Origin: an uncultured virus (IMG/VR IMGVR_UViG_3300023109_000008)
Taxonomy: Duplodnaviria > Heunggongvirae > Uroviricota > Caudoviricetes
Length of the DNA: 64,000 nucleotides
IMG/VR virus record: IMGVR_UViG_3300023109_000008
Strand: one strand, 5' to 3'
The position numbers were made by a program, and so were the translations under genes. A model generated the notes under the pieces. It did not search any database and was not told the origin of the DNA. It saw only the letters and a program-made list of their open reading frames with translations. Position 1 is the stretch's first letter; each line of letters starts with the position of its first letter. Shown piece after piece: positions 1 through 64,000 of the stretch.

Positions 1-560
1 CTGTAGACTGTATGCCAGACCACACCGATCTTGGATCTTGATATTTTTTTAGCGAGTTCGCTTTTCTTTGGTATCGCATAAACAATCGTATTAGGATGGA
101 AAGTAACATACGATTCTCCATCAATAGCATCCGTCGAAAGATCTTCCGTAGTATAGAGGAAATCACCTTGTATCACTCCTTCAATTCCAAGTTTTGAGAA
201 CTCTGAAAGTGCTACTTTAAATTTGGAGTTGAGGTCACCTTTAATAGAACTATCATCATCAATTTCTTGGGCAGTCTTATAGACTTTTGGGTTTTTGTTA
301 AATACACCTTTCTTTGCAATAAAGAATTTACCATCTGATGGATCAACCCCTGCAAAGATTGCAGGTGCGCCATCCCACTTCACTGAAAGGTTTACAGGCG
401 CTTTGGTGTTACCACCTAACATATCTCTAATTGCACGAAGGTAATTAATTACGTTGCGTGTACCAGTCACTCCACCATCTATCACTGCATCCTCTGCATG
501 TGTCATGTGAAGGTTTTTTTCTTCTGATAACAAATTAGTAAACTGACTGAACTTTTGCAT
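1..560 (-). CDS. Conserved T4-like phage protein with ligase/nucleotidyltransferase-like KxDG motif (3' end runs off window)
   Basis: Hand translation from ATG at 560: MQKFSQFTNLLSEEKNLHMTHAED...SVKWDGAPAIFAG...VIQGDFL; start overlaps the stop of the upstream gene (TAATG); absent from ORF track because truncated. Confidence 0.7.
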   Translation of the reverse strand, partial: MQKFSQFTNLLSEEKNLHMTHAEDAVIDGGVTGTRNVINYLRAIRDMLGGNTKAPVNLSVKWDGAPAIFAGVDPSDGKFFIAKKGVFNKNPKVYKTAQEIDDDSSIKGDLNSKFKVALSEFSKLGIEGVIQGDFLYTTEDLSTDAIDGESYVTFHPNTIVYAIPKKSELAKKISRSKIGVVWHTVY

Positions 561-1618
561 TAGAATTCTACCTTGTCGTTTACTTTGATATCGGGTTCAA
601 CGCCGAAAAACTTAAGAACGTTTGATGCCTTTGATTTAACAAAAGACTTCGCCTTCTTAAGTGCGTTACCCACTTTACCTTTGATTTTAGAAACAATACG
701 TTTGAACATGTTCTCGTCAAGAGTGTCAACGTCTTCGTTTAGTTTCGCATCTACGATAAGAGAAATGACAGACCAGAAGTTATACTCGCCTGTCTTCTTA
801 CCTTTGAGTTTGCGTGATGACGTTTTGAAACGTGCTTGTAGTTTCATCTGATCTGCGATCTTCTTACAGTACGCATCGTCATATACTGATGTAATCTTTG
901 TAGAGGAACCTGCGTGATCTGATACCACCATGAATTCTGCGGCAGCATTTGCGTTCTCACCGTACTTCATGAAACCAGACATTGCTTCACGTGCAAATTC
1001 AATCTTGAACTTCTCGTTCTCTTCGAACAGAGTACCAAGTTCTTGCATAACTAATTTGTGTGCCTTCTCACCACGGTTGACGAGTTCATTCTCGCCTGAC
1101 TTGATGATAGGTCTTAGTTTGCCTGGCGCAAGTGATGCAGTGACGAAGTCGTCAAAGATCTTTGTTACCTTACCCAGTTGTGCAGATTCATTGATCTGTG
1201 ATTTTTCTAGAGCCGCATAAAAGGTTGCAGTTGACTCCGATTTACCACCAGACATCAACTGTGCCATACCAATCTTTAGAGACAATCTTTTGTCACCGAT
1301 TAGGATATCAGTCTTTGGTGTGATATCTGAAGCACCGTATCCTTTCCAAAAACCAGTCAGTTTGGACTTGGCACGTCCGTACTGTTCTGCTTTCACGTTA
1401 TTACCTAACTTGAAATGTTTCTGGATAGACGTGGCAATCTTTTTGCCTGCTTCGATATATTCTGGTTGTGCAACGAGAGACTGGTATACCTTATCAGATA
1501 TACCAGCATCACTAGGATTCAGTTCCTGTCCTGTGATTTCGTGCCAACCAATTACAATAGCAGCCTCAAAGTCCTCTGCCTTAATAGATTCGGTGAGGTG
1601 TTGTTTAAAGGATTTCAT
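560..1618 (-). CDS. Hypothetical protein, possible PD-(D/E)xK nuclease-fold internal virion protein
   Basis: Likely start MKSFKQHLTE at 1618; TPKTDIL...SLK resembles a PD-(D/E)xK core; late-promoter-like GATAAATA at 1651-1658. Confidence 0.5.
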   Translation of the reverse strand: MKSFKQHLTESIKAEDFEAAIVIGWHEITGQELNPSDAGISDKVYQSLVAQPEYIEAGKKIATSIQKHFKLGNNVKAEQYGRAKSKLTGFWKGYGASDITPKTDILIGDKRLSLKIGMAQLMSGGKSESTATFYAALEKSQINESAQLGKVTKIFDDFVTASLAPGKLRPIIKSGENELVNRGEKAHKLVMQELGTLFEENEKFKIEFAREAMSGFMKYGENANAAAEFMVVSDHAGSSTKITSVYDDAYCKKIADQMKLQARFKTSSRKLKGKKTGEYNFWSVISLIVDAKLNEDVDTLDENMFKRIVSKIKGKVGNALKKAKSFVKSKASNVLKFFGVEPDIKVNDKVEF

Positions 1619-1659
1619 CTTTTCACTCGTTTTAGATGTTTCTGTAATCCTATTTATCA

Positions 1660-3078
1660 TTATTGAAGGCCTTCAGTCATACTGAAAATGTCCTTCTTCT
1701 TGGTTGTACCAATAGAAGTTTTATCAAATAGAGGAGTATCATCAGGCTTGTTTCCATTTACTCTATCGTCACTTGGTTGACCGATATTGTCCTGTGCACT
1801 CTCTTCTAAATCATATATCTTCATCTTGGATCTGTCAACCCCTACAAGGAACTTTCTATAATAACCAAGATCTCCCCAACGATTTTTGAGCTGTTTGATC
1901 ATAATCTGACCAAGATCATCCAGTTCTTCTGTCGTAACTAGACCAAAGATTGCGTCTGCTGTGTGTGTTATCCCCATACTTTCGCTAGTATTAGTAAGGT
2001 CAACGTCACTATTCCCATAACCATCACGATTAAATTGAGACGAAGTAACCACAGCACAATTAAATTCCATCGCAAGACCACGTACCTCTTCTGCTATAGA
2101 TTTCACCAATGTGTATGAATTGGCTGCGGCTGCGCCACGAACACGTGCAGATGAACAGATGTTGAGGTAATCAACAAATATGATATCTGGTTGAAAATTC
2201 TTTTTCATACGAAGTTCGTTTAACAGATGTCGCATGTGTCCAACGTGTGCAGAACCAGTTGGGTATTCTTTAATGACCAACTTGCCTGGCGTCTTAGACT
2301 TGTACCTGTTCATACGTTTCTCGAACACATCACGTGGAGTGATTGATATCTCATCAATAGTCACATCCATGATGTTTGCATCAATACGTCTACCAATCTC
2401 TTCTTCTGCCATCTCCATAGTGATGTACAGAACATTCTTACCGTACATGAGATGGTTCGCAGCCATGTGACATTTAATCAATGACTTACCACCACCAGTC
2501 GTGGCGAGTAGTACAGTCATAGACTTACGAGGCAGACCACCTTTGGTAATCTTATTAAGGATGTCAATATCAAAGGGGATGCGTTCTTCTTTACGATGAT
2601 AGAATTCATATCTACCTTCAAAGTCTTCTAGGAAGTCGTGTCCAACACTGGTGTCGAAACTAATCCCAAGAGAGTCTGAAAGAAGTTTGGGGATGGAACC
2701 CTTTTCGAGTCCACCCCCTTCACCCTCAAGAATCTGAATTGATTGCCGTATAGAATTATACAGATCACGGTCTTGGCAGAACTTTTCAGTTTCATCAACC
2801 AAGAACTTGTTATCTGTTTCCTCATCACGTGCAAAAGTATTGACCACAGACATCACTTGTGAGTAACTGTCTTCGTTGAAGTCTTTTCTTTTGTCTAGTG
2901 TGAGTTTAAGAGCTTCCAAGGAAGGTTGCTCTTTGTACTTATCAACGTAGTCTACGAAGGTGTCAAACACCTTGCGCAGATTTGAGTCTTCAAAGTAATC
3001 TGGTTTCAGATAAGGATATACCTTTCGGTAGTATTCCTCATTCAGAATCAGGTTCGTCAGTATCGTTGTTTCTATCAT
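1660..3078 (-). CDS. gp41: Replicative DNA helicase (T4 gp41-like)
   Basis: Walker A ATTGGGKS, YITMEMAEE, IIFVDYLNI, SQFNRDG, KQLKNRW; 472 aa. Confidence 0.95.
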   Translation of the reverse strand: MIETTILTNLILNEEYYRKVYPYLKPDYFEDSNLRKVFDTFVDYVDKYKEQPSLEALKLTLDKRKDFNEDSYSQVMSVVNTFARDEETDNKFLVDETEKFCQDRDLYNSIRQSIQILEGEGGGLEKGSIPKLLSDSLGISFDTSVGHDFLEDFEGRYEFYHRKEERIPFDIDILNKITKGGLPRKSMTVLLATTGGGKSLIKCHMAANHLMYGKNVLYITMEMAEEEIGRRIDANIMDVTIDEISITPRDVFEKRMNRYKSKTPGKLVIKEYPTGSAHVGHMRHLLNELRMKKNFQPDIIFVDYLNICSSARVRGAAAANSYTLVKSIAEEVRGLAMEFNCAVVTSSQFNRDGYGNSDVDLTNTSESMGITHTADAIFGLVTTEELDDLGQIMIKQLKNRWGDLGYYRKFLVGVDRSKMKIYDLEESAQDNIGQPSDDRVNGNKPDDTPLFDKTSIGTTKKKDIFSMTEGLQ

Positions 3079-4102
3079 CTTCAGCCTGTGCCATGTTTAA
3101 TTTAAACTTGCGCTCAATATACACGTTAAAGTCATCGTTGGCAACCAATTTCTCAAAGAATGCGTCATCTTGTTCGATATCTTTCAAACGTCGACGTGGT
3201 TCGATAACTTCACCGCTATCCATATCTACGAGATTATACCATCCCTGTGTAGATTTGGCAATGAACCCTGCGTCCAGTGCGAGGTCAAATAATGATGACC
3301 ACTTCTGAATACCTGACTCATAGAGAACTGTGAATGGAAGTTTGGACTTCTCTTTCACGAAGCGTGACTTTTCGATGTTGATAGTAAACTTAAACCCTGC
3401 GAGATCTGTACCATCCTTCTCTTGCGATTTAGAGATGATAAAGATTTGGTTTGCGGAGTAATAGATACCAGTTCCACCAGATACAATCGCCTTAGGAAAC
3501 ATTCCGATTTCCTGATAGACGTGGTTGATTGCAAGACAAGGGATGTCTTTTCCAGTCAACTTAGGTGTAATAATGCGGAAGAGAGACTTCAACGCTTTCG
3601 CACGAGACATGTCGGCAACTGCCTTCTCGTTCTTAGCGTCTTCGACTTCTTTCTTAGATGCAAGATTACCAACAGAGTCAATCATGACGAATACACGATC
3701 ACCTTTGTCTACTTCGTCCAACCTCTTAGTGATGTCGAACTTTAGTTGTTCAACATCTTCTACAGGAATATGTATAACACGGTTGGTGTCGATGTTGTAA
3801 CTTTCTAGATATTCTGGTGTAATACCATACTCAGAGTCGTACAATAATGCCACGCCTTCTTCGTACTTATCTAGATATGCCTTCATGCAGTACAGAGACA
3901 GCAAAGTCTTAAATGACTTTGACTGCCCTGCAACTACAGTTAGGCCGGGGATTAATCCCCCCTTCAATGATCCACTAAATGCAATGTTAACGATGGGAAG
4001 TTCCGTTTGAATGGGATCCTTCGCCTCGAAAAACTTTGACTTAGAAAGAATTGAAGAAGTCTTCACTGCTCCTGATTTGAGCATTTTATCTAATAGACTC
4101 AC
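3038..4102 (-). CDS. uvsX: RecA-like recombinase UvsX
   Basis: GQSKSFKT Walker A, YDSEYG, IDSVGNLASKKE, ADMSRAKALKSLFR, SGGTG. Confidence 0.95.
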   Translation of the reverse strand: MSLLDKMLKSGAVKTSSILSKSKFFEAKDPIQTELPIVNIAFSGSLKGGLIPGLTVVAGQSKSFKTLLSLYCMKAYLDKYEEGVALLYDSEYGITPEYLESYNIDTNRVIHIPVEDVEQLKFDITKRLDEVDKGDRVFVMIDSVGNLASKKEVEDAKNEKAVADMSRAKALKSLFRIITPKLTGKDIPCLAINHVYQEIGMFPKAIVSGGTGIYYSANQIFIISKSQEKDGTDLAGFKFTINIEKSRFVKEKSKLPFTVLYESGIQKWSSLFDLALDAGFIAKSTQGWYNLVDMDSGEVIEPRRRLKDIEQDDAFFEKLVANDDFNVYIERKFKLNMAQAEDDRNNDTDEPDSE

Positions 4103-4103
4103 C

Positions 4104-4418
4104 TTAATCTCCTTCAGCGATAGCCTTTAACTTTTGTTTGTAGTTGTCGATCTTGTCAACACGATCAGGCCAGAAAATTGTACTCTTATCTGGTGATTTA
4201 CATAGATTGTCAAGGAAGGGAACAACTGAGTTAAACAGTTTATCCAGTCTTGCTTCTAAGCTAATCTTCTCATTCATGAGATTACTGAGTTGTGTTTCAA
4301 GTTCTTCAGCAGTGCCCTCAGCGGACGCTGCTTTTTCTTTTACCTCTTCGATTTCATCATCAATAAAGCTGAATCCAAAATCGAAATCGATAATATCAGA
4401 AGTTTGTTTACTACTCAT
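4104..4418 (-). CDS. Hypothetical coiled-coil protein
   Basis: 104-aa ORF tightly packed between gp32 and uvsX; FDFGFS and IFWPDR motifs. Confidence 0.7.
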   Translation of the reverse strand: MSSKQTSDIIDFDFGFSFIDDEIEEVKEKAASAEGTAEELETQLSNLMNEKISLEARLDKLFNSVVPFLDNLCKSPDKSTIFWPDRVDKIDNYKQKLKAIAEGD

Positions 4419-4424
4419 ACCGTC

Positions 4425-5369
4425 TTATCCTTTAGCGAGTTCCTTGAAGATTGAAAGATCATCATCATCGTCATCAACATTCATTGAACTAGGAGCGGTA
4501 TCAAAAGGGATCTCGTCCGCCATCGTAGGTGATGGAGTAGGAGCGGATGAAGGCATTGATGCCCCAAGATTCAGTCCATCGTCTTCATCATCATATGCAC
4601 TAGGTGCAGTTGGGCCAGCGTCATCCAATGCGAGGACACGGTACAACTTTTCCTTCAACTCAGAATATGATTTGAAGTTTGACGGATCCAGAAGGTCTTG
4701 CAACTTGTGTTGCTTTTGCCATACTGATTCGATTTCTGCATCATCTTCGAATAGTGCTGATGGCGCATCAAACTCTGACTTGTCATAGTTTGGGTAACCT
4801 TCGAACTTACGAATCTTCAGACGGAAGTTTGCACCTTCCCAGAAGTCGAATGGGTTTACTGGAGTCTCGTCCTCAAACTGAGGGTTCATCAGATCGTTGA
4901 GTTTATCAAAGATCTTCTTACCGTACTGGTACATGAAGACTTGACCTTCGTTCTCAGGATTCGCTGAATCCTTGATCACCAAGATGTTCGACACATACTT
5001 CAGTCGACGTTTCTGTTTACGTGCGAGTTCCTTGTCGGACTCCACACCAGAGTTCCACAGTTTTGAGTTATACTCTGATACTGGATCGTCTTGATTCAGT
5101 GTAGTCAGAGAGTTTTCGATATACCACTGACCTGTTGGCCCTTGGAAACCATGATCCCAGATACGTACAAACGGCACTTCTTCCCCTTGGGTTGGTGCCA
5201 AGAAACGAATGATTGCAAACCCATTACCCGCTTTGTCACGAGTTGGTTTCCAAAACTTCCCTTCATTGGGATCTGCATATGATTTTGTGGTGATTTTGTC
5301 AAGCTGAGCATTCAACTTGTCTAATGACTTAGAACGGTTCTTCTTGAGTGCGTTAAAGTCTGATGCCAT
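4425..5369 (-). CDS. gp32: Single-stranded DNA-binding protein gp32
   Basis: DKAGNGFAIIRFL, WYIENSLTT, YGKKIFDK, NPFDFWEGANF, acidic C-terminal tail; SD AAGGAG. Confidence 0.96.
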   Translation of the reverse strand: MASDFNALKKNRSKSLDKLNAQLDKITTKSYADPNEGKFWKPTRDKAGNGFAIIRFLAPTQGEEVPFVRIWDHGFQGPTGQWYIENSLTTLNQDDPVSEYNSKLWNSGVESDKELARKQKRRLKYVSNILVIKDSANPENEGQVFMYQYGKKIFDKLNDLMNPQFEDETPVNPFDFWEGANFRLKIRKFEGYPNYDKSEFDAPSALFEDDAEIESVWQKQHKLQDLLDPSNFKSYSELKEKLYRVLALDDAGPTAPSAYDDEDDGLNLGASMPSSAPTPSPTMADEIPFDTAPSSMNVDDDDDDLSIFKELAKG

Positions 5370-5415
5370 AATTATTCTCCTTTATAGCGTTATATTACGT
5401 TGTATTTGCGTTGTG

Positions 5416-6012
5416 TTATATGTCAAAGTGATCCTTGACCATAGTCTTGAATCGTTTCACATCCAACATCAAGAAGGGAAAGTACTTTCTTGATTGTTGT
5501 ATTATATCAGAAGCCACGTATTTGTCAAGCAAATTCTGCTCCCAATAATCAAAAATATTTGCGACATGGGTCAATATGGTAAACGTCTCCAAGGAGATCT
5601 TCTGTTGCAAACGCAACGTCAAAATCAAAGGGTGTTGTCCACCATGCGATATGAAATTTGTCTTCCAGTCGTCGTCTAAATTTTTGAGTTCAGACTTGAA
5701 GGTATAGCCAAGCGCATCTATCTTTTTCTTCCAGTCAAAGTAAATGTAGTCATCCTCGACAACGTCTCGTATCCAAGTGTTTGGATTCTTGATCATGTGT
5801 GCGAGAAGGACGTTCTCATAGTCATCATTCTTTGACAGTTTTGCAAAATAATATGCATCCGTTCGCTTCTTAAAAGAGTCAAACGATGCACTTACTCTAC
5901 CATTATATTTATGATAATCGTACTTTGGTGAAGTGAAATGTCTCTTCATTGCAAGGTATGTTACGTATACCTTATACGACTCGTCGTTTATATATTTTGG
6001 TAATTCGATCAT
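5416..6012 (-). CDS. gp59: Helicase loader gp59
   Basis: YLAMKRHF..KYDYHKYNG, ISLETFTIL; canonical gp33-gp59-gp32 synteny; start taken at MIELPK. Confidence 0.88.
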   Translation of the reverse strand: MIELPKYINDESYKVYVTYLAMKRHFTSPKYDYHKYNGRVSASFDSFKKRTDAYYFAKLSKNDDYENVLLAHMIKNPNTWIRDVVEDDYIYFDWKKKIDALGYTFKSELKNLDDDWKTNFISHGGQHPLILTLRLQQKISLETFTILTHVANIFDYWEQNLLDKYVASDIIQQSRKYFPFLMLDVKRFKTMVKDHFDI

Positions 6013-6682
6013 TTTTAATTCCACCATCATACATTCCAAAAGCCCACTTCTTTTCCTTGCACCAGAAACATTGTTTGCATGGTTCATCCCATGGCGAAAT
6101 GCAAGATACAGTTAGTGGGAATAGGTCTTTCATCAAGTCATATTCTTCATACAAACTTGCAACCCATTTTTTATCACGTCGAGCGAAAGGTCTCCGAACC
6201 TTTGCTTTCTTATTATCTCTACGTGGTTCTTGTTGATTATGGAGTTGGATTGGAGGGTTCTTTGTCACAAAATTAAGTGCGACTTGTATTGTCCCATCTG
6301 CACGTAACCCATCTTCAACTGGTTGGTGATATTTTGCCTTAGTCTCCCAGTCCTCTTTTTCATAATCAAAACAATACATATCGTGAAGTAGGTGAGACTT
6401 TTCTGGTTGTCTTTTCCTTATCACCTTTATGATGTCTTCAGTTGCACCCTCAGAAAGTTTTGTTTGACCATCTCTCCACCTACGAATGTCCATACCATGC
6501 AAAGGCAAGATAGTTGTATTCGTATTATACATCTGAAGTAAATACAAACCCAACGCTGAGTCTGCACCACCACTCAACCATATACCAATATGGTCATAGT
6601 TGTCAAGTACTGTTTTAATATTTTCAATAGGATCTTCTGATGATCGAAGTCCTAGAGGTTCCAAGTTGGCCATATCAATCAC
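5972..6682 (-). CDS. QueC-like PP-loop ATPase (7-cyano-7-deazaguanine synthase-like)
   Basis: LSGGADSAL PP-loop; C-terminal SC-x8-CKQCFWC zinc motif. Confidence 0.6.
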   Translation of the reverse strand: MIDMANLEPLGLRSSEDPIENIKTVLDNYDHIGIWLSGGADSALGLYLLQMYNTNTTILPLHGMDIRRWRDGQTKLSEGATEDIIKVIRKRQPEKSHLLHDMYCFDYEKEDWETKAKYHQPVEDGLRADGTIQVALNFVTKNPPIQLHNQQEPRRDNKKAKVRRPFARRDKKWVASLYEEYDLMKDLFPLTVSCISPWDEPCKQCFWCKEKKWAFGMYDGGIKNDRITKIYKRRVV

Positions 6683-6929
6683 ATAATGTTGTTACATCAA
6701 GCTGTTCTTCTTCTGGTTTCTTTACCATTCTAAGTTCAGTTGCCTCTCTGCGAATCTTTTCCTTCAGAATAGAGGACTTTTTAATCACATCAGCCACAGA
6801 TTCTATTTCCAGATTGTTCTTTTCTGCGTAAGTAATCAATGCGTCAATGTATGGTACGCCTCTTGCGATTTGTTCTGCAATAGCGTGATGTATTTTTTCT
6901 GGTGTTAGTGACACCACAGTTGTATTCAT
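6675..6929 (-). CDS. gp33: Late transcription coactivator gp33
   Basis: YIDALITYAEKNNLEIESVA...LKEKIRREA; position upstream of gp59. Confidence 0.85.
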   Translation of the reverse strand: MNTTVVSLTPEKIHHAIAEQIARGVPYIDALITYAEKNNLEIESVADVIKKSSILKEKIRREATELRMVKKPEEEQLDVTTLCD

Positions 6930-7036
6930 TTGCCTGTATCTTCCTCTTCATAGATGAATGTTTCTGGTTCCTCATCTTTATCCCATCTTGCGAAAAAAAT
7001 TCGGATTTTATATTTTAATCTTCTTAAGAAACTCAT
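6926..7036 (-). CDS. 36-aa micropeptide with FIYE motif
   Basis: Hand translation MSFLRRLKYKIRIFFARWDKDEEPETFIYEEEDTGK; fills the gap, stop overlaps gp33 start (ATGA). Confidence 0.6.
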   Translation of the reverse strand: MSFLRRLKYKIRIFFARWDKDEEPETFIYEEEDTGK

Positions 7037-7778
7037 TTGCGATTACCTCGTGTCCTTTTGCATTGGGGTGACTATCTTCTGTTGAGATACGATGTATCGG
7101 ATTTAGATCTTTATCTTTCAACAATTCTTCCATCGTAAAACCACCCGCTTCTTCTAACCACGGCCACCCGATAATTTTTTCTTTATACTTCTTCTTATCG
7201 AACTCATTAAAGTAGGAGTTTCTAATCCACTCTTTCATGAATCTTTTATATCGTTTAACCTCATCAACGTTCTTGCTTTGAACCTTATAATGAGTGTGAG
7301 GCCATATTTTTATAGCCGTACCAAAGTATATCGGTATGTTCCTATGAGTTGCAATGTCATTAAGAATAAACATATTTCTAAAGAACTCATCAATAACATT
7401 TAAATCTTCCTCATCGTGTATAAGTCTCCTTACCATCGTGGCCGCAAACTTTTGAGTTAGCGATGACCACCTTTCTATATTCTGTATATTACCAAAAAAT
7501 AGATTGAATGGCAAGAGGTGTTCGAAGTTCCATAGATCAATTCTGCCTTGGTTCGACCACAAGACACAGATCAAATCGGGATTCTCTCTGTGGATACCAT
7601 TGATTGCCTGTTTCATGATACTGTTGTTACCAGAACCAGATATGCCCATGTTAATGGTTTCGTACCCCAAGGACTCACCAAGAAGTGTCGGCCATGTCTT
7701 TATACCATGTTCGTCGTTAACTGGAGTGTTGTAGTTCTGATCTGTCCAACTGCATCCCACTGCAAGAAGTTTAGGCAT
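7008..7778 (-). CDS. SGNH/GDSL hydrolase-like protein
   Basis: GCSWT block I, GSGN block II, DSHPNAKGH block V. Confidence 0.75.
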   Translation of the reverse strand: MPKLLAVGCSWTDQNYNTPVNDEHGIKTWPTLLGESLGYETINMGISGSGNNSIMKQAINGIHRENPDLICVLWSNQGRIDLWNFEHLLPFNLFFGNIQNIERWSSLTQKFAATMVRRLIHDEEDLNVIDEFFRNMFILNDIATHRNIPIYFGTAIKIWPHTHYKVQSKNVDEVKRYKRFMKEWIRNSYFNEFDKKKYKEKIIGWPWLEEAGGFTMEELLKDKDLNPIHRISTEDSHPNAKGHEVIANEFLKKIKI

Positions 7779-8535
7779 TGACGATTGTTTCCTTTGCCTT
7801 TAGTTTCTTCAAAAACTCATAAGCAATCATTTCATGTCCCTTTGTATTAGGGTGTGGATCATCACCAGATATTCTGTGTCTACCATCCATCCTTTCGGTG
7901 AAAGCAAACCCATGTTTGGTAATACCATGTTGCATAGGCCATCCCACAAAGTTTTTGTGATCTTTATCAAACATCTCAAAGTACTCACACTCTATGAATG
8001 CAGTTAACCATTCTCGCCACAATCGGTTTCCAACTTTCTTGCCCACCTTATTGTAGATCCATTTCGACCACAACTTAGTACCCTGTCCGTGATATATCGG
8101 TATACCCTTCATGTCTGCAAAACTTTGAAGAATGTACAGGTTTCTAAAATATTCTCTAGGCACATTTAAGTGTAGGTTTGTATTCACAAGAGAATCATAA
8201 ACCGCCTCAATGTTGTATATCTCTTTAGACTTCGGATCACACGATTTATTATAAATTGCAGAGATAGGCATCAAGTTATGACGATTGTAGAAATCCTCTC
8301 TATGTTGTTCTGACCACAACACGCAGATTGCATCTGGTGTATTGTCACGAAGATAGTCTACACCAATCTTCATAATTTTTTCATTACCAGATGCTTCTTT
8401 TGCAAGATTGACGAGTTTCCAACCTTCCATCTTTTCTATTACTTGTTCAGCCCAAGTTACTACACCGTTAGGTGCATAGCCAGGATATTCACTGTCTGTC
8501 CAACTATCCCCAAGGGTAAGTAAAGTTTTAGTCAT
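7771..8535 (-). CDS. SGNH/GDSL hydrolase-like protein (paralog)
   Basis: GDSWT, ASGN, DPHPNTKGH. Confidence 0.75.
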   Translation of the reverse strand: MTKTLLTLGDSWTDSEYPGYAPNGVVTWAEQVIEKMEGWKLVNLAKEASGNEKIMKIGVDYLRDNTPDAICVLWSEQHREDFYNRHNLMPISAIYNKSCDPKSKEIYNIEAVYDSLVNTNLHLNVPREYFRNLYILQSFADMKGIPIYHGQGTKLWSKWIYNKVGKKVGNRLWREWLTAFIECEYFEMFDKDHKNFVGWPMQHGITKHGFAFTERMDGRHRISGDDPHPNTKGHEMIAYEFLKKLKAKETIVNA

Positions 8536-9208
8536 TGATCTCTTCAAATAATACGTTGTTTACATAGTAGTCTTTTGCTTCGTCACTGATACCCATTGCA
8601 CGTATACTGTTGTGCAACTGATCGTTCTTCTTCTGATTAATACAATACTTGTTGAGGATCTCTCGTGTAGAGAAATCTACTTGCACTGCTTTATCTTCCA
8701 TGTTCTTTAGATAATAACATATTAATTGGGAAATGGCAAGAAGGAAGTTATCTGTTTCCTCACCACGCACGTTTCCGATTGCCATCATGTGGTCACTGAA
8801 GATCTCCTTTGCCCAAGGAGGCAGTTCACGTGGTTTCTTCCAAGTAAACTTTTGTGTCTGATCATTGAAGTGTTTACACATTTCGTGATCGTCATGGACA
8901 ACTGGAGAAAAATCAAAGAACGCACCACTAATCTTATTAGGGCCTGCAACAATATCACAACCAAGGATAGGGATGTCCCAGCCTGGCCGTGGAAATATAT
9001 TAAGATGTAGTAACCATAGTTTACGTTCTTCTAACAAGTCAATCGTTTTAAGATGACATTTTTCAACGAGATCACTATTCCAAAAATCATCTTGCCACCC
9101 ATGAAGGTGTTGGAAGTGTTTTTTATTATCCCATTGGTTGAGATATTTATCGAATTGTGTTTCGAGAAAAAATGCGAATCCTTTTAACTTATCAGCGTGC
9201 TCACTCAT
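8528..9208 (-). CDS. pcyX: Ferredoxin-dependent bilin reductase (PcyX-like)
   Basis: LHLNIFP...PILGCDIVAG...GAFFDFSP, RELPPWAKEIFS, YCINQKKN, VLF; adjacent to heme oxygenase. Confidence 0.8.
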   Translation of the reverse strand: MSEHADKLKGFAFFLETQFDKYLNQWDNKKHFQHLHGWQDDFWNSDLVEKCHLKTIDLLEERKLWLLHLNIFPRPGWDIPILGCDIVAGPNKISGAFFDFSPVVHDDHEMCKHFNDQTQKFTWKKPRELPPWAKEIFSDHMMAIGNVRGEETDNFLLAISQLICYYLKNMEDKAVQVDFSTREILNKYCINQKKNDQLHNSIRAMGISDEAKDYYVNNVLFEEIND

Positions 9209-9737
9209 CTGTGCTCATTTCCTCGAAAGATCGAAATGCAAAATCAAAACAAATTCTTGCTTCGTCTGCCATCGAATCATCAAGTAATGTACGCATCCCT
9301 TTGATTAGTTCATATCTATCTTCGAACTGATAATACTTACCACTGCCTGGCACTTTCTTTGAGATCATCTGACCACCATGCAAGTCACCAAAATGACGTA
9401 CATACAAGTGTGCAAGAAGACGATGGTTGTCATTCTTAATGCTCTCAATATAGTTCACGTATTCTACAGTTGTTTCTAGTGCAGTTTCAATCGGTTGAAG
9501 ATTGAATTCTTTCATCAGTTCATGCATGTCTTCGAAGATTGCGTTTGCACGAAACACACGTTTGTATTCTTCTGGTAGATCTACCACACCTTCAAGTGCA
9601 CCATAACAAACCATCTGATTGAACAAATACTCCTGATACTCTTTTGGTGTAATATCACCACTCATCAGTGTTGTTGCGAACTGAGATGTCTCAGCCTTCT
9701 CATGATGTTCCCATGTAAGTTCTTTTAAATTACTCAT
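9201..9737 (-). CDS. hemO: Heme oxygenase
   Basis: LKELTWEHHEKAE (proximal His), AHLYVRHFGDLHGGQMI signature. Confidence 0.92.
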   Translation of the reverse strand: MSNLKELTWEHHEKAETSQFATTLMSGDITPKEYQEYLFNQMVCYGALEGVVDLPEEYKRVFRANAIFEDMHELMKEFNLQPIETALETTVEYVNYIESIKNDNHRLLAHLYVRHFGDLHGGQMISKKVPGSGKYYQFEDRYELIKGMRTLLDDSMADEARICFDFAFRSFEEMSTDE

Positions 9738-10453
9738 TTTCTTTTTACCTCTTGCTCTATTCTCTGACTCAAATTCAACTGACGTGATCCATCTGACCTC
9801 ATCGATTGATTGGGCGGTAACATACCGAATAAGAAATATCTGGTGCCACGGTCTTCAGTTATTCCTTGTTGTTTTAAAATTAGATGACGAGGTGGCAGTT
9901 CTTTCTTAAAATCATCTATTGTGTCTTTACAGTTCACATGTCCTTCGATACCGTACATGTTATTTGATTGAAACGCAAAGTGCGTTCTTTTGTGATTCCA
10001 AGGGCATTTTTGAAGTGCCAATACATCACACATAGATTGCATATGTTCACACGATGTGTTTATAATTAACAGATCGTCGGTGTCGAATTCTCCAGACTTA
10101 TATTTTGTAACGTCCACTGTACTGTAAACACAGTTATCATAATCGTGTAGGTTTGACGCCATATGTGTTGTCTGTTCGTCAATATCAAACAAGACTACTT
10201 TCTTCACCAAAGGCGCAATTACAGGAACGATGATAGATCCATACCAAGATCCAATAACTATTACCGTTAGTTTCTCTGTTAATATACCACTTTCTAGTAT
10301 GGTTGTCAACAGTTCTTTTTTAGAAACAAACTGATTTGCAGAAACAGAGTCCCAGATATCACTTTGACGATCTGGAAACCTTTCTCCAAATTTGACTAAC
10401 GTTCGCATATAGTCAAGATCTATGGTGTTATTATATAAGTTTATTTTTTCCAT
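9734..10453 (-). CDS. Class I SAM-dependent methyltransferase-like protein
   Basis: VIGSWYG motif I, LFDID motif II, INTSCEH. Confidence 0.6.
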   Translation of the reverse strand: MEKINLYNNTIDLDYMRTLVKFGERFPDRQSDIWDSVSANQFVSKKELLTTILESGILTEKLTVIVIGSWYGSIIVPVIAPLVKKVVLFDIDEQTTHMASNLHDYDNCVYSTVDVTKYKSGEFDTDDLLIINTSCEHMQSMCDVLALQKCPWNHKRTHFAFQSNNMYGIEGHVNCKDTIDDFKKELPPRHLILKQQGITEDRGTRYFLFGMLPPNQSMRSDGSRQLNLSQRIEQEVKRK

Positions 10454-12039
10454 TTTCTAACTAACCAATTCCCTACCACAAGAATATCAAGTCCTGTTCT
10501 CTTGAATGTGGCCACTGCATTCTTCGGTGTCTCCACCACAGGTTCTTGACAATTGAAACTAGTGTTAACAAGCATAGGAACACCTGTCTCTTTATAGAAT
10601 GCATCGATAACTTTGTAGTATCTCTCATTAGTCTCTTTATCAACAGTCTGGATACGAGCGGTTCCATCGACGTGAGTGACGCCAGGGATTACCTCTTTCT
10701 TATCTTCCTTGACAGGCATGATACGTGACATGAATGGACTTGGTTGATTTGTATCGAAATAGTCTTGATAATGTTCAACCAGAACACTAGGTGCAAACGG
10801 ACGGAAGTCTTCACGCATCTTAATACGTCCATTGATAATGTCTTTGATTCTAGCATCACGTGGATCTGCAAGAATACTACGATTACCCAGTGCACGATTA
10901 CCACTCTCCGCACGTCCTTGATGCCAACCAACTGTTGCACCATTCGCAATCTCTTTTGCAACGACTAAACAGATGTCATCAAAGTCCATCTCTTCTGCAG
11001 ACAAACCTTCAAAGATCTGTGGATCGACTTCATACTCATCCCCCATATAAATTGGTGGGATATCTACCTCTCCATTGAGAACATAGTTAGCGTGCATGTA
11101 CAGACCAATAGATTGTCCCTCATCGCCAGGCGCACAAGGTACATAAACGTTATCCCAGTGTTTGGTTAACATCTCATTCATATAACCGTTGTATGCAACA
11201 CCCCCTGCAACACATAGGTTGTTAGATGTCTTCAATGGTAATACAATCTCTTCAATCTTATCTAAGGTAAACCGTTGTAGAGTATGAGCCATGTCAACTT
11301 TCCAACTATCATTCTTCATGAAGGATTCGAAGTATGGATGATCTGGCCAATACTTACCTGCCTGATTCCAGAACTCTTCAAACATAAGATTGAATATCTC
11401 ATACCAACGAATGTCGAACTTACCGTACCCCACGAGGCCCATAAGTTTACCTTCTTGAAGTACACCAAAGTCTCCAATTTTTGTCATGACATTCCACAAC
11501 CAACCCAGTGGTAGATGATCACTTAGATCAACGACTTCTTGTTTTTTAGAGTCAACGAAGATGGAACGGAACATATTACCACCGCCATCGATGATAAAGA
11601 TATCCGACTCTTCGTAACCAGAAGACAAGAACGTGTGCGCCGCATGGGCGAGGTGGTGATCAGTGTAATACACATTACCCTGTGCCTGATAGTCCCACAA
11701 GTTTTTTGGATTGAACCCAATGGTATCTTTACCAAATTCATCGAACTTCTCAATGAACCTATCCGCACCGTACAGTCTCAGACCATTCAGTGTGTGGTTC
11801 ATTGCGAGGATAGTTTCAGAGTCAGCGTTTTGATCAAACAATTCATTATACATGTTTTGAAAAGGAATTTGTTGATCCAACATTTTGAGATGTTCTGGAT
11901 TCTTCTCGTTATATTTTATCCGCCAGTGACAGTGTTTACGACGATATGATACAGGGTATCTCTCGTACTGTATGTGTGTCTTTCCGTCGAATGTGTTATG
12001 ATCATGTAAGTTTAGGGGTTGGGCAAAGATCTGTGCCAT
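10441..12039 (-). CDS. Carbamoyltransferase (NodU/CmcH/TobZ family)
   Basis: HHLAHA, IDGGG, EGKLMGL, AGGVAYNG, GNRALGNRSILADP, FRPFAPS, HVDGTARIQTV, NTSFN. Confidence 0.93.
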   Translation of the reverse strand: MAQIFAQPLNLHDHNTFDGKTHIQYERYPVSYRRKHCHWRIKYNEKNPEHLKMLDQQIPFQNMYNELFDQNADSETILAMNHTLNGLRLYGADRFIEKFDEFGKDTIGFNPKNLWDYQAQGNVYYTDHHLAHAAHTFLSSGYEESDIFIIDGGGNMFRSIFVDSKKQEVVDLSDHLPLGWLWNVMTKIGDFGVLQEGKLMGLVGYGKFDIRWYEIFNLMFEEFWNQAGKYWPDHPYFESFMKNDSWKVDMAHTLQRFTLDKIEEIVLPLKTSNNLCVAGGVAYNGYMNEMLTKHWDNVYVPCAPGDEGQSIGLYMHANYVLNGEVDIPPIYMGDEYEVDPQIFEGLSAEEMDFDDICLVVAKEIANGATVGWHQGRAESGNRALGNRSILADPRDARIKDIINGRIKMREDFRPFAPSVLVEHYQDYFDTNQPSPFMSRIMPVKEDKKEVIPGVTHVDGTARIQTVDKETNERYYKVIDAFYKETGVPMLVNTSFNCQEPVVETPKNAVATFKRTGLDILVVGNWLVRKWKK

Positions 12040-12851
12040 TACGATGTTGTCATCCTATCAAGTATTTTATCCATCATCACTGCTTCGATCTTACTACCTC
12101 TGCGAGACAGTTTCTCTGTACACATTTGACAGTACTTTTCGAATTCAAATAGATCGAAGTTCATCATCTTATCAATGTTCTCCTGTGTCACATCAAAGTG
12201 ACGAGAACCGTTGATAACTTTTTTACTACAGTGTCGGATTTTTTTCATTTCAAAATCAATTACTGGAACACGAGGGAAGAGAGAACACAAACGTCTCACC
12301 ATCTCTGGTTCCTGATCAAATGTAGAGTAAGTGGGCGATCTTGAGTTGTACTCTTTAAACAAGGTATTCTTGTGATGCAGTTCCATGAGTCCATGCTTCT
12401 TCTTATACAATTCGAAGTTAGGAGTCATGATAATCACATTGTAATTATTATTTTCGTTTTCCTCTAGGAAGTCATAGTTGCCCAACTTCTCAATACGATC
12501 TTCATAGAAGTCCAATACCAAATGTTCCACATAGTGGACGGCTGGATCTTCTAAGATGTGAGGGTAAAATTTTCTAATCAAACTGTTAGACAATACAACT
12601 GGTGTGAGATTAGGATACTTCTTAATCTCTGCAATCATCTCATCTAAGTTGTTTGTAAGTGCAGGTTCTCCACCAAGAAGATTGATTCTTGCTTTGTATG
12701 GTGATAACCATTTAAGAAGAGGGGCTGCGAACTCCATGTCAATGTCGAGATTTCTCATCTCAGTTGTCCATGCAGTACAATAATGGCAAGATTTGTTACA
12801 CGACTTTGTCAAATAGAAGTCGATACCAAATCCAAATTTTTCTGAACTCAT
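12039..12851 (-). CDS. Radical SAM protein
   Basis: CNKSCHYC (CxxxCxxC), LLGGEP, C-terminal Cys cluster. Confidence 0.85.
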   Translation of the reverse strand: MSSEKFGFGIDFYLTKSCNKSCHYCTAWTTEMRNLDIDMEFAAPLLKWLSPYKARINLLGGEPALTNNLDEMIAEIKKYPNLTPVVLSNSLIRKFYPHILEDPAVHYVEHLVLDFYEDRIEKLGNYDFLEENENNNYNVIIMTPNFELYKKKHGLMELHHKNTLFKEYNSRSPTYSTFDQEPEMVRRLCSLFPRVPVIDFEMKKIRHCSKKVINGSRHFDVTQENIDKMMNFDLFEFEKYCQMCTEKLSRRGSKIEAVMMDKILDRMTTS

Positions 12852-12852
12852 A

Positions 12853-13959
12853 CTATAATATTCCCACGATTGATTCTATAACAGTATTTATCTCATCGTC
12901 TGTAAGGAAAGGATGGATAGGTAGTGACATTATCGTCTGTGATGCGGTCTTGGAATTAGGCGTGTCATCTTTACGAAAGTTTATGTTATCAAAACAACCA
13001 TGATCTGAAAGTGGACAACCGTAGTGAACAACTGGTTTGAACTTCCCTGTTTGTTTTATAGACTTCTTAATAAAGTCACGAGTCTCCCGATCCTCAAAAC
13101 GTACAACGTACTTGTGGTAGTTGTGTTGGAGAACAGAACGAGGTTTTTGTTTCTGTATTTCTATCGGCATCTTTTTGAATGCAGCGTCATATAGTTTTGC
13201 AATCTCTTGACGTTTACTCTGCCATACCGTCATGAACTTAAGACGATGGGCAATAACCTCTGCGTTTGGTACATACAGTTTGGAGTTTACACCGTGTTCA
13301 GTATCAAATGACTCACCGACTTTACCGTGTCTACGTAGAGACATAACGGCATTTGCCTGATCTTTATCATTTGTCAAGAACATTCCACCGCCTGCGATAC
13401 CTGCGATAACTTTATTTGAATTGAAACTGAATACACTACAGTCACCGATATTGCCTGCTTTACGACCATCCAAAGATGAACCAACAGACTGCGCTGCATC
13501 TTCTACAAAGAGAATACCTTTGTCTCTACACCATTCCTCAACTTCACGAGTGTCTGACATTGAACCAAACAAATGTGTCCAGATCAGTGCTTTGGTTTTT
13601 GGAGAAACCATACGTTTCACAGATTCAAAAGATAGGTGATAAGTATCCAAATCGATGTCACAGAACACAGGCGTTGCACCACAACGTGTTACGCAAGTAC
13701 CAGAAGATATCCATGAGAAGTTAGTTACAATAACTTCATCACCCTGTCCAATACCTTTTGACACGAGTGCAAAGTATAACGCATCAGTTGCATTGGCAAC
13801 ACCTACCGCATAGTAACGCCCAGTGAACATCTCAATGTTCTGTTCCAAAAACTCAACACTACCATCATATGGTTTTTGCATTGCTTTATCAAGTAGACCG
13901 TAGTATGCGACTTCATTGGCTTTCCACTCACGATCCCATGCATCATATGAGATACTCAT
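12853..13959 (-). CDS. DegT/DnrJ/EryC1/StrS family PLP aminotransferase
   Basis: NATDAL, GATPVFCDID, EDAAQS, SFNSNK (PLP Lys), SLPIHP. Confidence 0.92.
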   Translation of the reverse strand: MSISYDAWDREWKANEVAYYGLLDKAMQKPYDGSVEFLEQNIEMFTGRYYAVGVANATDALYFALVSKGIGQGDEVIVTNFSWISSGTCVTRCGATPVFCDIDLDTYHLSFESVKRMVSPKTKALIWTHLFGSMSDTREVEEWCRDKGILFVEDAAQSVGSSLDGRKAGNIGDCSVFSFNSNKVIAGIAGGGMFLTNDKDQANAVMSLRRHGKVGESFDTEHGVNSKLYVPNAEVIAHRLKFMTVWQSKRQEIAKLYDAAFKKMPIEIQKQKPRSVLQHNYHKYVVRFEDRETRDFIKKSIKQTGKFKPVVHYGCPLSDHGCFDNINFRKDDTPNSKTASQTIMSLPIHPFLTDDEINTVIESIVGIL

Positions 13960-13962
13960 TTT

Positions 13963-14838
13963 TTACTTCCTCTTCAATATATCAATGGCGTTAAACACCG
14001 CTGTAAGATCTGGTTCTTTCAGATCACGTTTATAATAGACACTACCACCGTCTACCATAGACGGATCTCTTGCGTAGATCAGTTCCTTGCCATAGTACTT
14101 GCATTCTTGCAAAAGCCTTGGCGCTGGATCAAATGCAGTCTTGGTGTAAACATACTTCTCGAACAGACCACACAGGTTGTCAACTGGAACGTAGATGTGT
14201 TTCAAATCATGTCTGAATACTTCTAGTCCCTTTTGATTCTCATATACAATCACTGCTGGATCTGCATAATTTTCATACTGTCCAATAACCGTATCATAGT
14301 ATTCTCTGTTCGTACCAAGGAACAAGTGCTCACAAACTGGTTCGTGGACAATGTCTTTGTACAGAGAAAAGTTAATACGCTTCTCAAAATTTTCACCAAC
14401 ACCATCATTATACACTTCTTTATCACAAATGTCAACAACATAATTTGCATTAAAATACATTAATGCAGCCTGATATGCTTGTTCTGGATGGTTGGTGGAG
14501 TAAGTCGAGATCAATTTGTTGCACAACTCACTGAGTATGAACCATTGTTTCTCTGTGTACTTGTTGCGATTGTGGTACGGCAGGGTGACCATTGACCTGT
14601 TCAAAATGAAACATCCATCGTGATCCCAAACGGTCACAATTTCGTCATCGAACATGACATGATCATAGACCCGATACTTATTGTTTATCGCATCTATGTA
14701 ATCTTGTTTAGTAAAACCTTCGGAAGGGAAAAAGAGACACTTTGTCTCCATTCCCGCTTCGTTTAATTTATGTGTATATTCATAACTATAATGAAGCAAA
14801 CCATCAGAAGGTTTGCTTGTACAAAGGACATATAACAT
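13963..14838 (-). CDS. Hypothetical protein, possibly GT-B glycosyltransferase-like
   Basis: Coupled ORF; DPAPRLLQECKYYGK weakly resembles the GT-B nucleotide-binding helix. Confidence 0.4.
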   Translation of the reverse strand: MLYVLCTSKPSDGLLHYSYEYTHKLNEAGMETKCLFFPSEGFTKQDYIDAINNKYRVYDHVMFDDEIVTVWDHDGCFILNRSMVTLPYHNRNKYTEKQWFILSELCNKLISTYSTNHPEQAYQAALMYFNANYVVDICDKEVYNDGVGENFEKRINFSLYKDIVHEPVCEHLFLGTNREYYDTVIGQYENYADPAVIVYENQKGLEVFRHDLKHIYVPVDNLCGLFEKYVYTKTAFDPAPRLLQECKYYGKELIYARDPSMVDGGSVYYKRDLKEPDLTAVFNAIDILKRK

Positions 14839-15659
14839 TAGGCTGCGACTAGTTCTTCTTCTTTATCCCAGTACTGTTCATCTGCCTCAAGGATACCCTT
14901 CTGTCCTGTGACAACAACGACGAGGTGAACTCTGTCCACATCACTATCGTTCTTGACCCAGTGTTCGTAACCTTGATTTAGGAACCACACACTTCCATCT
15001 GCAGGCAGATGCATTTCATATGTGCGTTTTTTACCCTTAGTACCAATCACTGCATTCTCATGTGTGATCAGTGGAATATGAATACGAACCGCTTTGTCTG
15101 TGTTAATGTCTAGGTGAGGTTTGATTTCCTCTCCTGCTTTAAGAACAGCGTAACGTGTACGTGCAACGTGACCGATATTCTCTTCGATCATGTTAAGTAC
15201 TTCGTCTACGTATCCTTTACAGAACTCGTTGCGTTTGTCGTATAGTTTCTCGTCGGCAATAGGTGTATAGTTTGGATGAGAAGGATCACTGATCTTCTCC
15301 ATACGTCTCGCAAACTGTTGAGGTGATAGATTAGTACCCTCCAACTGTTGTGCAAGGTTTTTGTTATGTTTCTCTGGATCACCATTGAACTCTGTGAGAC
15401 ACAACATCTTATATGCTTCACCACCGTCTGCGACGAGTTTATCTTTTCTTGCTTCCTTCTCTTCATCAGTAAGGAAGTATTCTAAAAGGACACGACGAAC
15501 AACAAGACCATCTTCTGTGTTATTACCATAACTCAGTCCATTATACATGTCAAAGTTATCGTAACCAAACTCATAAAACTCTTTGAGTAGTTTATCGATA
15601 TCCACTTTAAAATTTAGTTTTGCCATCAAAGGCAAATGTTGTCTTTTTTTCATTTCCAT
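14838..15659 (-). CDS. Aspartyl/asparaginyl beta-hydroxylase-like 2OG-Fe(II) oxygenase
   Basis: PHLD...RIHIPLIT...EHWVKN...RVHLV. Confidence 0.8.
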   Translation of the reverse strand: MEMKKRQHLPLMAKLNFKVDIDKLLKEFYEFGYDNFDMYNGLSYGNNTEDGLVVRRVLLEYFLTDEEKEARKDKLVADGGEAYKMLCLTEFNGDPEKHNKNLAQQLEGTNLSPQQFARRMEKISDPSHPNYTPIADEKLYDKRNEFCKGYVDEVLNMIEENIGHVARTRYAVLKAGEEIKPHLDINTDKAVRIHIPLITHENAVIGTKGKKRTYEMHLPADGSVWFLNQGYEHWVKNDSDVDRVHLVVVVTGQKGILEADEQYWDKEEELVAA

Positions 15660-15670
15660 GTGTTTACCCT

Positions 15671-16549
15671 TTATTTAAGGCCACCATTCATTTCTGGCCA
15701 TACGATGCTATTTATTCTTCGGTTAAATCGTTCAGGATCTTTCATAATATTTTCGTAATCTTTTTCGATTCTTTTAGGTACGATTTTATCAATATTAGAA
15801 GGTTGATTCTTGTTCCACGCATCAGACAAGAACATATGATTTATATAACTGTGTCGAGTCTTCTCATCTATGATATCCTCATAGTAAAGAACCTGATAGT
15901 CGATGTGGTTTGCATCTAACATATCTGGCAACCCATAGATGTTGTATAACTCTTCAAAGAAGATACCGACATGATCCCAACTGTGATTGGAAATCTGAAT
16001 CTTATCTTTTCTGTTCATCAGTCTTTCCACAAACTGCCAGTCCACATTTCTACCACTCATGTGTTTCTGGTGTTCGTACCAGATAGCGTAACTCTTCAGA
16101 TGATCCAATACACTTCTACGAAGGGTGATAATCCAAGTTCTATCTTTATAGAGTTCCATACATTCTTCTAAGACATATGTGATAGAGGAAGTTGCCTTCA
16201 CATTAAACTCTATACCATCTTCCTTCAACTGTCTCAACACATTTACCTTATGCATTGCACGATCTTTTTTCGATCTGAATAACCAAGGGAATACTTGTTG
16301 GACAGTGATGTCATCCCCTTTTCTAACGAGTTGTAACTCAGTGTTGACTTCTTCCGCCGATTTCTTTGTGTGGAAACTGTAGTCAGTACTATAGTCTAAA
16401 AAGAAATCGTTGAAGGGCAGGTTATCTCCAGTGTGACCACTCTTGAGATTATATTTCTGTTCTACGTGTTTTTTCATCTCTTGAAAAAGAACAGTTCCAC
16501 ATGTTCTCTCTGGACAAACAAAGAAAGGTGCAGATCTTAGTTTAGGCAT
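15671..16549 (-). CDS. Sulfotransferase-like protein
   Basis: N-terminal PERTCGT (5'-PSB-like), LRRSVLDHLKS (3'-PB-like), YYED. Confidence 0.5.
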   Translation of the reverse strand: MPKLRSAPFFVCPERTCGTVLFQEMKKHVEQKYNLKSGHTGDNLPFNDFFLDYSTDYSFHTKKSAEEVNTELQLVRKGDDITVQQVFPWLFRSKKDRAMHKVNVLRQLKEDGIEFNVKATSSITYVLEECMELYKDRTWIITLRRSVLDHLKSYAIWYEHQKHMSGRNVDWQFVERLMNRKDKIQISNHSWDHVGIFFEELYNIYGLPDMLDANHIDYQVLYYEDIIDEKTRHSYINHMFLSDAWNKNQPSNIDKIVPKRIEKDYENIMKDPERFNRRINSIVWPEMNGGLK

Positions 16550-17102
16550 GGTGTGTCAGTTCCTTAATATTATATTCATTCTCTATCATAAATTGTATTG
16601 TTCTTGCAATCACTTTGGGATCCATACATCGAGTCAAGACTTCTTTCTGTTTTTCTTCAGACCAACCGTCCATGTGTTTCCTTGACGTAGGGGTGTCTAC
16701 AAACCCAACGTTGTACATCATACTACGACAGGTGTCATCGTTTGCAGCGATCCAAAAACTGTACGTCTCTAATGCTTTCTTATCTACGTTGTAGTTGAGA
16801 GAAGAAAAGGGACGACCAGATAAATGGTCTTTGTGCCAACTACCGATATTGATAATGGTCTTTTTCTTTTTCTGCCACCCATTATATACGTTCTTCAAGA
16901 GTTTAACTTGTCCGTCTGAATGATATGCATTGTTAATCAGAACGTCAAACTTATCCTTGATATAGTTCGCAGTTGTTTCCTTAGTGATATCCCAATTGTT
17001 AGATCTACTACCACCTTCTACATGATACCCTTGACTATCTAAATGATCGTAAATAGCCTTACCAATACCACTTGTATGACCAGTAACAAATATGTTATAC
17101 AA
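16542..17102 (-). CDS. Short-chain dehydrogenase/reductase
   Basis: VTGHTSGIG, INNA, INIGS, YNVDK (YxxxK). Confidence 0.85.
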   Translation of the reverse strand: MYNIFVTGHTSGIGKAIYDHLDSQGYHVEGGSRSNNWDITKETTANYIKDKFDVLINNAYHSDGQVKLLKNVYNGWQKKKKTIINIGSWHKDHLSGRPFSSLNYNVDKKALETYSFWIAANDDTCRSMMYNVGFVDTPTSRKHMDGWSEEKQKEVLTRCMDPKVIARTIQFMIENEYNIKELTHHA

Positions 17103-17892
17103 TTGAGAAAAACCTTTTAATTACAAATCCTGTCAAGTCCAGTTCATACCATCTTTCCTGATAGTTGTATTTTGCAGGGTTTGCATGGTGATTGTTATGG
17201 AGTGTCTCCCCCAGTGCAAACGTGATGATATTTACAAAGATGCTATTCAAACTCTTATCCTTCGTCTCGTGGTTACGGTATCCAAAGAAAACAGGTATAC
17301 CATGCCCAAATGTATTCTGAAGCCCAAAGGTGAACCTGATCATGAACACAGGCAGCAAATAAGCATTTATCAAAAGCGTTGGCTCTATTATACCAAGAAT
17401 CAAAACGTATGTCAAGATAATAATCCAGTACCACTCATGAAAAAATTTCACTGCGGGGTCTCTCATCTCCCTTGCAATGTTTTTAGGACTGATGCCTTTG
17501 TAACTGTTGATGTCTTGAATAGAGAAGAAGGATTTCCAGAACCCCACGAAGGTAGGTGATATCGGATCGTCCTCTGTGTCAGTAAAGACGTGGTGTGCAC
17601 GATGGTATTGTACCCAGAATGGAATAGATCCCTGTGTGGACAATGTCGTTACAAGACCAAGGAACCAGTGTCTCAACTTTCCAGTCTTAAACGATTTGTG
17701 TCCAAAGTATCGGTGTAACCCTGCAGACGAACCCAACATAGTAATGAAGAATACACCAACAAGAAATGCAGTCAGACTAAACGTCGAAGGATAGACCAAG
17801 ACAAACGGAACGGAAGCCCAACTAAGATATTGGACTCCCCTCAGTAATTTTATGTTATGAAAAGATTTAACCTGCGCCAAAATGGTTCTCAT
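17095..17892 (-). CDS. Membrane fatty acid desaturase (delta-9-like)
   Basis: His boxes HRYFGH, HRAHH, HNNHH; hydrophobic segments. Confidence 0.9.
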   Translation of the reverse strand: MRTILAQVKSFHNIKLLRGVQYLSWASVPFVLVYPSTFSLTAFLVGVFFITMLGSSAGLHRYFGHKSFKTGKLRHWFLGLVTTLSTQGSIPFWVQYHRAHHVFTDTEDDPISPTFVGFWKSFFSIQDINSYKGISPKNIAREMRDPAVKFFHEWYWIIILTYVLILGIIEPTLLINAYLLPVFMIRFTFGLQNTFGHGIPVFFGYRNHETKDKSLNSIFVNIITFALGETLHNNHHANPAKYNYQERWYELDLTGFVIKRFFSIV

Positions 17893-18901
17893 TGAATTCT
17901 TTTAACTCCGCTAGACGTTCTGTATATATTTTTGCGTGTTCTTCTTGGAAGTAGGGATTGTAGTTTTCAATCTCAATATTCTCATAACCGTGTTGGACTC
18001 GTAGTCCAAGTCTGTCTTTCACTTCACCAAGTCTACGGTGATTAGTGATACTGTTGTCAAAGAACAACCAATCGTTATCATTCTCGTACCAGTGATCCCA
18101 TGCGTGACGCATCAACTCATCGTTGATCGTCTCAAAAAACTTATCACTTTCTGCCTGTGACATACCGACAATACCGTCTACAGTATTGATAGAGTAATGC
18201 ATACCACGAATACCGCCAGGCGACTGAATCACCATAGGGATGTAAGTCTCATTCTCAGGGTTCATATTAATACGCATCATTTCGTCTTGATCACCCAAGT
18301 CTTTGACGTGCAACATGCCAGGCTTGTGACGATGAATACAGATCATGTCATCCAACTCAGAACGTAAAGTCTCAGAACACTCCTCGTAGAATGTTGCAGT
18401 TTCAAGGAACCCAGTAGATGATCCCTTCATGTTCTGTACACCCAACAACGCAACGCCAGGCGCAAAGATATGATTCCCTGCCTCGTTACTGTGCCACTTC
18501 AATTCACCATCAGGGAAGATGCCTGTGTGGTCACCTTTCTTATCTTTGATGTCAGTGACTCGTTGTGTCCCTGCAGGGCCTTTTGTTTTGAAACGGTTTT
18601 TTACCAACGCACGATGATAGTCTGCAATTCTCTCATCGCCCTTTAGTGACAATGAAATGATTTCTTTTGCAGTTAGATCTGGATAGTTTGAACAGATATA
18701 ATACATCCCACTGTATCGGGACGGCCCCCATTTGTTCACATACTTCGCCGCTTCTGTTTGTTTTACATTACAGTTGCGAATAATAGTAACCAGATTTGCC
18801 ATGTGGATCTTGCCGATCTCCATCCATTGGTCATCTGTCATTTCGTCAAAGTTCACATCATCGATGTATACTGAGTAGTTACCTCTTGAACTCACTTTCA
18901 T
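17867..18901 (-). CDS. TauD/TfdA family dioxygenase
   Basis: LKWHSNE, STGFL, FFDNSITNHRR. Confidence 0.8.
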   Translation of the reverse strand: MKVSSRGNYSVYIDDVNFDEMTDDQWMEIGKIHMANLVTIIRNCNVKQTEAAKYVNKWGPSRYSGMYYICSNYPDLTAKEIISLSLKGDERIADYHRALVKNRFKTKGPAGTQRVTDIKDKKGDHTGIFPDGELKWHSNEAGNHIFAPGVALLGVQNMKGSSTGFLETATFYEECSETLRSELDDMICIHRHKPGMLHVKDLGDQDEMMRINMNPENETYIPMVIQSPGGIRGMHYSINTVDGIVGMSQAESDKFFETINDELMRHAWDHWYENDNDWLFFDNSITNHRRLGEVKDRLGLRVQHGYENIEIENYNPYFQEEHAKIYTERLAELKEFNENHFGAG

Positions 18902-19478
18902 AATTAAAATCCTTCCTTCCATTATAAATTATATATTGCCACGATTGGTCATCTTCGATACCCATAGAACACAAGACTTCTGTGTCAGATACCTTCCAAT
19001 CTATACCTGTATACTTACTTATCTGTTTTGCAATTTTTTGTGAACGACGACCTCTAGACTTGTCATTACGTCCAACAAAGAAGTCATTGTGTCCTAGTTC
19101 TTGACAAACTTTCAGTTGTTGTATTATATGATCCATCGTATCTAGTCTCATTCCATCTGTACCCTTTCCAAAGTTCAGATGCGCCCATTCTGGATCTATA
19201 CAATATCGTGTACAAAGTCTTATGACACCATTGTATAGAGGGCGTGTCCATGCAAGAGAACCTAATACAGGTTGTTCGTTTACTGTCGTAACTGAATACG
19301 CCAGTGTTCGTTTTTTTAAAGTCTTGTCTACCACGTAGTTGTGGGATCTTCTTTTGTAATCATTCAACGAACCAACCTTGTCAAACAGGTATTCGATTTC
19401 TGGACTTGGTTCGGTAGTTGTAAAAGTGTGAGAGGGTAGATCAAGTTTTTTGTGCAGGGATAATTTCGAATAACTCAT
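18879..19478 (-). CDS. Hypothetical protein (possible GNAT-like fold)
   Basis: Coupled ORF, 199 aa; RLCTRYCIDP only weakly suggestive. Confidence 0.4.
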   Translation of the reverse strand: MSYSKLSLHKKLDLPSHTFTTTEPSPEIEYLFDKVGSLNDYKRRSHNYVVDKTLKKRTLAYSVTTVNEQPVLGSLAWTRPLYNGVIRLCTRYCIDPEWAHLNFGKGTDGMRLDTMDHIIQQLKVCQELGHNDFFVGRNDKSRGRRSQKIAKQISKYTGIDWKVSDTEVLCSMGIEDDQSWQYIIYNGRKDFNYESEFKR

Positions 19479-20191
19479 AGTGTAAACTTATTACTCCTAT
19501 GTAATAGGTTTCTCCTCGACCTTTTGAGTGTCTGTTGATCAGCAATCCCTGTCTCTATCTTTATCTTCTCTTTACGCATGGGAACGATCTGACAAAGAGG
19601 CGTTCCAGCGGGAATCGTTACACGACCTTCTGGAGTGTGCCAGAAAATATGAATATTAAATTCTGACTGGAACCCTTCACAAGAACCTGCACATGCAGTG
19701 AACTGAGGGTTGTCATCATATGCAACTGGTAATATTCTCAACTCATATCCATTTGGAATGTCGAAACAATACGGAATATGAATCTTAAATATGTGATTGT
19801 GATTGCGCCCTGTGGGAACTTTCATTGGGCCTTTTCGTGTATCGAATACTTCGATGGGACGATGTTTATATTCAATTCTTTTGAGAAAGTCTTTCATCGC
19901 ATTTGGATAAAATATTTCATATCCGTCACTTTTTGTTTCAATAGTGAAATCATGCCACGTCTGTGCAATCCATCCCTCTTCCATAATATTACGGATGCCA
20001 GGACATTTGACTGCAGAGATAACGGATGCACGTCCATCAGTAACCTTACGGTACTTTTGAAATGCACTAGCGCAGTTCTTTACCCAGCTGCGTTTATATT
20101 GTTTCGCAGGGTAGATAGGATACTCTTCTGTGATGATAGGTTCTTCGGAATAGAACTTAACAGAAGGTTTAGTGAGGAATGGTATATTCAT
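19475..20191 (-). CDS. Hypothetical protein with dUTPase-like beta-fold motifs
   Basis: KCPGI...GW and IPAGTPLCQIVP motifs. Confidence 0.5.
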   Translation of the reverse strand: MNIPFLTKPSVKFYSEEPIITEEYPIYPAKQYKRSWVKNCASAFQKYRKVTDGRASVISAVKCPGIRNIMEEGWIAQTWHDFTIETKSDGYEIFYPNAMKDFLKRIEYKHRPIEVFDTRKGPMKVPTGRNHNHIFKIHIPYCFDIPNGYELRILPVAYDDNPQFTACAGSCEGFQSEFNIHIFWHTPEGRVTIPAGTPLCQIVPMRKEKIKIETGIADQQTLKRSRRNLLHRSNKFTL

Positions 20192-21827
20192 AATCGTAAA
20201 CTCTCAAAGATTTTTTGAACGGACGGAACTTTCTTCCCATTTCGTCTTGTGCCTGTTCAAAGTTTTCACCAACATACATTAGTTCGTCTGCACGAAACAT
20301 TGTGTGGAACCAGTAACGCAAAGACCCAGCACTAAGGATCTTTCCTTCGATCATTGCTTCTCTCCAGTGCGCACGATGTTCTTCGACTCGTGATTTCCAG
20401 AAAGGCATCTTGTCTAAGTTATCAAAGAACCGTAGAATGTCTTCGCTCGGTTTCTTTATGTCTGGTAATAGTTTCGTGTTGTTAAAGGTATTCATCCACC
20501 AAGTATAGTCATACATGGTCAACAGTTCTTCATGTGAAAACGAAAAACATGAATTGATAAGATCTTTTCTAACAATCTTTGTTTTATCAACGTTTTCATT
20601 GAAGTTATCATACACCAAGTCTCTATTCCTGTGATAAAACTTAGGATGAACAGAATAGATATTCTCTCTCAGGGCATATGCGGAATGCAACTCCAGTTCA
20701 TACTCTTCTCTATGGTCTAACAAAAGAGGCATATTAGGAACCGCTTCTAATGCATGGAACGCTTGAGTCTCCACACCGTGTCCATGATCTTTGTCTAATG
20801 TGTACAACCACGACTCTGGTGTTTCGCCAGGCAGACCAAGGATCAATTCACTGTGATAAGGAATGTCATTGTCTTTATAGTAATTGAGTAGATATTCCAA
20901 CTGAGATGTTTTGATGTTTGAACGATCATTATATGCCAGTGTCTTTTCTGACCAAGATTGAATACCTAACTTCAGAGGAGTCCAGTGACCACTCTCTGCG
21001 GCAAAGTTATCTTGGAAGAAGATCTTAGAAATCTCTGGTACATATTTGATACTGTTCTTTGCAGTACCACACAAACTGACAAACACATCTTCTCTCTTGT
21101 GATCTCTCATGTACTTTGTCATGTCTAGGTCACGCTCGTACATTCCCCAGTTTGCATCGATGATCTTAATACCTGTCATCGCTTCTGAATCCATGATCAA
21201 GTCGAGTGTCTTGTAGTTGACATCTCCATCATACTTGGAAACCTTACCACCAGTCGCATCTCCCCAGTCGCAATACGCACACTTGAAAGGACAACCACGA
21301 TTGGTTTCTAATACTGCAACAAACTTTTCATCTTTCCGTTTGAGGAACTTATCTAACGTGCCATCCACGTAAGGTGTTGGAGTTTCGTATGTGTAACGCT
21401 TTACATCTTTCTCCAGTTTATACCACTTCTGAGTAAAGTCTGGATACTCTTTCAACAACTGCACAAAGATCTCTTCACCAGAACCTGCGACAAATACATC
21501 CACCCAAGGACGTTCTCCCTCATACTTCAACCACTCAGTGGGAGATACAGGAATGTTCGGGCCACCATACATGATTGTACAGTTCGGATATTTCTCTTTG
21601 TGATCCTTGGCGATTTGATCGACGTGATCTTGCGACCAGACATAACAAGTCAGACCCAAAATTTCACATTCTGGATCTGGTATGTCATCGTATTTGTAGA
21701 TGGGTTCTAAAAATTCGCAGGCAGGTGGATCGTCTCTGTTCTTAACATAAGATTCCAAGACTGCAGAACTATAGGGGATGTAAGGCAAACTTCTTGGGAT
21801 ACTGAATGATCCCATCTGAATTTTCAT
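20169..21827 (-). CDS. Cobalamin-binding radical SAM protein
   Basis: LGLTCYVW, YGGP, GSGE (B12 domain), ETNRGCPFKCAYCDW, LILGLPGET. Confidence 0.88.
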   Translation of the reverse strand: MKIQMGSFSIPRSLPYIPYSSAVLESYVKNRDDPPACEFLEPIYKYDDIPDPECEILGLTCYVWSQDHVDQIAKDHKEKYPNCTIMYGGPNIPVSPTEWLKYEGERPWVDVFVAGSGEEIFVQLLKEYPDFTQKWYKLEKDVKRYTYETPTPYVDGTLDKFLKRKDEKFVAVLETNRGCPFKCAYCDWGDATGGKVSKYDGDVNYKTLDLIMDSEAMTGIKIIDANWGMYERDLDMTKYMRDHKREDVFVSLCGTAKNSIKYVPEISKIFFQDNFAAESGHWTPLKLGIQSWSEKTLAYNDRSNIKTSQLEYLLNYYKDNDIPYHSELILGLPGETPESWLYTLDKDHGHGVETQAFHALEAVPNMPLLLDHREEYELELHSAYALRENIYSVHPKFYHRNRDLVYDNFNENVDKTKIVRKDLINSCFSFSHEELLTMYDYTWWMNTFNNTKLLPDIKKPSEDILRFFDNLDKMPFWKSRVEEHRAHWREAMIEGKILSAGSLRYWFHTMFRADELMYVGENFEQAQDEMGRKFRPFKKSLRVYDYEYTIPH

Positions 21828-21830
21828 AAT

Positions 21831-22472
21831 TTAATCTCTCACAAATAATTTTTCAGCTAACCATCCACCAGTATCCCACTTGTGTAGTCTTACACGTTTG
21901 GAATTCTCGTGGTGATTCTTGTGATACCCTTCTCCAGCAATAAAGAAATTTAACCAAGGGACATTTGCGCCTCCCTCAGTTCGATGTCCGATTGTATTCA
22001 ATAAACCAAATCCGACTTTCGCAAAGATGAATGGAACAAGTGCATATGCCACCCAGAAGTAAGGACTGATTAGAAACGCAACAACGTTATGTGCGATGAG
22101 AATTTTTAAGTGATGATTGTGAAAGAAAACAAGTCTAGGGTTTACAAACAAATCTTTTGCATACTTTGTTGGTATACTTGGGATGTCCCAGATTGTCAAT
22201 AGTACTTTCCAAAACCCTACATGCTTTGCACTGTGTGGGTCTTTGTCTGAATCTGAATGATGGTGATGCATTCTATGTGATGCAATCCAACCAATAGGCG
22301 TCCTAATGTACGCCACAGATAACATAAACAAACCAACCCATTCAAACCAGACAGGGACTTTGAATTGTTTATGACAGTAGTATCGGTGCAACAATATAGA
22401 TGCGCCGAAGTGGGAGATGATTTCACTCCACACTATCCCGATCAGGATTGCAACAACTAGTGTCTCAAACAT
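21831..22472 (-). CDS. Membrane fatty acid desaturase (second paralog)
   Basis: HRYYCH, HRMHH, GEGYHKNHH. Confidence 0.88.
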   Translation of the reverse strand: MFETLVVAILIGIVWSEIISHFGASILLHRYYCHKQFKVPVWFEWVGLFMLSVAYIRTPIGWIASHRMHHHHSDSDKDPHSAKHVGFWKVLLTIWDIPSIPTKYAKDLFVNPRLVFFHNHHLKILIAHNVVAFLISPYFWVAYALVPFIFAKVGFGLLNTIGHRTEGGANVPWLNFFIAGEGYHKNHHENSKRVRLHKWDTGGWLAEKLFVRD

Positions 22473-22477
22473 TTATT

Positions 22478-23056
22478 TCACTTTCTCTCTAATAGATACT
22501 TTGAGAACCATGCTTTATCTCTCTGCATGTTTTTGTATCTTTGGTTAAATAAGTATACCGGCGCATCAGTCTCTTCTAATACAGTTTGGTATGATACGTA
22601 TTTATCTTCTATTGAGTACATGTCGTAGTTTGTATTCTCAAAAATATACTGATCGATTCCTCTTCTGTAAAATAATAGACAATACTCTTCATCCTTGTGA
22701 AATGCCTCAGTTACGTGAGATGCATCCCCATTCCATGAAACTATGGAACTATTCAGAGGAGTATGAAATGGTTCACGCCAATGTGCGTGACACAATGTAA
22801 ACTCATCTCTCAAGAAGTGATTACAATCGCCTTTAATTACAACGTCCAAATCAAAAAAGATGTTTTGACCGTCCTTGTATTTATCAAACATTTGAAGTTT
22901 GTTAAAAACACCACGTTCGTCATCATAGAGATCTTCATCAATACAGACGAACTCATCATACTTCAAACCAGAGTACGTGTCAACCATATGTTTTAGGTTG
23001 TGTTCATACCACTCATCATACTTACTTCCTGTGCGTACGCAAATAATTCTTAGCAT
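22478..23056 (-). CDS. GT-A glycosyltransferase-like protein
   Basis: GSKY, FNKL, FFDLDVVI (DxD), NSSIVSW, GIDQY. Confidence 0.65.
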   Translation of the reverse strand: MLRIICVRTGSKYDEWYEHNLKHMVDTYSGLKYDEFVCIDEDLYDDERGVFNKLQMFDKYKDGQNIFFDLDVVIKGDCNHFLRDEFTLCHAHWREPFHTPLNSSIVSWNGDASHVTEAFHKDEEYCLLFYRRGIDQYIFENTNYDMYSIEDKYVSYQTVLEETDAPVYLFNQRYKNMQRDKAWFSKYLLERK

Positions 23057-23810
23057 CAAATTCCCCTGCACCCCAATACTTTCTAACAATATAGAGGTTT
23101 TGTTTATGCATCATATTATATGAGGCGGCGAAGTGAACCAACTTAACTGATTCAGCAAACTCGTCGCCAAGATAGAACGGTTCAAATGTATTGACCTCAT
23201 CCATCCATTGTTTCTGTATCACTTCCATTTGATCAGAGTCATACTTCCCAAACCATTCTTTTGGAAACCAATGTCTGTTCTCTTGTGCGAACTGGTGAAT
23301 AAAGTTCTGTTCACCATTTACTTTACCGAATGCCAGACCATTCTTCAGATAATATTGTTGCCAAAAATCTGAGTCTGCATTAAATTTCTGCCATATGTGA
23401 TCAGTGTCTCCCTTACGGAACATCTGAAATCCACCGTTGATTGGACAGTCTTCCTGTAGTCTAGACCACCATCTACGCATACATCCGAACTGACCTTCTT
23501 CAAGTTGGTGAGTTAGTATTGGATCGAAGTCTCCAATGACAATCTGATCAATATCCATGATAAGACAATGTTCGCCTTGTGGGATGTCACCAAATTCTGC
23601 GGAATGAAACTCCACCTTGTTCCACTGAAGTAGAAACTTCATGAACGGATTGTAAATTACTTCTACGTCTTCTATTAGACCTTCTGGATCATCTGTGTAA
23701 CAGTACATCTTAAAAGGAGCGGTTGAGTTGTCTTTAAGAGACAAATATAATTTATTCACGTATTGTGAACTATATTTTTTCCCAACCTTTAGTGTTAAGA
23801 TGTGCATCAT
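23022..23810 (-). CDS. GT-A glycosyltransferase-like protein
   Basis: GKKYSSQYV, WNKV, MDID, INGGF, NGEQNF, LVHF. Confidence 0.65.
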   Translation of the reverse strand: MMHILTLKVGKKYSSQYVNKLYLSLKDNSTAPFKMYCYTDDPEGLIEDVEVIYNPFMKFLLQWNKVEFHSAEFGDIPQGEHCLIMDIDQIVIGDFDPILTHQLEEGQFGCMRRWWSRLQEDCPINGGFQMFRKGDTDHIWQKFNADSDFWQQYYLKNGLAFGKVNGEQNFIHQFAQENRHWFPKEWFGKYDSDQMEVIQKQWMDEVNTFEPFYLGDEFAESVKLVHFAASYNMMHKQNLYIVRKYWGAGEFDAKNYLRTHRK

Positions 23811-25144
23811 GTTACTACTGGAACCTTTGTTACCTTTTCAAATTCTTTTGCATCTCGTTCATTATTCACGATAGGTTTACCCTTTATGTTAAGTGATGTG
23901 TTTAGTAACATAGGGCATTTAGTTTTTTCGTACCACGCTTCTAGGACTCTACGCATGTTGCTTCCATCATCTTTAACGACTTGGACTCTAGACGTACCAT
24001 CAACATGCATCACCCCTTGGTAATCATGTTCTGCATGAGAGACATATTGCATGTACTCATTCATAGGGCCAGTAAAATACTCAGAAGCATATTCTTCTAG
24101 TATCGCTGGCGAAAACGGTCTATAACCTTGTCTATTTTTAACCTTATTAACCACGTCCTTGATATTGTCCACTCTAGGATCGGCCAAGAGAGAACGATTA
24201 CCAAGAGCACGAGGGCCAAATTCTGCTTTACCATTTGCTACTCCACATGTTTTATATTGTACCAGATTTTGTACTACTTTGGCAACATCTAATTCGCCTT
24301 TTATTTCATGACCAAGGAACATGTTATCAATCTGCAAAGTTCTGTACGGGCCAAGTTCTAGTGCAGATATCGCTGCACCCAAAGAACTGCCACCATCTGA
24401 TGGGTTTGGGAAGATCCACATATCATCAAACATTCTTTTAATCTTCGTGTTCGCAACACAGTTTAGTGCAACCCCACCACTATAACAAAGATAGGGAGAG
24501 TAAGAACGTGCTTTCTCCATGATCTTCAGGATTTCATCTTCAAGTATTCTTTGGGCGGATGCGGCGATATCTTCTTTACGACCCTCACCAAAGTCATATC
24601 CCTTATGATAGTACAAATAGGGATCAAAGTCATATTTGTTTCTGTCACCCATCGCTGCGAGACACATTGTGATAAACTCGTCTTCATTTGGTTTAAGTCC
24701 AATGTGACGTGTTATCGCAGAGTAGAAAAGTCCCAGTGATGTAGGGTACTTCATACTCCAAACCTTTTTCTTTCTCCACCAGATAGATGCAGTGTCCCAC
24801 TCACCAATCGCATCAATAACAACGCAGACTGGTTCCTTTAAAGCAAAGGGACGAGTGTAATAAGATGCAGACGCATGTGACCAGTGATGGGGAACCGTGA
24901 AGTCATACTTACCACGTTTCTTCCAAGACTGACCTGCATATAATCTTCTGGTATTTTTTAGGAAAGGTTTTTCATAGAATACAGTTACGCCTTCTGTCTC
25001 AGGCATATCAGGGTGTAGGTGTTTATCATTCTTTATGCGAGAATATCTTTCCGCATGACCTGCATAGACAATCTTACCATCTTTGATAATAGTCTTACAG
25101 GCGTCATGGAATCCTTCTGAGATTCCAGTTACCACATCAAACAT
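23807..25144 (-). CDS. Carbamoyltransferase (second, divergent paralog)
   Basis: EGFHDA, HHWSHA, IDAIGE, SGGVALNC, EFGPRALGNRS, HVDGTSRVQ, NTSLN. Confidence 0.93.
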   Translation of the reverse strand: MFDVVTGISEGFHDACKTIIKDGKIVYAGHAERYSRIKNDKHLHPDMPETEGVTVFYEKPFLKNTRRLYAGQSWKKRGKYDFTVPHHWSHASASYYTRPFALKEPVCVVIDAIGEWDTASIWWRKKKVWSMKYPTSLGLFYSAITRHIGLKPNEDEFITMCLAAMGDRNKYDFDPYLYYHKGYDFGEGRKEDIAASAQRILEDEILKIMEKARSYSPYLCYSGGVALNCVANTKIKRMFDDMWIFPNPSDGGSSLGAAISALELGPYRTLQIDNMFLGHEIKGELDVAKVVQNLVQYKTCGVANGKAEFGPRALGNRSLLADPRVDNIKDVVNKVKNRQGYRPFSPAILEEYASEYFTGPMNEYMQYVSHAEHDYQGVMHVDGTSRVQVVKDDGSNMRRVLEAWYEKTKCPMLLNTSLNIKGKPIVNNERDAKEFEKVTKVPVVT

Positions 25145-25146
25145 TT

Positions 25147-25851
25147 TTAATCCATCCAGTGAAAGATTTCTTCCGGCTTAGGTTTATCTTCACCTTTGTT
25201 TTTGAAGAATACTTTATTATAAAGGTAACGATCATTAAGTTCAGTATGAGGATACCCAATACTTACTGACACTGCAGGTTGTGACTTACACCATGTAAAC
25301 TCTTCGACCAATGCACGTGAGTTGATACACCCAGTGTAACTAACATTCAGACCCTCATCTACACATACACCACCCAACAACGCAGCGAACATACCAATCT
25401 CCATCTTGGATGCGCCACTGTCATAGTTTTTGATGTCCTCATAGTTCATCTCGTGTTGACCTTCAAGATAGTCTTGAACTAGTTTGTTTGGTTTTGGTTT
25501 ACGTGGTGAGAATACAAGAACCCACGGCGCAAACAATTGACTGTTACCATTCGGGAATCTTTTTTGTTTATCAAAGAAACGTTCATGTTTCTCTAATCTC
25601 TCCATTCGGTAGAACTGTCTCTTCTCAGGATCAGCGTACTCTACCGTACTTGCCAGTTCATAGAACCGTCTTTTGATATCATAATCATCAGGGCCAAAAA
25701 TATGACACTGATACGGCATCAAGTTCTGTTTTGACATGACAATTTCATGAGTCTTGAGTAGACACTTTTCAATTAGTTCTTTATCAGGAACTTCGTTTTG
25801 ATCAAAGTAACGTGTTTGATTTCGATCTGCATACGTTGTTGCAACAGACAT
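25147..25851 (-). CDS. Nitroreductase-like protein
   Basis: RNQTRYF, SKQNLMPY, GLNVSYTGC, SIGY. Confidence 0.6.
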   Translation of the reverse strand: MSVATTYADRNQTRYFDQNEVPDKELIEKCLLKTHEIVMSKQNLMPYQCHIFGPDDYDIKRRFYELASTVEYADPEKRQFYRMERLEKHERFFDKQKRFPNGNSQLFAPWVLVFSPRKPKPNKLVQDYLEGQHEMNYEDIKNYDSGASKMEIGMFAALLGGVCVDEGLNVSYTGCINSRALVEEFTWCKSQPAVSVSIGYPHTELNDRYLYNKVFFKNKGEDKPKPEEIFHWMD

Positions 25852-25862
25852 GTAGTTCTCCT

Positions 25863-26675
25863 TTACATATTCATATAGTGATCATAAACAATATCAGATA
25901 TCATTTGGTGACCTTTCAAATTAGGATGACCATCCCATGATTTTCTAAAAGCCTGCCCACCTTTATAAATGTATTTATTATGATAACCCATCACATATTC
26001 TGGATGGTTCCTTGTGAAGAAACTGAACATGTTGTCGTAAGTCTTTTCAGATATGCCATCTTCCTTACCAAAGAGTATTGTTTGCGCAGTTGGTTTGAAC
26101 ATGCAGAATAGTGATTTATCAACATGACGGAACAACGAAATATTTTCAATGTAGTCTTCACCCATAGCATTCATATTCTTTGAAAACAAAAAGTCCAGTT
26201 CTCCAGTTTTAACCGCCTTGATTCTCACGTTGAAAGGCAACAGAGGTTGTGTAAAGATCAGAGGAATACCCTTTGCCTTACACAAGTTGTCAATCGCAAT
26301 GATATACGAAGAGGTTGTATCTACGTAGTATAACATAGAATAGTATGCAATGTAAAGCTTTGAATAGGGATTATCTTCATCCCAACAGTTTTTTGGTTTA
26401 AATGTTTTTGTTCTGTCGTACATTCCAGAACCCTTTAGACCATAGTCTGAGTACGGAAGTTCAAACCTGTCCCAGTTTGTCAGAGATATGACACATAGTT
26501 CAACGTCTTGCGTTGTCAGTGCCCATATCGCATTACGGAACATATAAGAGTTGGACTCGCCTTCGTGAGATACATTGAGTAATTCCATACCCAGTTTCTC
26601 TGCAAGTTGTTCAGACCAAGGTTTATCACCGTCATATCTCTTTACGGTAAAACTATCACCCAGTGTTAGTAACAT
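25863..26675 (-). CDS. SGNH/GDSL hydrolase-like protein (third paralog)
   Basis: LGDSFT, GESN, DGHPNLKGH. Confidence 0.75.
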   Translation of the reverse strand: MLLTLGDSFTVKRYDGDKPWSEQLAEKLGMELLNVSHEGESNSYMFRNAIWALTTQDVELCVISLTNWDRFELPYSDYGLKGSGMYDRTKTFKPKNCWDEDNPYSKLYIAYYSMLYYVDTTSSYIIAIDNLCKAKGIPLIFTQPLLPFNVRIKAVKTGELDFLFSKNMNAMGEDYIENISLFRHVDKSLFCMFKPTAQTILFGKEDGISEKTYDNMFSFFTRNHPEYVMGYHNKYIYKGGQAFRKSWDGHPNLKGHQMISDIVYDHYMNM

Positions 26676-27372
26676 CTTCGCCCACCCATTTTATAACTTC
26701 TTCGATGTCTGGTTTAACATCCCATCCATCCATGTTCCATTCAGTGAGGCACTCGTGTCTATATTTTGCAGCGTACCCTGCACTCATCATAACGATAGGA
26801 CGATACTCAACATGATCAAGTCCTGCCGAACGCCAGATAGCGGGATCTCTGAGGAAACAAGAATTGTAAGAAACGTCTATGTCGTGTTCCAGAAGTGCAG
26901 CGGTAAGGTTAGATAAGAATAGTCCACAGTCAACTGCCACAGAATCCACCAGTCTTTCGACTAGATCTGGATACATCTGATCTGCAAAGTGACCTCTTTC
27001 TATTTGATGTGCGTAGAACCTATTCGCTTTCTTTGCCACTCTACTGTGGAGAACAAACAAATAGGGATTGAGTTTTACATGTTCGTAGAAAGGATTTGGT
27101 TCACCCTTCTGAGTAAACTCTATTCTACCATCTCGTTGTGCACGTTCTTCTGCACGAATATGATTCTTCAGAACAAGGTTCCAGATAACCTCTTTCTCTT
27201 CGTGTTTATCAGGCCCATAAACGTCCACACGATATGCCATAAAGTTGTTTTTAGAAGGAGATGTTTTCCACGCTTTCCATAGACAGTCCTCAACGATTTC
27301 CCTTGGAGGCACCTTTGTCATATATTCTCTAACGTGTCTACGTTTTTCTTCGATCAGATCAAAAAGACTCAT
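26656..27372 (-). CDS. Nitroreductase-like protein
   Basis: RRHVREY, SPSKNNFMAY, DVSYNSC, SAGY. Confidence 0.65.
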   Translation of the reverse strand: MSLFDLIEEKRRHVREYMTKVPPREIVEDCLWKAWKTSPSKNNFMAYRVDVYGPDKHEEKEVIWNLVLKNHIRAEERAQRDGRIEFTQKGEPNPFYEHVKLNPYLFVLHSRVAKKANRFYAHQIERGHFADQMYPDLVERLVDSVAVDCGLFLSNLTAALLEHDIDVSYNSCFLRDPAIWRSAGLDHVEYRPIVMMSAGYAAKYRHECLTEWNMDGWDVKPDIEEVIKWVGEDVTNTG

Positions 27373-27485
27373 TAATCATCCTCGTAAATAAATTCATCAT
27401 CAGTTTCTTTCTTAGATACTTTATAATACCAACCCACAAAATATGTTTTGATATTATAATAATAGTCAATAATTAACGACTTCAT
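27372..27485 (-). CDS. 37-aa micropeptide with FIYE motif
   Basis: Hand translation MKSLIIDYYYNIKTYFVGWYYKVSKKETDDEFIYEDD; stop overlaps next start (TAATG). Confidence 0.6.
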   Translation of the reverse strand: MKSLIIDYYYNIKTYFVGWYYKVSKKETDDEFIYEDD

Positions 27486-28509
27486 TTCTTAGATTGCTCC
27501 CACACTTTTTATTACAAGAACGTAAAGATCTTCTAAACCACCTGTCTTCAATCGAGTCAAGGTTTTCTCTGTAAGACTTCATCACTTCAAATATGGTATA
27601 CTTATTGAGATCGTACTTGACGTTATTTTCATCCAACCAAGTTGTGAAGTTCATCTCATCGTTCTTACTACGGAATTCTGGATTGTATTCGTTCTTAAAG
27701 AGATCTTGGTGAACGTGACAACAGGGAATCAATTGTCCCTTTGGAGTCACATACATTTTCTTCTGTCCAAGTGCCTTACAAGAGACAACATGTTCAACAA
27801 CACCTCTCTTGATCGTATCCGCTTGGAACTCTGGTCTCTTAGTTGCAGTTACTGATTTGGTAACTGTCTCAGACTTTGACGACTTCTTATATTCTTTCTT
27901 TGCAGTTGTCGAACCTTTTTCTAGTTGTCTAGAAGTCTTTTTGAAAGCAAAGTTATCAAACCCAAGTTTCCTTGCCATGTCTCTGGCTTCTTCTACTTGG
28001 TGTTCATTGTGGTTGAAAACAATAAAGATCCAACGTGCAATACCACCACCTGCCATGAATGCTTTTGCATTTTCAATGATCTTTTCGAAGTTGGTGTTGG
28101 TTCTGTAGATGTGGTTTGTATCACTCAGTCCATCAAGTGCAAAGTTCACTATCATATTATTAGGAAGTCCACCCAACTCTTTCCAGAATTGAGTGGATCT
28201 CATAGAACCATTTGTGTCGAACTGTTGTGCATCTACTGTAGATTTGGATACCATCTCTGCAATGTCAAACACCTTTGGATGGGCCATCGGATCACCGTAG
28301 TTACCACAATACTGCCACTTCTTAATTGGCCACCCAAGACATTCTTCTATCACATCCAGAGATATATCCAATGGGCCTGAGTTATAAACTTCTTTACCCA
28401 ACCCGCCTGGATATGTGCCCGTACGTGGACACAATGTACATGCAGCATTACATCTATTGGTAATCTCAGAGTCCATCTTTTTTAAATTGAACTGATTATC
28501 AATTATCAT
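27466..28509 (-). CDS. Radical SAM protein with SPASM/twitch domain
   Basis: CNAACTLC, GNYGDP, DTNGS, VSC...GQLIPCC...CNKKC. Confidence 0.88.
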   Translation of the reverse strand: MIIDNQFNLKKMDSEITNRCNAACTLCPRTGTYPGGLGKEVYNSGPLDISLDVIEECLGWPIKKWQYCGNYGDPMAHPKVFDIAEMVSKSTVDAQQFDTNGSMRSTQFWKELGGLPNNMIVNFALDGLSDTNHIYRTNTNFEKIIENAKAFMAGGGIARWIFIVFNHNEHQVEEARDMARKLGFDNFAFKKTSRQLEKGSTTAKKEYKKSSKSETVTKSVTATKRPEFQADTIKRGVVEHVVSCKALGQKKMYVTPKGQLIPCCHVHQDLFKNEYNPEFRSKNDEMNFTTWLDENNVKYDLNKYTIFEVMKSYRENLDSIEDRWFRRSLRSCNKKCGSNLRNEVVNY

Positions 28510-29914
28510 AATAAGGATCCTTGAAATGGTTTTTCCACTCTGGAAAGAAATTCAAGATGTTATCATTACGATGTTTATCTCTACGTGTGATATGGTTGAT
28601 CATCTTCTTGTACTTGTCTTCTTTGAAATCACGTTGTTCCAGAGTTTCAATCGCCTTTGTGCAAAGGTGGATCATCTCGTACGGTAGACTATAATATCTG
28701 TCCAGATAGAAATCCACGACATCATCTGGAATACAGTGTGCAGTAAACCATTTTGGTCTTGATACAGATGAGAAGTTTGGCATGACATCTGAGAACTGTG
28801 CCGCCCCATCGATGATCTCATGTACATATCCTATTGTTATTGGATTTAGTGTGCAAGTTGGCAACACTTGTAACTGAGGGATCTTCGCCATCATTTTCAT
28901 GTTACGATGTACTTCATCCCACTTTGATGGGTAACGAATGTAATCATTCTTCTCACCCCATAACTCCATAGAACATTTGTACGCAATTGATTTAAAGTTG
29001 CGTAGAAGGTCTCGCACGTATTCCATACGTGGATATCCATAGTTGTTTGTGAAGATGATAAGTTCTTTATCCTTCGCCTTGCCTGTTTTGACAAGATGTT
29101 CTAACAATTGAATATTTTGTTTTTGAAGGAAAGTTTCTCCACCGATAAGTTTGATACGTACTGCACGATCAATAATGCCCCAGTACTGATCTTCATCGAT
29201 GTAGTTGTCTTGATATCGAATCAAAGGTGGGGTAAAGGGTGGTTCAATACCTGTACGCAATGTTACACGTTCTTTAATACCCTTTGCATCTATCTCACCC
29301 AGTGCCATCTGTTCTTCTGCAACAGAAGACGAGTCCTCTACAGAACACATTAGACACTGAAGGTTACAATAGTTTCCCCACACTTTGAGTTCAACCGTGT
29401 GAAGTTTTTCTGGTAGCCCAATATTCCCATCGCCAGTTTCTTTGACTTTACTAACGAGTTTACCCATCTCGTCTTTTGTTTGGGTGTTTCTGTTTGCAGA
29501 TCTATTATAGGACTCTCGCAGGGAAGGAAACCCACGATGTTCTGTTTGAATACATCTAACACACGTCTTCAGAGTTCTTTCACGATCCTTGTGGCCACCA
29601 ACCATCTCTTCACGAAGTTTGGTGAACTCTGGTTCGTTGTAAAGTTCTTCAAAGGTTGCTTGGGAAATATGTTTCTTCACACTCATACTTGTATTACAAC
29701 AAATATGCTGGAATCCATATGTTGGCATGTACATATGAACCCAAGGCTGGGAGCAGAAGAAATCACCTTTATCTTTGATGACTTCATCTAACATATAGTT
29801 CAGATCAGGTTCACCCTTCTTGAAGTAATCATGGGGAGTAGACGCATACGCATCAGCATCATGATCTTTCAGAGCGATAAGATCTGGTTTTTCTTTTTCA
29901 GTTTTAATTTTCAT
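28499..29914 (-). CDS. Radical SAM protein with N-terminal twitch/SPASM domain
   Basis: FCSQPW...ICC...CVRC, then CNLQCLMC, LIGGETF. Confidence 0.88.
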   Translation of the reverse strand: MKIKTEKEKPDLIALKDHDADAYASTPHDYFKKGEPDLNYMLDEVIKDKGDFFCSQPWVHMYMPTYGFQHICCNTSMSVKKHISQATFEELYNEPEFTKLREEMVGGHKDRERTLKTCVRCIQTEHRGFPSLRESYNRSANRNTQTKDEMGKLVSKVKETGDGNIGLPEKLHTVELKVWGNYCNLQCLMCSVEDSSSVAEEQMALGEIDAKGIKERVTLRTGIEPPFTPPLIRYQDNYIDEDQYWGIIDRAVRIKLIGGETFLQKQNIQLLEHLVKTGKAKDKELIIFTNNYGYPRMEYVRDLLRNFKSIAYKCSMELWGEKNDYIRYPSKWDEVHRNMKMMAKIPQLQVLPTCTLNPITIGYVHEIIDGAAQFSDVMPNFSSVSRPKWFTAHCIPDDVVDFYLDRYYSLPYEMIHLCTKAIETLEQRDFKEDKYKKMINHITRRDKHRNDNILNFFPEWKNHFKDPYYDN

Positions 29915-29935
29915 AATATAGGAAGGTTCTTCCGT

Positions 29936-30634
29936 TTAGGTGTATTGTTTATAATACTTCCATGTGTGAGGTAGATTCATTTCATGCGTAAAGTGTACTA
30001 ACTTGATGTCTTCATGAAAGTCACCAAACCACGCATACTCATTACCAGTAACGTCTTCATATTTCTTATTGAAACGGTTTTGCCACTCAGTGTATAGATC
30101 AGGAAGTACATCATTCTGACTCAACCACCGTGTCTGCCATGCAGATGGTAGATAGATCAGTTCCAGTTCTTCTTTAACCGCATCCTCAACAAAATACTGT
30201 TCTCCATTTACAGGCCCACTTGTGATACCTGCACGAATGTAGAATTTCTGCCAATGTTCTACGTCTGTCATAAACTTCTCGTAGATGTACCGACAATCAT
30301 TCGGATAGTATTTGTAGAAACCACCATTCAAAGAATAGTCTGGATGCAGAGTGTCTCTCCACCATGCTCGCATAGCAAGAAACTGTCCACGTTCCACAGG
30401 AAAATCAAAACACTTTTTGTAGTCGTTAATCAGAAGAAGATCGATATCGATTACGCACACTGGTTCATCGATGTCCATATCCATTACAGACATCTTGTTC
30501 CATTGTAGTTCTACACGATTATCGTAAGGTTCACGAATCCAGACGACTTCGTAGTCGTCTCCTAGTTTCGATTCGATATAGTCTTCATATTCGGGCCCAT
30601 ATTTGTTCCCGATTCTCACAACAAAAATTTTCAT
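29936..30634 (-). CDS. GT-A glycosyltransferase-like protein (paralog of 23022..23810)
   Basis: GNKYGPEY, QWNKM, IDID, LNGGF, VNGEQYF, LVHF; start MKIFVV. Confidence 0.65.
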   Translation of the reverse strand: MKIFVVRIGNKYGPEYEDYIESKLGDDYEVVWIREPYDNRVELQWNKMSVMDMDIDEPVCVIDIDLLLINDYKKCFDFPVERGQFLAMRAWWRDTLHPDYSLNGGFYKYYPNDCRYIYEKFMTDVEHWQKFYIRAGITSGPVNGEQYFVEDAVKEELELIYLPSAWQTRWLSQNDVLPDLYTEWQNRFNKKYEDVTGNEYAWFGDFHEDIKLVHFTHEMNLPHTWKYYKQYT

Positions 30635-30638
30635 ATTT

Positions 30639-31151
30639 TTAATCTTCCGATTCTGTGTCGGACTCATCCGCTCCTTCAGGTTCACCCAAAGCAATAACTA
30701 GATCGATAACCTCTTTGTAGGTTTTCGCTTGGCGGATTGCACGCTTCACAGAAGTGTCTTCACACTGGACGACTGCTTCTTCATCAAACGCTTCAATCTT
30801 AAACTTGAAAAGTTTTTCCGCTTCGATCTTGTCTTCTTCCAGTTTTAGGAAGTTATAGATCTTTTTGAACCCAAGTTCAGAAGTATCAATGATGCCTTCA
30901 CGTGCTGCGATCAACATACATTCTTTCTCGAATGCTTTACGTGCACGACGACGATACTCTTTGGTAGACTGTTCTACCTTAGTTTCGTTCCAACCCTCTG
31001 CAATGAGGTCTTGATAGTTCGCATCAGTCTCGTCGACGTTTACGAAAAACCTACGGATCTTATCATCAGATCCTCTCCATTCAACATTGATAATTGACTT
31101 TTCCTGATCGAAAAAATACACATCAATAATGTTGTTACTAAATTCAGCCAT
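30639..31151 (-). CDS. Hypothetical protein, possible tail-fibre assembly/chaperone
   Basis: Follows two virion-type genes; LFKFKIEAF...IRQAKT motif. Confidence 0.45.
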   Translation of the reverse strand: MAEFSNNIIDVYFFDQEKSIINVEWRGSDDKIRRFFVNVDETDANYQDLIAEGWNETKVEQSTKEYRRRARKAFEKECMLIAAREGIIDTSELGFKKIYNFLKLEEDKIEAEKLFKFKIEAFDEEAVVQCEDTSVKRAIRQAKTYKEVIDLVIALGEPEGADESDTESED

Positions 31152-31170
31152 TTTAAATTCACTCCTTCAG

Positions 31171-32148
31171 TTAGCTTTTAGTTACATATAAACCATATGT
31201 TGTAATTGTTGTTGGAACCCCATTCGGGAATTCCTGTGTTCTATAGTCGTTTGCATTTACTAGACGTGTAGTATACCCATCTGCAGAGAATCCGTCAAGC
31301 GTTGTATCAACAATTGCAGTTCCACAGAGGTTTGCACCAGCGGGTGCGTTGACAACTTGGTGTATTTCAAAGTTGATTTGTTGACCAGTTTCATTCTCAG
31401 TTGCGTATCGAATGTATTCCGATAGGATAAAGTCCCAGTCCGTATCTGAGTATGTTTGTAAGTCTGTTACGCCACCAGTTGTATTTATCATGAGTGGCAC
31501 ATCTGCGCCTGCAGCTGCATCACCATTCCACTGGTGTAGATAGTAGTTGTTTACGTCTTCTGGTTGGTCTTGCGCTTCTGGAATACCACCAGATGTATAC
31601 GCATCTGGATCTGCACGTGTATCTGTAAATATTGGGGATGCATCTACAAGAGTTGCGCCTGCAAGTGAGTTACTTGTACTAATTGTATAAGATCCTGCCT
31701 TCTTTGAGGTGTCTGACTCTGTATTCCCTGCCGCAAGTAAATCAGTCGCCTGATCAACAAAAGTATCGATCATGTCCTGTTGAGTCATTGCTCTGATCTC
31801 ACCAGTCGCCGTATCCCAATAACAAGGATAACTTTTGTTGATATCTACTGGATATGCCGAGGGACTAGATTTTGACTGAGAGATTTTATCATATGTCGTG
31901 GTGATCGTGGAGATATCTGGTGTCGCTGCTTCGGTTGCGTATGTAGTTGTACCTGTTGTGAAAGTACCTGCTTGGTATCTCGTATCAACCATCGCAGCTA
32001 ATGTACCTGCGGATGCAACAACAGAGAGCGTTACGGTCTCGTTACCAGAGTACGCATTGTTCATGCGTTCACAAATCGCAGTAACCTGCGCAATTGACAT
32101 TTCTTGGACTTCGGTTCCATCCCAGTATAAGGGTGCTCGCACTGCCAT
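31171..32148 (-). CDS. Putative virion structural (tail/fibre) protein
   Basis: Thr/Ala/Asp-rich; MAVRAPLYW start; ends QEFPNG..TTITTY.L.VTKS; paralog of 32164..33120. Confidence 0.6.
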   Translation of the reverse strand: MAVRAPLYWDGTEVQEMSIAQVTAICERMNNAYSGNETVTLSVVASAGTLAAMVDTRYQAGTFTTGTTTYATEAATPDISTITTTYDKISQSKSSPSAYPVDINKSYPCYWDTATGEIRAMTQQDMIDTFVDQATDLLAAGNTESDTSKKAGSYTISTSNSLAGATLVDASPIFTDTRADPDAYTSGGIPEAQDQPEDVNNYYLHQWNGDAAAGADVPLMINTTGGVTDLQTYSDTDWDFILSEYIRYATENETGQQINFEIHQVVNAPAGANLCGTAIVDTTLDGFSADGYTTRLVNANDYRTQEFPNGVPTTITTYGLYVTKS

Positions 32149-32163
32149 TTTAAAAATTTCCCT

Positions 32164-33120
32164 CTAAGATTTTGTAACAGTTAAGTTATATGTATTTATG
32201 GTAGTTTCAATACCGTTCGGAAACTCCTGAGTTTCGTAATAGTTGTCATAGATCCCCAAAGGTTTCTGAGTATATCCTGCTGCAGACGTTCCATTAAGTC
32301 TTGTATCAAGCATTGGTGAACCACGATTAGTCCCACCAACCACATTTATGTTATACCTAATTCTGTGTGCAGCTGCAGTATCATTTGCAGCTGTATGTCT
32401 GATAGTGTCTTCTAAAAGATTATTCAATTCTGTATCTGACATCTGTTGAATATGTGGATCAGTTCTACTTGTAAGTTTCAGAGGTTTTTGTGATAACGCT
32501 GCTGGTGTTGTATTCTTGTACCGATAAAGTTTGTATGAGTCCACAGTTTCTGGTTGATCTTTAGTTTCTGGAATACCAACCGCCGTGAACTTACTAACAT
32601 CTGCAATCGTGTTTATAAAGATTGGAGTATTATCAACAGCTTCTACGGTGTTGGGTATTGAGGTTGATGCATCAGAAATGACTGTATACCCTGCAACAGT
32701 TGATGTCAACAACTTATCAATCGCAGGTTTAATGAATGTATCTACAAAATCACCACGTGTCATTGTTCGCACATCAGACCCTGTTTGGTAAGTGGGAAAC
32801 GCAATGTTATCAGTGTTTGTGGGATACGATGTGCCACTTGCAACCGTTTGATCAATTCTATCGTTAGAAATTACAACTTCTTCGATATCTGGAGTTTCAG
32901 CTTCAGTCGAATATCTACCAGATCTTCTTGTTGCATCACCCGCTTCGAAACGTGTGTCATTCATCGCATTTAAATTACCATTATCACTTACCACGTCTAA
33001 CGTGACTGAAGGGTTGTTGTTATACAACGCAACAGCACGATCAACGATATCATCTATCATCGCATCGGACATGGGCCTGAGGCCATCACCTGTCCAGTAA
33101 AGGGGTCTTCTCACAGCCAT
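32164..33120 (-). CDS. Putative virion structural (tail/fibre) protein
   Basis: MAVRRPLYW start; DTR.AG, DQPE, QEFPNG motifs shared with the downstream gene. Confidence 0.6.
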   Translation of the reverse strand: MAVRRPLYWTGDGLRPMSDAMIDDIVDRAVALYNNNPSVTLDVVSDNGNLNAMNDTRFEAGDATRRSGRYSTEAETPDIEEVVISNDRIDQTVASGTSYPTNTDNIAFPTYQTGSDVRTMTRGDFVDTFIKPAIDKLLTSTVAGYTVISDASTSIPNTVEAVDNTPIFINTIADVSKFTAVGIPETKDQPETVDSYKLYRYKNTTPAALSQKPLKLTSRTDPHIQQMSDTELNNLLEDTIRHTAANDTAAAHRIRYNINVVGGTNRGSPMLDTRLNGTSAAGYTQKPLGIYDNYYETQEFPNGIETTINTYNLTVTKS

Positions 33121-33135
33121 AGTCTTTGCCCTCTC

Positions 33136-33321
33136 TTATGCTTCTGGTGGGCCAAATACTGTTTTCAACACATTACCCGCCGAATCATAAATGATGATTT
33201 TATTAGCCGCTTCTCTTATTGCGTCTTCAATCGTTTCTACTGTTACCGCATCCGTGGCCTCAATATTTTCGAGTTCCTTGGAGTTGTCGATAACAGTAAC
33301 TGTTCCAACTTTGAAAGCCAT
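33136..33321 (-). CDS. Small virion/tail-associated protein
   Basis: MAFKVGTVTVIDNS and IYDSAGNVLKT motifs typical of fibre modules; late-like CATAAATA upstream. Confidence 0.5.
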   Translation of the reverse strand: MAFKVGTVTVIDNSKELENIEATDAVTVETIEDAIREAANKIIIYDSAGNVLKTVFGPPEA

Positions 33322-33384
33322 TTTATATTTCCTTTAGAGTTTGTTATCTATTATGGGTCTCAAAATATTTATGCCAAACGTAAA

Positions 33385-33715
33385 ACGGGCCCTTTCTGTT
33401 GCTAGGTGGAACCCATACCCCCTGCGGCTACGCTGCTAGGCGTAACTCAGATGGTGCGAAATTATCATTTGCACTTATAGTTTTTGACCGAATAACGTAG
33501 GTCACCACGGTAATCTCCACTCAACTATCCCGCCTGTCGATCCTAGTTCAGCCCCATCATAAAGACATTCTCATAAATGATACCATAGTATTAGTAAACC
33601 CTATTTTACATCGATTACTAATACTATGATGTTAGTTCAAATGTCCTTATGGTGGAGCTGTGGGGTACTGCCCCCCAGTCCAGTTCGTATTCGCTTTGCT
33701 TCAACAATTACATCT
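33385..33715 (-). ncRNA. ssrA: Circularly permuted two-piece tmRNA (alphaproteobacterial type)
   Basis: Acceptor piece ends GGGGGCAGUACCCCACAGCUCCACCA (3' end 33650); coding piece starts GGGGCUGAACUAGGAUCGAC (33555); acceptor stem has G3:U70; tag ORF 33472-33428 encodes ANDNFAPSELRLAA*; outer ends approximate. Confidence 0.93.
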
Positions 33716-33719
33716 TTAC

Positions 33720-33908
33720 TTAGTCCATGTCCATGACTAAGAATTCTTTGTCTAACCATTTGCGTTCTTTTTTGTTATACGCTTTCTTGATCTTTTTGCA
33801 AACTTTAGATCTTTGTGTATAACAGTAGAACTCACGTGCGTCAGTTAACACATCCCACTCATCACCAGAGTTCATAGGTTTTCTTGGTAGTCTACTATTT
33901 CTCTGCAT
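33720..33908 (-). CDS. Small basic hypothetical protein
   Basis: 62 aa, GDEWDVLT...KKIKKAYNKKERK; SD GGAAG. Confidence 0.6.
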   Translation of the reverse strand: MQRNSRLPRKPMNSGDEWDVLTDAREFYCYTQRSKVCKKIKKAYNKKERKWLDKEFLVMDMD

Positions 33909-33920
33909 CTAATCTTCCTT

Positions 33921-34094
33921 CTATGAAACCTCTAAACAGGGTGCGTCTACCTTCCAGTAAACACCTTCTACATAGACTGCATCCATAGAGGAAACAGCCT
34001 TACAAGATTCTTCATCTTTGAAACCTAAAATCTTATGTGGATTCAAAACATGACCATCCACAGGTTCGAGTGCAATTAGTGTTAACAACCACAT
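33921..34094 (-). CDS. Hypothetical protein (57 aa)
   Basis: Hand translation MWLLTLIALEPVDGHVLNPHK...; directly downstream of a consensus sigma70 promoter. Confidence 0.55.
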   Translation of the reverse strand: MWLLTLIALEPVDGHVLNPHKILGFKDEESCKAVSSMDAVYVEGVYWKVDAPCLEVS

Positions 34095-34125
34095 ATTTCA
34101 TTTCCAATTTTGTTTTTACATCATC

Positions 34126-34154
34126 ATTATACGACATTTTTTTATACTTGTCAA
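34126..34154 (-). promoter_or_regulatory. sigma70-type promoter, likely driving two small ORFs and the tmRNA
   Basis: TTGACA-N17-TATAAT. Confidence 0.8.
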
Positions 34155-34167
34155 TACCCAATAAGAC

Positions 34168-34179
34168 TATTTATAAATA
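34168..34179. promoter_or_regulatory. Overlapping bidirectional T4-type late promoters
   Basis: Palindrome TATTTATAAATA gives TATAAATA on both strands. Confidence 0.65.
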
Positions 34180-34229
34180 ATGTAAGTGAATTCTTCGGCA
34201 TGTATCTTTAATTATCCAAGGAGTTTCCT

Positions 34230-34556
34230 ATGTCTGAAGAAGATATGAAGAAAGCAGGTTACCACCCTGCAGACGTAAACGGTGATGGTTCAGTAGACGA
34301 TGACGAAAAAGCCATGTACCTAGAATTTAAAAGAAAAGCGCTAGAAGACCAAGACGCACAGCGTGATGCAATGCGTAATATGACTTGGTTCGCCCTTTTC
34401 GGAATGCTGTTGTATCCATTCGCCATCGTACTTACTGCGTACTTTGGACTAGAGACAGCCGCAGGTATTGTTGGTGATATTGCTCCAACATATTTTGTTG
34501 CTATCTCTGCATTGGTTGCTGCATTCTTTGGAGCAGACGCTCTCCGTAAGAAGTAA
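34230..34556 (+). CDS. Membrane protein with N-terminal EF-hand-like loop (holin candidate)
   Basis: DVNGDGSVDDDE loop, two TM segments, basic C-terminus; SD AAGGAG; late promoter upstream. Confidence 0.6.
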   Translation: MSEEDMKKAGYHPADVNGDGSVDDDEKAMYLEFKRKALEDQDAQRDAMRNMTWFALFGMLLYPFAIVLTAYFGLETAAGIVGDIAPTYFVAISALVAAFFGADALRKK

Positions 34557-35084
34557 TCAGTAATACCTATAGAAGATATGTTGACCAATACGACCTATCT
34601 GATATAAATCTTTAGACCATGAAGGTGTGACATACTTCGCATGATAATGTGTTGCACCTTCGGTCAACCCTCTATACTTCCCATATATCATAATAGAAAA
34701 GGCGACCATTTGGGCGCTTGACCAAGATTGTTCGTCTTTTGGTATGTCTGCCTTACCGTCACAGTACCAAGAGAACTGACACATATTGCGAACCATAACC
34801 ATTTTACTTGGATCTTTCCAAGAAGGTTTTTGTTTCCCTTGGTGTACAACTTCACAGACAGTGTTTGGATAACGATCACTCGCCACACGATTCAACACAA
34901 CATCACTCACTGCGTATTGACCAGCGAGACTATCTGAACGTGTCTCATAGTATACGTTCAATGCGAGACATTTCATCTCTTCCCAATCTACATCGGTAGA
35001 CGACTCAGATGCAGGTACTGCACCAGATAACATCATTGATGCCGCTACTGCAGCCATAACTAATTTTTTCATTTCTGCTCTCAT
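34557..35084 (-). CDS. Cell wall hydrolase (SleB/Hydrolase_2 family)
   Basis: Signal peptide, CLALNVYYETR, VLNRV, CQFSWYCDG, GATHYHA, IGQHIFY. Confidence 0.9.
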   Translation of the reverse strand: MRAEMKKLVMAAVAASMMLSGAVPASESSTDVDWEEMKCLALNVYYETRSDSLAGQYAVSDVVLNRVASDRYPNTVCEVVHQGKQKPSWKDPSKMVMVRNMCQFSWYCDGKADIPKDEQSWSSAQMVAFSIMIYGKYRGLTEGATHYHAKYVTPSWSKDLYQIGRIGQHIFYRYY

Positions 35085-35114
35085 TTGTTGATTCTATTGA
35101 TCATTTGTAGAACA

Positions 35115-35143
35115 ATTATACACCCTGTTATTTCATAAGTCAA
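35115..35143 (-). promoter_or_regulatory. sigma70-type promoter of the SleB-like gene
   Basis: TTGACT-N17-TATAAT. Confidence 0.7.
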
Positions 35144-35225
35144 GCCTAAATATTCCCGACAAGTCCGTTTCGCTTGTCATCCAAGCGAGCGCAGGGGTAA
35201 AGCCTGCAAGCATAAGGAGAAAGAA

Positions 35226-36197
35226 ATGGAACTACTTACTATGTGGAGCCTCATTGGGTTCCTAATGGCGGCGTATGCCGTTATCGCAAACGATTCAGTG
35301 CAAACTCTCGGCACATGGATGGCATCAAACAATGAGAGATTCCACTACAGAACACTATGGGCAGCCGCAAGTGCAGTGTTACTTGCAACCCTGTGGTATG
35401 GGTGGAGTGTAAATGGTGGAGACATCAGTTACGAACGACTAAACAAAATACCTTGGCAAGAGGTTCAATGGTATCATGCAGCCGCACCTGCAATCCTCGT
35501 ATTACTAACGAGAATAGGTGTACCAGTATCAACTTCATTCCTAGTATTGTCAGTCTTTGCAAGTACATTTGTTCTTGAGAAGATGTTGATGAAGTCTATC
35601 ATGGGATATGGTGTTGCAGCCGCATTTGCATATGCAATCTGGTTCGCAATACACAAGTATACAGGTAAGTGGTTTGATGAGACTCAACCAGTCACCGAAA
35701 GTAATAAGAAGTTCTGGCGCATCGCCCAGTGGGTTGCAACAGGTGGACTGTGGTGGACATGGTTGTCACATGACATGGCAAACATTGCAGTATTCTTACC
35801 ACGTCAAGTACCAGTTGATTTGATGATATTCATATCATTTATATTTGTCGCTGGACTGTTCTTTATGTTCAGAGAGAAGGGTGGTAAGATTCAGAAGATC
35901 GTATTAGAGAAACACAACACTCGTTACGTGAGATCTGCAACACTGATCGACTTGTTCTATTGGTTGTGTCTGTACTTCTTTAAGGAATTGAATGATATTC
36001 CTATGAGTACAACATGGGTGTTCGTTGGTTTGCTTGCAGGGCGTGAACTTGCAATGGCAACGTACTTCGGTAAGAAGAAAACTAAATCAGTATTCCCATT
36101 GGTTGCCAAAGACTTTGGTAAGATGATGGTAGGACTTGGTGCATCAGTTGCACTTGTTCTGATGATACATTATATTATTGTTCCAAACGGATTATAA
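35226..36197 (+). CDS. Polytopic membrane transporter, PiT/PHO4-like
   Basis: About 10 TM helices; duplicated ANDSVQ/SHDMAN and PVSTS/PMSTT motifs echo the PiT repeat signature. Confidence 0.6.
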   Translation: MELLTMWSLIGFLMAAYAVIANDSVQTLGTWMASNNERFHYRTLWAAASAVLLATLWYGWSVNGGDISYERLNKIPWQEVQWYHAAAPAILVLLTRIGVPVSTSFLVLSVFASTFVLEKMLMKSIMGYGVAAAFAYAIWFAIHKYTGKWFDETQPVTESNKKFWRIAQWVATGGLWWTWLSHDMANIAVFLPRQVPVDLMIFISFIFVAGLFFMFREKGGKIQKIVLEKHNTRYVRSATLIDLFYWLCLYFFKELNDIPMSTTWVFVGLLAGRELAMATYFGKKKTKSVFPLVAKDFGKMMVGLGASVALVLMIHYIIVPNGL

Positions 36198-36230
36198 TAT
36201 AGAAGAGTAGAAACGGTACTCTAAACGAGA

Positions 36231-36257
36231 AAGGGGATCCTAAGATCCCCTTTTTTT
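36231..36257. terminator. Bidirectional intrinsic terminator
   Basis: GGGGATC-CTAA-GATCCCC followed by T7, A-run on other side, between convergent genes. Confidence 0.8.
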
Positions 36258-36432
36258 ATGCCGCATTCTTTGCGTTCTGAATTTCCGCTCGCCTGTCTTT
36301 TGCGAGTTTTGTGATTTCTGATAGTGCTTTCCTTGCACGTGCAGCGGATGCTTTCACACCCTTCTCTTCAAAAGACTCAGTCTCTTTCACGTAGTCTGCG
36401 AACGCCTGTTCGATTTGTTCATGTAGTGTCAT
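36256..36432 (-). CDS. Histone H1-like (Hc1-type) small DNA-binding protein
   Basis: Hand translation MTLHEQIEQAFADYVKETESFEEKGVKASAARARKALSEITKLAKDRRAEIQNAKNAA; SD AGGAG. Confidence 0.7.
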   Translation of the reverse strand: MTLHEQIEQAFADYVKETESFEEKGVKASAARARKALSEITKLAKDRRAEIQNAKNAA

Positions 36433-36480
36433 TATATTCTCCTGTTAATAATAAAAGAAACCCAGAAGGGTTAAATCTAT

Positions 36481-36948
36481 TTATTCAGGAAGAACATAGT
36501 CAGCTGGGACGATACCAACAAGGTGTATTCTATCCTCTTTAGAAGCATTGATGGCAGTGTGTTTTAGTCTAGTGTCGACCAGATACACAGTACCATCTGC
36601 AGGCATGTATTGTACTTCGTCGTCGAGGACTAGGAAACAACGTTCGTTTGTGATTAGGGGAATATGAACTCTAGGCGTATAATCCATATGATACGTGTAA
36701 CACGTTCTTGGAGATAGGTTCATAAGACGAGTTCTTTTTAAACCAAGTTTTTCTATAATAGAATTTAGATATGGAATATGATCAAAGGTAGGATGGACGA
36801 ACTCGTATTCTTTATGAGAGATCTCAGTCACTCGTCCTGTTCCATAGAAAGGATCATCGCCAGGTTCTACACTCTGCAACATGATCTGTTCTTTAAACTT
36901 AGGGAGACTTTCTATTTCAAAAAGAATTCTTTCAATATCTACACGCAT
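36481..36948 (-). CDS. Asp/Asn beta-hydroxylase-like 2OG-Fe(II) oxygenase
   Basis: YHMD, RVHIPLITN, HTAIN, RIHLV. Confidence 0.75.
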   Translation of the reverse strand: MRVDIERILFEIESLPKFKEQIMLQSVEPGDDPFYGTGRVTEISHKEYEFVHPTFDHIPYLNSIIEKLGLKRTRLMNLSPRTCYTYHMDYTPRVHIPLITNERCFLVLDDEVQYMPADGTVYLVDTRLKHTAINASKEDRIHLVGIVPADYVLPE

Positions 36949-37370
36949 ACAGTTACTTCCTTTACTCTGTAAGGTTGGTGTAAAACCCACTTCACCATAT
37001 AAACTGCGTAGTCTATTTCCATTTTGGGCGCATCTATGTGGGCAGTTCTTTCGGAGTCAAAATATCCATAACGAATAATAGTAGTGTCATGACCTAATTG
37101 AAACAACTGATCATTGGCATGGTCAAGTGCCGCCTTCATAACTGCATAGGGTTTTGGTTCGGGATGAAAACAGTCTGGTGAATTCGACCCAATATTGATG
37201 ATCTTATTCACTCCTAGATCTACCGCTTGGTAGAGTTGGCGGACTTGTTCTACGCCATCATGTTTGCAGTTGATGAATACATTACACTCTTCAAGAGAGT
37301 CGCAGGTTTCAAAAACCTTGGATAGTTCATATCCAAGGCCCCTACGAGTTCCTGTAATATATGCTTTCAT
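36939..37370 (-). CDS. Minimal short-chain dehydrogenase-like protein
   Basis: ITGTRRGLG, INIGS, YAVMK; start at MKAY with SD GGAG. Confidence 0.7.
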   Translation of the reverse strand: MKAYITGTRRGLGYELSKVFETCDSLEECNVFINCKHDGVEQVRQLYQAVDLGVNKIINIGSNSPDCFHPEPKPYAVMKAALDHANDQLFQLGHDTTIIRYGYFDSERTAHIDAPKMEIDYAVYMVKWVLHQPYRVKEVTVCV

Positions 37371-37389
37371 TACAACTCCATAGTATAAG

Positions 37390-37550
37390 GTGTGGGCCGG
37401 ATTAAGGATTACCGACATCTACTCGCACAGGACGTTCCTGTCAAACTCGCTTTCGAACCTTCTTGCATCCGCTAAGACATGGCGCTAACCATCTTCAGAA
37501 GTACTTTATGGGCACGTCCACCCATTATTCAGTCACCACGATCCCACTCC
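37390..37550 (-). ncRNA. Structured RNA resembling the manA RNA motif
   Basis: Terminal GUGGG/CCCAC pairing; internal GAAUA..GGGUGG..GUGCCC..ACUUCUGA and GAUGUCGGU..AAUCCGG elements; adjacent to tRNA; family assignment from memory of the consensus. Confidence 0.55.
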
Positions 37551-37571
37551 GTCGAGTGAAAACTAAAAATT

Positions 37572-37645
37572 TGGAGCGGACGGAAGGAATCGAACCCTCA
37601 TCATCAGATTGGAAATCTGAGGTAATGCCACTATACGACATCCGC
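37572..37645 (-). tRNA. tRNA-Gly (TCC)
   Basis: Cloverleaf, anticodon arm TCAGA-TTTCCAA-TCTGA, GTTCGA T-loop, encoded CCA. Confidence 0.93.
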
Positions 37646-37647
37646 AT

Positions 37648-37890
37648 GTGTTTGATCAACACCACGATCAAACGTGCAGTAAATTAGAGTGACCCTCAAG
37701 TTGAGTAGTTGACCTTCTGCAATCTTTTTACAGTCAACTTCTGTTCAGCAACTCACTATCTCTTGGTACTGCTTTAATATCGGCCCGTCTTATTTTCTAA
37801 CGTGGCACAGGCTACCACAGACAACAGATCTCTTAAAGTCGTTTTCCATACTTTAGCATGGGGGAGTCGACAACCACTCACTGTGTCTTA
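37648..37890 (-). ncRNA. Unassigned ~240-nt structured RNA candidate
   Basis: No substantial ORF; own promoter; several hairpins and a long-range closing stem. Confidence 0.5.
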
Positions 37891-37897
37891 CCTTGTT

Positions 37898-37926
37898 AAT
37901 ATAACACTTGTTGCCTCAAAAGGCAA
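37898..37926 (-). promoter_or_regulatory. Early-type promoter of the ncRNA/tRNA-Gly operon
   Basis: TTGCCT-N17-TATATT followed by AAGGTAAG leader start. Confidence 0.75.
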
Positions 37927-37945
37927 GCGTTAAATTAAACTTTTT

Positions 37946-38671
37946 TTATTTTTTTTCCATGCAGACAAAAGGAATGATTCCTTTGCCTGGCTTTTCGATT
38001 GTAACATTGAATCCATACTCACCCAACGTCTCCACCAAAAAGTCTATGTTATATAGTGACAAGAAGTGTTGAACATCTAATTTGTATGCACTAATCTTGT
38101 CGTATAAGATTGTCTCGTTGTTGTAGAGGTATGCAATGTTTTTACCTTTCATCTCTGATAGGTCAACACAATGCCCGTAATCCTCTATCCTTTTATCGTA
38201 AAAGAATTTGTGGATCTCATCCCTGTTGATGTCTAAGACACTCACTGCCAGTTTTTTGAAATCAAACCAATTTAACCATTCTAAAGTCTCAACAAACTCA
38301 GTTAGATCAGTATGAGTGAATACACTGTATGCAAAGATGTAGTCCTGTTTATAATCAACCTCTGGAAACTTCTTCTGTAGAGGCCAGTAGTGAGGTAACT
38401 CAACACCTTTTGGATTGTACATCCAGTTCCATTTATTATTATGAATAAACGTTGCGTTTGGAAAGTCCTGTTTGCCCAATTCGAGCGCCTTAGTACTTAC
38501 GTCAATAGATGTATAATTATGGTCTGTAATTCCACCACTAGAGTGATAAAGTAAATTTCCCCTATTACCGCCAAAATCTAAAACCTTTTCTGTGGGTTGA
38601 TAGTCAGGGAAGAGTTCTTTGAAGAACGGATAGACATCGTGTCCTTCCCTAACGTGAACATAATTACTCAT
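37946..38671 (-). CDS. Class I SAM-dependent methyltransferase
   Basis: VLDFGGNRG, SIDVS, DYIFAYSVFTH. Confidence 0.8.
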   Translation of the reverse strand: MSNYVHVREGHDVYPFFKELFPDYQPTEKVLDFGGNRGNLLYHSSGGITDHNYTSIDVSTKALELGKQDFPNATFIHNNKWNWMYNPKGVELPHYWPLQKKFPEVDYKQDYIFAYSVFTHTDLTEFVETLEWLNWFDFKKLAVSVLDINRDEIHKFFYDKRIEDYGHCVDLSEMKGKNIAYLYNNETILYDKISAYKLDVQHFLSLYNIDFLVETLGEYGFNVTIEKPGKGIIPFVCMEKK

Positions 38672-39275
38672 GTCGTTCTACGACGATAGGTTCTTTTCTG
38701 TAGTGGGGGAACCTGCCTTCACCAAAGTGATGATCTCTTTGATCCAGTTCCATATCCCTAAAACCTATTCCCATCATGAGTTCAATATTGTTTTCACAAC
38801 CAATTATATTTTTAACATTCTCTTGATGCAGACCTGCACAATACCCTGTTTCATAACCAAGGGAATGTGCAATGTAATTCAAGTATCCAGCCGCAACACC
38901 AATGTTCATCCACGAATCTCTGTCGAGTTCCCACTCTGGTTGGGTGTTGAACCAAGTATACTTTTCATTCCTCTTCAACATGGTATCACTGTAGTTTGGT
39001 TTCTCAAACACAATAAGAATATTTGCCATGTTTTGACTATTAGTAACAGTCACACCATTTGGTAATGTGAAGATCCTTGTCTCTTCTAAGATCTGCGCCT
39101 GCATCTCTTTATCTGTAATCAGATGAATTTTATAGAAGGCGAAGTTCTGTTTACTTGGACAGTTCTGCAATGCGTGTAAAAAGATATCAATATGTTCTTC
39201 TGGAATCGTCTTTGAGTGATCCCAGTTCCTAGTACATATCTGACTTCTGTCTACAATGCTTTTTATATCTGTCAT
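38664..39275 (-). CDS. Nitroreductase-like protein
   Basis: SQICTRNW, CPSKQN, GVAAGY, LGYETGYC, MGIGF. Confidence 0.7.
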   Translation of the reverse strand: MTDIKSIVDRSQICTRNWDHSKTIPEEHIDIFLHALQNCPSKQNFAFYKIHLITDKEMQAQILEETRIFTLPNGVTVTNSQNMANILIVFEKPNYSDTMLKRNEKYTWFNTQPEWELDRDSWMNIGVAAGYLNYIAHSLGYETGYCAGLHQENVKNIIGCENNIELMMGIGFRDMELDQRDHHFGEGRFPHYRKEPIVVERHE

Positions 39276-40243
39276 TCTATTTCAATAATCTTGATGTCAC
39301 GTGGGCGCATCGTGTTAATCTTTATATTAGAGTCGTGTGGAACGGTGTGCACGTTACCGTAGTGATCAGTTACTTCCTGTCCACCCATTTCTGTAGTATC
39401 TACAACCTTAACATATCTGAACTCTTTGCCTGTTGACGGATGAGTTCCCATGTCTGGATATTGAGTGAGTGTGTCACCATTTCCCGCCCCAAGCGCAATC
39501 TCTGTTTCATCTGTTTCGTATCTTGGTCTACCATCTTGACCATAACCGATACCTATCCCATACGCAATTCTTTTCTTACCAGCTCTGACATCCTCAAGGA
39601 TACCAAGTTTGTTTTCAAAATAATCATCACCATCAAAATCACCGTGACTTTTATTACACCCAGTCTGTAGACCTAATTGGTTCGCAGTAAACAAGATCAT
39701 CCCCATGGCAATACCAATAGAGACATATGCATTTTCCCAACGTTCTGGGCGATTGTTTTCTTTTAAGGATCCATCTACATGACAGTTTTCTTGTCCTGAT
39801 GGTTCTTTCGCAACAAACAAAATATACATGTTTGCATTTGCTTGTGCGTTTCTCCAAGTTGATGGTGGGGTTCTACTGTGAGTACATCCCCAAGTGTATC
39901 GGGACATCTCTTGAATTGTGTCCCTATCTTCTGACCAGTAAACGTCATAAAAACCTTCGTGTTGTTTTGAAGGTGCATTTTGTGCAATCCATAGGAGATG
40001 ATCTCGTACTGATGAATTGATGTCTCTGGTGTAATTCCAATTTCTTTGGCACTTTTGTGCCCTGCGTATTACTTCTTGATCCATGTCAAGACCATACTGC
40101 AGATGTTTTACTTTTGTCTCACGTGTCTCTTCGTCTGGATTACTGAGACCTGCCTTATCCAAGTAATTCTCTATTACTGGATCTTCCAATGGTGGGCCAT
40201 ATTTTCTTACATGTGCGAGTTCTTCGTCACTTAACTTTGTCAT
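39272..40243 (-). CDS. Nitroreductase-like protein
   Basis: QKCQRNW, APSKQH, SIGIAMG, LGLQTGC, GIGIGY. Confidence 0.7.
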   Translation of the reverse strand: MTKLSDEELAHVRKYGPPLEDPVIENYLDKAGLSNPDEETRETKVKHLQYGLDMDQEVIRRAQKCQRNWNYTRDINSSVRDHLLWIAQNAPSKQHEGFYDVYWSEDRDTIQEMSRYTWGCTHSRTPPSTWRNAQANANMYILFVAKEPSGQENCHVDGSLKENNRPERWENAYVSIGIAMGMILFTANQLGLQTGCNKSHGDFDGDDYFENKLGILEDVRAGKKRIAYGIGIGYGQDGRPRYETDETEIALGAGNGDTLTQYPDMGTHPSTGKEFRYVKVVDTTEMGGQEVTDHYGNVHTVPHDSNIKINTMRPRDIKIIEIE

Positions 40244-40370
40244 TTTGATAGTACCTATACATCTTCACATACCACATAAAAGAATTAGGGTAGTGGGTTG
40301 GATCTGGTAAAGGTATTCCCCTTCTTGCCCAGAAATGTAGAAACATTGTAATTTCGTGATCTGTTGTCAT
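40227..40370 (-). CDS. Small hypothetical protein (47 aa)
   Basis: Hand translation MTTDHEITMFLHFWARRGIPLPDPTHYPNSFMWYVKMYRYYQNDKVK; AATAAATA just upstream. Confidence 0.55.
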   Translation of the reverse strand: MTTDHEITMFLHFWARRGIPLPDPTHYPNSFMWYVKMYRYYQNDKVK

Positions 40371-40389
40371 ACTATTTATTCATTAAATC

Positions 40390-40463
40390 TGGCAGGAGTG
40401 CAGGGAGTCGAACCCCAGCTTTTGGATTTGGAATCCAACGTGCTTCCATAACACTTCACTCCT
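40390..40463 (-). tRNA. tRNA-Trp (CCA)
   Basis: Acceptor AGGAGTG/CACTCCT-G-CCA; anticodon arm TTGGA-TTCCAAA-TCCAA. Confidence 0.93.
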
Positions 40464-40465
40464 AT

Positions 40466-40542
40466 TGGTCTCAGTGGCTGGATTTGAACCAACGACATCT
40501 ACGTCCCAAACGTAGCGGTCTACCAGACTGACCTACACTGAG
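40466..40542 (-). tRNA. tRNA-Pro (TGG)
   Basis: Acceptor CTCAGTG/CACTGAG-A-CCA; anticodon arm CTACG-TTTGGGA-CGTAG. Confidence 0.93.
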
Positions 40543-40548
40543 TAAAGT

Positions 40549-40596
40549 GAAGGGGCGACATTGTAAGTTGTAAGAGAAAGGAGATGTCGCCCCTTC
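40549..40596 (-). ncRNA. Hairpin sRNA candidate with loop antisense to phage early leaders
   Basis: 13-bp perfect stem GAAGGGGCGACAT/ATGTCGCCCCTTC; 22-nt loop CUCCUUUCUCUUACAACUUACA on the transcribed strand. Confidence 0.55.
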
Positions 40597-40603
40597 TTGA
40601 CGA

Positions 40604-41479
40604 CTAGTCGTCAAACAGTTTTGCAAGGGTTGCTGGCCCTGCGATACCATCAGCAGTCAATCCATTGTCTGACTGCCATTTTTTCAATGCACGTTCTGTG
40701 CCTGGCCCAAAGTCTCCGTCTGCACCAATACCCAATGCTTCTTGCATCAGTTTGACTCCATCGCCTTTTGCACCTTTACGTAGTACACCGATATCGTCAA
40801 TGATATCTTCGATGTCATCATCATCTGCAGCGAGATCTTCTGCGTCCATTCCTAGAACTTCCATAGCGTGCATGTAACGTTTCTTACGATCATCCAAGCC
40901 AATAGAGCCACCATTAATTTTTTTCGTCATTTTCTTAACGTCATCACCATCGGCAATATCGTTTAGATTATTTGCGTCCCAGAACCAACATGCACTTTCA
41001 ATTGCACCCGCTGGTGTTGCAACGTACACTGCCGCTTCTTCTGCAGTCATATCTACAGTTTTACCAAAGCGTGTATAGTTCTCACGGCCAGTCAACTGTT
41101 TCAAGCCTCGGCCTCTGAATAACCATCCGTCACCCTCGTTGACATTGCCCATTTTGTATTTACGGAACTCGTCCATATACACATAATTTGCAATCATCTC
41201 CGGCTGTCTGTGATATTCGTCTGCATCACGTTTTGGAGATGCGCCGAAGTATCTACCAAAGACGGCACGTAGAGCCTTTGCAGAGTAGTTTAAATTTTCT
41301 TCTAATTTCTTAAAACCTGCAGATTCATGTGCACATTGAGATAAGAAGTGCGCCACTCTACGTTCAGTTGTAATGCCGTACTTTGGAAGAAGTTCACAAA
41401 GTGCGTCATACCAATCATCTGCATCTGCAGAAATAATTTCCCCAAGGTGTTCCTTGGTAAAGTCGAATTCAAAACTCAT
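40604..41479 (-). CDS. Endolysin, glycoside hydrolase family 19 with C-terminal peptidoglycan-binding domain
   Basis: FLSQCAHES, EENLNYS, FRGRGLKQLTGRENY, INGG; ADGDFGPGT / ADGIAGPAT PG-binding repeats. Confidence 0.92.
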   Translation of the reverse strand: MSFEFDFTKEHLGEIISADADDWYDALCELLPKYGITTERRVAHFLSQCAHESAGFKKLEENLNYSAKALRAVFGRYFGASPKRDADEYHRQPEMIANYVYMDEFRKYKMGNVNEGDGWLFRGRGLKQLTGRENYTRFGKTVDMTAEEAAVYVATPAGAIESACWFWDANNLNDIADGDDVKKMTKKINGGSIGLDDRKKRYMHAMEVLGMDAEDLAADDDDIEDIIDDIGVLRKGAKGDGVKLMQEALGIGADGDFGPGTERALKKWQSDNGLTADGIAGPATLAKLFDD

Positions 41480-41499
41480 GAGTTTGTTTTTCCTTATAT

Positions 41500-41577
41500 T
41501 GGCCTCCTCTGTAGGACTCGAACCTACGACCCTCTGCTTAGAAGGCAGATGCTCTAATCCAGCTGAGCTAAGAGGAG
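41500..41577 (-). tRNA. tRNA-Arg (TCT)
   Basis: Acceptor CTCCTCT/AGAGGAG-G-CCA; anticodon arm TCTGC-CTTCTAA-GCAGA. Confidence 0.93.
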
Positions 41578-41715
41578 TATTAAGATTATAATGCTGGCAA
41601 GTATTAGGAATGAATTACGCCAAGACCATGATAAAAAACCTATTGCGAAACGCAGTAAGGAAAAACAGAGGATCATCAAAAAGAAGATGAATCCAAAGGC
41701 CATAATCCATTCCAT
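41554..41715 (-). CDS. Small hydrophobic membrane peptide overlapping the tRNA-Arg 5' end
   Basis: Hand translation MEWIMAFGFIFFLMILCFSLLRFAIGFLSWSWRNSFLILASIIILILLLAQLD. Confidence 0.45.
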   Translation of the reverse strand: MEWIMAFGFIFFLMILCFSLLRFAIGFLSWSWRNSFLILASIIILILLLAQLD

Positions 41716-41720
41716 AATAT

Positions 41721-41939
41721 TTAGTCGAAGTCCAGACCACCTGCTGAGAAGGCGTGACTGTCAAGACCGTAGTCTTCTAGACTTGGTTCAGTCCAACCAC
41801 GGGCATCAGGGCCCAGATCGTAGTAAAGACTGAAGTCTCCGTCTTTGGTCAAACGGTCAACGCCTGCGGCGTCATCCATTGCGTCCAGTGTTTCATCATC
41901 GAACATGTCTTCGATTTTCATTGCTTTTGATTTAGGCAT
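41721..41939 (-). CDS. Acidic hypothetical protein
   Basis: Start MPKSK with SD GGAG. Confidence 0.6.
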   Translation of the reverse strand: MPKSKAMKIEDMFDDETLDAMDDAAGVDRLTKDGDFSLYYDLGPDARGWTEPSLEDYGLDSHAFSAGGLDFD

Positions 41940-42096
41940 ATGCATTCTCCATTTCAAATTGATCTACAATTGCAGACTTTTCTGCAATCAAACGTTCGAG
42001 AGTGTATATTGCCATACGTCTCTCATCACTTGCACCTTCAGTAAGATTAATTACTGCATCTTCAAGAACCTGTATGTCCTTCACCAACTCATTCAT
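41932..42096 (-). CDS. Hypothetical protein (54 aa)
   Basis: Hand translation MNELVKDIQVLEDAVINLTEGASDERRMA...; SD GGAG. Confidence 0.6.
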   Translation of the reverse strand: MNELVKDIQVLEDAVINLTEGASDERRMAIYTLERLIAEKSAIVDQFEMENAYA

Positions 42097-42109
42097 AACG
42101 ATCTCCATC

Positions 42110-42295
42110 TTAGAGGTTTCCTTTCATTGACATCAAAAACGCACCGATAGCGGTAAGAGCACCACCCATAACGAGGGCTTGAATCATCTCGCCTGTTGAA
42201 TTTGCCAGTTCCATACATTGACCATCACAGTCACCTGCAGATCCAGCCATAATCATCAAACCAGAAAAAACTATCATTCCACCAACTATTTGCAT
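42110..42295 (-). CDS. Small two-TM membrane protein, early
   Basis: Two hydrophobic helices with GDCDGQC loop; first gene after an early promoter. Confidence 0.65.
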   Translation of the reverse strand: MQIVGGMIVFSGLMIMAGSAGDCDGQCMELANSTGEMIQALVMGGALTAIGAFLMSMKGNL

Positions 42296-42324
42296 ATCGT
42301 TTCCTTTGTCTCACTTACCTTATT

Positions 42325-42353
42325 AATATAATACCTTTTGCCCCAAATGTCAA
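42325..42353 (-). promoter_or_regulatory. Early promoter module
   Basis: TTGACA-N17-TATATT, leader AGGTAAGTGAGACAAAGGA. Confidence 0.8.
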
Positions 42354-42383
42354 GCCCTTGAGGCAACTTTTTTTCAATTATTT

Positions 42384-42812
42384 TCAATTATTTTCCAGAA
42401 CGTAATCTTTGTTCCATTTACCGACATTGATATCAATGTAGTATGCGTAATCAAAATAATCTGTCATGATGTCAGAGTTGTTGTACCAACGTGTACCTTT
42501 CATCGCTTTGATAAGGTCACCATAGAACTTTGCGATCTTGGTTTCACCAACCTCTTCCATCCACTGTTCACACCAGCTGGTGTTCACTTGAAGATAACCA
42601 CCAACATTATAAGGTGCCTCACCACGCCACTCTGCACGATGATCATTGTATTTCTGAGACGCACCCAGAAAATCCAGAACACCAGATTTGATATTTACAA
42701 CCAAAGAACTGTGATGGTTGATTGCGATAGAACCTTTCACACCGTATTTTTTCAATACTGCTTTGATTGCAGGTGCGAGTTCTTTTTTCTCTTGTTGTGA
42801 AATATATGCCAT
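42384..42812 (-). CDS. Conserved phage early protein
   Basis: MAYISQQEKKELAPAIKAVLKKYG...NSDIMTDYFD...GKWNKDY. Confidence 0.7.
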   Translation of the reverse strand: MAYISQQEKKELAPAIKAVLKKYGVKGSIAINHHSSLVVNIKSGVLDFLGASQKYNDHRAEWRGEAPYNVGGYLQVNTSWCEQWMEEVGETKIAKFYGDLIKAMKGTRWYNNSDIMTDYFDYAYYIDINVGKWNKDYVLENN

Positions 42813-42813
42813 G

Positions 42814-43062
42814 TTATGCTGCCTCTCCAAATAATTGACTCATGCCTACGTATACAACGTTGTAAGCATTTACTTCAGCTTCATACCACTCATAAAAGTC
42901 ATCATCTTCTTCAAATCGGTCACTACCACTTGCATGTTCATCCCATACACGTTGCATAGCATTCATACCCTCAAGTGCATCACCACGACCAAAGTTTGTG
43001 ATAGTGTTCCATGCTTCGTCAAAGGACATGGACATCTCATAAAAATTAGGAATTATAAACAT
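42814..43062 (-). CDS. Acidic hypothetical early protein
   Basis: Start MFIIPNF immediately after the promoter leader. Confidence 0.65.
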   Translation of the reverse strand: MFIIPNFYEMSMSFDEAWNTITNFGRGDALEGMNAMQRVWDEHASGSDRFEEDDDFYEWYEAEVNAYNVVYVGMSQLFGEAA

Positions 43063-43094
43063 TCGTTTCTCACTTTCTCTCAACTTACCTATAT

Positions 43095-43123
43095 AATATA
43101 GTACTTTTTACATCAAAAGGCAA
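43095..43123 (-). promoter_or_regulatory. Early promoter module
   Basis: TTGCCT-N17-TATATT, leader AGGTAAGTTGAGAGAAAGTGAG. Confidence 0.8.
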
Positions 43124-43185
43124 GCCTTTTTTGTAATTATTTTAAATTTTCTTTTCCAACAAAAACAATCACTTAGCGAGTTTCT

Positions 43186-43755
43186 ATGAAAAAAATAATT
43201 TTTTTCGTTGTGGCAGGTTACTTTTTATCCGCTTGTGGCCCTCAATCAGATCCGATATTCAATTATCAATCACCATATAAACACAATGATTATGCATTCG
43301 TGAAGGCAGCACATGGTTTCATCGGCCTCCATGAAAAGGAAGATAGGTCAAAGATCAAAGACCTTACAGGAGTAGATCCAGTCCACACAGAATGGTGTGC
43401 GGCTTTCGTGAACTCTATCCTAAAATTAAATAACGTGGCTGGTTCAGAGTCTGTCAATGAATATCCTCTGATGGCACGAAGTTTTTTGTTTTGGGGGATT
43501 GATGTTTGGGAACCAAGGATTGGAGACATCGTCGTCTTTCCAAGAGGCGATGCTGGATGGAAAGGACATGTCGGTTTCTACATTGAAACGAGAACAATAG
43601 ATGGTATAGATTATTATGTCATCCTTGGTGGTAATCAAAAGAACAAGGTAGGTTATGAACTCTACCCTGCTTATAAAGCCCTCTCTATTAGGAGATCAGC
43701 CCCCGTTCCCTTGAAGCGTCCATCACAATCTAAGCCTCCGTACGATCATGGATAG
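43186..43755 (+). CDS. Lipoprotein cysteine peptidase/amidase (TIGR02594-like, NlpC/P60-CHAP fold)
   Basis: Lipobox LSAC, WCAAFVN, GHVGF, LGGNQ. Confidence 0.8.
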   Translation: MKKIIFFVVAGYFLSACGPQSDPIFNYQSPYKHNDYAFVKAAHGFIGLHEKEDRSKIKDLTGVDPVHTEWCAAFVNSILKLNNVAGSESVNEYPLMARSFLFWGIDVWEPRIGDIVVFPRGDAGWKGHVGFYIETRTIDGIDYYVILGGNQKNKVGYELYPAYKALSIRRSAPVPLKRPSQSKPPYDHG

Positions 43756-44059
43756 GAAGAATGTTAAATTCAAAACGACTGTCTGAACATCCACCATAGT
43801 TTCCACCAAACATAAACCAACCCTTTGCACGTTCCCAAGTCGCAGTGATTTCGTTGAACACGGCGGGAACCAGTTTAGGATAAGGACTACCACAAGGACG
43901 ATCATCCACGATCATCACTGCAGGGCGATCATCATTCGGATCAAAGGGGCCGTCACAGTTGACGACATTCAAACAATTGTTTGTAGAACTGATTCCACCA
44001 TTTGTGCAATCGTATTCCCCAAATTCTGAGTTGCGATATACTGATACATTAAGTCCCAT
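43730..44059 (-). CDS. Hypothetical early protein
   Basis: DCTNGGISS, MFGGNY, SDSRF, PIHDR motifs. Confidence 0.65.
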   Translation of the reverse strand: MGLNVSVYRNSEFGEYDCTNGGISSTNNCLNVVNCDGPFDPNDDRPAVMIVDDRPCGSPYPKLVPAVFNEITATWERAKGWFMFGGNYGGCSDSRFEFNILPIHDRTEA

Positions 44060-44061
44060 GA

Positions 44062-44298
44062 TTAAGCTCCAATCGTGTTATAGTAACCATCTGCATAGAC
44101 GACGATGTCGCCTTCAAATGTCTCAACTTGTTTTTCAAGAACAGATCCTGTGAAGTATGCACAGGCATCTGATGCCCACTGGAAATCTTCAGACTTGATT
44201 GTCGTCTTAATAGGCATCTTCCAGTTACTCATGCCCTCTACTAGAAGATCGAAACCTTCTGCGATTTTTTCTTGTGTGTAATTCTTATATACGATCAT
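44062..44298 (-). CDS. Hypothetical early protein
   Basis: NWKMPI...ACAYFTG...ADGYY; translationally coupled. Confidence 0.65.
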   Translation of the reverse strand: MIVYKNYTQEKIAEGFDLLVEGMSNWKMPIKTTIKSEDFQWASDACAYFTGSVLEKQVETFEGDIVVYADGYYNTIGA

Positions 44299-44477
44299 TG
44301 CGAATACTCCGTTTTGTTTTCATACATGTCAAAGGCAGAATAGAAGTTATATTCACCATTGGGAAGTTGGGTAACGAATTCGAAATCAGGTTCCGAACCG
44401 TAACACACACGGCGTTCCACAACTGGTGCGCCTGCAATAGTCTGACATGTCCAGACATCATTCATAAAATTTACCAT
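44295..44477 (-). CDS. Hypothetical early protein
   Basis: 60-aa coupled ORF with SD GAGG. Confidence 0.55.
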   Translation of the reverse strand: MVNFMNDVWTCQTIAGAPVVERRVCYGSEPDFEFVTQLPNGEYNFYSAFDMYENKTEYSQ

Positions 44478-44677
44478 ATTACTTCCTCTGTTACGATCAT
44501 GCGACGACCTAAGTTTTGTTTGACACAGTTTTCTGTGTATGTTTTTACCGCACCGTCTGTGTACATCACAGTGATCAGTGTCTCATCATCTGCGTCTGTT
44601 GAGATCGATGTGATCTCGCCTTCTGCAGTGTAGTCACGATACTGTCGCAAAAATCCCATACCAACTTCAAACATCAT
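44471..44677 (-). CDS. Hypothetical early protein
   Basis: First ORF after promoter, SD AAGGA. Confidence 0.6.
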   Translation of the reverse strand: MMFEVGMGFLRQYRDYTAEGEITSISTDADDETLITVMYTDGAVKTYTENCVKQNLGRRMIVTEEVIW

Positions 44678-44705
44678 TTCGTCCTTTCGATCAACTTACT
44701 CTTAT

Positions 44706-44734
44706 AATATAGGGTATAAACAAGGAAAAGGCAA
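44706..44734 (-). promoter_or_regulatory. Early promoter module
   Basis: TTGCCT-N17-TATATT, leader AGTAAGTTGATCGAAAGGA; upstream AT tract identical to that of the 43.1 kb module. Confidence 0.8.
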
Positions 44735-44752
44735 GCCTTTTTTGTAATTATT

Positions 44753-45166
44753 TTAAATTTTCTTTCCTAATGTTTTCAATGACTTAAACTTTTTCGTCAA
44801 AATTTTCTCAAATTTTCTTGCTTCGACTTCGTACCAGAGATCCATATACTCATCATAAGTCGAATGATCAGACTGATTCGTTATATCTAATGTCTTACGT
44901 GCGTACTGCATCACGTGAACCATCTCATGACAGATCGTCGTAACCAGTTTAGAGAGGGAGAGGTTTGCGTTTACTTCAAGTTCGAACTCACGAGTATCGA
45001 TTGCGCAACAGTAACCGTATTGATGTGATTCCAGTTTGTTATTCAAGATCACATCAATCTCTAACGTGCGCATACGAGGCATCAGTTCGTCAATGCAGAA
45101 CCTGACCACCTGTTCTGCAATCGAACGTTTTAGTTTTGTCGAACCTTCTGCGTAAACGTAGTTCAT
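44753..45166 (-). CDS. Zincin-like metallopeptidase (HExxH)
   Basis: TICHEMVHVMQ followed by WYEVEA. Confidence 0.7.
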   Translation of the reverse strand: MNYVYAEGSTKLKRSIAEQVVRFCIDELMPRMRTLEIDVILNNKLESHQYGYCCAIDTREFELEVNANLSLSKLVTTICHEMVHVMQYARKTLDITNQSDHSTYDEYMDLWYEVEARKFEKILTKKFKSLKTLGKKI

Positions 45167-45801
45167 TATTGTGCACTCCTCATTTTAGTCATACGTTCTT
45201 TTGCTTCGATCCATTTCTCGAAAGCCAAAGGTTTACGTTGTTCGCCACACGCAAGTTTCTTTTCTTTGAACTTGGACTTCAAGATCTTTGCAGGTTCAGC
45301 ACCCATGAAACGTGAAACCAGTTTCAACAGATCACGACGAAACTGACGACCATGATGCCAGTTACCTAGACAGTGAGCCATCTCATGGATCAGTGTGTAT
45401 TCGTCAAGACCAGCGATCAGATCAAGAGTAATCGTGTTCCCACGTGCCCAACCTGCAAAACCTGCACCAGTGTTACGATTTTTTGATTGTACTGAAACAG
45501 GCATTATGTCACGACCTTTTTCATCACGTAACTTTGCCCACAATGCAGACTTAGTGATTTGATCACAACGCTTCTGCGCTTGACGCACCGTGTCAAACTC
45601 TTTTACTTGATACTCACGTTGGAACGCCCACTCACATTTGTAGGTTTTGGTCTTTTCGGAATCTTTACCGTAAGTACCTTTGTTCTGACTCATCTTCTGC
45701 TTTTGCAGATAGTCAAGATAACCTTGGATCAGTTTGGTTTCGTAACCTGCGTTACGCCACTGGTCAACTTGGTCAGACATTGATGTTGGATAACAAAGCA
45801 T
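45166..45801 (-). CDS. Zincin-like metallopeptidase (HExxH)
   Basis: LIHEMAHC...HHGRQF. Confidence 0.65.
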   Translation of the reverse strand: MLCYPTSMSDQVDQWRNAGYETKLIQGYLDYLQKQKMSQNKGTYGKDSEKTKTYKCEWAFQREYQVKEFDTVRQAQKRCDQITKSALWAKLRDEKGRDIMPVSVQSKNRNTGAGFAGWARGNTITLDLIAGLDEYTLIHEMAHCLGNWHHGRQFRRDLLKLVSRFMGAEPAKILKSKFKEKKLACGEQRKPLAFEKWIEAKERMTKMRSAQ

Positions 45802-45829
45802 ATTTGTACCTCTCTCTATTAACTTCAAG

Positions 45830-45862
45830 ATTATACTAACACGAAAAGGGCACAAATGTCAA
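45830..45862 (-). promoter_or_regulatory. Probable early promoter module
   Basis: GGCTTGACA -35 with TAGTAT/TATAAT downstream (spacing non-ideal); leader GAAGTTAATAGAGAGAGG. Confidence 0.6.
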
Positions 45863-45924
45863 GCCCGGCACGAAAAAAAGAATCTAAGGAAAACAAGCAC
45901 TTATAAAATAATTTGAAAAAAGTT

Positions 45925-45932
45925 TATAAATA
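45925..45932 (+). promoter_or_regulatory. T4-type late promoter
   Basis: TATAAATA upstream of the porin-like gene. Confidence 0.65.
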
Positions 45933-45980
45933 GTACGTTAATGACTTGATCATTTGTTTAAATTTTTATGGAGTATGGGT

Positions 45981-46922
45981 ATGAAACTCACATTATACGC
46001 AACATTGTTTACAATGTTTGCAAGTGTCGCACTCGCAGGTGGACACAAAGAAATAGAAGATAAGAATGGACTATTTGTCAATGGAACTGTGGAAATCTAC
46101 ATTGACGACACCAACACCGAAACACCAGTAGATACAAGACTTGAAACCTTTGCAGGTTTTGAGACTGTTCTAGATCATTCATTTGTTAATTGGGCAGGAT
46201 TTGGTGCAAGATACGATACTAACTACTCTCTGGATCGTACACTAGACAATACCATTACGGAAAAACAGATGGGAATTGAAATTCTAGGTTCACGTCTATA
46301 TTTGGGAGAAACTGATGCACAAAGACTTGGGTTTGCAAAAACCTCAAAGATCGGAGCTCCAGTTATCATTACAAAACCAAGTTCACGTATTGATCACAAC
46401 GAAAAAGTAGTTCTTACTTTTGGTGGTTGGGAAAACAACGACGAGTTTGAATTTAATACATATCGTTTAAAGCGTGATATGCCATATGGTGGCGTATTTG
46501 GTTGGAATCCTGCAGACGATTCACTATATTACGGTGCAACTGCTCGAGTAAGTATTCTTGACGTTTCGTATATGGGCATTAAGAAAGATGATGAAACACA
46601 ACATGGTTATTCGGTTGGCACATCATTCCATCGCATGGGAGTTCCAGTAGGTCTTGGCATTGAAAGATGGGAAGACGCTGAGAATACACGCATGGATTAT
46701 GGTATCATGTATAATGCAACTAAGGAACTCATGTTCACGGCTCATAGAGTCGAAGAGGATGATCTAGGTTTTACCTACAATTATCTTGCGGCTATTCACA
46801 CACAAGGCCCAATTGAATTGGGTTTATATCTACATCATGATAAGTCACAAGTAAGTCCTTGGACAGGTGTTGAATCAACTATTGATAACAGTATCAAGGG
46901 TACACTGAAATATCATTTTTAG
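45981..46922 (+). CDS. Porin-like outer membrane beta-barrel protein
   Basis: Signal peptide ending ALA, alternating beta-strand pattern, C-terminal LKYHF. Confidence 0.7.
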   Translation: MKLTLYATLFTMFASVALAGGHKEIEDKNGLFVNGTVEIYIDDTNTETPVDTRLETFAGFETVLDHSFVNWAGFGARYDTNYSLDRTLDNTITEKQMGIEILGSRLYLGETDAQRLGFAKTSKIGAPVIITKPSSRIDHNEKVVLTFGGWENNDEFEFNTYRLKRDMPYGGVFGWNPADDSLYYGATARVSILDVSYMGIKKDDETQHGYSVGTSFHRMGVPVGLGIERWEDAENTRMDYGIMYNATKELMFTAHRVEEDDLGFTYNYLAAIHTQGPIELGLYLHHDKSQVSPWTGVESTIDNSIKGTLKYHF

Positions 46923-47005
46923 TTGTATATTTACCACAAATATTTTGATTTTTTTTGAAATGTTATTATGCATCGCAGAAAAGGTAATAAATAATAGTAT
47001 CAGAA

Positions 47006-47034
47006 GGAAGAGATTCGTCTCTTCCTCTTTTTTT
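47006..47034 (+). terminator. Intrinsic terminator-like hairpin
   Basis: GGAAGAGA-TTCG-TCTCTTCC followed by T-run. Confidence 0.7.
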
Positions 47035-47063
47035 GTTATGCATGTTATAAGAAAGGAATTTAA

Positions 47064-47471
47064 ATGCGTATGATCATTACTTCACTTGTCATGGGGATCT
47101 GTTGTTCAACATCCGCTATGGCGCTAGACCTACCAGTGCCTGGTTTGGAACTCAACACAGAAGTTAAAGCATTCCACAAAGTGGAAGCGGAAACTAATCA
47201 CGTCACAATCGAACCAGAACTGCGTTATACACCAGCGGCTGGGCCTCTGTCAGTTTGGGCAGAAGTACCATTGACAGTGTACGAAACTGGACACGCATCG
47301 GGTTCAGACTTTGCCATTCAGAATGTTTGGGAAGATGGACATAAACCAACTCTAGAGTTGGGTGCAGATATCGCACTAGGTGGCGGTGTTACTGCATATG
47401 GCGAAACGACATGGAATTTCAACACAGAAGATCGTGGTGAAGTAGAAGTGGGCGTATCGTTCAACTTCTAA
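47064..47471 (+). CDS. Small outer membrane beta-barrel protein
   Basis: Signal peptide ending AMA, C-terminal VGVSFNF. Confidence 0.7.
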   Translation: MRMIITSLVMGICCSTSAMALDLPVPGLELNTEVKAFHKVEAETNHVTIEPELRYTPAAGPLSVWAEVPLTVYETGHASGSDFAIQNVWEDGHKPTLELGADIALGGGVTAYGETTWNFNTEDRGEVEVGVSFNF

Positions 47472-47493
47472 TCACCTAAATATAGGTGGTAAC

Positions 47494-47520
47494 GGGCGGC
47501 ATTCGTGCCGCCCTTTTTTT
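47494..47520 (+). terminator. Intrinsic terminator
   Basis: GGGCGGCA-TTCG-TGCCGCCC-T7. Confidence 0.85.
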
Positions 47521-47532
47521 ATGGAGAATTGA

Positions 47533-48264
47533 ATGAGAAATTTATATATGGGATGGGATTCCAGACAATCACTCGCCTATAATGTGATGGAGTGGAGTCT
47601 CTACAATCATAGTAAAGACATAAACGTCTTACCACTTAAAATCAATGATCTCAGGAGTCAGGGTATTTACACCAGACCAGATGATCTTTTGAGTGCTACT
47701 GAATTTACCTTCACAAGATATCTAGTACCTTACTTGCACGACTACAAGGGATGGGCAACATTCATCGATAGTGACATGTTGATGTTGACAGATATCAATC
47801 CCCTTTTAGATCAGGCAGATGATGATTATGCAATCATGGTTGCAAAACCTAACTATGATTTTGAAGAGGGACTCAAGATGGATGGTCAGAAGAAATTCAG
47901 ATATCCAATGTTACCAGACGGCACAACGAGAAAGAACTGGTCTAGTTTGATTATGTTCAATTGCGCACATCCGTCAAATCGTGTTCTCACACCAGACTTA
48001 GTAAACAACTTAGATTATAATGGGATTTGGTTTCACCAGTTCCAGTGGTTGTGTGAATGGGAGATCGGTGAATTCGATATCGAATGGAACTGGTTGATTA
48101 ATGTACACGAAGAACCTCGTGATGGATCTCCAAAGATCTTACATTATACAGATGGTGGGCCTTGGTTTCCCCAACACAAAAATGGACTCTATGCAAAAGA
48201 ATGGTTCAGTGCATTAGACTCATTTGAGAATGGGTTGAACATATCCCTTTCTGAGGTGGGGTAG
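47533..48264 (+). CDS. Glycosyltransferase (GT8-like)
   Basis: ATEFTFTRYLVP, FIDSDML, RKNWSS, LHYTDGGPW. Confidence 0.8.
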   Translation: MRNLYMGWDSRQSLAYNVMEWSLYNHSKDINVLPLKINDLRSQGIYTRPDDLLSATEFTFTRYLVPYLHDYKGWATFIDSDMLMLTDINPLLDQADDDYAIMVAKPNYDFEEGLKMDGQKKFRYPMLPDGTTRKNWSSLIMFNCAHPSNRVLTPDLVNNLDYNGIWFHQFQWLCEWEIGEFDIEWNWLINVHEEPRDGSPKILHYTDGGPWFPQHKNGLYAKEWFSALDSFENGLNISLSEVG

Positions 48265-48948
48265 AATTTGTTTCACTAACGTATCACTGTGATGTTCACA
48301 ACCAGTAAGGGCATTAAATGTGATGTACGTAGGGACACCATTCTCTGCAGTCCAGTTTGACCATGCGCAACAAGATCCAATGTACATTCTCGCATCTCTT
48401 GCGATTTGCATTTTGTTGATTAGTTCGTCTGCGTTCTCAAAGGAACGTGAGTCACCTAGATTATAGAAGTCTGGGTGTGTGGATAACATTGACTCAAGTA
48501 ATGTTGCATCAGGATCTTGGAATCCTTTTGACTCCAGATCTTCTGGTACATCGTGCCAATACTTTCTTTCTATGAGAGAAGTAACGATACCTTTTCTTTT
48601 TCTGGGGGATGCTTTGATGTCCTCGAACGGATCATCTTTTTTAGATTTCCAAAACGAATTAAACTTTGCACGTGCAACTTCTTTAAAGACATCTCTATCT
48701 TCTCCAAAGAATTCTTGATATGGTTCTAATGTTATTTCGTGATCGTCATCTATAAAGTGTCGATATGCGATCAACGCCATCTTGAAATATTCGAGGTGAT
48801 CACAAATGACCAAATCTGAATTCTTAAAAACTTTAAACGTATCGTAAATGGCTTGTCTGTGCCATACCATAACTCTCGTTTTAGTTTGCAAGGTGTATTC
48901 ATAGTTTCTATAGTTATTCGTCTTTGACACGTTCATTGTACGATTCAT
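48220..48948 (-). CDS. Hypothetical protein (possible glycosyltransferase-like C-terminus)
   Basis: Coupled ORF; ARMYIGSCCAW weakly resembles a GT-B motif. Confidence 0.45.
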   Translation of the reverse strand: MNRTMNVSKTNNYRNYEYTLQTKTRVMVWHRQAIYDTFKVFKNSDLVICDHLEYFKMALIAYRHFIDDDHEITLEPYQEFFGEDRDVFKEVARAKFNSFWKSKKDDPFEDIKASPRKRKGIVTSLIERKYWHDVPEDLESKGFQDPDATLLESMLSTHPDFYNLGDSRSFENADELINKMQIARDARMYIGSCCAWSNWTAENGVPTYITFNALTGCEHHSDTLVKQILPHLRKGYVQPILK

Positions 48949-49333
48949 CACCAAAATTTACTGTTTTCTTTTTACTTTTATCCTTGGGGTCAATATGGAC
49001 ATCTTGTCTTACTGGGCCACTCTTTCGGGAACATGTATGGTGACATGCAGGTGGGCCATAATTATTCTTTAAGTCTCTATAAAACTTTTGCCACGGTTCA
49101 GTCAGAAGTATTTCGTCTATAGTTTCATAATCATCTATATTACTAACCGCAATAAGATCTTGCATAGATTCGTGTTGCATGTTTCCTAATGTATCCAAGT
49201 AACAACACGGTAATAGAATATTCTGATTGGTAACTGCAAATGGAAACCCTTTGAAACACATAGGATCTAATGGTTGTCCTTGTGATTCTTCACCAATCTG
49301 ATTGAGTTTTTCCATTGCCTCTTCTATTGACAT
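48914..49333 (-). CDS. Stand-alone SPASM/twitch domain protein
   Basis: PMC...LLPCC...PPACHHTC. Confidence 0.7.
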   Translation of the reverse strand: MSIEEAMEKLNQIGEESQGQPLDPMCFKGFPFAVTNQNILLPCCYLDTLGNMQHESMQDLIAVSNIDDYETIDEILLTEPWQKFYRDLKNNYGPPACHHTCSRKSGPVRQDVHIDPKDKSKKKTVNFGDESYNERVKDE

Positions 49334-49956
49334 TATTGAGTCCTCATTCTAAATTCTTTACGTGGCATCAAAGGATCATCTATACTTTTCCAACGACCAC
49401 TATGGATCAGGTAGAATTCAATATCATGTTTCGCCGCTAACTCAACTGCCTCGTCTATATCATCTTGATTGTATTTGAAAACAATATATTGCCACATTGG
49501 TTTATTATGAAGATGGAATTTTGATTTGATCATCATTTTGAAAAGAAATTTTCCATCTTGGTTTATTCTATATTTGTGACTATCTTTCGGTAACCCATCA
49601 ATAGAAAATCTCCACCTTGCGTATGGATGTGCATCCCATGCTCTCCTATACCAATCCACGTTTTTCTTTTTATTCGCAGCATGTTGAACATATACCGTTT
49701 TTGCATTATCGTAAGCGATCTTTAACATGTCTATGAATTTTGGATGGTGGGCGGGATCAGAGTATTGTCCTTCGAAGTTTATCGTGTCGAAAAACTTTGC
49801 AACCTTTGTGAAATTTTCTAAAGTTATATCCCAGCCTGGGACTTTCTGACCTCTATCATTATAATAGGTCTGTCGTGCACAGTTAGGACACATCAGAGGA
49901 CACCTGTGCGTAGAATCTAAATTCACGCTTCGTCGTGAGAAGAATTCATCTGACAT
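49333..49956 (-). CDS. Radical SAM protein (core only)
   Basis: CPLMCPNC, GQYSDP, FSIDGL, WQYIVFKYN; paralog of the 27466..28509 N-terminus. Confidence 0.8.
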   Translation of the reverse strand: MSDEFFSRRSVNLDSTHRCPLMCPNCARQTYYNDRGQKVPGWDITLENFTKVAKFFDTINFEGQYSDPAHHPKFIDMLKIAYDNAKTVYVQHAANKKKNVDWYRRAWDAHPYARWRFSIDGLPKDSHKYRINQDGKFLFKMMIKSKFHLHNKPMWQYIVFKYNQDDIDEAVELAAKHDIEFYLIHSGRWKSIDDPLMPRKEFRMRTQ

Positions 49957-49967
49957 TTATTACATCC

Positions 49968-49996
49968 TATAAATAGTTAAGTTACATGTATTTATC
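49968..49996. promoter_or_regulatory. Divergent pair of late-type promoters
   Basis: TATAAATA (+, 49968-49975) and GATAAATA (-, 49989-49996). Confidence 0.55.
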
Positions 49997-50004
49997 ATGA
50001 GGAG

Positions 50005-50712
50005 TTGAACGTGACCAAATATCTACACTATGATTTGCGTACTGATGGATTGAATCTATTAGACACAAATGCTATGTTGGAAGAGTTCTTTCAAAGGAAA
50101 GACTATGAGTGGTGGTATAAAGTTCAACCAGATGATGTCGTTGTTGATCTAGGTGCATGTGTTGGTTTCTTCACATGTCACGCACTCGACCACGGCGCAA
50201 AGAAAGTCTATGCAGTCGAAGCAAACCGCAACCACCTCAAGACACTTTGTTACAATGTCGCAGATCATTGGATCGACCACAAAGAATCACCAGTAATTCC
50301 TATTCACGCTGCAATCGGTAAAGATGATCGATATGCACTAAACTACTATGGTGATGATACATCCGCTCCTCGTAAAACTTTTATGGAACTGATGCACGAG
50401 TATCAAATCCACTGGGTAGATTATCTCAAGATCGATATTGAAGGTGCAGAGTTTGACGTATTCTCAGAAGAAAATATGTTGTTTTTAAAACATCACGTCA
50501 AACACATCTCTGTAGAATTTCACTTGGATGCATTCAGGGAAGCACCTTATGAGTGGATTAATTTCAGGGATAACATCGCACCACAGTTTGACCTGTCTCA
50601 ACTTAGGTTCTTGAAACATGAGGATCATGCACTGGCATATAACGAAGAGAAACTGTTAGGTGATTGGCCTATCGGTTGGGGTTCTTCGTTTATGGTTTAT
50701 ATTACCAATTAG
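50005..50712 (+). CDS. FkbM family methyltransferase
   Basis: VVDLGACVG, YAVEAN, LKIDIEGAEF, VEFH; start codon uncertain (TTG/GTG). Confidence 0.85.
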   Translation: MNVTKYLHYDLRTDGLNLLDTNAMLEEFFQRKDYEWWYKVQPDDVVVDLGACVGFFTCHALDHGAKKVYAVEANRNHLKTLCYNVADHWIDHKESPVIPIHAAIGKDDRYALNYYGDDTSAPRKTFMELMHEYQIHWVDYLKIDIEGAEFDVFSEENMLFLKHHVKHISVEFHLDAFREAPYEWINFRDNIAPQFDLSQLRFLKHEDHALAYNEEKLLGDWPIGWGSSFMVYITN

Positions 50713-51415
50713 TGATGTAGATCATGAACTCTGCAGGGACAGACCTAAAGTCTCTGTTCTTAATTGACCAGTCATTGTCTATCGCAGCTAGTACCGTCTT
50801 GTTCTGAACTTTCACCTTACCAGCGTTGATAAAGTGTTTCAGAAAGTTGTCTCTGAATGAAATAAACTTTTCAGGTGAGTCGTCTGCGGCTCGAAGGTGA
50901 CATTCTATTGCCATGTGTCGAACATTATTTTCAAAGAAACCAATCTGTTCTTTCTTGAAGATATTGTATTCCGCTCCCTCACAATCTACTTTTAAGAAAT
51001 CGATATTACTGATTTCATGTTTATGAATAAAATCAATAAAACTAAATTTCGGGAAGGCTGATCCATCATCTTCGAACACATGTAATGTGTCATTTGAATC
51101 TTCTGAGACTGCACCATGAACAGGTATAACTTTTGAAGGATCGTCGATTATATAATCTGCAACATTGTTTATTGCAGTTTTTAAAAGATTACGATTCGGT
51201 TCAATCATGTATACACGTTCTGCACCTTTATCTAATGCTAGTGCAGAGAAGAACCCCACACAAGCACCGACATCTACGACAATATCATCTGGGAGTACTT
51301 CGTACCACCAGTTATAATCACAGTTGATAAAGAACTCTCTATAAAGAGTCGCAGCCTGAGATAGATCAATTCCATCGGTACTGATCTTGTGGGGATCTAA
51401 AGATTTATGATTCAT
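50702..51415 (-). CDS. FkbM family methyltransferase (convergent paralog)
   Basis: VVDVGACVG, IEPN, LKVDCEGAEY, IECH. Confidence 0.85.
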   Translation of the reverse strand: MNHKSLDPHKISTDGIDLSQAATLYREFFINCDYNWWYEVLPDDIVVDVGACVGFFSALALDKGAERVYMIEPNRNLLKTAINNVADYIIDDPSKVIPVHGAVSEDSNDTLHVFEDDGSAFPKFSFIDFIHKHEISNIDFLKVDCEGAEYNIFKKEQIGFFENNVRHMAIECHLRAADDSPEKFISFRDNFLKHFINAGKVKVQNKTVLAAIDNDWSIKNRDFRSVPAEFMIYITNW

Positions 51416-51417
51416 AT

Positions 51418-51627
51418 TTACCCTGCACTACCAAAGTATTTGTCAATCATCTCCAAAACATCATCGTATTTTGCGATTTCCATTAGTTCCGCTTCCATCG
51501 CTTCTACGATGTCAGGGTGTTCACCAATACCTGTTGTTGAGTGCAAGTAAACTTCTACATTTGCTTTATGTTTTGCAACATGACCTTCAGCATGTTTTCT
51601 AAGTGCATCTAGTAGGATGTCACGCAT
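51418..51627 (-). CDS. Conserved small phage protein
   Basis: HAEGHVAKHKANVEVYL...GIGEHPDI; SD GGAG. Confidence 0.7.
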   Translation of the reverse strand: MRDILLDALRKHAEGHVAKHKANVEVYLHSTTGIGEHPDIVEAMEAELMEIAKYDDVLEMIDKYFGSAG

Positions 51628-51638
51628 ATCATTCTCCA

Positions 51639-51646
51639 TATAAATA
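51639..51646 (+). promoter_or_regulatory. T4-type late promoter
   Basis: TATAAATA upstream of gp3. Confidence 0.75.
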
Positions 51647-51678
51647 GTTATTATTAAGTTTGAAAGGTAATCACTTCA

Positions 51679-52167
51679 ATGATCACTAACTATTTATCTC
51701 CAACGTCATTCTTTGTTTCTATCGATAGACTTCCGAATGTGGAATTCTTTACACAGAAAGTGACAATACCAGATGTGTCGGGGAACCCACAACAGTTGAA
51801 CTCACCACTTGGGATCTTGTATGATACTCCAAGCCAATTGATCTATTCAGATCTCGACATGTCATTTATCGTCGATGAGGATATGAAAAACTATTTGGAG
51901 ATTCTGAACTGGATGGAAGGTATGGGCGCTCCAGAAAATCAAACTCAATACAAGAATCTCAAAGAGAGTGAGAGAGGAACGCAATCAGATATAACGATTG
52001 TACTCAACAACAATCACAAGAACCCAAACATCAAATTTAATTTCAAAGATTGTTTCCCCATCTCCATATCCTCAGTACCACTGGACATCACTGCGACTGA
52101 TACGAACTACGTAGAAGCGACTGTGGCATTCCGTTATACAAACTTTACGGTTGACACGTACACGTAA
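51679..52167 (+). CDS. gp3: Tail completion/tube terminator protein (gp3-like)
   Basis: NYLSPTSF, FIVDEDMKNY, FKDCFP, F.Y C-terminus; gp3-uvsY-uvsW synteny. Confidence 0.8.
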   Translation: MITNYLSPTSFFVSIDRLPNVEFFTQKVTIPDVSGNPQQLNSPLGILYDTPSQLIYSDLDMSFIVDEDMKNYLEILNWMEGMGAPENQTQYKNLKESERGTQSDITIVLNNNHKNPNIKFNFKDCFPISISSVPLDITATDTNYVEATVAFRYTNFTVDTYT

Positions 52168-52179
52168 ATCTGTTATAAT
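52151..52179 (+). promoter_or_regulatory. sigma70-type promoter
   Basis: TTGACA-N17-TATAAT. Confidence 0.8.
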
Positions 52180-52210
52180 GGGAACATTATGAATTGTAGA
52201 CAATGAGAGG

Positions 52211-52414
52211 ATGGTAATGGCACATTCGGTAGAAGAACTATACTCAAAAATTAAAGTACTGCACGATAAAGGTATTGAACTTCATCGTGAACGTTATCGT
52301 GTGCAAGGTACATACGATAAAGAACAATGTCGATATATGGTAGATGACATAAGAGCACTCGCCCGTGATATCGAAAGAGGACTCATTGACTTAGATAGGG
52401 ATTTTAGTAAATGA
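52211..52414 (+). CDS. Hypothetical protein
   Basis: 67-aa ORF with SD after promoter. Confidence 0.6.
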   Translation: MVMAHSVEELYSKIKVLHDKGIELHRERYRVQGTYDKEQCRYMVDDIRALARDIERGLIDLDRDFSK

Positions 52415-52998
52415 TAAATGTGCAAGAGACGAATCCGTTTCTACTCCCTTTCTTCAAAGTACCAGTACAAAACTGGGAAGAGAAAAAACCAAAACTATTG
52501 GGAATGGTTGATTGGAAAAATAAAGATTGTATGTTCAATGAATATTTTACTGACTATTATTTGCAATTCAAAAACGAAGATAATAGACCAAAATACATCG
52601 AAGATTTTAAACAGTTGTTGAAACCAGAATTAAATGCGTTTGTCAGTAAGATGGAGAAATCACCTCTCAATAGAATTCAAAAAGAATGTACTATGAGGAT
52701 CCAAACACTCTGGGCACAAAAGTATTGGAAAGACATGTCTATGGAACCACATACACACGAATCGACTGGGTATTCTGCAGTTCTATATGCAGAGTTTACA
52801 AACCACCATACCCCAACTGAGTTCTTCGCTCCATTTAAAAATATGTTAGATAGGATGGACTACAGACATACACCAGATATGAAAGAAGGTGAGATTATAT
52901 TCTTTCCTAGTCTTCTAATGCATTACTCTATGCCTAACAAAACAAAAGTACCAAGGACAATCTTTTCCTTTAACTGTGACATTATACCAATAAGGTAA
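52411..52998 (+). CDS. 2OG-Fe(II) oxygenase-like protein
   Basis: WAQKY, PHTH, SAVLY, FFPSLLMH, RTIFSFN. Confidence 0.8.
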   Translation: MINVQETNPFLLPFFKVPVQNWEEKKPKLLGMVDWKNKDCMFNEYFTDYYLQFKNEDNRPKYIEDFKQLLKPELNAFVSKMEKSPLNRIQKECTMRIQTLWAQKYWKDMSMEPHTHESTGYSAVLYAEFTNHHTPTEFFAPFKNMLDRMDYRHTPDMKEGEIIFFPSLLMHYSMPNKTKVPRTIFSFNCDIIPIR

Positions 52999-53005
52999 CT
53001 ATAAA

Positions 53006-53440
53006 ATGAATGATGATATTAATGAGATGTGGGCGAAAGACGCTCCCATCGATGAAACCAATTTGGTAAATGAAAGTAAACGCATACCACAATTGCATAG
53101 TAAATATTATGGTATGTACTATAAAGAAGCATTGACTGTGAAGAAAAACCTCGCAGTACTCGCAGAATTAAAAAGAGATAAACTGGAATACTATACTGGT
53201 CACTTAGACGAACAGACAATGAAAGAAAAGGGATGGAAACCATTCCAGTTAAAAGTTCTTCGCAACGATGTAGATAAATACATACAGAGCGATAAAGATA
53301 TTATCAGGTTGTCTCTCAAGATAGATTATCACAAAGAACGTGCAGGTTATCTTGAGGATATTATCAAAACAATACACTCTCGTAACTTCGTAATCAAATC
53401 AATGATCGATGTTATGAAGTTCCAAGCAGGTGATTATTAA
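53006..53440 (+). CDS. uvsY: Recombination mediator UvsY
   Basis: WAKDAPID, IPQLHSKY, EYYTG, RNFVIKS..KFQAG. Confidence 0.9.
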   Translation: MNDDINEMWAKDAPIDETNLVNESKRIPQLHSKYYGMYYKEALTVKKNLAVLAELKRDKLEYYTGHLDEQTMKEKGWKPFQLKVLRNDVDKYIQSDKDIIRLSLKIDYHKERAGYLEDIIKTIHSRNFVIKSMIDVMKFQAGDY

Positions 53441-53442
53441 TT

Positions 53443-53661
53443 ATGGTAGAGTCTATCCCACCCATCATTCCAACACAAATTGTAAGTAACTACACTCGCA
53501 CCGCTTACGTGGGCGAGGACTTGGTTACAACTCACGTCGAACACCAAATGGTGAACGGCGCAATACGTGTTTCTGAATTGGGATATACTCTATACAATAG
53601 AAACGGTGAATTAGTAGACTCTCCAAAACCTGTCGGGTCTAATGTGGATATTCAAACATGA
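53443..53661 (+). CDS. Hypothetical protein
   Basis: 72-aa coupled ORF. Confidence 0.55.
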   Translation: MVESIPPIIPTQIVSNYTRTAYVGEDLVTTHVEHQMVNGAIRVSELGYTLYNRNGELVDSPKPVGSNVDIQT

Positions 53662-55148
53662 CAGATACTGTAACAGTTGAATTTCTTGATCATGTTCATA
53701 TGAAAGTTCTTGCAGAACCATCGACACGACAAGAGATCTCAGATTTCTTTTCTTTTAAACCAGAAGGGTGGCAATATCACCCAAAGGTAAAAACTCGTAT
53801 GTGGGATGGGGTCATTAGACTTTATCAACCTATGAGACCTAAACTCTATGTTGGGTTATTAGGCAAGTTAAAAGAATTTTGTGACGTTAGAGAATACGAA
53901 CTTAATATAGAAACAAAAGAATATGATTCGGATGTATGTGTGGATGATTATCCAACTGCGCTTGCAGAACATATTAACTGTAAATACACACCACGTGATT
54001 ATCAGTCAGAATATATCTGTAATGCGATTGCGAATAACAGAACACTCAGTGTATCTCCTACTTCGTCAGGTAAGTCTCTTATCATCTACCTACTTCAACA
54101 ACACTATTGGCACACGTTCGATCACAGGACATTGATTATTGTTCCGACGATTGGTCTTGTCCATCAGATGGCAGGTGACTTTGTTGACTATGGGTGTAAG
54201 GAAGAGATCTACAAAATTCAAGGTGGTGTTGACAAACACACCAAGGCGCCTGTTGTAATATCGACATGGCAGTCACTCATCAAACAACCCAAAGCATGGT
54301 TCGATCAGTTTGATGTTGTACTTGGAGACGAGGCGCACCTGTTCGCTGCGAAGTCACTTACTACCATCCTAGAAAAATTATCTGACTGTAAGTATAGACA
54401 TGGATTCACTGGAACCCTAAAGTCTTCGGAGTCAAAGACACACCGTATGGTTTTGGAAGGTTGTTTCGGATCTGTCAAACGTGCAGTCACAACTAAGAAC
54501 CTTATTGACGCAGGGACAGTTGCAGACTTCAACGTCAAAGCAATTGTACTCAACTATAATAAAGAGACAAAGAAATCTTTCAAGGATGCATTCAAGAAGA
54601 TTGATGCGCCTCAGAAAAAGTATCCTGCAGAACGTGAGTTCTTGACGAACCACGAGAAGAGAAATATGTTCATCCGTAATCTCGTCTGGTCACTGGAAGG
54701 TCAGAACAATCTGATCCTCTTTGATCTGGTTGAGAAACACGGAAAGATCCTAGAACCCTTGCTTCGCAAGGAAGACAGAGTCTTGCATTTCATTTATGGT
54801 GGAACGAAAGGGGATGAACGTGAAACGATTCGGCACATGGTGGAAGAAGACAAAGAAAAGAGACATGATATCCTTGCATCCTATGGAGTCTTTTCGACAG
54901 GGGTGAACCTACAGAAGTTGGACAATGTGATTTTCGCCTCTGGTTCAAAGTCTGAGATCAAGGTTCTCCAGTCAATCGGAAGAACCCTAAGAAAAGGAAA
55001 CGATGCCGATCACGCTACGCTGTATGATATCGCTGACGATCTCTCTACAGGATCGTTCCAGAATTATACATTAAAACATTTTAGAAAGAGAATTGAGATC
55101 TATGGGGCGCAAGAGTTCCCATTTAAGGTGTACACGGTTGACATCTAA
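53658..55148 (+). CDS. uvsW: DNA helicase UvsW
   Basis: WDGVIRL, PRDYQ, SPTSSGKS, DEAH, GFTGT, QSIGRTLR. Confidence 0.95.
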   Translation: MTDTVTVEFLDHVHMKVLAEPSTRQEISDFFSFKPEGWQYHPKVKTRMWDGVIRLYQPMRPKLYVGLLGKLKEFCDVREYELNIETKEYDSDVCVDDYPTALAEHINCKYTPRDYQSEYICNAIANNRTLSVSPTSSGKSLIIYLLQQHYWHTFDHRTLIIVPTIGLVHQMAGDFVDYGCKEEIYKIQGGVDKHTKAPVVISTWQSLIKQPKAWFDQFDVVLGDEAHLFAAKSLTTILEKLSDCKYRHGFTGTLKSSESKTHRMVLEGCFGSVKRAVTTKNLIDAGTVADFNVKAIVLNYNKETKKSFKDAFKKIDAPQKKYPAEREFLTNHEKRNMFIRNLVWSLEGQNNLILFDLVEKHGKILEPLLRKEDRVLHFIYGGTKGDERETIRHMVEEDKEKRHDILASYGVFSTGVNLQKLDNVIFASGSKSEIKVLQSIGRTLRKGNDADHATLYDIADDLSTGSFQNYTLKHFRKRIEIYGAQEFPFKVYTVDI

Positions 55149-55184
55149 AGCAGCCATAAAGGTATCTTTTAAAGCGATAAATCG

Positions 55185-55213
55185 ATTATAACAACGTTGA
55201 TCAGGAAAGGCAA
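55185..55213 (-). promoter_or_regulatory. sigma70-type promoter facing antisense into uvsW
   Basis: TTGCCT-N17-TATAAT with no downstream sense ORF. Confidence 0.6.
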
Positions 55214-55249
55214 GAACTATTTTCAAAAAAGATGAAAAAAATTATCTGC

Positions 55250-55278
55250 TTGACAACCCTATCAACATAGTGTACAAT
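55250..55278 (+). promoter_or_regulatory. sigma70-type promoter of the gp55 operon
   Basis: TTGACA-N17-TACAAT. Confidence 0.75.
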
Positions 55279-55313
55279 AGACCTAATTTCAACACAACAG
55301 AGGGAACCTACAT

Positions 55314-55808
55314 GTGGCTAAGAAAAGAAACTACGTAAACAACAAAGACCTTCTGGAGGCACTTATTCAATATAAGGAAGAGTGCAAGGAAGCGGAAGAT
55401 GCAGGGGAAGAGATTCCACGAGTACCAAATTATGTGGGAGAGTGCATCTTCAAGATTGCGAATCGTCTTGCGACGAAACCAAACTTCTCTGGATATTCCT
55501 ATAAAGATGATATGATTTCAGATGGGATTGAGAACTGTTTACAATACATTCACAATTTTGATCCAGAAAAATCAAAGAACCCTTTTGCATATTTCACACA
55601 GATTATATGGTATGCATTTCTAAGAAGGATCCAGAAAGAAAAGAAACAACTTTACATCCGATTCAAGTCATCTCAGAAAGCAATGACAAGTATGGGTGCA
55701 ATGGATGGAATGGGTAACGGAATTCAAATGTCCGAACCCCCAGAATATATCAATGATTTTATAGAAGAGTTTGAAGGTAAACTCAAAGCGAAGAAGGAAC
55801 AATCGTAA
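55314..55808 (+). CDS. gp55: Late sigma factor gp55
   Basis: NYVNNK, PNFSGYSY, MISDGIENC, NPFAYFTQI, AFLRRIQKEK. Confidence 0.95.
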   Translation: MAKKRNYVNNKDLLEALIQYKEECKEAEDAGEEIPRVPNYVGECIFKIANRLATKPNFSGYSYKDDMISDGIENCLQYIHNFDPEKSKNPFAYFTQIIWYAFLRRIQKEKKQLYIRFKSSQKAMTSMGAMDGMGNGIQMSEPPEYINDFIEEFEGKLKAKKEQS

Positions 55809-56450
55809 ATGAAGTATTTTGTTATGGAACCGACTTATAAAAAGTCGATTGCGGAAGAGACAGTATTTAAAAAAGATATTGATGGTGGATGGCAAAGTGG
55901 TGACTCTCAATATAAAAACTCTCTATGGGCAACCCTTGAAGTTGGTTGGAGATGGGGATCTTGGTTAGTCACTATTCCAGAGACAGAAGAAGAAATCTTG
56001 TCATTTGCTAATGAAAGATTTGGCGGCGATGCACAGGAAGATCCATATTATAAAAACATTCAAGATGTGTATGACGATTATTGTGCTGGAGACTGTGAAG
56101 AATCAGATGAACAGATAATCGAACTCATCGACGTGTTCACGCCAGATACTTCTGAAGCTTGTACCTTCCATGAGGTTAGTGATTATAATGCGGAGATGAT
56201 CGAAACATTTGATGGGTGTTGGGAAGACTGGTCAATCCGTCAATCTGCGGTAGAAGAGGCCGATGGATATCTTGATGAAGATGAAATAAATGCATACTTA
56301 GAAAATGTACAAGAAGGTTGGGATGAAGACGGTTACGAATCAGTCGAAAACTTGGACTTCTTGGATGTCGGTTGTGAATTCTATATCAATTGTCCAATAA
56401 CATTAAAACCTTGCGATGAAAACGGAAAGGTTTTTGACGAGGAGACTTAA
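55809..56450 (+). CDS. Highly acidic hypothetical protein
   Basis: 213 aa; PTYKKS, GWRWG, DGCWEDW. Confidence 0.65.
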   Translation: MKYFVMEPTYKKSIAEETVFKKDIDGGWQSGDSQYKNSLWATLEVGWRWGSWLVTIPETEEEILSFANERFGGDAQEDPYYKNIQDVYDDYCAGDCEESDEQIIELIDVFTPDTSEACTFHEVSDYNAEMIETFDGCWEDWSIRQSAVEEADGYLDEDEINAYLENVQEGWDEDGYESVENLDFLDVGCEFYINCPITLKPCDENGKVFDEET

Positions 56451-56885
56451 ATGAAAATTCTAGTATATGGTTTGCCAGGATCTGGCAAATCAACTCTTGC
56501 AGAACCGTTGGCGAAACTCGTCAACGGTGTTCATTTAAACGCAGACAGGGTACGTGAAGAGTACAATGACTGGGACTTCACACCAGAGGGACGTATGCGT
56601 CAAGCGATGCGTATGAAGTTCTTAGCAGATGGTGTAGTGAAGTCAGGTAAGGTTGCAGTTGCAGACTTCATCTGTCCTACCGCTGAAGCCCGTATATTCT
56701 TCAATGCAGATTTTGCAGTATGGATGGATACAATTCAAGAGGGAAGGTTTGAGGATACAAATAAAATATTTGAACAACCTCATATCGATGAGTATGATTA
56801 TCACGTGTGTAAGTGGTTCAATGATACTCATCAACAATTAGCTGAAGTTTTAGAAAAATATCTCGACTTAGATTATTGTCGATAA
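56451..56885 (+). CDS. Adenylylsulfate kinase-like P-loop kinase
   Basis: GLPGSGKST, LNADRVR, DFTPEGR, ADFICP. Confidence 0.75.
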   Translation: MKILVYGLPGSGKSTLAEPLAKLVNGVHLNADRVREEYNDWDFTPEGRMRQAMRMKFLADGVVKSGKVAVADFICPTAEARIFFNADFAVWMDTIQEGRFEDTNKIFEQPHIDEYDYHVCKWFNDTHQQLAEVLEKYLDLDYCR

Positions 56886-56894
56886 GGAGTAGTA

Positions 56895-57317
56895 ATGAGT
56901 ATCGGTTTCGATTGGAACAAACCAACTGTACAGATGTTAGGCAGGTGGCAACCTTGGCACAAAGGACATCAAGAATTATTTAAACGTGCACTTGCGTTTG
57001 AAGGTCAAGTAGTTATCATGATTCGTGATGTGGGTGGTATCGTTGGTGAGGATGTAGGCGCTGGACGTACTGCAACTCAAGATGACAATCCATTTGATTT
57101 CAACAAAGTCCACGACGAAATAGAAATGTCTCTTATGCAAGAGGGCTTTACATATGGTAGAGAGTATGTTATAATGAAAGTTCCAAACATCGTAGACATC
57201 AGTTATGGACGTGGTGTGGGGTATACTTTTACTGAACATGATCTTGGTAAAGAGATTCATGAGATCAGCGCAACTAAGATACGAAAGTCCATGAGAGAAA
57301 CAGGGCAACTTGAATGA
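56895..57317 (+). CDS. HxGH nucleotidyltransferase (cytidylyltransferase-like)
   Basis: GRWQPWHKGH, NPF, ISATKIR. Confidence 0.8.
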   Translation: MSIGFDWNKPTVQMLGRWQPWHKGHQELFKRALAFEGQVVIMIRDVGGIVGEDVGAGRTATQDDNPFDFNKVHDEIEMSLMQEGFTYGREYVIMKVPNIVDISYGRGVGYTFTEHDLGKEIHEISATKIRKSMRETGQLE

Positions 57318-58378
57318 AGATAGCAATAATTACAGATATGCACATTGGTGTGCGAGGGGATAGTCAAGTATTTCTTGATCATCAGGAAACATTTTTTAAA
57401 AACGTTTTCTTCCCCTACCTAGACAATAACGATATCAAAACCGTATTTGATCTAGGAGATACATTTGATAGACGGAAGTACATCAATTATCAAAGCCTCA
57501 AGAGAGGTAAGGAGTTCTTTTTCGATGAACTTGCAAAACGAAATATCGAATATCATGCTTTGGTGGGTAACCACACAACGTACTACACAAATACAAATGA
57601 CGTAAACAGTATGAACCTGTTGTTGCAAGAGTATAGTAATTTTACTCTGTACCAACATGATGCTGTTGAGTTGACCAAAGGTTCCACGAAGTTCCTTATG
57701 GTTCCTTGGATTACCAAGTCGAACTACGACTCAGTTATGGCGTCTATTGATATGTCAGATGCAGATGTTCTATGTGGTCACCTTGAAGTCAAAGGTTTCG
57801 AGATGATGCGTGGACACGTATGTACACATGGTTTAGAGATGAAACGATTCTCTAACTTTGAACATGTCTGGTCTGGACATTTCCACCACCCCTCACAACA
57901 TTCAAATATCAAGTATCTTGGTGCGCCTTATGAGATGACATGGTCTGATCATAATGGTGACCGTGGATTCCATATTTTTGACACCGAAACAAAAGACTTG
58001 ACAAAGGTGGCAAATCCGTATAGAATGTTCCATAAGATTGATTACGATGACGAAGACTTGACTGTCGATCAGATTCAAGACCTTGATACTAGTGCTTTGG
58101 AAAATGCATATGTCAAAGTCATTGTGAAAAATCGGACTAACCACTATCTGTACGATCTGTTCATGAACAAGTTGTCAGAGAGTGGCGCAGTTGACATCAA
58201 GTCAATTGACGATGCAATGAACTTAGAAAGTGTCGGCGCAGATGAAATTATGGATGAGACCAAAGATACCAAAGAAATCTTGCATCAGTATATCGATGGA
58301 CTGGATACGAAAGTCGACAAACAAAAGGTGAAGACGTTGGTGAATGAATTATATATTGAGGCTATGAATCTTGGATGA
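57314..58378 (+). CDS. gp47: Recombination nuclease subunit gp47 (Mre11/SbcD-like)
   Basis: TDMHIG, LGDTFDRRK, VGNH, GHLE, SGHFHH. Confidence 0.95.
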   Translation: MKIAIITDMHIGVRGDSQVFLDHQETFFKNVFFPYLDNNDIKTVFDLGDTFDRRKYINYQSLKRGKEFFFDELAKRNIEYHALVGNHTTYYTNTNDVNSMNLLLQEYSNFTLYQHDAVELTKGSTKFLMVPWITKSNYDSVMASIDMSDADVLCGHLEVKGFEMMRGHVCTHGLEMKRFSNFEHVWSGHFHHPSQHSNIKYLGAPYEMTWSDHNGDRGFHIFDTETKDLTKVANPYRMFHKIDYDDEDLTVDQIQDLDTSALENAYVKVIVKNRTNHYLYDLFMNKLSESGAVDIKSIDDAMNLESVGADEIMDETKDTKEILHQYIDGLDTKVDKQKVKTLVNELYIEAMNLG

Positions 58379-60084
58379 GAATACAGTTTAAGCAAGTTCG
58401 CTATAAGAACATACTTTCAACTGGCAACCTATTCACAAAAATTGATCTAGATAGAAAACCTACAACTCTAATCAGTGGTTCGAACGGTAGTGGTAAATCT
58501 ACCTTACTGGACGCACTGACATTTGGGTTATATGGTAAACCTTTTCGTAAGATCAATAAAGGACAGTTGCTTAACAGTATCAACAAAAAAGATTTGTTGG
58601 TAGAAATTGATTTCAGTGTGGGCGGTAGTTCATATACCATTCGTCGTGGAATCAAACCAAACCTATTTGAAATAATCAAGGATGGTCAACTCGTTGATCA
58701 ATCTGCGGCTGTAAAAGACTATCAGTCATATCTAGAAGAATTTATTCTGGGTATTAACTACAAGTCTTTCAATCAGATCGTAGTCCTTGGTAGTGCAACC
58801 TATGTTCCTTTTATGGAACTCCCTGCAAGCACAAGACGTGACATCATTGAAGATCTACTTGATATTCAAGTGTTCAGTACTATGAATCTTCTTGCGAAGG
58901 ATCGTATTTCTGACAATCGTCAATCTCTTACAGACAATGACTATAATACAGAAATGGTCAAACAACGTATTGAGAGTGCACAGGAACACAACGACAGTAT
59001 TCGCAAAATACGTGAGACTGAGGTAGAGAAGATCCGTGAACGTATGCAGGTTCATCTCGACAAGATAGAAGGTTGCAAAACAGAGATTGATGGCATTCAA
59101 GAGTCCATCGAAAATCTCTACACAACCATCTCTGACAAGAAGAATGTTACAAACAAGTATGCTACTGCATCTGATATTCGTAAGGATATGAATACAAACT
59201 TGCGCAACTTCTTGAAAGATCTAAAATTTTATCATGACAATGATAGTTGTCCTACATGCAAACAGGGAATTGAACATGACTTTAAAGACTCAGTTATCAA
59301 AGAAAAAGAAGACAAGAAAATCCAAATTGAAGCGGGTATGGTTGAAATCGATGGAAAGATCTCAGGATACGAAACCAGAATTGCAGAAATCAGCGAAGTA
59401 GAAGAAGACATCCAGAACCAGACTTTGGGTATCTCAGAACTTCGTGGTGAGATCAAGATTGCAAAGAATGCGTTGTTGTCATACAAGAATGAACTGGATG
59501 CTGCAGAACAACTTGTCGAAGAAGTTGACACTTCTAAGTTAGAATCTTTTCAAAACGAATTATCTGTCTACACAGAAGAACGCAAAGAGTTACTTGATCA
59601 TCAGTCTGTTCTAGGTGTCCTTTCGACTATATTAAAGGACGGTGGTATTAAAGCGAGAATTATTTCTCAATACATCCCTGTAATGAACAAACTAATCAAT
59701 AAATACCTTGGAGCGTTTGATCTATTCGTGGACTTCCAACTCGACGAAAACTTTAATGAAGTTATCAAATCAAGGTTTCGTGATACATTCTCTTACGCCT
59801 CATTCTCTGAGGGTGAGAAACTCCGTATCACATTGTCTATCATGTTGGCATGGCGTTCTGTTGCAAAACTGCGTAACAGTGTCAGTACCAACTTATTGTT
59901 GTTAGATGAAACACTTGACGGTGCGTTGGATGGTTCGGGTATTGAGAACTTAATCGAAACATTACATAATCTAAACACAGACGACAACATCTTTGTGATC
60001 TCACACCGTGGTGATCAGTTTGCAGAGAAGTTCACATCACACATCAAATTTGACAAGGTAAAGAACTTCAGTGAGATTGCATGA
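58375..60084 (+). CDS. gp46: Recombination ATPase subunit gp46 (Rad50/SbcC-like)
   Basis: GSNGSGKST, CPTC zinc hook, FSEGEK signature, LLDE, ISH. Confidence 0.96.
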   Translation: MRIQFKQVRYKNILSTGNLFTKIDLDRKPTTLISGSNGSGKSTLLDALTFGLYGKPFRKINKGQLLNSINKKDLLVEIDFSVGGSSYTIRRGIKPNLFEIIKDGQLVDQSAAVKDYQSYLEEFILGINYKSFNQIVVLGSATYVPFMELPASTRRDIIEDLLDIQVFSTMNLLAKDRISDNRQSLTDNDYNTEMVKQRIESAQEHNDSIRKIRETEVEKIRERMQVHLDKIEGCKTEIDGIQESIENLYTTISDKKNVTNKYATASDIRKDMNTNLRNFLKDLKFYHDNDSCPTCKQGIEHDFKDSVIKEKEDKKIQIEAGMVEIDGKISGYETRIAEISEVEEDIQNQTLGISELRGEIKIAKNALLSYKNELDAAEQLVEEVDTSKLESFQNELSVYTEERKELLDHQSVLGVLSTILKDGGIKARIISQYIPVMNKLINKYLGAFDLFVDFQLDENFNEVIKSRFRDTFSYASFSEGEKLRITLSIMLAWRSVAKLRNSVSTNLLLLDETLDGALDGSGIENLIETLHNLNTDDNIFVISHRGDQFAEKFTSHIKFDKVKNFSEIA

Positions 60085-60275
60085 CACGAAAAGAAGCCTA
60101 TCGGATGTTTTGGATAGTCAAGGGCCATTTAGGTGCTGACGAAAAAACGGTGTTCGATTGTTATGATGGTTACTTCAGAAGAATGTGGGGTAACCACGAA
60201 ACAGTTTATCACCTAGATGGTTTCGAAGAAGCGTGGGAAAATAAACTGAAGAAAGAGGTTGACAACCAACCATAA
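60081..60275 (+). CDS. Hypothetical protein
   Basis: 64-aa coupled ORF (ATGA overlap). Confidence 0.6.
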   Translation: MTRKEAYRMFWIVKGHLGADEKTVFDCYDGYFRRMWGNHETVYHLDGFEEAWENKLKKEVDNQP

Positions 60276-60287
60276 AAGTTGTATAAT
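60259..60287 (+). promoter_or_regulatory. sigma70-type promoter upstream of the polymerase operon
   Basis: TTGACA-N17-TATAAT. Confidence 0.8.
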
Positions 60288-60319
60288 GTATCCTAAGTGA
60301 AAAATTATAGGACTATACT

Positions 60320-60604
60320 ATGCAATTCAGTGATCTAGAATTTCAAAACACAAACATTCCAAAAGGCATTCAGTCAGTAGTAAACTTCGGTGAGTACGAA
60401 CTTTCCATTGTTCGCAACTCTGTTTCCTATGGCACAGCGAGTGGACTCTATGAGATTGCAGTGTTTAAACACGGCGAACAGACCCCATTGGATGGGGTGA
60501 CTGAAGATTATGATAGTGTAAAAGGGTTCTTGACAGAGAACGAAGTTTCTGATATACTTCTTAAGATGACAGAAATTACACAGAACATGGGAGAACAAGT
60601 ATAG
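60320..60604 (+). CDS. Conserved hypothetical phage protein
   Basis: SYG..GLYEIAV, VKGFLT. Confidence 0.65.
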   Translation: MQFSDLEFQNTNIPKGIQSVVNFGEYELSIVRNSVSYGTASGLYEIAVFKHGEQTPLDGVTEDYDSVKGFLTENEVSDILLKMTEITQNMGEQV

Positions 60605-63141
60605 TGGCAGAGTTCTACACATCGGTTGAACGATACGGTAACAAGATCCTTCACCGAGGCTACAAGAACGGTAAACGGTTCTCTCGTAAAGTTGACTTCA
60701 AACCCTCTCTATTCTTACAGACTCAGAAGTCTGGTGGAGAGTTCCGTTCTCTGCATGGTAACAACCCACTTCATCGTAAACAGTTTGACTCTATGTCAGA
60801 GGCAAAACAATTCATCGAAGACTACAGGGACGTTTCTAACTTTGGTATCTGTGGTACTCAGAGTTACGTTGCACAGTTCATCCAAGAGAATTACCCCAAC
60901 GACATCAAGTATGACATGGATCAGATCAACATCTGTTCGTTTGATATTGAGGTTGACATCTCTGATGGTTACGCTAACATTGAGACTGCAGACAAAGAGA
61001 TTACCTCTATCGCATACAAGTCTTCCAAGTCCAACACCTATCATCTACTAGGACGTAAGGACTTCGACAAATACGCTACTACAACTGAGATCGATCCAGA
61101 TGACATTGCGTTCATGAAGTTCGATACAGAACATGCACTCTTACTCCGTTTCATCAAGATCTGGGCGAATGACTTCCCCGACATCGTTACTGGTTGGAAC
61201 GTAGAGTTCTTTGACGTGCAATATCTCGTCACTCGTATCATCCGTTTGTTTGGTGAAGAGAAGGCGAAAGAACTTTCTCCTTGGAGATCCCTCAAACAAC
61301 ACACCGCTAACATGTTCGGTAAGACTCAATACACTTACATGATATCTGGTATCAGTGTCGTTGACTATCTTGATACGTTCAAGAAGTTTGCGTACAAGTA
61401 CGGTACACAAGAGACATACAAGTTGGATCACATTGCACACGTTGTGTTGGGTGAGAAGAAACTTGACTACTCTGAGTACGGTAACCTTACCACTCTTTAT
61501 GAACAGAACCCTCAACTCTACTTGGACTATAACCTCAAAGACACTTGGTTGATTCAACGTCTTGAAGACGAGGTAGCGTTGATGTCATTGGTTATGACTC
61601 TTGCGTACACTGGTGGTGTGAACTGTCGTGATGCATTTGGTACGGTGGGATATTGGGAGACCACTATCTATCGTCGTCTGATCAAAGACAATATTGTTCC
61701 CCCACTCAAACACGGGCCTGGCCAACGTGGTGATGAACTGGTTGGTGGTTACGTGAAAGATCCTAAAGTCGGGATGCATCCTTGGGTGGTGTCCTTTGAC
61801 TTGAACTCTCTGTACCCACACCTCATGTTGCAATACAACATGTCACCAGAGACATACATTCCTCAACGTCTCGAATCTATCTCTCAGGAGATGGTTCTGG
61901 AAGACAACTATCAAAACAATGATAAGACTGTGTCAGTCGCTGCAAACGGTGTATGTTTCTCAAATGAGAGACGTGGTATCATTCCAGATATCATTGACGA
62001 GTACTACAACAAACGTTCTCTGATTAAGAAAGAGATGTTGAAGGTGGAACAGGCTCTGGAAGACGAGACAGATCCACGTAAGAAAGCAAAACTAAAATCC
62101 AAGGCAACCCAACTTCACAATGCACAGATGTCTATCAAGATTTCTATGAACTCATTGTATGGTGCGACTGCGAACATCTACTTCCTGTATTACATTATGG
62201 AATTCGCAGAGGCGATTACCACCTCTGGTCAATTGTCCATTCGTTATGCACAGAAGTCTGTGAATGGGTACTTGAACAAACTATTGAAGACAGAAGGTGA
62301 AGACTATATCGTGTATATCGATACTGACTCCATCTATGTAAACTTTGGCCCACTGATCGAAGAAGTATTCGGGACTGTTGACATTACAAGAGAACAAGGC
62401 GAGAAGTTCCTTGATCAGGTGTGTGGTACAAAGATTGAAGGCGTCCTTGAGAAAGGATATGAGGAACTCGCTAAAAAGATGGGTGCATACCGTCAAGCGA
62501 TGTTCATGAAACGTGAGAAGATCACAGACAAGTCAGTGTTTATTGCGAAGAAACGTTACATTATGAATACACTGAACTCTGAGGGTGTCCACTACGAAAC
62601 TCCCAAGATCAGTGTTACTGGTCTGGAATCCGTACGGTCATCTACTCCTCAGATCTGTCGTGAAAAACTCAAGGACGCTTTCAAAGTTATTATGGAAGGT
62701 ACTGAAGAAGACACACAAGAATTTATTGCAAAGTTCAAAGACGAGTTTACGTCTCTACCCCCAGAAGATATCGCCAAGAACTCTGGTACTGACAACATTG
62801 AGAAGTACATGGAGAAGGGTGGATACAAGAAGGGTTGTCCTATGCATGTTCGTGGGTGTATTCTCTTCAATCAGTTTCTGAAGACTAAGAAGTTGGACAA
62901 GAAGTTTGAAGGGATTCAGTCTGGTGACAAGATCAAGTTCCTATATCTCAAACAACCAAACCCTGTAAAAGAGAATATGATCTCATTCCCAGGCGTCCTA
63001 CCAAAAGAGTTCGGACTGGATGATTACATCGATTACCAGAAACAGTTCGAGAAGGTCTTTCTTGGCCCTATCGAACCAATCTTAGAGGCGCTCGGGTGGG
63101 CACCAGAAAAAGTAAACACATTAGAGGATTTCTTTGTATGA
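60604..63141 (+). CDS. gp43: Family B DNA polymerase gp43
   Basis: FDIEV exo I, SFDLNSLYP, KISMNSLYG, YIDTDSIY, KKRY; C-terminal clamp motif TLEDFFV. Confidence 0.97.
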   Translation: MAEFYTSVERYGNKILHRGYKNGKRFSRKVDFKPSLFLQTQKSGGEFRSLHGNNPLHRKQFDSMSEAKQFIEDYRDVSNFGICGTQSYVAQFIQENYPNDIKYDMDQINICSFDIEVDISDGYANIETADKEITSIAYKSSKSNTYHLLGRKDFDKYATTTEIDPDDIAFMKFDTEHALLLRFIKIWANDFPDIVTGWNVEFFDVQYLVTRIIRLFGEEKAKELSPWRSLKQHTANMFGKTQYTYMISGISVVDYLDTFKKFAYKYGTQETYKLDHIAHVVLGEKKLDYSEYGNLTTLYEQNPQLYLDYNLKDTWLIQRLEDEVALMSLVMTLAYTGGVNCRDAFGTVGYWETTIYRRLIKDNIVPPLKHGPGQRGDELVGGYVKDPKVGMHPWVVSFDLNSLYPHLMLQYNMSPETYIPQRLESISQEMVLEDNYQNNDKTVSVAANGVCFSNERRGIIPDIIDEYYNKRSLIKKEMLKVEQALEDETDPRKKAKLKSKATQLHNAQMSIKISMNSLYGATANIYFLYYIMEFAEAITTSGQLSIRYAQKSVNGYLNKLLKTEGEDYIVYIDTDSIYVNFGPLIEEVFGTVDITREQGEKFLDQVCGTKIEGVLEKGYEELAKKMGAYRQAMFMKREKITDKSVFIAKKRYIMNTLNSEGVHYETPKISVTGLESVRSSTPQICREKLKDAFKVIMEGTEEDTQEFIAKFKDEFTSLPPEDIAKNSGTDNIEKYMEKGGYKKGCPMHVRGCILFNQFLKTKKLDKKFEGIQSGDKIKFLYLKQPNPVKENMISFPGVLPKEFGLDDYIDYQKQFEKVFLGPIEPILEALGWAPEKVNTLEDFFV

Positions 63142-63536
63142 TGGACAGTATAGTAGAACAGTCTTTTACCAAAGAAGAGATTGGGACATACAAAAGAATT
63201 CGTTCGCTCCAACAAAACATTGGACGACTGTTAGAAGATTATATCAATTCTAAAATGTCGGATAATGTTTACTTTGTTGGTAGGGATAGAGACAGACCAG
63301 AAGGTGTTGACTATGTTGTCGATGGTGTCTTCTGGTCTGTAAAAAATGCATGGAATACTGACAACCATTCCATGAAAAAATATCGGGAAGACCGAAATAT
63401 TAAACACTGGTATCGATTGAATAAAAATGGATCCACTAATTGGGATACACTTTTTGTTAAGGACGTTTCAGAAAGTGGGTTTTTAGAATTCGTAACTGGT
63501 CAAAAACAACCGTCTTTAGAGGATTTCTTTGTATGA
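63121..63536 (+). repeat. 21-bp direct repeat TTAGAGGATTTCTTTGTATGA (63121-63141 and 63516-63536)
   Basis: Exact match read from sequence; both copies encode LEDFFV*. Confidence 0.9.
63138..63536 (+). CDS. Putative PD-(D/E)xK endonuclease with clamp-binding tail
   Basis: QNIGRLLEDY, GVDYV...SVKNAWNTDN; ends SLEDFFV. Confidence 0.55.
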   Translation: MMDSIVEQSFTKEEIGTYKRIRSLQQNIGRLLEDYINSKMSDNVYFVGRDRDRPEGVDYVVDGVFWSVKNAWNTDNHSMKKYREDRNIKHWYRLNKNGSTNWDTLFVKDVSESGFLEFVTGQKQPSLEDFFV

Positions 63537-63712
63537 ACGATAAGATAGAACGCCGATTGAAACATCTTGAAGATGCACACAAACATCAACATGCCATCGT
63601 AGAAGCGTTGATTGGTGAGAAAGCACCAGATCAACACATCAGTAAGGCAAAGAAAGAAAAACTTAGAATTAAAGATATGATAACAACTTTGAAGGAGACT
63701 GTCAATGTATGA
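63533..63712 (+). CDS. DUF465/YdcH-like small protein
   Basis: Hand translation MNDKIERRLKHLEDAHKHQH...KAKKEKLRIKDMI. Confidence 0.6.
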   Translation: MNDKIERRLKHLEDAHKHQHAIVEALIGEKAPDQHISKAKKEKLRIKDMITTLKETVNV

Positions 63713-63998
63713 TTTTGACTTACTAAAGGAACAACTTGCAACTGAAGTTGTTGATATTGAATTTGTGAAAGCAGATGGTACGGTGCGCCAGATGAAAGCG
63801 ACACTGGATCCGTCCGTTCTCCCAACACCAGTGGCAACTGATGAAGAGATCAATCGTAATCGCAAAAAGAGTGAGGAAGTCGTTGTCGTTTGGGATGTTG
63901 AGTCCAATGGTTGGCGCAGTTTCCGTAAGGATCGACTTCGTTCGGTTAACTCACAATATATCATGACAACGAAAGGTGTATATAATGTCACTGTTTGA
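63705..63998 (+). CDS. WYL_2/Sm-like SH3-fold protein conserved in T4-like phages
   Basis: FVKADGTVRQMKAT, VWDVESNGWRSF. Confidence 0.75.
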   Translation: MYDFDLLKEQLATEVVDIEFVKADGTVRQMKATLDPSVLPTPVATDEEINRNRKKSEEVVVVWDVESNGWRSFRKDRLRSVNSQYIMTTKGVYNVTV

Positions 63999-64000
63999 TG

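Follow-up and report, generated by a model that had tools for sequence, protein, structure and literature searches.

We found that the hairpin at 40549-40596 on the minus strand of the window, by which we mean the whole 64,000-nt stretch of viral DNA that was analysed, belongs, as a divergent member, to a family of small RNAs that is conserved among marine T4-like phages (Melnitz-type, Kyanoviridae). This family, termed here CU-loop RNA, is undescribed as far as Rfam 15 and the literature reach: Rfam 15 returned nothing at gathering thresholds for the window hairpin (at E <= 1 only noise appeared, RF04343 with 24.8 against 55.8 bits) and nothing at the hairpins of nine relatives, and the literature searches returned no description of it, in agreement with the first-pass annotation of this DNA, which knew of none. 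As the most likely reading, put at about even odds, we propose that the hairpin is a base-pairing RNA which would mask the 5' leader and the Shine-Dalgarno (SD) sequence of a subset of early phage mRNAs. What the first-pass annotation said of the hairpin, of its nature as an RNA element and of its antisense complementarity stands; its extension to the whole early-gene class and to an early-to-late switch is unsupported or overstated.

The window belongs to a T4-like marine myophage with a GC content of ~40% (UvsX, gp32, gp41 helicase, UvsY, UvsW, gp55 late sigma, gp46/47 and gp43 polymerase), and its nearest named relatives are the Methylophilales phages Melnitz (Kyanoviridae); megablast of the hairpin locus against named phages gave no match. 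We also observe a permuted (two-piece) tmRNA at 33384-33758 on the minus strand (RF04321, 114 bits; alpha_tmRNA, 99.8 bits), which is a known trait of Melnitz-type phages according to the Melnitz paper (PMC9004378), and, directly 3' of tRNA-Gly on the same strand, a sub-threshold manA RNA motif at 37386-37559 (RF01745, 44.7 bits against a gathering threshold of 55.2, E 6e-9). Further cell-wall-hydrolase-like genes are found at 34557-35084 on the minus strand (PHROG 938, endolysin-like) and at 43186-43755 on the plus strand (a lipoprotein with a tail-lysozyme-like domain). The features on which the analysis turns are these:

40549..40596, minus strand: hairpin RNA with a 13-bp stem and a 22-nt loop, a divergent promoterless member of the CU-loop family
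40562..40583, minus strand: loop, CUCCUUUCU-CUUACAA-CUUACA, with a CU-rich 5' half and two CUUACA(A) repeats
40543..40548, minus strand: spacer of 6 nt between the hairpin and the tRNA-Pro 5' end, the expected RNase P cleavage site
40466..40542, minus strand: tRNA-Pro(UGG), found by ARAGORN, beginning 6 nt past the stem
40390..40463, minus strand: tRNA-Trp(CCA), found by ARAGORN
40597..40614, minus strand: small palindrome TTGACGACTAGTCGTCAA, containing the endolysin stop codon and abutting the stem, in the place of the relatives' RNA promoter
40604..41479, minus strand: endolysin gene (PHROG 181, E 1.7e-70), syntenic with the L010-L056 endolysins, where promoter and hairpin follow
41500..41577, minus strand: tRNA-Arg(UCU), 5' of the endolysin in a common operon
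42296..42353, minus strand: promoter TTGACA-17-TATATT and leader GGUAAGUGAGACAAAGGAAACGAU of the operon that contains the hairpin; loop duplex -15.8 kcal/mol
43063..43123, minus strand: promoter TTGCCT-17-TATATT and leader GGUAAGUUGAGAGAAAGUGAGAAACGA, the best predicted loop partner, -23.7 kcal/mol
44678..44734, minus strand: sigma70-like promoter and leader AGUAAGUUGAUCGAAAGGACGAA; loop duplex -17.8 kcal/mol
45802..45862, minus strand: promoter TTGACA-18-TAGTAT and leader ..GAAGUUAAUAGAGAGAGGUACAAAU; loop duplex -16.8 kcal/mol
37646-37926, minus strand: fifth promoter TTGCCT-17-TATATT with leader GGUAAGAC.., a non-coding RNA of ~245 nt, then tRNA-Gly

The stem arms, on the plus strand GAAGGGGCGACAT at 40549-40561 and ATGTCGCCCCTTC at 40584-40596, are perfect complements with 22 nt in between and form the window's longest perfect inverted repeat within 60 nt (19 pairs listed). 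Read on the minus strand, where the gene order is endolysin, hairpin, tRNA-Pro, tRNA-Trp, the loop is CUCCUUUCUCUUACAACUUACA and stays open in the minimum free energy fold, with the 13-bp stem kept; the 3' sequence is ACUUUACUCAG, so that a U-tract is absent. The geometry claimed in the first-pass annotation, a perfect 13-bp stem and a 22-nt loop with no U-tract and tRNA-Pro 6 nt on, is therefore recovered in full. A GC-rich stem at a gene end is shared with intrinsic (Rho-independent) terminators, but we reject this candidate, since the loop measures 22 nt (vs 3-8 nt) and is followed by ACUUUACUC without a U-tract, the terminator scan did not list the hairpin, and relatives carry a separate canonical terminator 3' of theirs; the remark that this is not a normal terminator is upheld by the loop length and the absent U-tract. 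The window hairpin lacks a promoter of its own, the stop-codon palindrome abutting the stem with no -10 element, and no upstream processing site is evident.

By covariance model and synteny, the CU-loop family comprises at least 42 distinct marine phage contexts and the cultured phage Melnitz. At 15 of the 80 loci of endolysin relatives, a consensus promoter and a hairpin lie directly 3' of the homologous endolysin stop, with a different stem, the loop (A/U)CCU(C/U)UCUCUCUCAACUCUCUC, and then tRNA-Gly or a canonical terminator; the endolysins of L010-L014, with promoter and hairpin after the stop codon, share 87-89% identity with that of the window. Scanning for the loop core returned more than 120 stretches, and most among the matches listed share this architecture, in several upstream gene contexts. 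A stem-pattern scan of viral contigs gave six loci, four of which (L002-L004, L007) were discarded as unrelated chance matches. We built a covariance model, R1, with the window copy included in the seed alignment, and over the window and 99 loci it matches 59 hairpins and the window's own, one copy per contig; the extra matches are a target gene, hit in antisense at three sites, and a weak site that is probably spurious. The window match (cmsearch; 40544-40600 on the minus strand, 35.3 bits, E 1.4e-6 in 913 kb) owes its score partly to construction, because the window sat in the seed alignment, and is the lowest of the family (35.3 vs 51-73 bits). There was no R1 match on the window's plus strand, and both this and the relatives' copies with promoter and terminator bear out the earlier view of the hairpin as an RNA element of the minus strand.

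The stems, which are 13-17 bp long (13 bp in the window), vary in sequence while remaining paired: in the R1-fitted alignment, both partners have changed in 11 of 14 pairs, and 80.4% of cells pair, vs 72.4% when shuffled (0/500 reach) and 40-58% with the partners slid. Because G-U pairs are abundant and R1 scores are higher forward than in reverse (51-73 vs 16-20 bits), we take the direction that exposes the pyrimidines as the transcribed strand. The pyrimidine-rich loop, 22-29 nt long, is near-invariant (CCUCUCUCUCAACUCUCUC). An own promoter of the form TTGAC-N16-18-TAnnnT, ending 2-10 nt before the stem, is present in 41 of the 42 distinct contexts; 3' of the hairpin, 14 have tRNA-Gly at 5-11 nt and 17 have a T-tract terminator (a fifteenth tRNA call, in L110, was rejected as an artefact of an empty sequence). 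A downstream tRNA or terminator is thus a family trait to which the window conforms, with tRNA-Pro at 6 nt. As a separate observation, in relatives the CU-loop hairpin precedes tRNA-Gly in place of the window's non-coding RNA at 37646-37926, the fold of which is weakly better than that of shuffles (z = -1.7).

The window copy shares with its relatives and with Melnitz a homologous hairpin, the place behind the endolysin and the loop elements CCUUUCUCU..CAACU..C, and differs from them in the absence of the promoter, in reading CUUACAA in both units where they read CUCUCAA, and in being followed by tRNA-Pro, whereas relatives with a tRNA have tRNA-Gly next. Stated as cores, the family loop is CUCUCAACUCUCUC and the window loop CUCUUACAACUUAC, and the shared elements also occur in the L094 type. 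A pattern search with free loop positions gave 78 matches, 16 canonical, two of window type and the remainder unrelated, with no intermediates between the canonical and the window loop. Elsewhere, the window form was found only in the contig G001, which is uninformative for covariation since it is 99% identical to the window, and in one 18-kb contig. The window copy has lost the hairpin promoter and lies inside an early-type operon, between endolysin and tRNA-Pro.

A variant with ~95% identity occurs in the metagenome contig L317 and in the RNA-library contig X5 (record 25). Its flanking gene has 35 differences in 737 nt (~4-5% divergence) and its stem is intact apart from the closing pair; its loop, CUCUUUCCUCUUUCUCUUACA, is changed at 6 of 22 positions (27%; five substitutions and one deletion), with pyrimidine content kept or raised. 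The variant loop was absent from viral contigs and occurred once in metagenome contigs, on a 1.9-kb contig without leaders. The X5 record bridges tRNA-Pro, hairpin and endolysin, and the locus is present in metatranscriptome assemblies, although these are assembled contigs, silent on ends, strand and level, in which DNA carry-over is possible and cover gaps (for example 40598-40711 in X1) carry no meaning.

In the cultured phage Melnitz, R1 finds a copy at MZ577097.1 38546-38601 (45 bits, E 2e-11) that lies between a promoter and a terminator and whose 14-bp stem again differs in sequence. A hypothetical coding sequence, MelnitzEXVC044M_66 (L235 3548-3727 = MZ577097.1 38547-38726), overlies this promoter-hairpin-terminator unit and is probably a mis-call of the small-RNA gene. 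A term search of the Melnitz paper (PMC9004378) found no mention of a small or non-coding RNA or of a hairpin, and BLAST of the element against named phages matched only four Melnitz isolates, a search whose sensitivity is limited by the low-complexity filter. A duplex scan of the complete Melnitz genome found no outstanding target of the loop: the best non-self site, at -25.4 against -48 for the self-match, falls among ordinary tail values, which counts against the antisense reading.

We next describe the transcription units of the window. Five sigma70-like promoters and no T4-type late box TATAAATA are found on the minus strand between 37 and 46 kb, and for this reason we assign the hairpin to an operon of early type, led by the promoter at 42353. 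Four of these promoters with their leaders lie where the first-pass annotation had located them. On the plus strand, late-promoter boxes TATAAATA occur at 45925, 49968 and 51639, just 5' of ORFs that include the tail-tube gene at 51679; the window as a whole has five matches to the box, vs 2.9 expected. A cassette of ~40 nt, aaaaggcaagccttttttgtaattattttaaattttc, is near-identical at 43115-43155 and 44727-44767, 5' of two minus-strand promoters; it contains the -35 box and a small bidirectional hairpin and looks like a duplicated promoter module.

The complementarity of the loop to promoter-proximal leaders exceeds the controls. In a duplex scan of the whole window (21,322 windows of 36 nt, both strands), the top non-self partner of the loop is the leader at 43055-43090 on the minus strand, behind the promoter at 43123 (-23.7 kcal/mol), and the leaders of the promoters at 44734, 45862 and 42353 rank 8th, 19th and 28th among non-overlapping matches. 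The summed energy over the four leaders is -74.1, vs -37.2 +/- 6.4 for loop shuffles, a value that 0/2000 shuffles reach. Among 76 ribosome-binding regions, the two leaders at true start codons rank 1st and 2nd; the other two stood at TTG-extended starts in that table and, rescored at ATG, reach -23.7 and -16.8 and beat the best other region (-13.3). The predicted pairing joins GUAAGUUG with CAACUUAC and, after a 2-nt bulge, AGAGAAAG with CUUUCUCU. The first proposal, that promoter-proximal leaders with their SD region have an antisense in the loop, is supported by the top rank and the shuffles, but good scores are confined to four of the eight promoter-proximal ribosome-binding regions of the window, short of a whole early-gene class. 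No signal comes from the fifth promoter, the one ahead of tRNA-Gly (-9.5; 811/2000 shuffles reach). The relatives' loops score -63 to -70 on the window's leaders, vs -74 for the window loop, and therefore the window-specific loop changes add little energy; the variant loop of X5/L317 scores -54.4, a marginal excess over its shuffles (38/1000 reach). Both in the window and in the 118-kb G001, the loop complement with <=3 mismatches occurs solely at the hairpin itself, and the window lineage thus holds no near-perfect target.

Such a target is present in the relative G002, in which the ribosome-binding site of a gene for a small secreted protein contains a perfect 20-nt complement of the phage's own loop (-42.3). 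The site, directly 5' of the AUG and 13 kb from the hairpin, is the best non-self site and is kept in two other contigs; the window has no homologue of the target protein (tblastn, best E 0.13). Neighbouring genes of the target cluster have GA-repeat ribosome-binding regions that are likewise high-scoring. The cluster (L215, G002 28134-31150) comprises four small signal-peptide genes, a coiled-coil membrane protein and a lipoprotein that is homologous to the window ORF 43186-43755, and several of its genes have GA-repeat ribosome-binding regions complementary to the CU loop of G002. In G003 and G006, the promoter-proximal leader AUGUAAGUUGAGAGAAAGAGGUAA, near-identical to the window's best leader, ranks 3rd-4th, and in G004 a 16-nt perfect complement takes in the lineage-specific end of the loop.

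We then compared promoter-proximal ribosome-binding regions, defined by regular expression, with all other SD-bearing regions. The promoter-proximal regions have the lower median loop energy in 8/8 sequences (the window and the 99%-identical G001 counted separately), with p-values of 0.024, 0.15, 0.063, 0.18, 0.019, 0.071, 0.043 and 0.020, a modest effect in which 4/8 exceed 0.05. The hexamer TTGAGA, complementary to the invariant core of the loop, is present in 14/174 promoter-proximal leaders of RNA-bearing phages, vs 1.9 expected, and in 0/102 leaders of two related contigs of 177-180 kb that have the endolysin and lack the RNA (Fisher p = 0.0013, with only two RNA-less lineages and confounded by relatedness); G004 and G005 have no TTGAGA leaders. 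Five large endolysin-sharing contigs hold no copy of the RNA, these being fragments with 17-86% estimated completeness. The window loop fits leaders with GUAAGUUG, and any covariation between loop and leaders is based on very few lineages. Any CU-rich loop will match purine-rich SD regions, which weighs against the specific antisense reading.

If the hairpin acts by base pairing, the following course can be proposed. Most members have an early sigma70-type promoter placed to start transcription at the foot of the stem, and the hairpin is followed within a few bases by a terminator or a tRNA. The window copy would instead be transcribed within the early operon, from the promoter at 42353 through small ORFs, tRNA-Arg, endolysin, hairpin, tRNA-Pro and tRNA-Trp, and an RNase P cut at tRNA-Pro would leave it at the 3' end of the endolysin message; a second cut upstream, if any, would give a free RNA of ~55 nt. 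Release by RNase P, as the first-pass annotation suggested, is plausible, given that tRNA-Gly starts 5-11 nt 3' of the hairpin in 14 distinct relatives, comparable to tRNA-Pro here. Provided that it accumulates as a stable transcript, the loop could pair in vivo with some of the phage's early mRNAs over their initial 20-25 nt, the 5' box GUAAGUUG with CAACUUAC and the extended Shine-Dalgarno AGAGAAAGG with CCUUUCUCU. Pairing may block 30S binding, mark the mRNA for decay, or both, and the repression would appear as dose-dependent damping or a delayed shut-off. Among the putative targets is the leader of the operon that carries the hairpin itself, and this would make for feedback.

Because the RNA and its targets share the early promoter class, feedback or a delayed shut-off fits better than a switch dedicated to the passage from early to late; the label of an early-to-late switch was an overstatement, the relatives' RNA standing under an early-type promoter and the window copy in an early-type operon. 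More broadly, and with less assurance than for the base-pairing reading, we suggest that abundant marine T4-like phages may control a class of their own early genes by an RNA and not by RegA/RegB-type proteins, with the hairpin made from an early promoter or carved by RNase P from a tRNA operon, and with a loop that is the antisense of the leader (5' box and SD) and co-evolves with it. The CUUACAA loop of the window with its GUAAGUUG leaders would be one snapshot of this co-evolution, under which L317-type leaders would be expected to read GUAAGAGAAAGAGG-like.

Other explanations were weighed against the same evidence. The loop could be a general anti-Shine-Dalgarno mimic that copies the 16S rRNA pyrimidine tail and competes with ribosomes for many SDs, those of the host or of both host and phage, in which case it would tune translation globally or aid host shut-off and would not act on particular early leaders. 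We judge this unlikely, even though the loop's 5' half (CUCCUUUCU; in relatives, ACCUCUCU) presumably resembles the 16S 3' tail, values of -10 to -13 kcal/mol are reached by many ordinary ribosome-binding regions, no specific phage target stands out in Melnitz, and ribosomal protein S21, annotated in Melnitz-type phages, is a hint of interference with initiation. The invariant half of the loop, CAACUCUCUC, has no likeness to an anti-SD and matches the 5' box of the leaders, and the 20-nt perfect phage target in G002 argues in the same direction. The exact 17-nt loop complement is found in 76 of the species genomes scanned, in scattered taxa, where ~70 are expected by chance (our own arithmetic), and no genome titled Pelagibacterales or Methylophilales is among the 76, which points to no host target. 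Protein binding is a further reading, under which the CU-repeat loop would be a decoy or binding site for an RNA-binding protein of host or phage (S1 or a translational regulator, for example), and leader complementarity would be incidental. A near-invariant loop across diverged phages does suggest a conserved partner, and the missing target in Melnitz fits, but the window and L317 loops are far from the family consensus yet leader-like, and the 20-nt RNA complement in G002 is hard to explain in this way; we consider it distinctly improbable.

The conservation pattern bears on the remaining readings. It has a low probability, in our view, that the hairpin is a structural element only, whose stem protects the 3' end of the endolysin message (in relatives, the 5' end of a tRNA precursor) or guides tRNA processing, the loop in the window lineage being a relic under relaxed constraint. 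The loop is the family's most conserved part whereas stems vary, and 17 contexts have a terminator and no tRNA behind the hairpin; on the other side, the window copy lost its promoter and lies against a tRNA, and L317/X5 keep the stem intact with a loop changed by 27% against ~4-5% divergence of the flanking gene, although all the loop changes in this variant keep pyrimidines. Finally, a chance hairpin, or a functionless decayed sense copy of a leader on the plus strand, the alternative raised in the first-pass annotation, is very improbable indeed: the plus-strand loop reads leader-like and then ATG, but the frame is open for just 7 codons, a plus-strand promoter was not seen, and the covariance-model match, the synteny, the covariation and a strongly conserved family loop on variable stems all speak against it.

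Few phages of the surface ocean are as widespread as the Melnitz-type and pelagimyophage-like viruses, and the question bears on how these time gene expression without the middle-mode machinery of T4. If the masking of early leaders by the hairpin is true, CU-loop RNA would be the first RNA-based regulator of the lytic programme in this group, and if its sole action were general anti-SD mimicry, this too would be a new route of phage interference with translation. The window adds to the family a promoterless, tRNA-Pro-linked member with a remodelled loop. The Melnitz copy is listed as protein-coding, and similar elements are probably hidden in the annotation of many phage genomes; Melnitz with its OM43 host is a cultured system suited to testing the RNA.

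Several known systems offer points of comparison. RsaE/RoxS, LhrC and the alphaproteobacterial CcsR 'cuckoo' RNAs use C- or CU-rich seeds to mask Shine-Dalgarno sequences, and CU-loop RNA likewise has an exposed pyrimidine loop complementary to ribosome-binding sites, with the seed on a stem-loop. There is no sequence or Rfam relationship between them, and CU-loop RNA differs in being phage-encoded and in having one long loop with predicted pairing from the mRNA 5' end through the SD. In E. coli, the 3' external transcribed spacer of leuZ is a regulatory RNA cut from a tRNA precursor that acts as a sponge for other sRNAs; the window hairpin similarly lies in a tRNA transcript and is predicted to be freed by tRNA-processing nucleases, but it precedes the tRNA on the 5' side, and its predicted partners are mRNAs. 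In T4, the RegB endoribonuclease and the RegA translational repressor are proteins that inactivate early mRNAs at their ribosome-binding sites, and the likeness to RegA/RegB would be a functional analogy only, in which an RNA is the proposed agent and no homology is implied.
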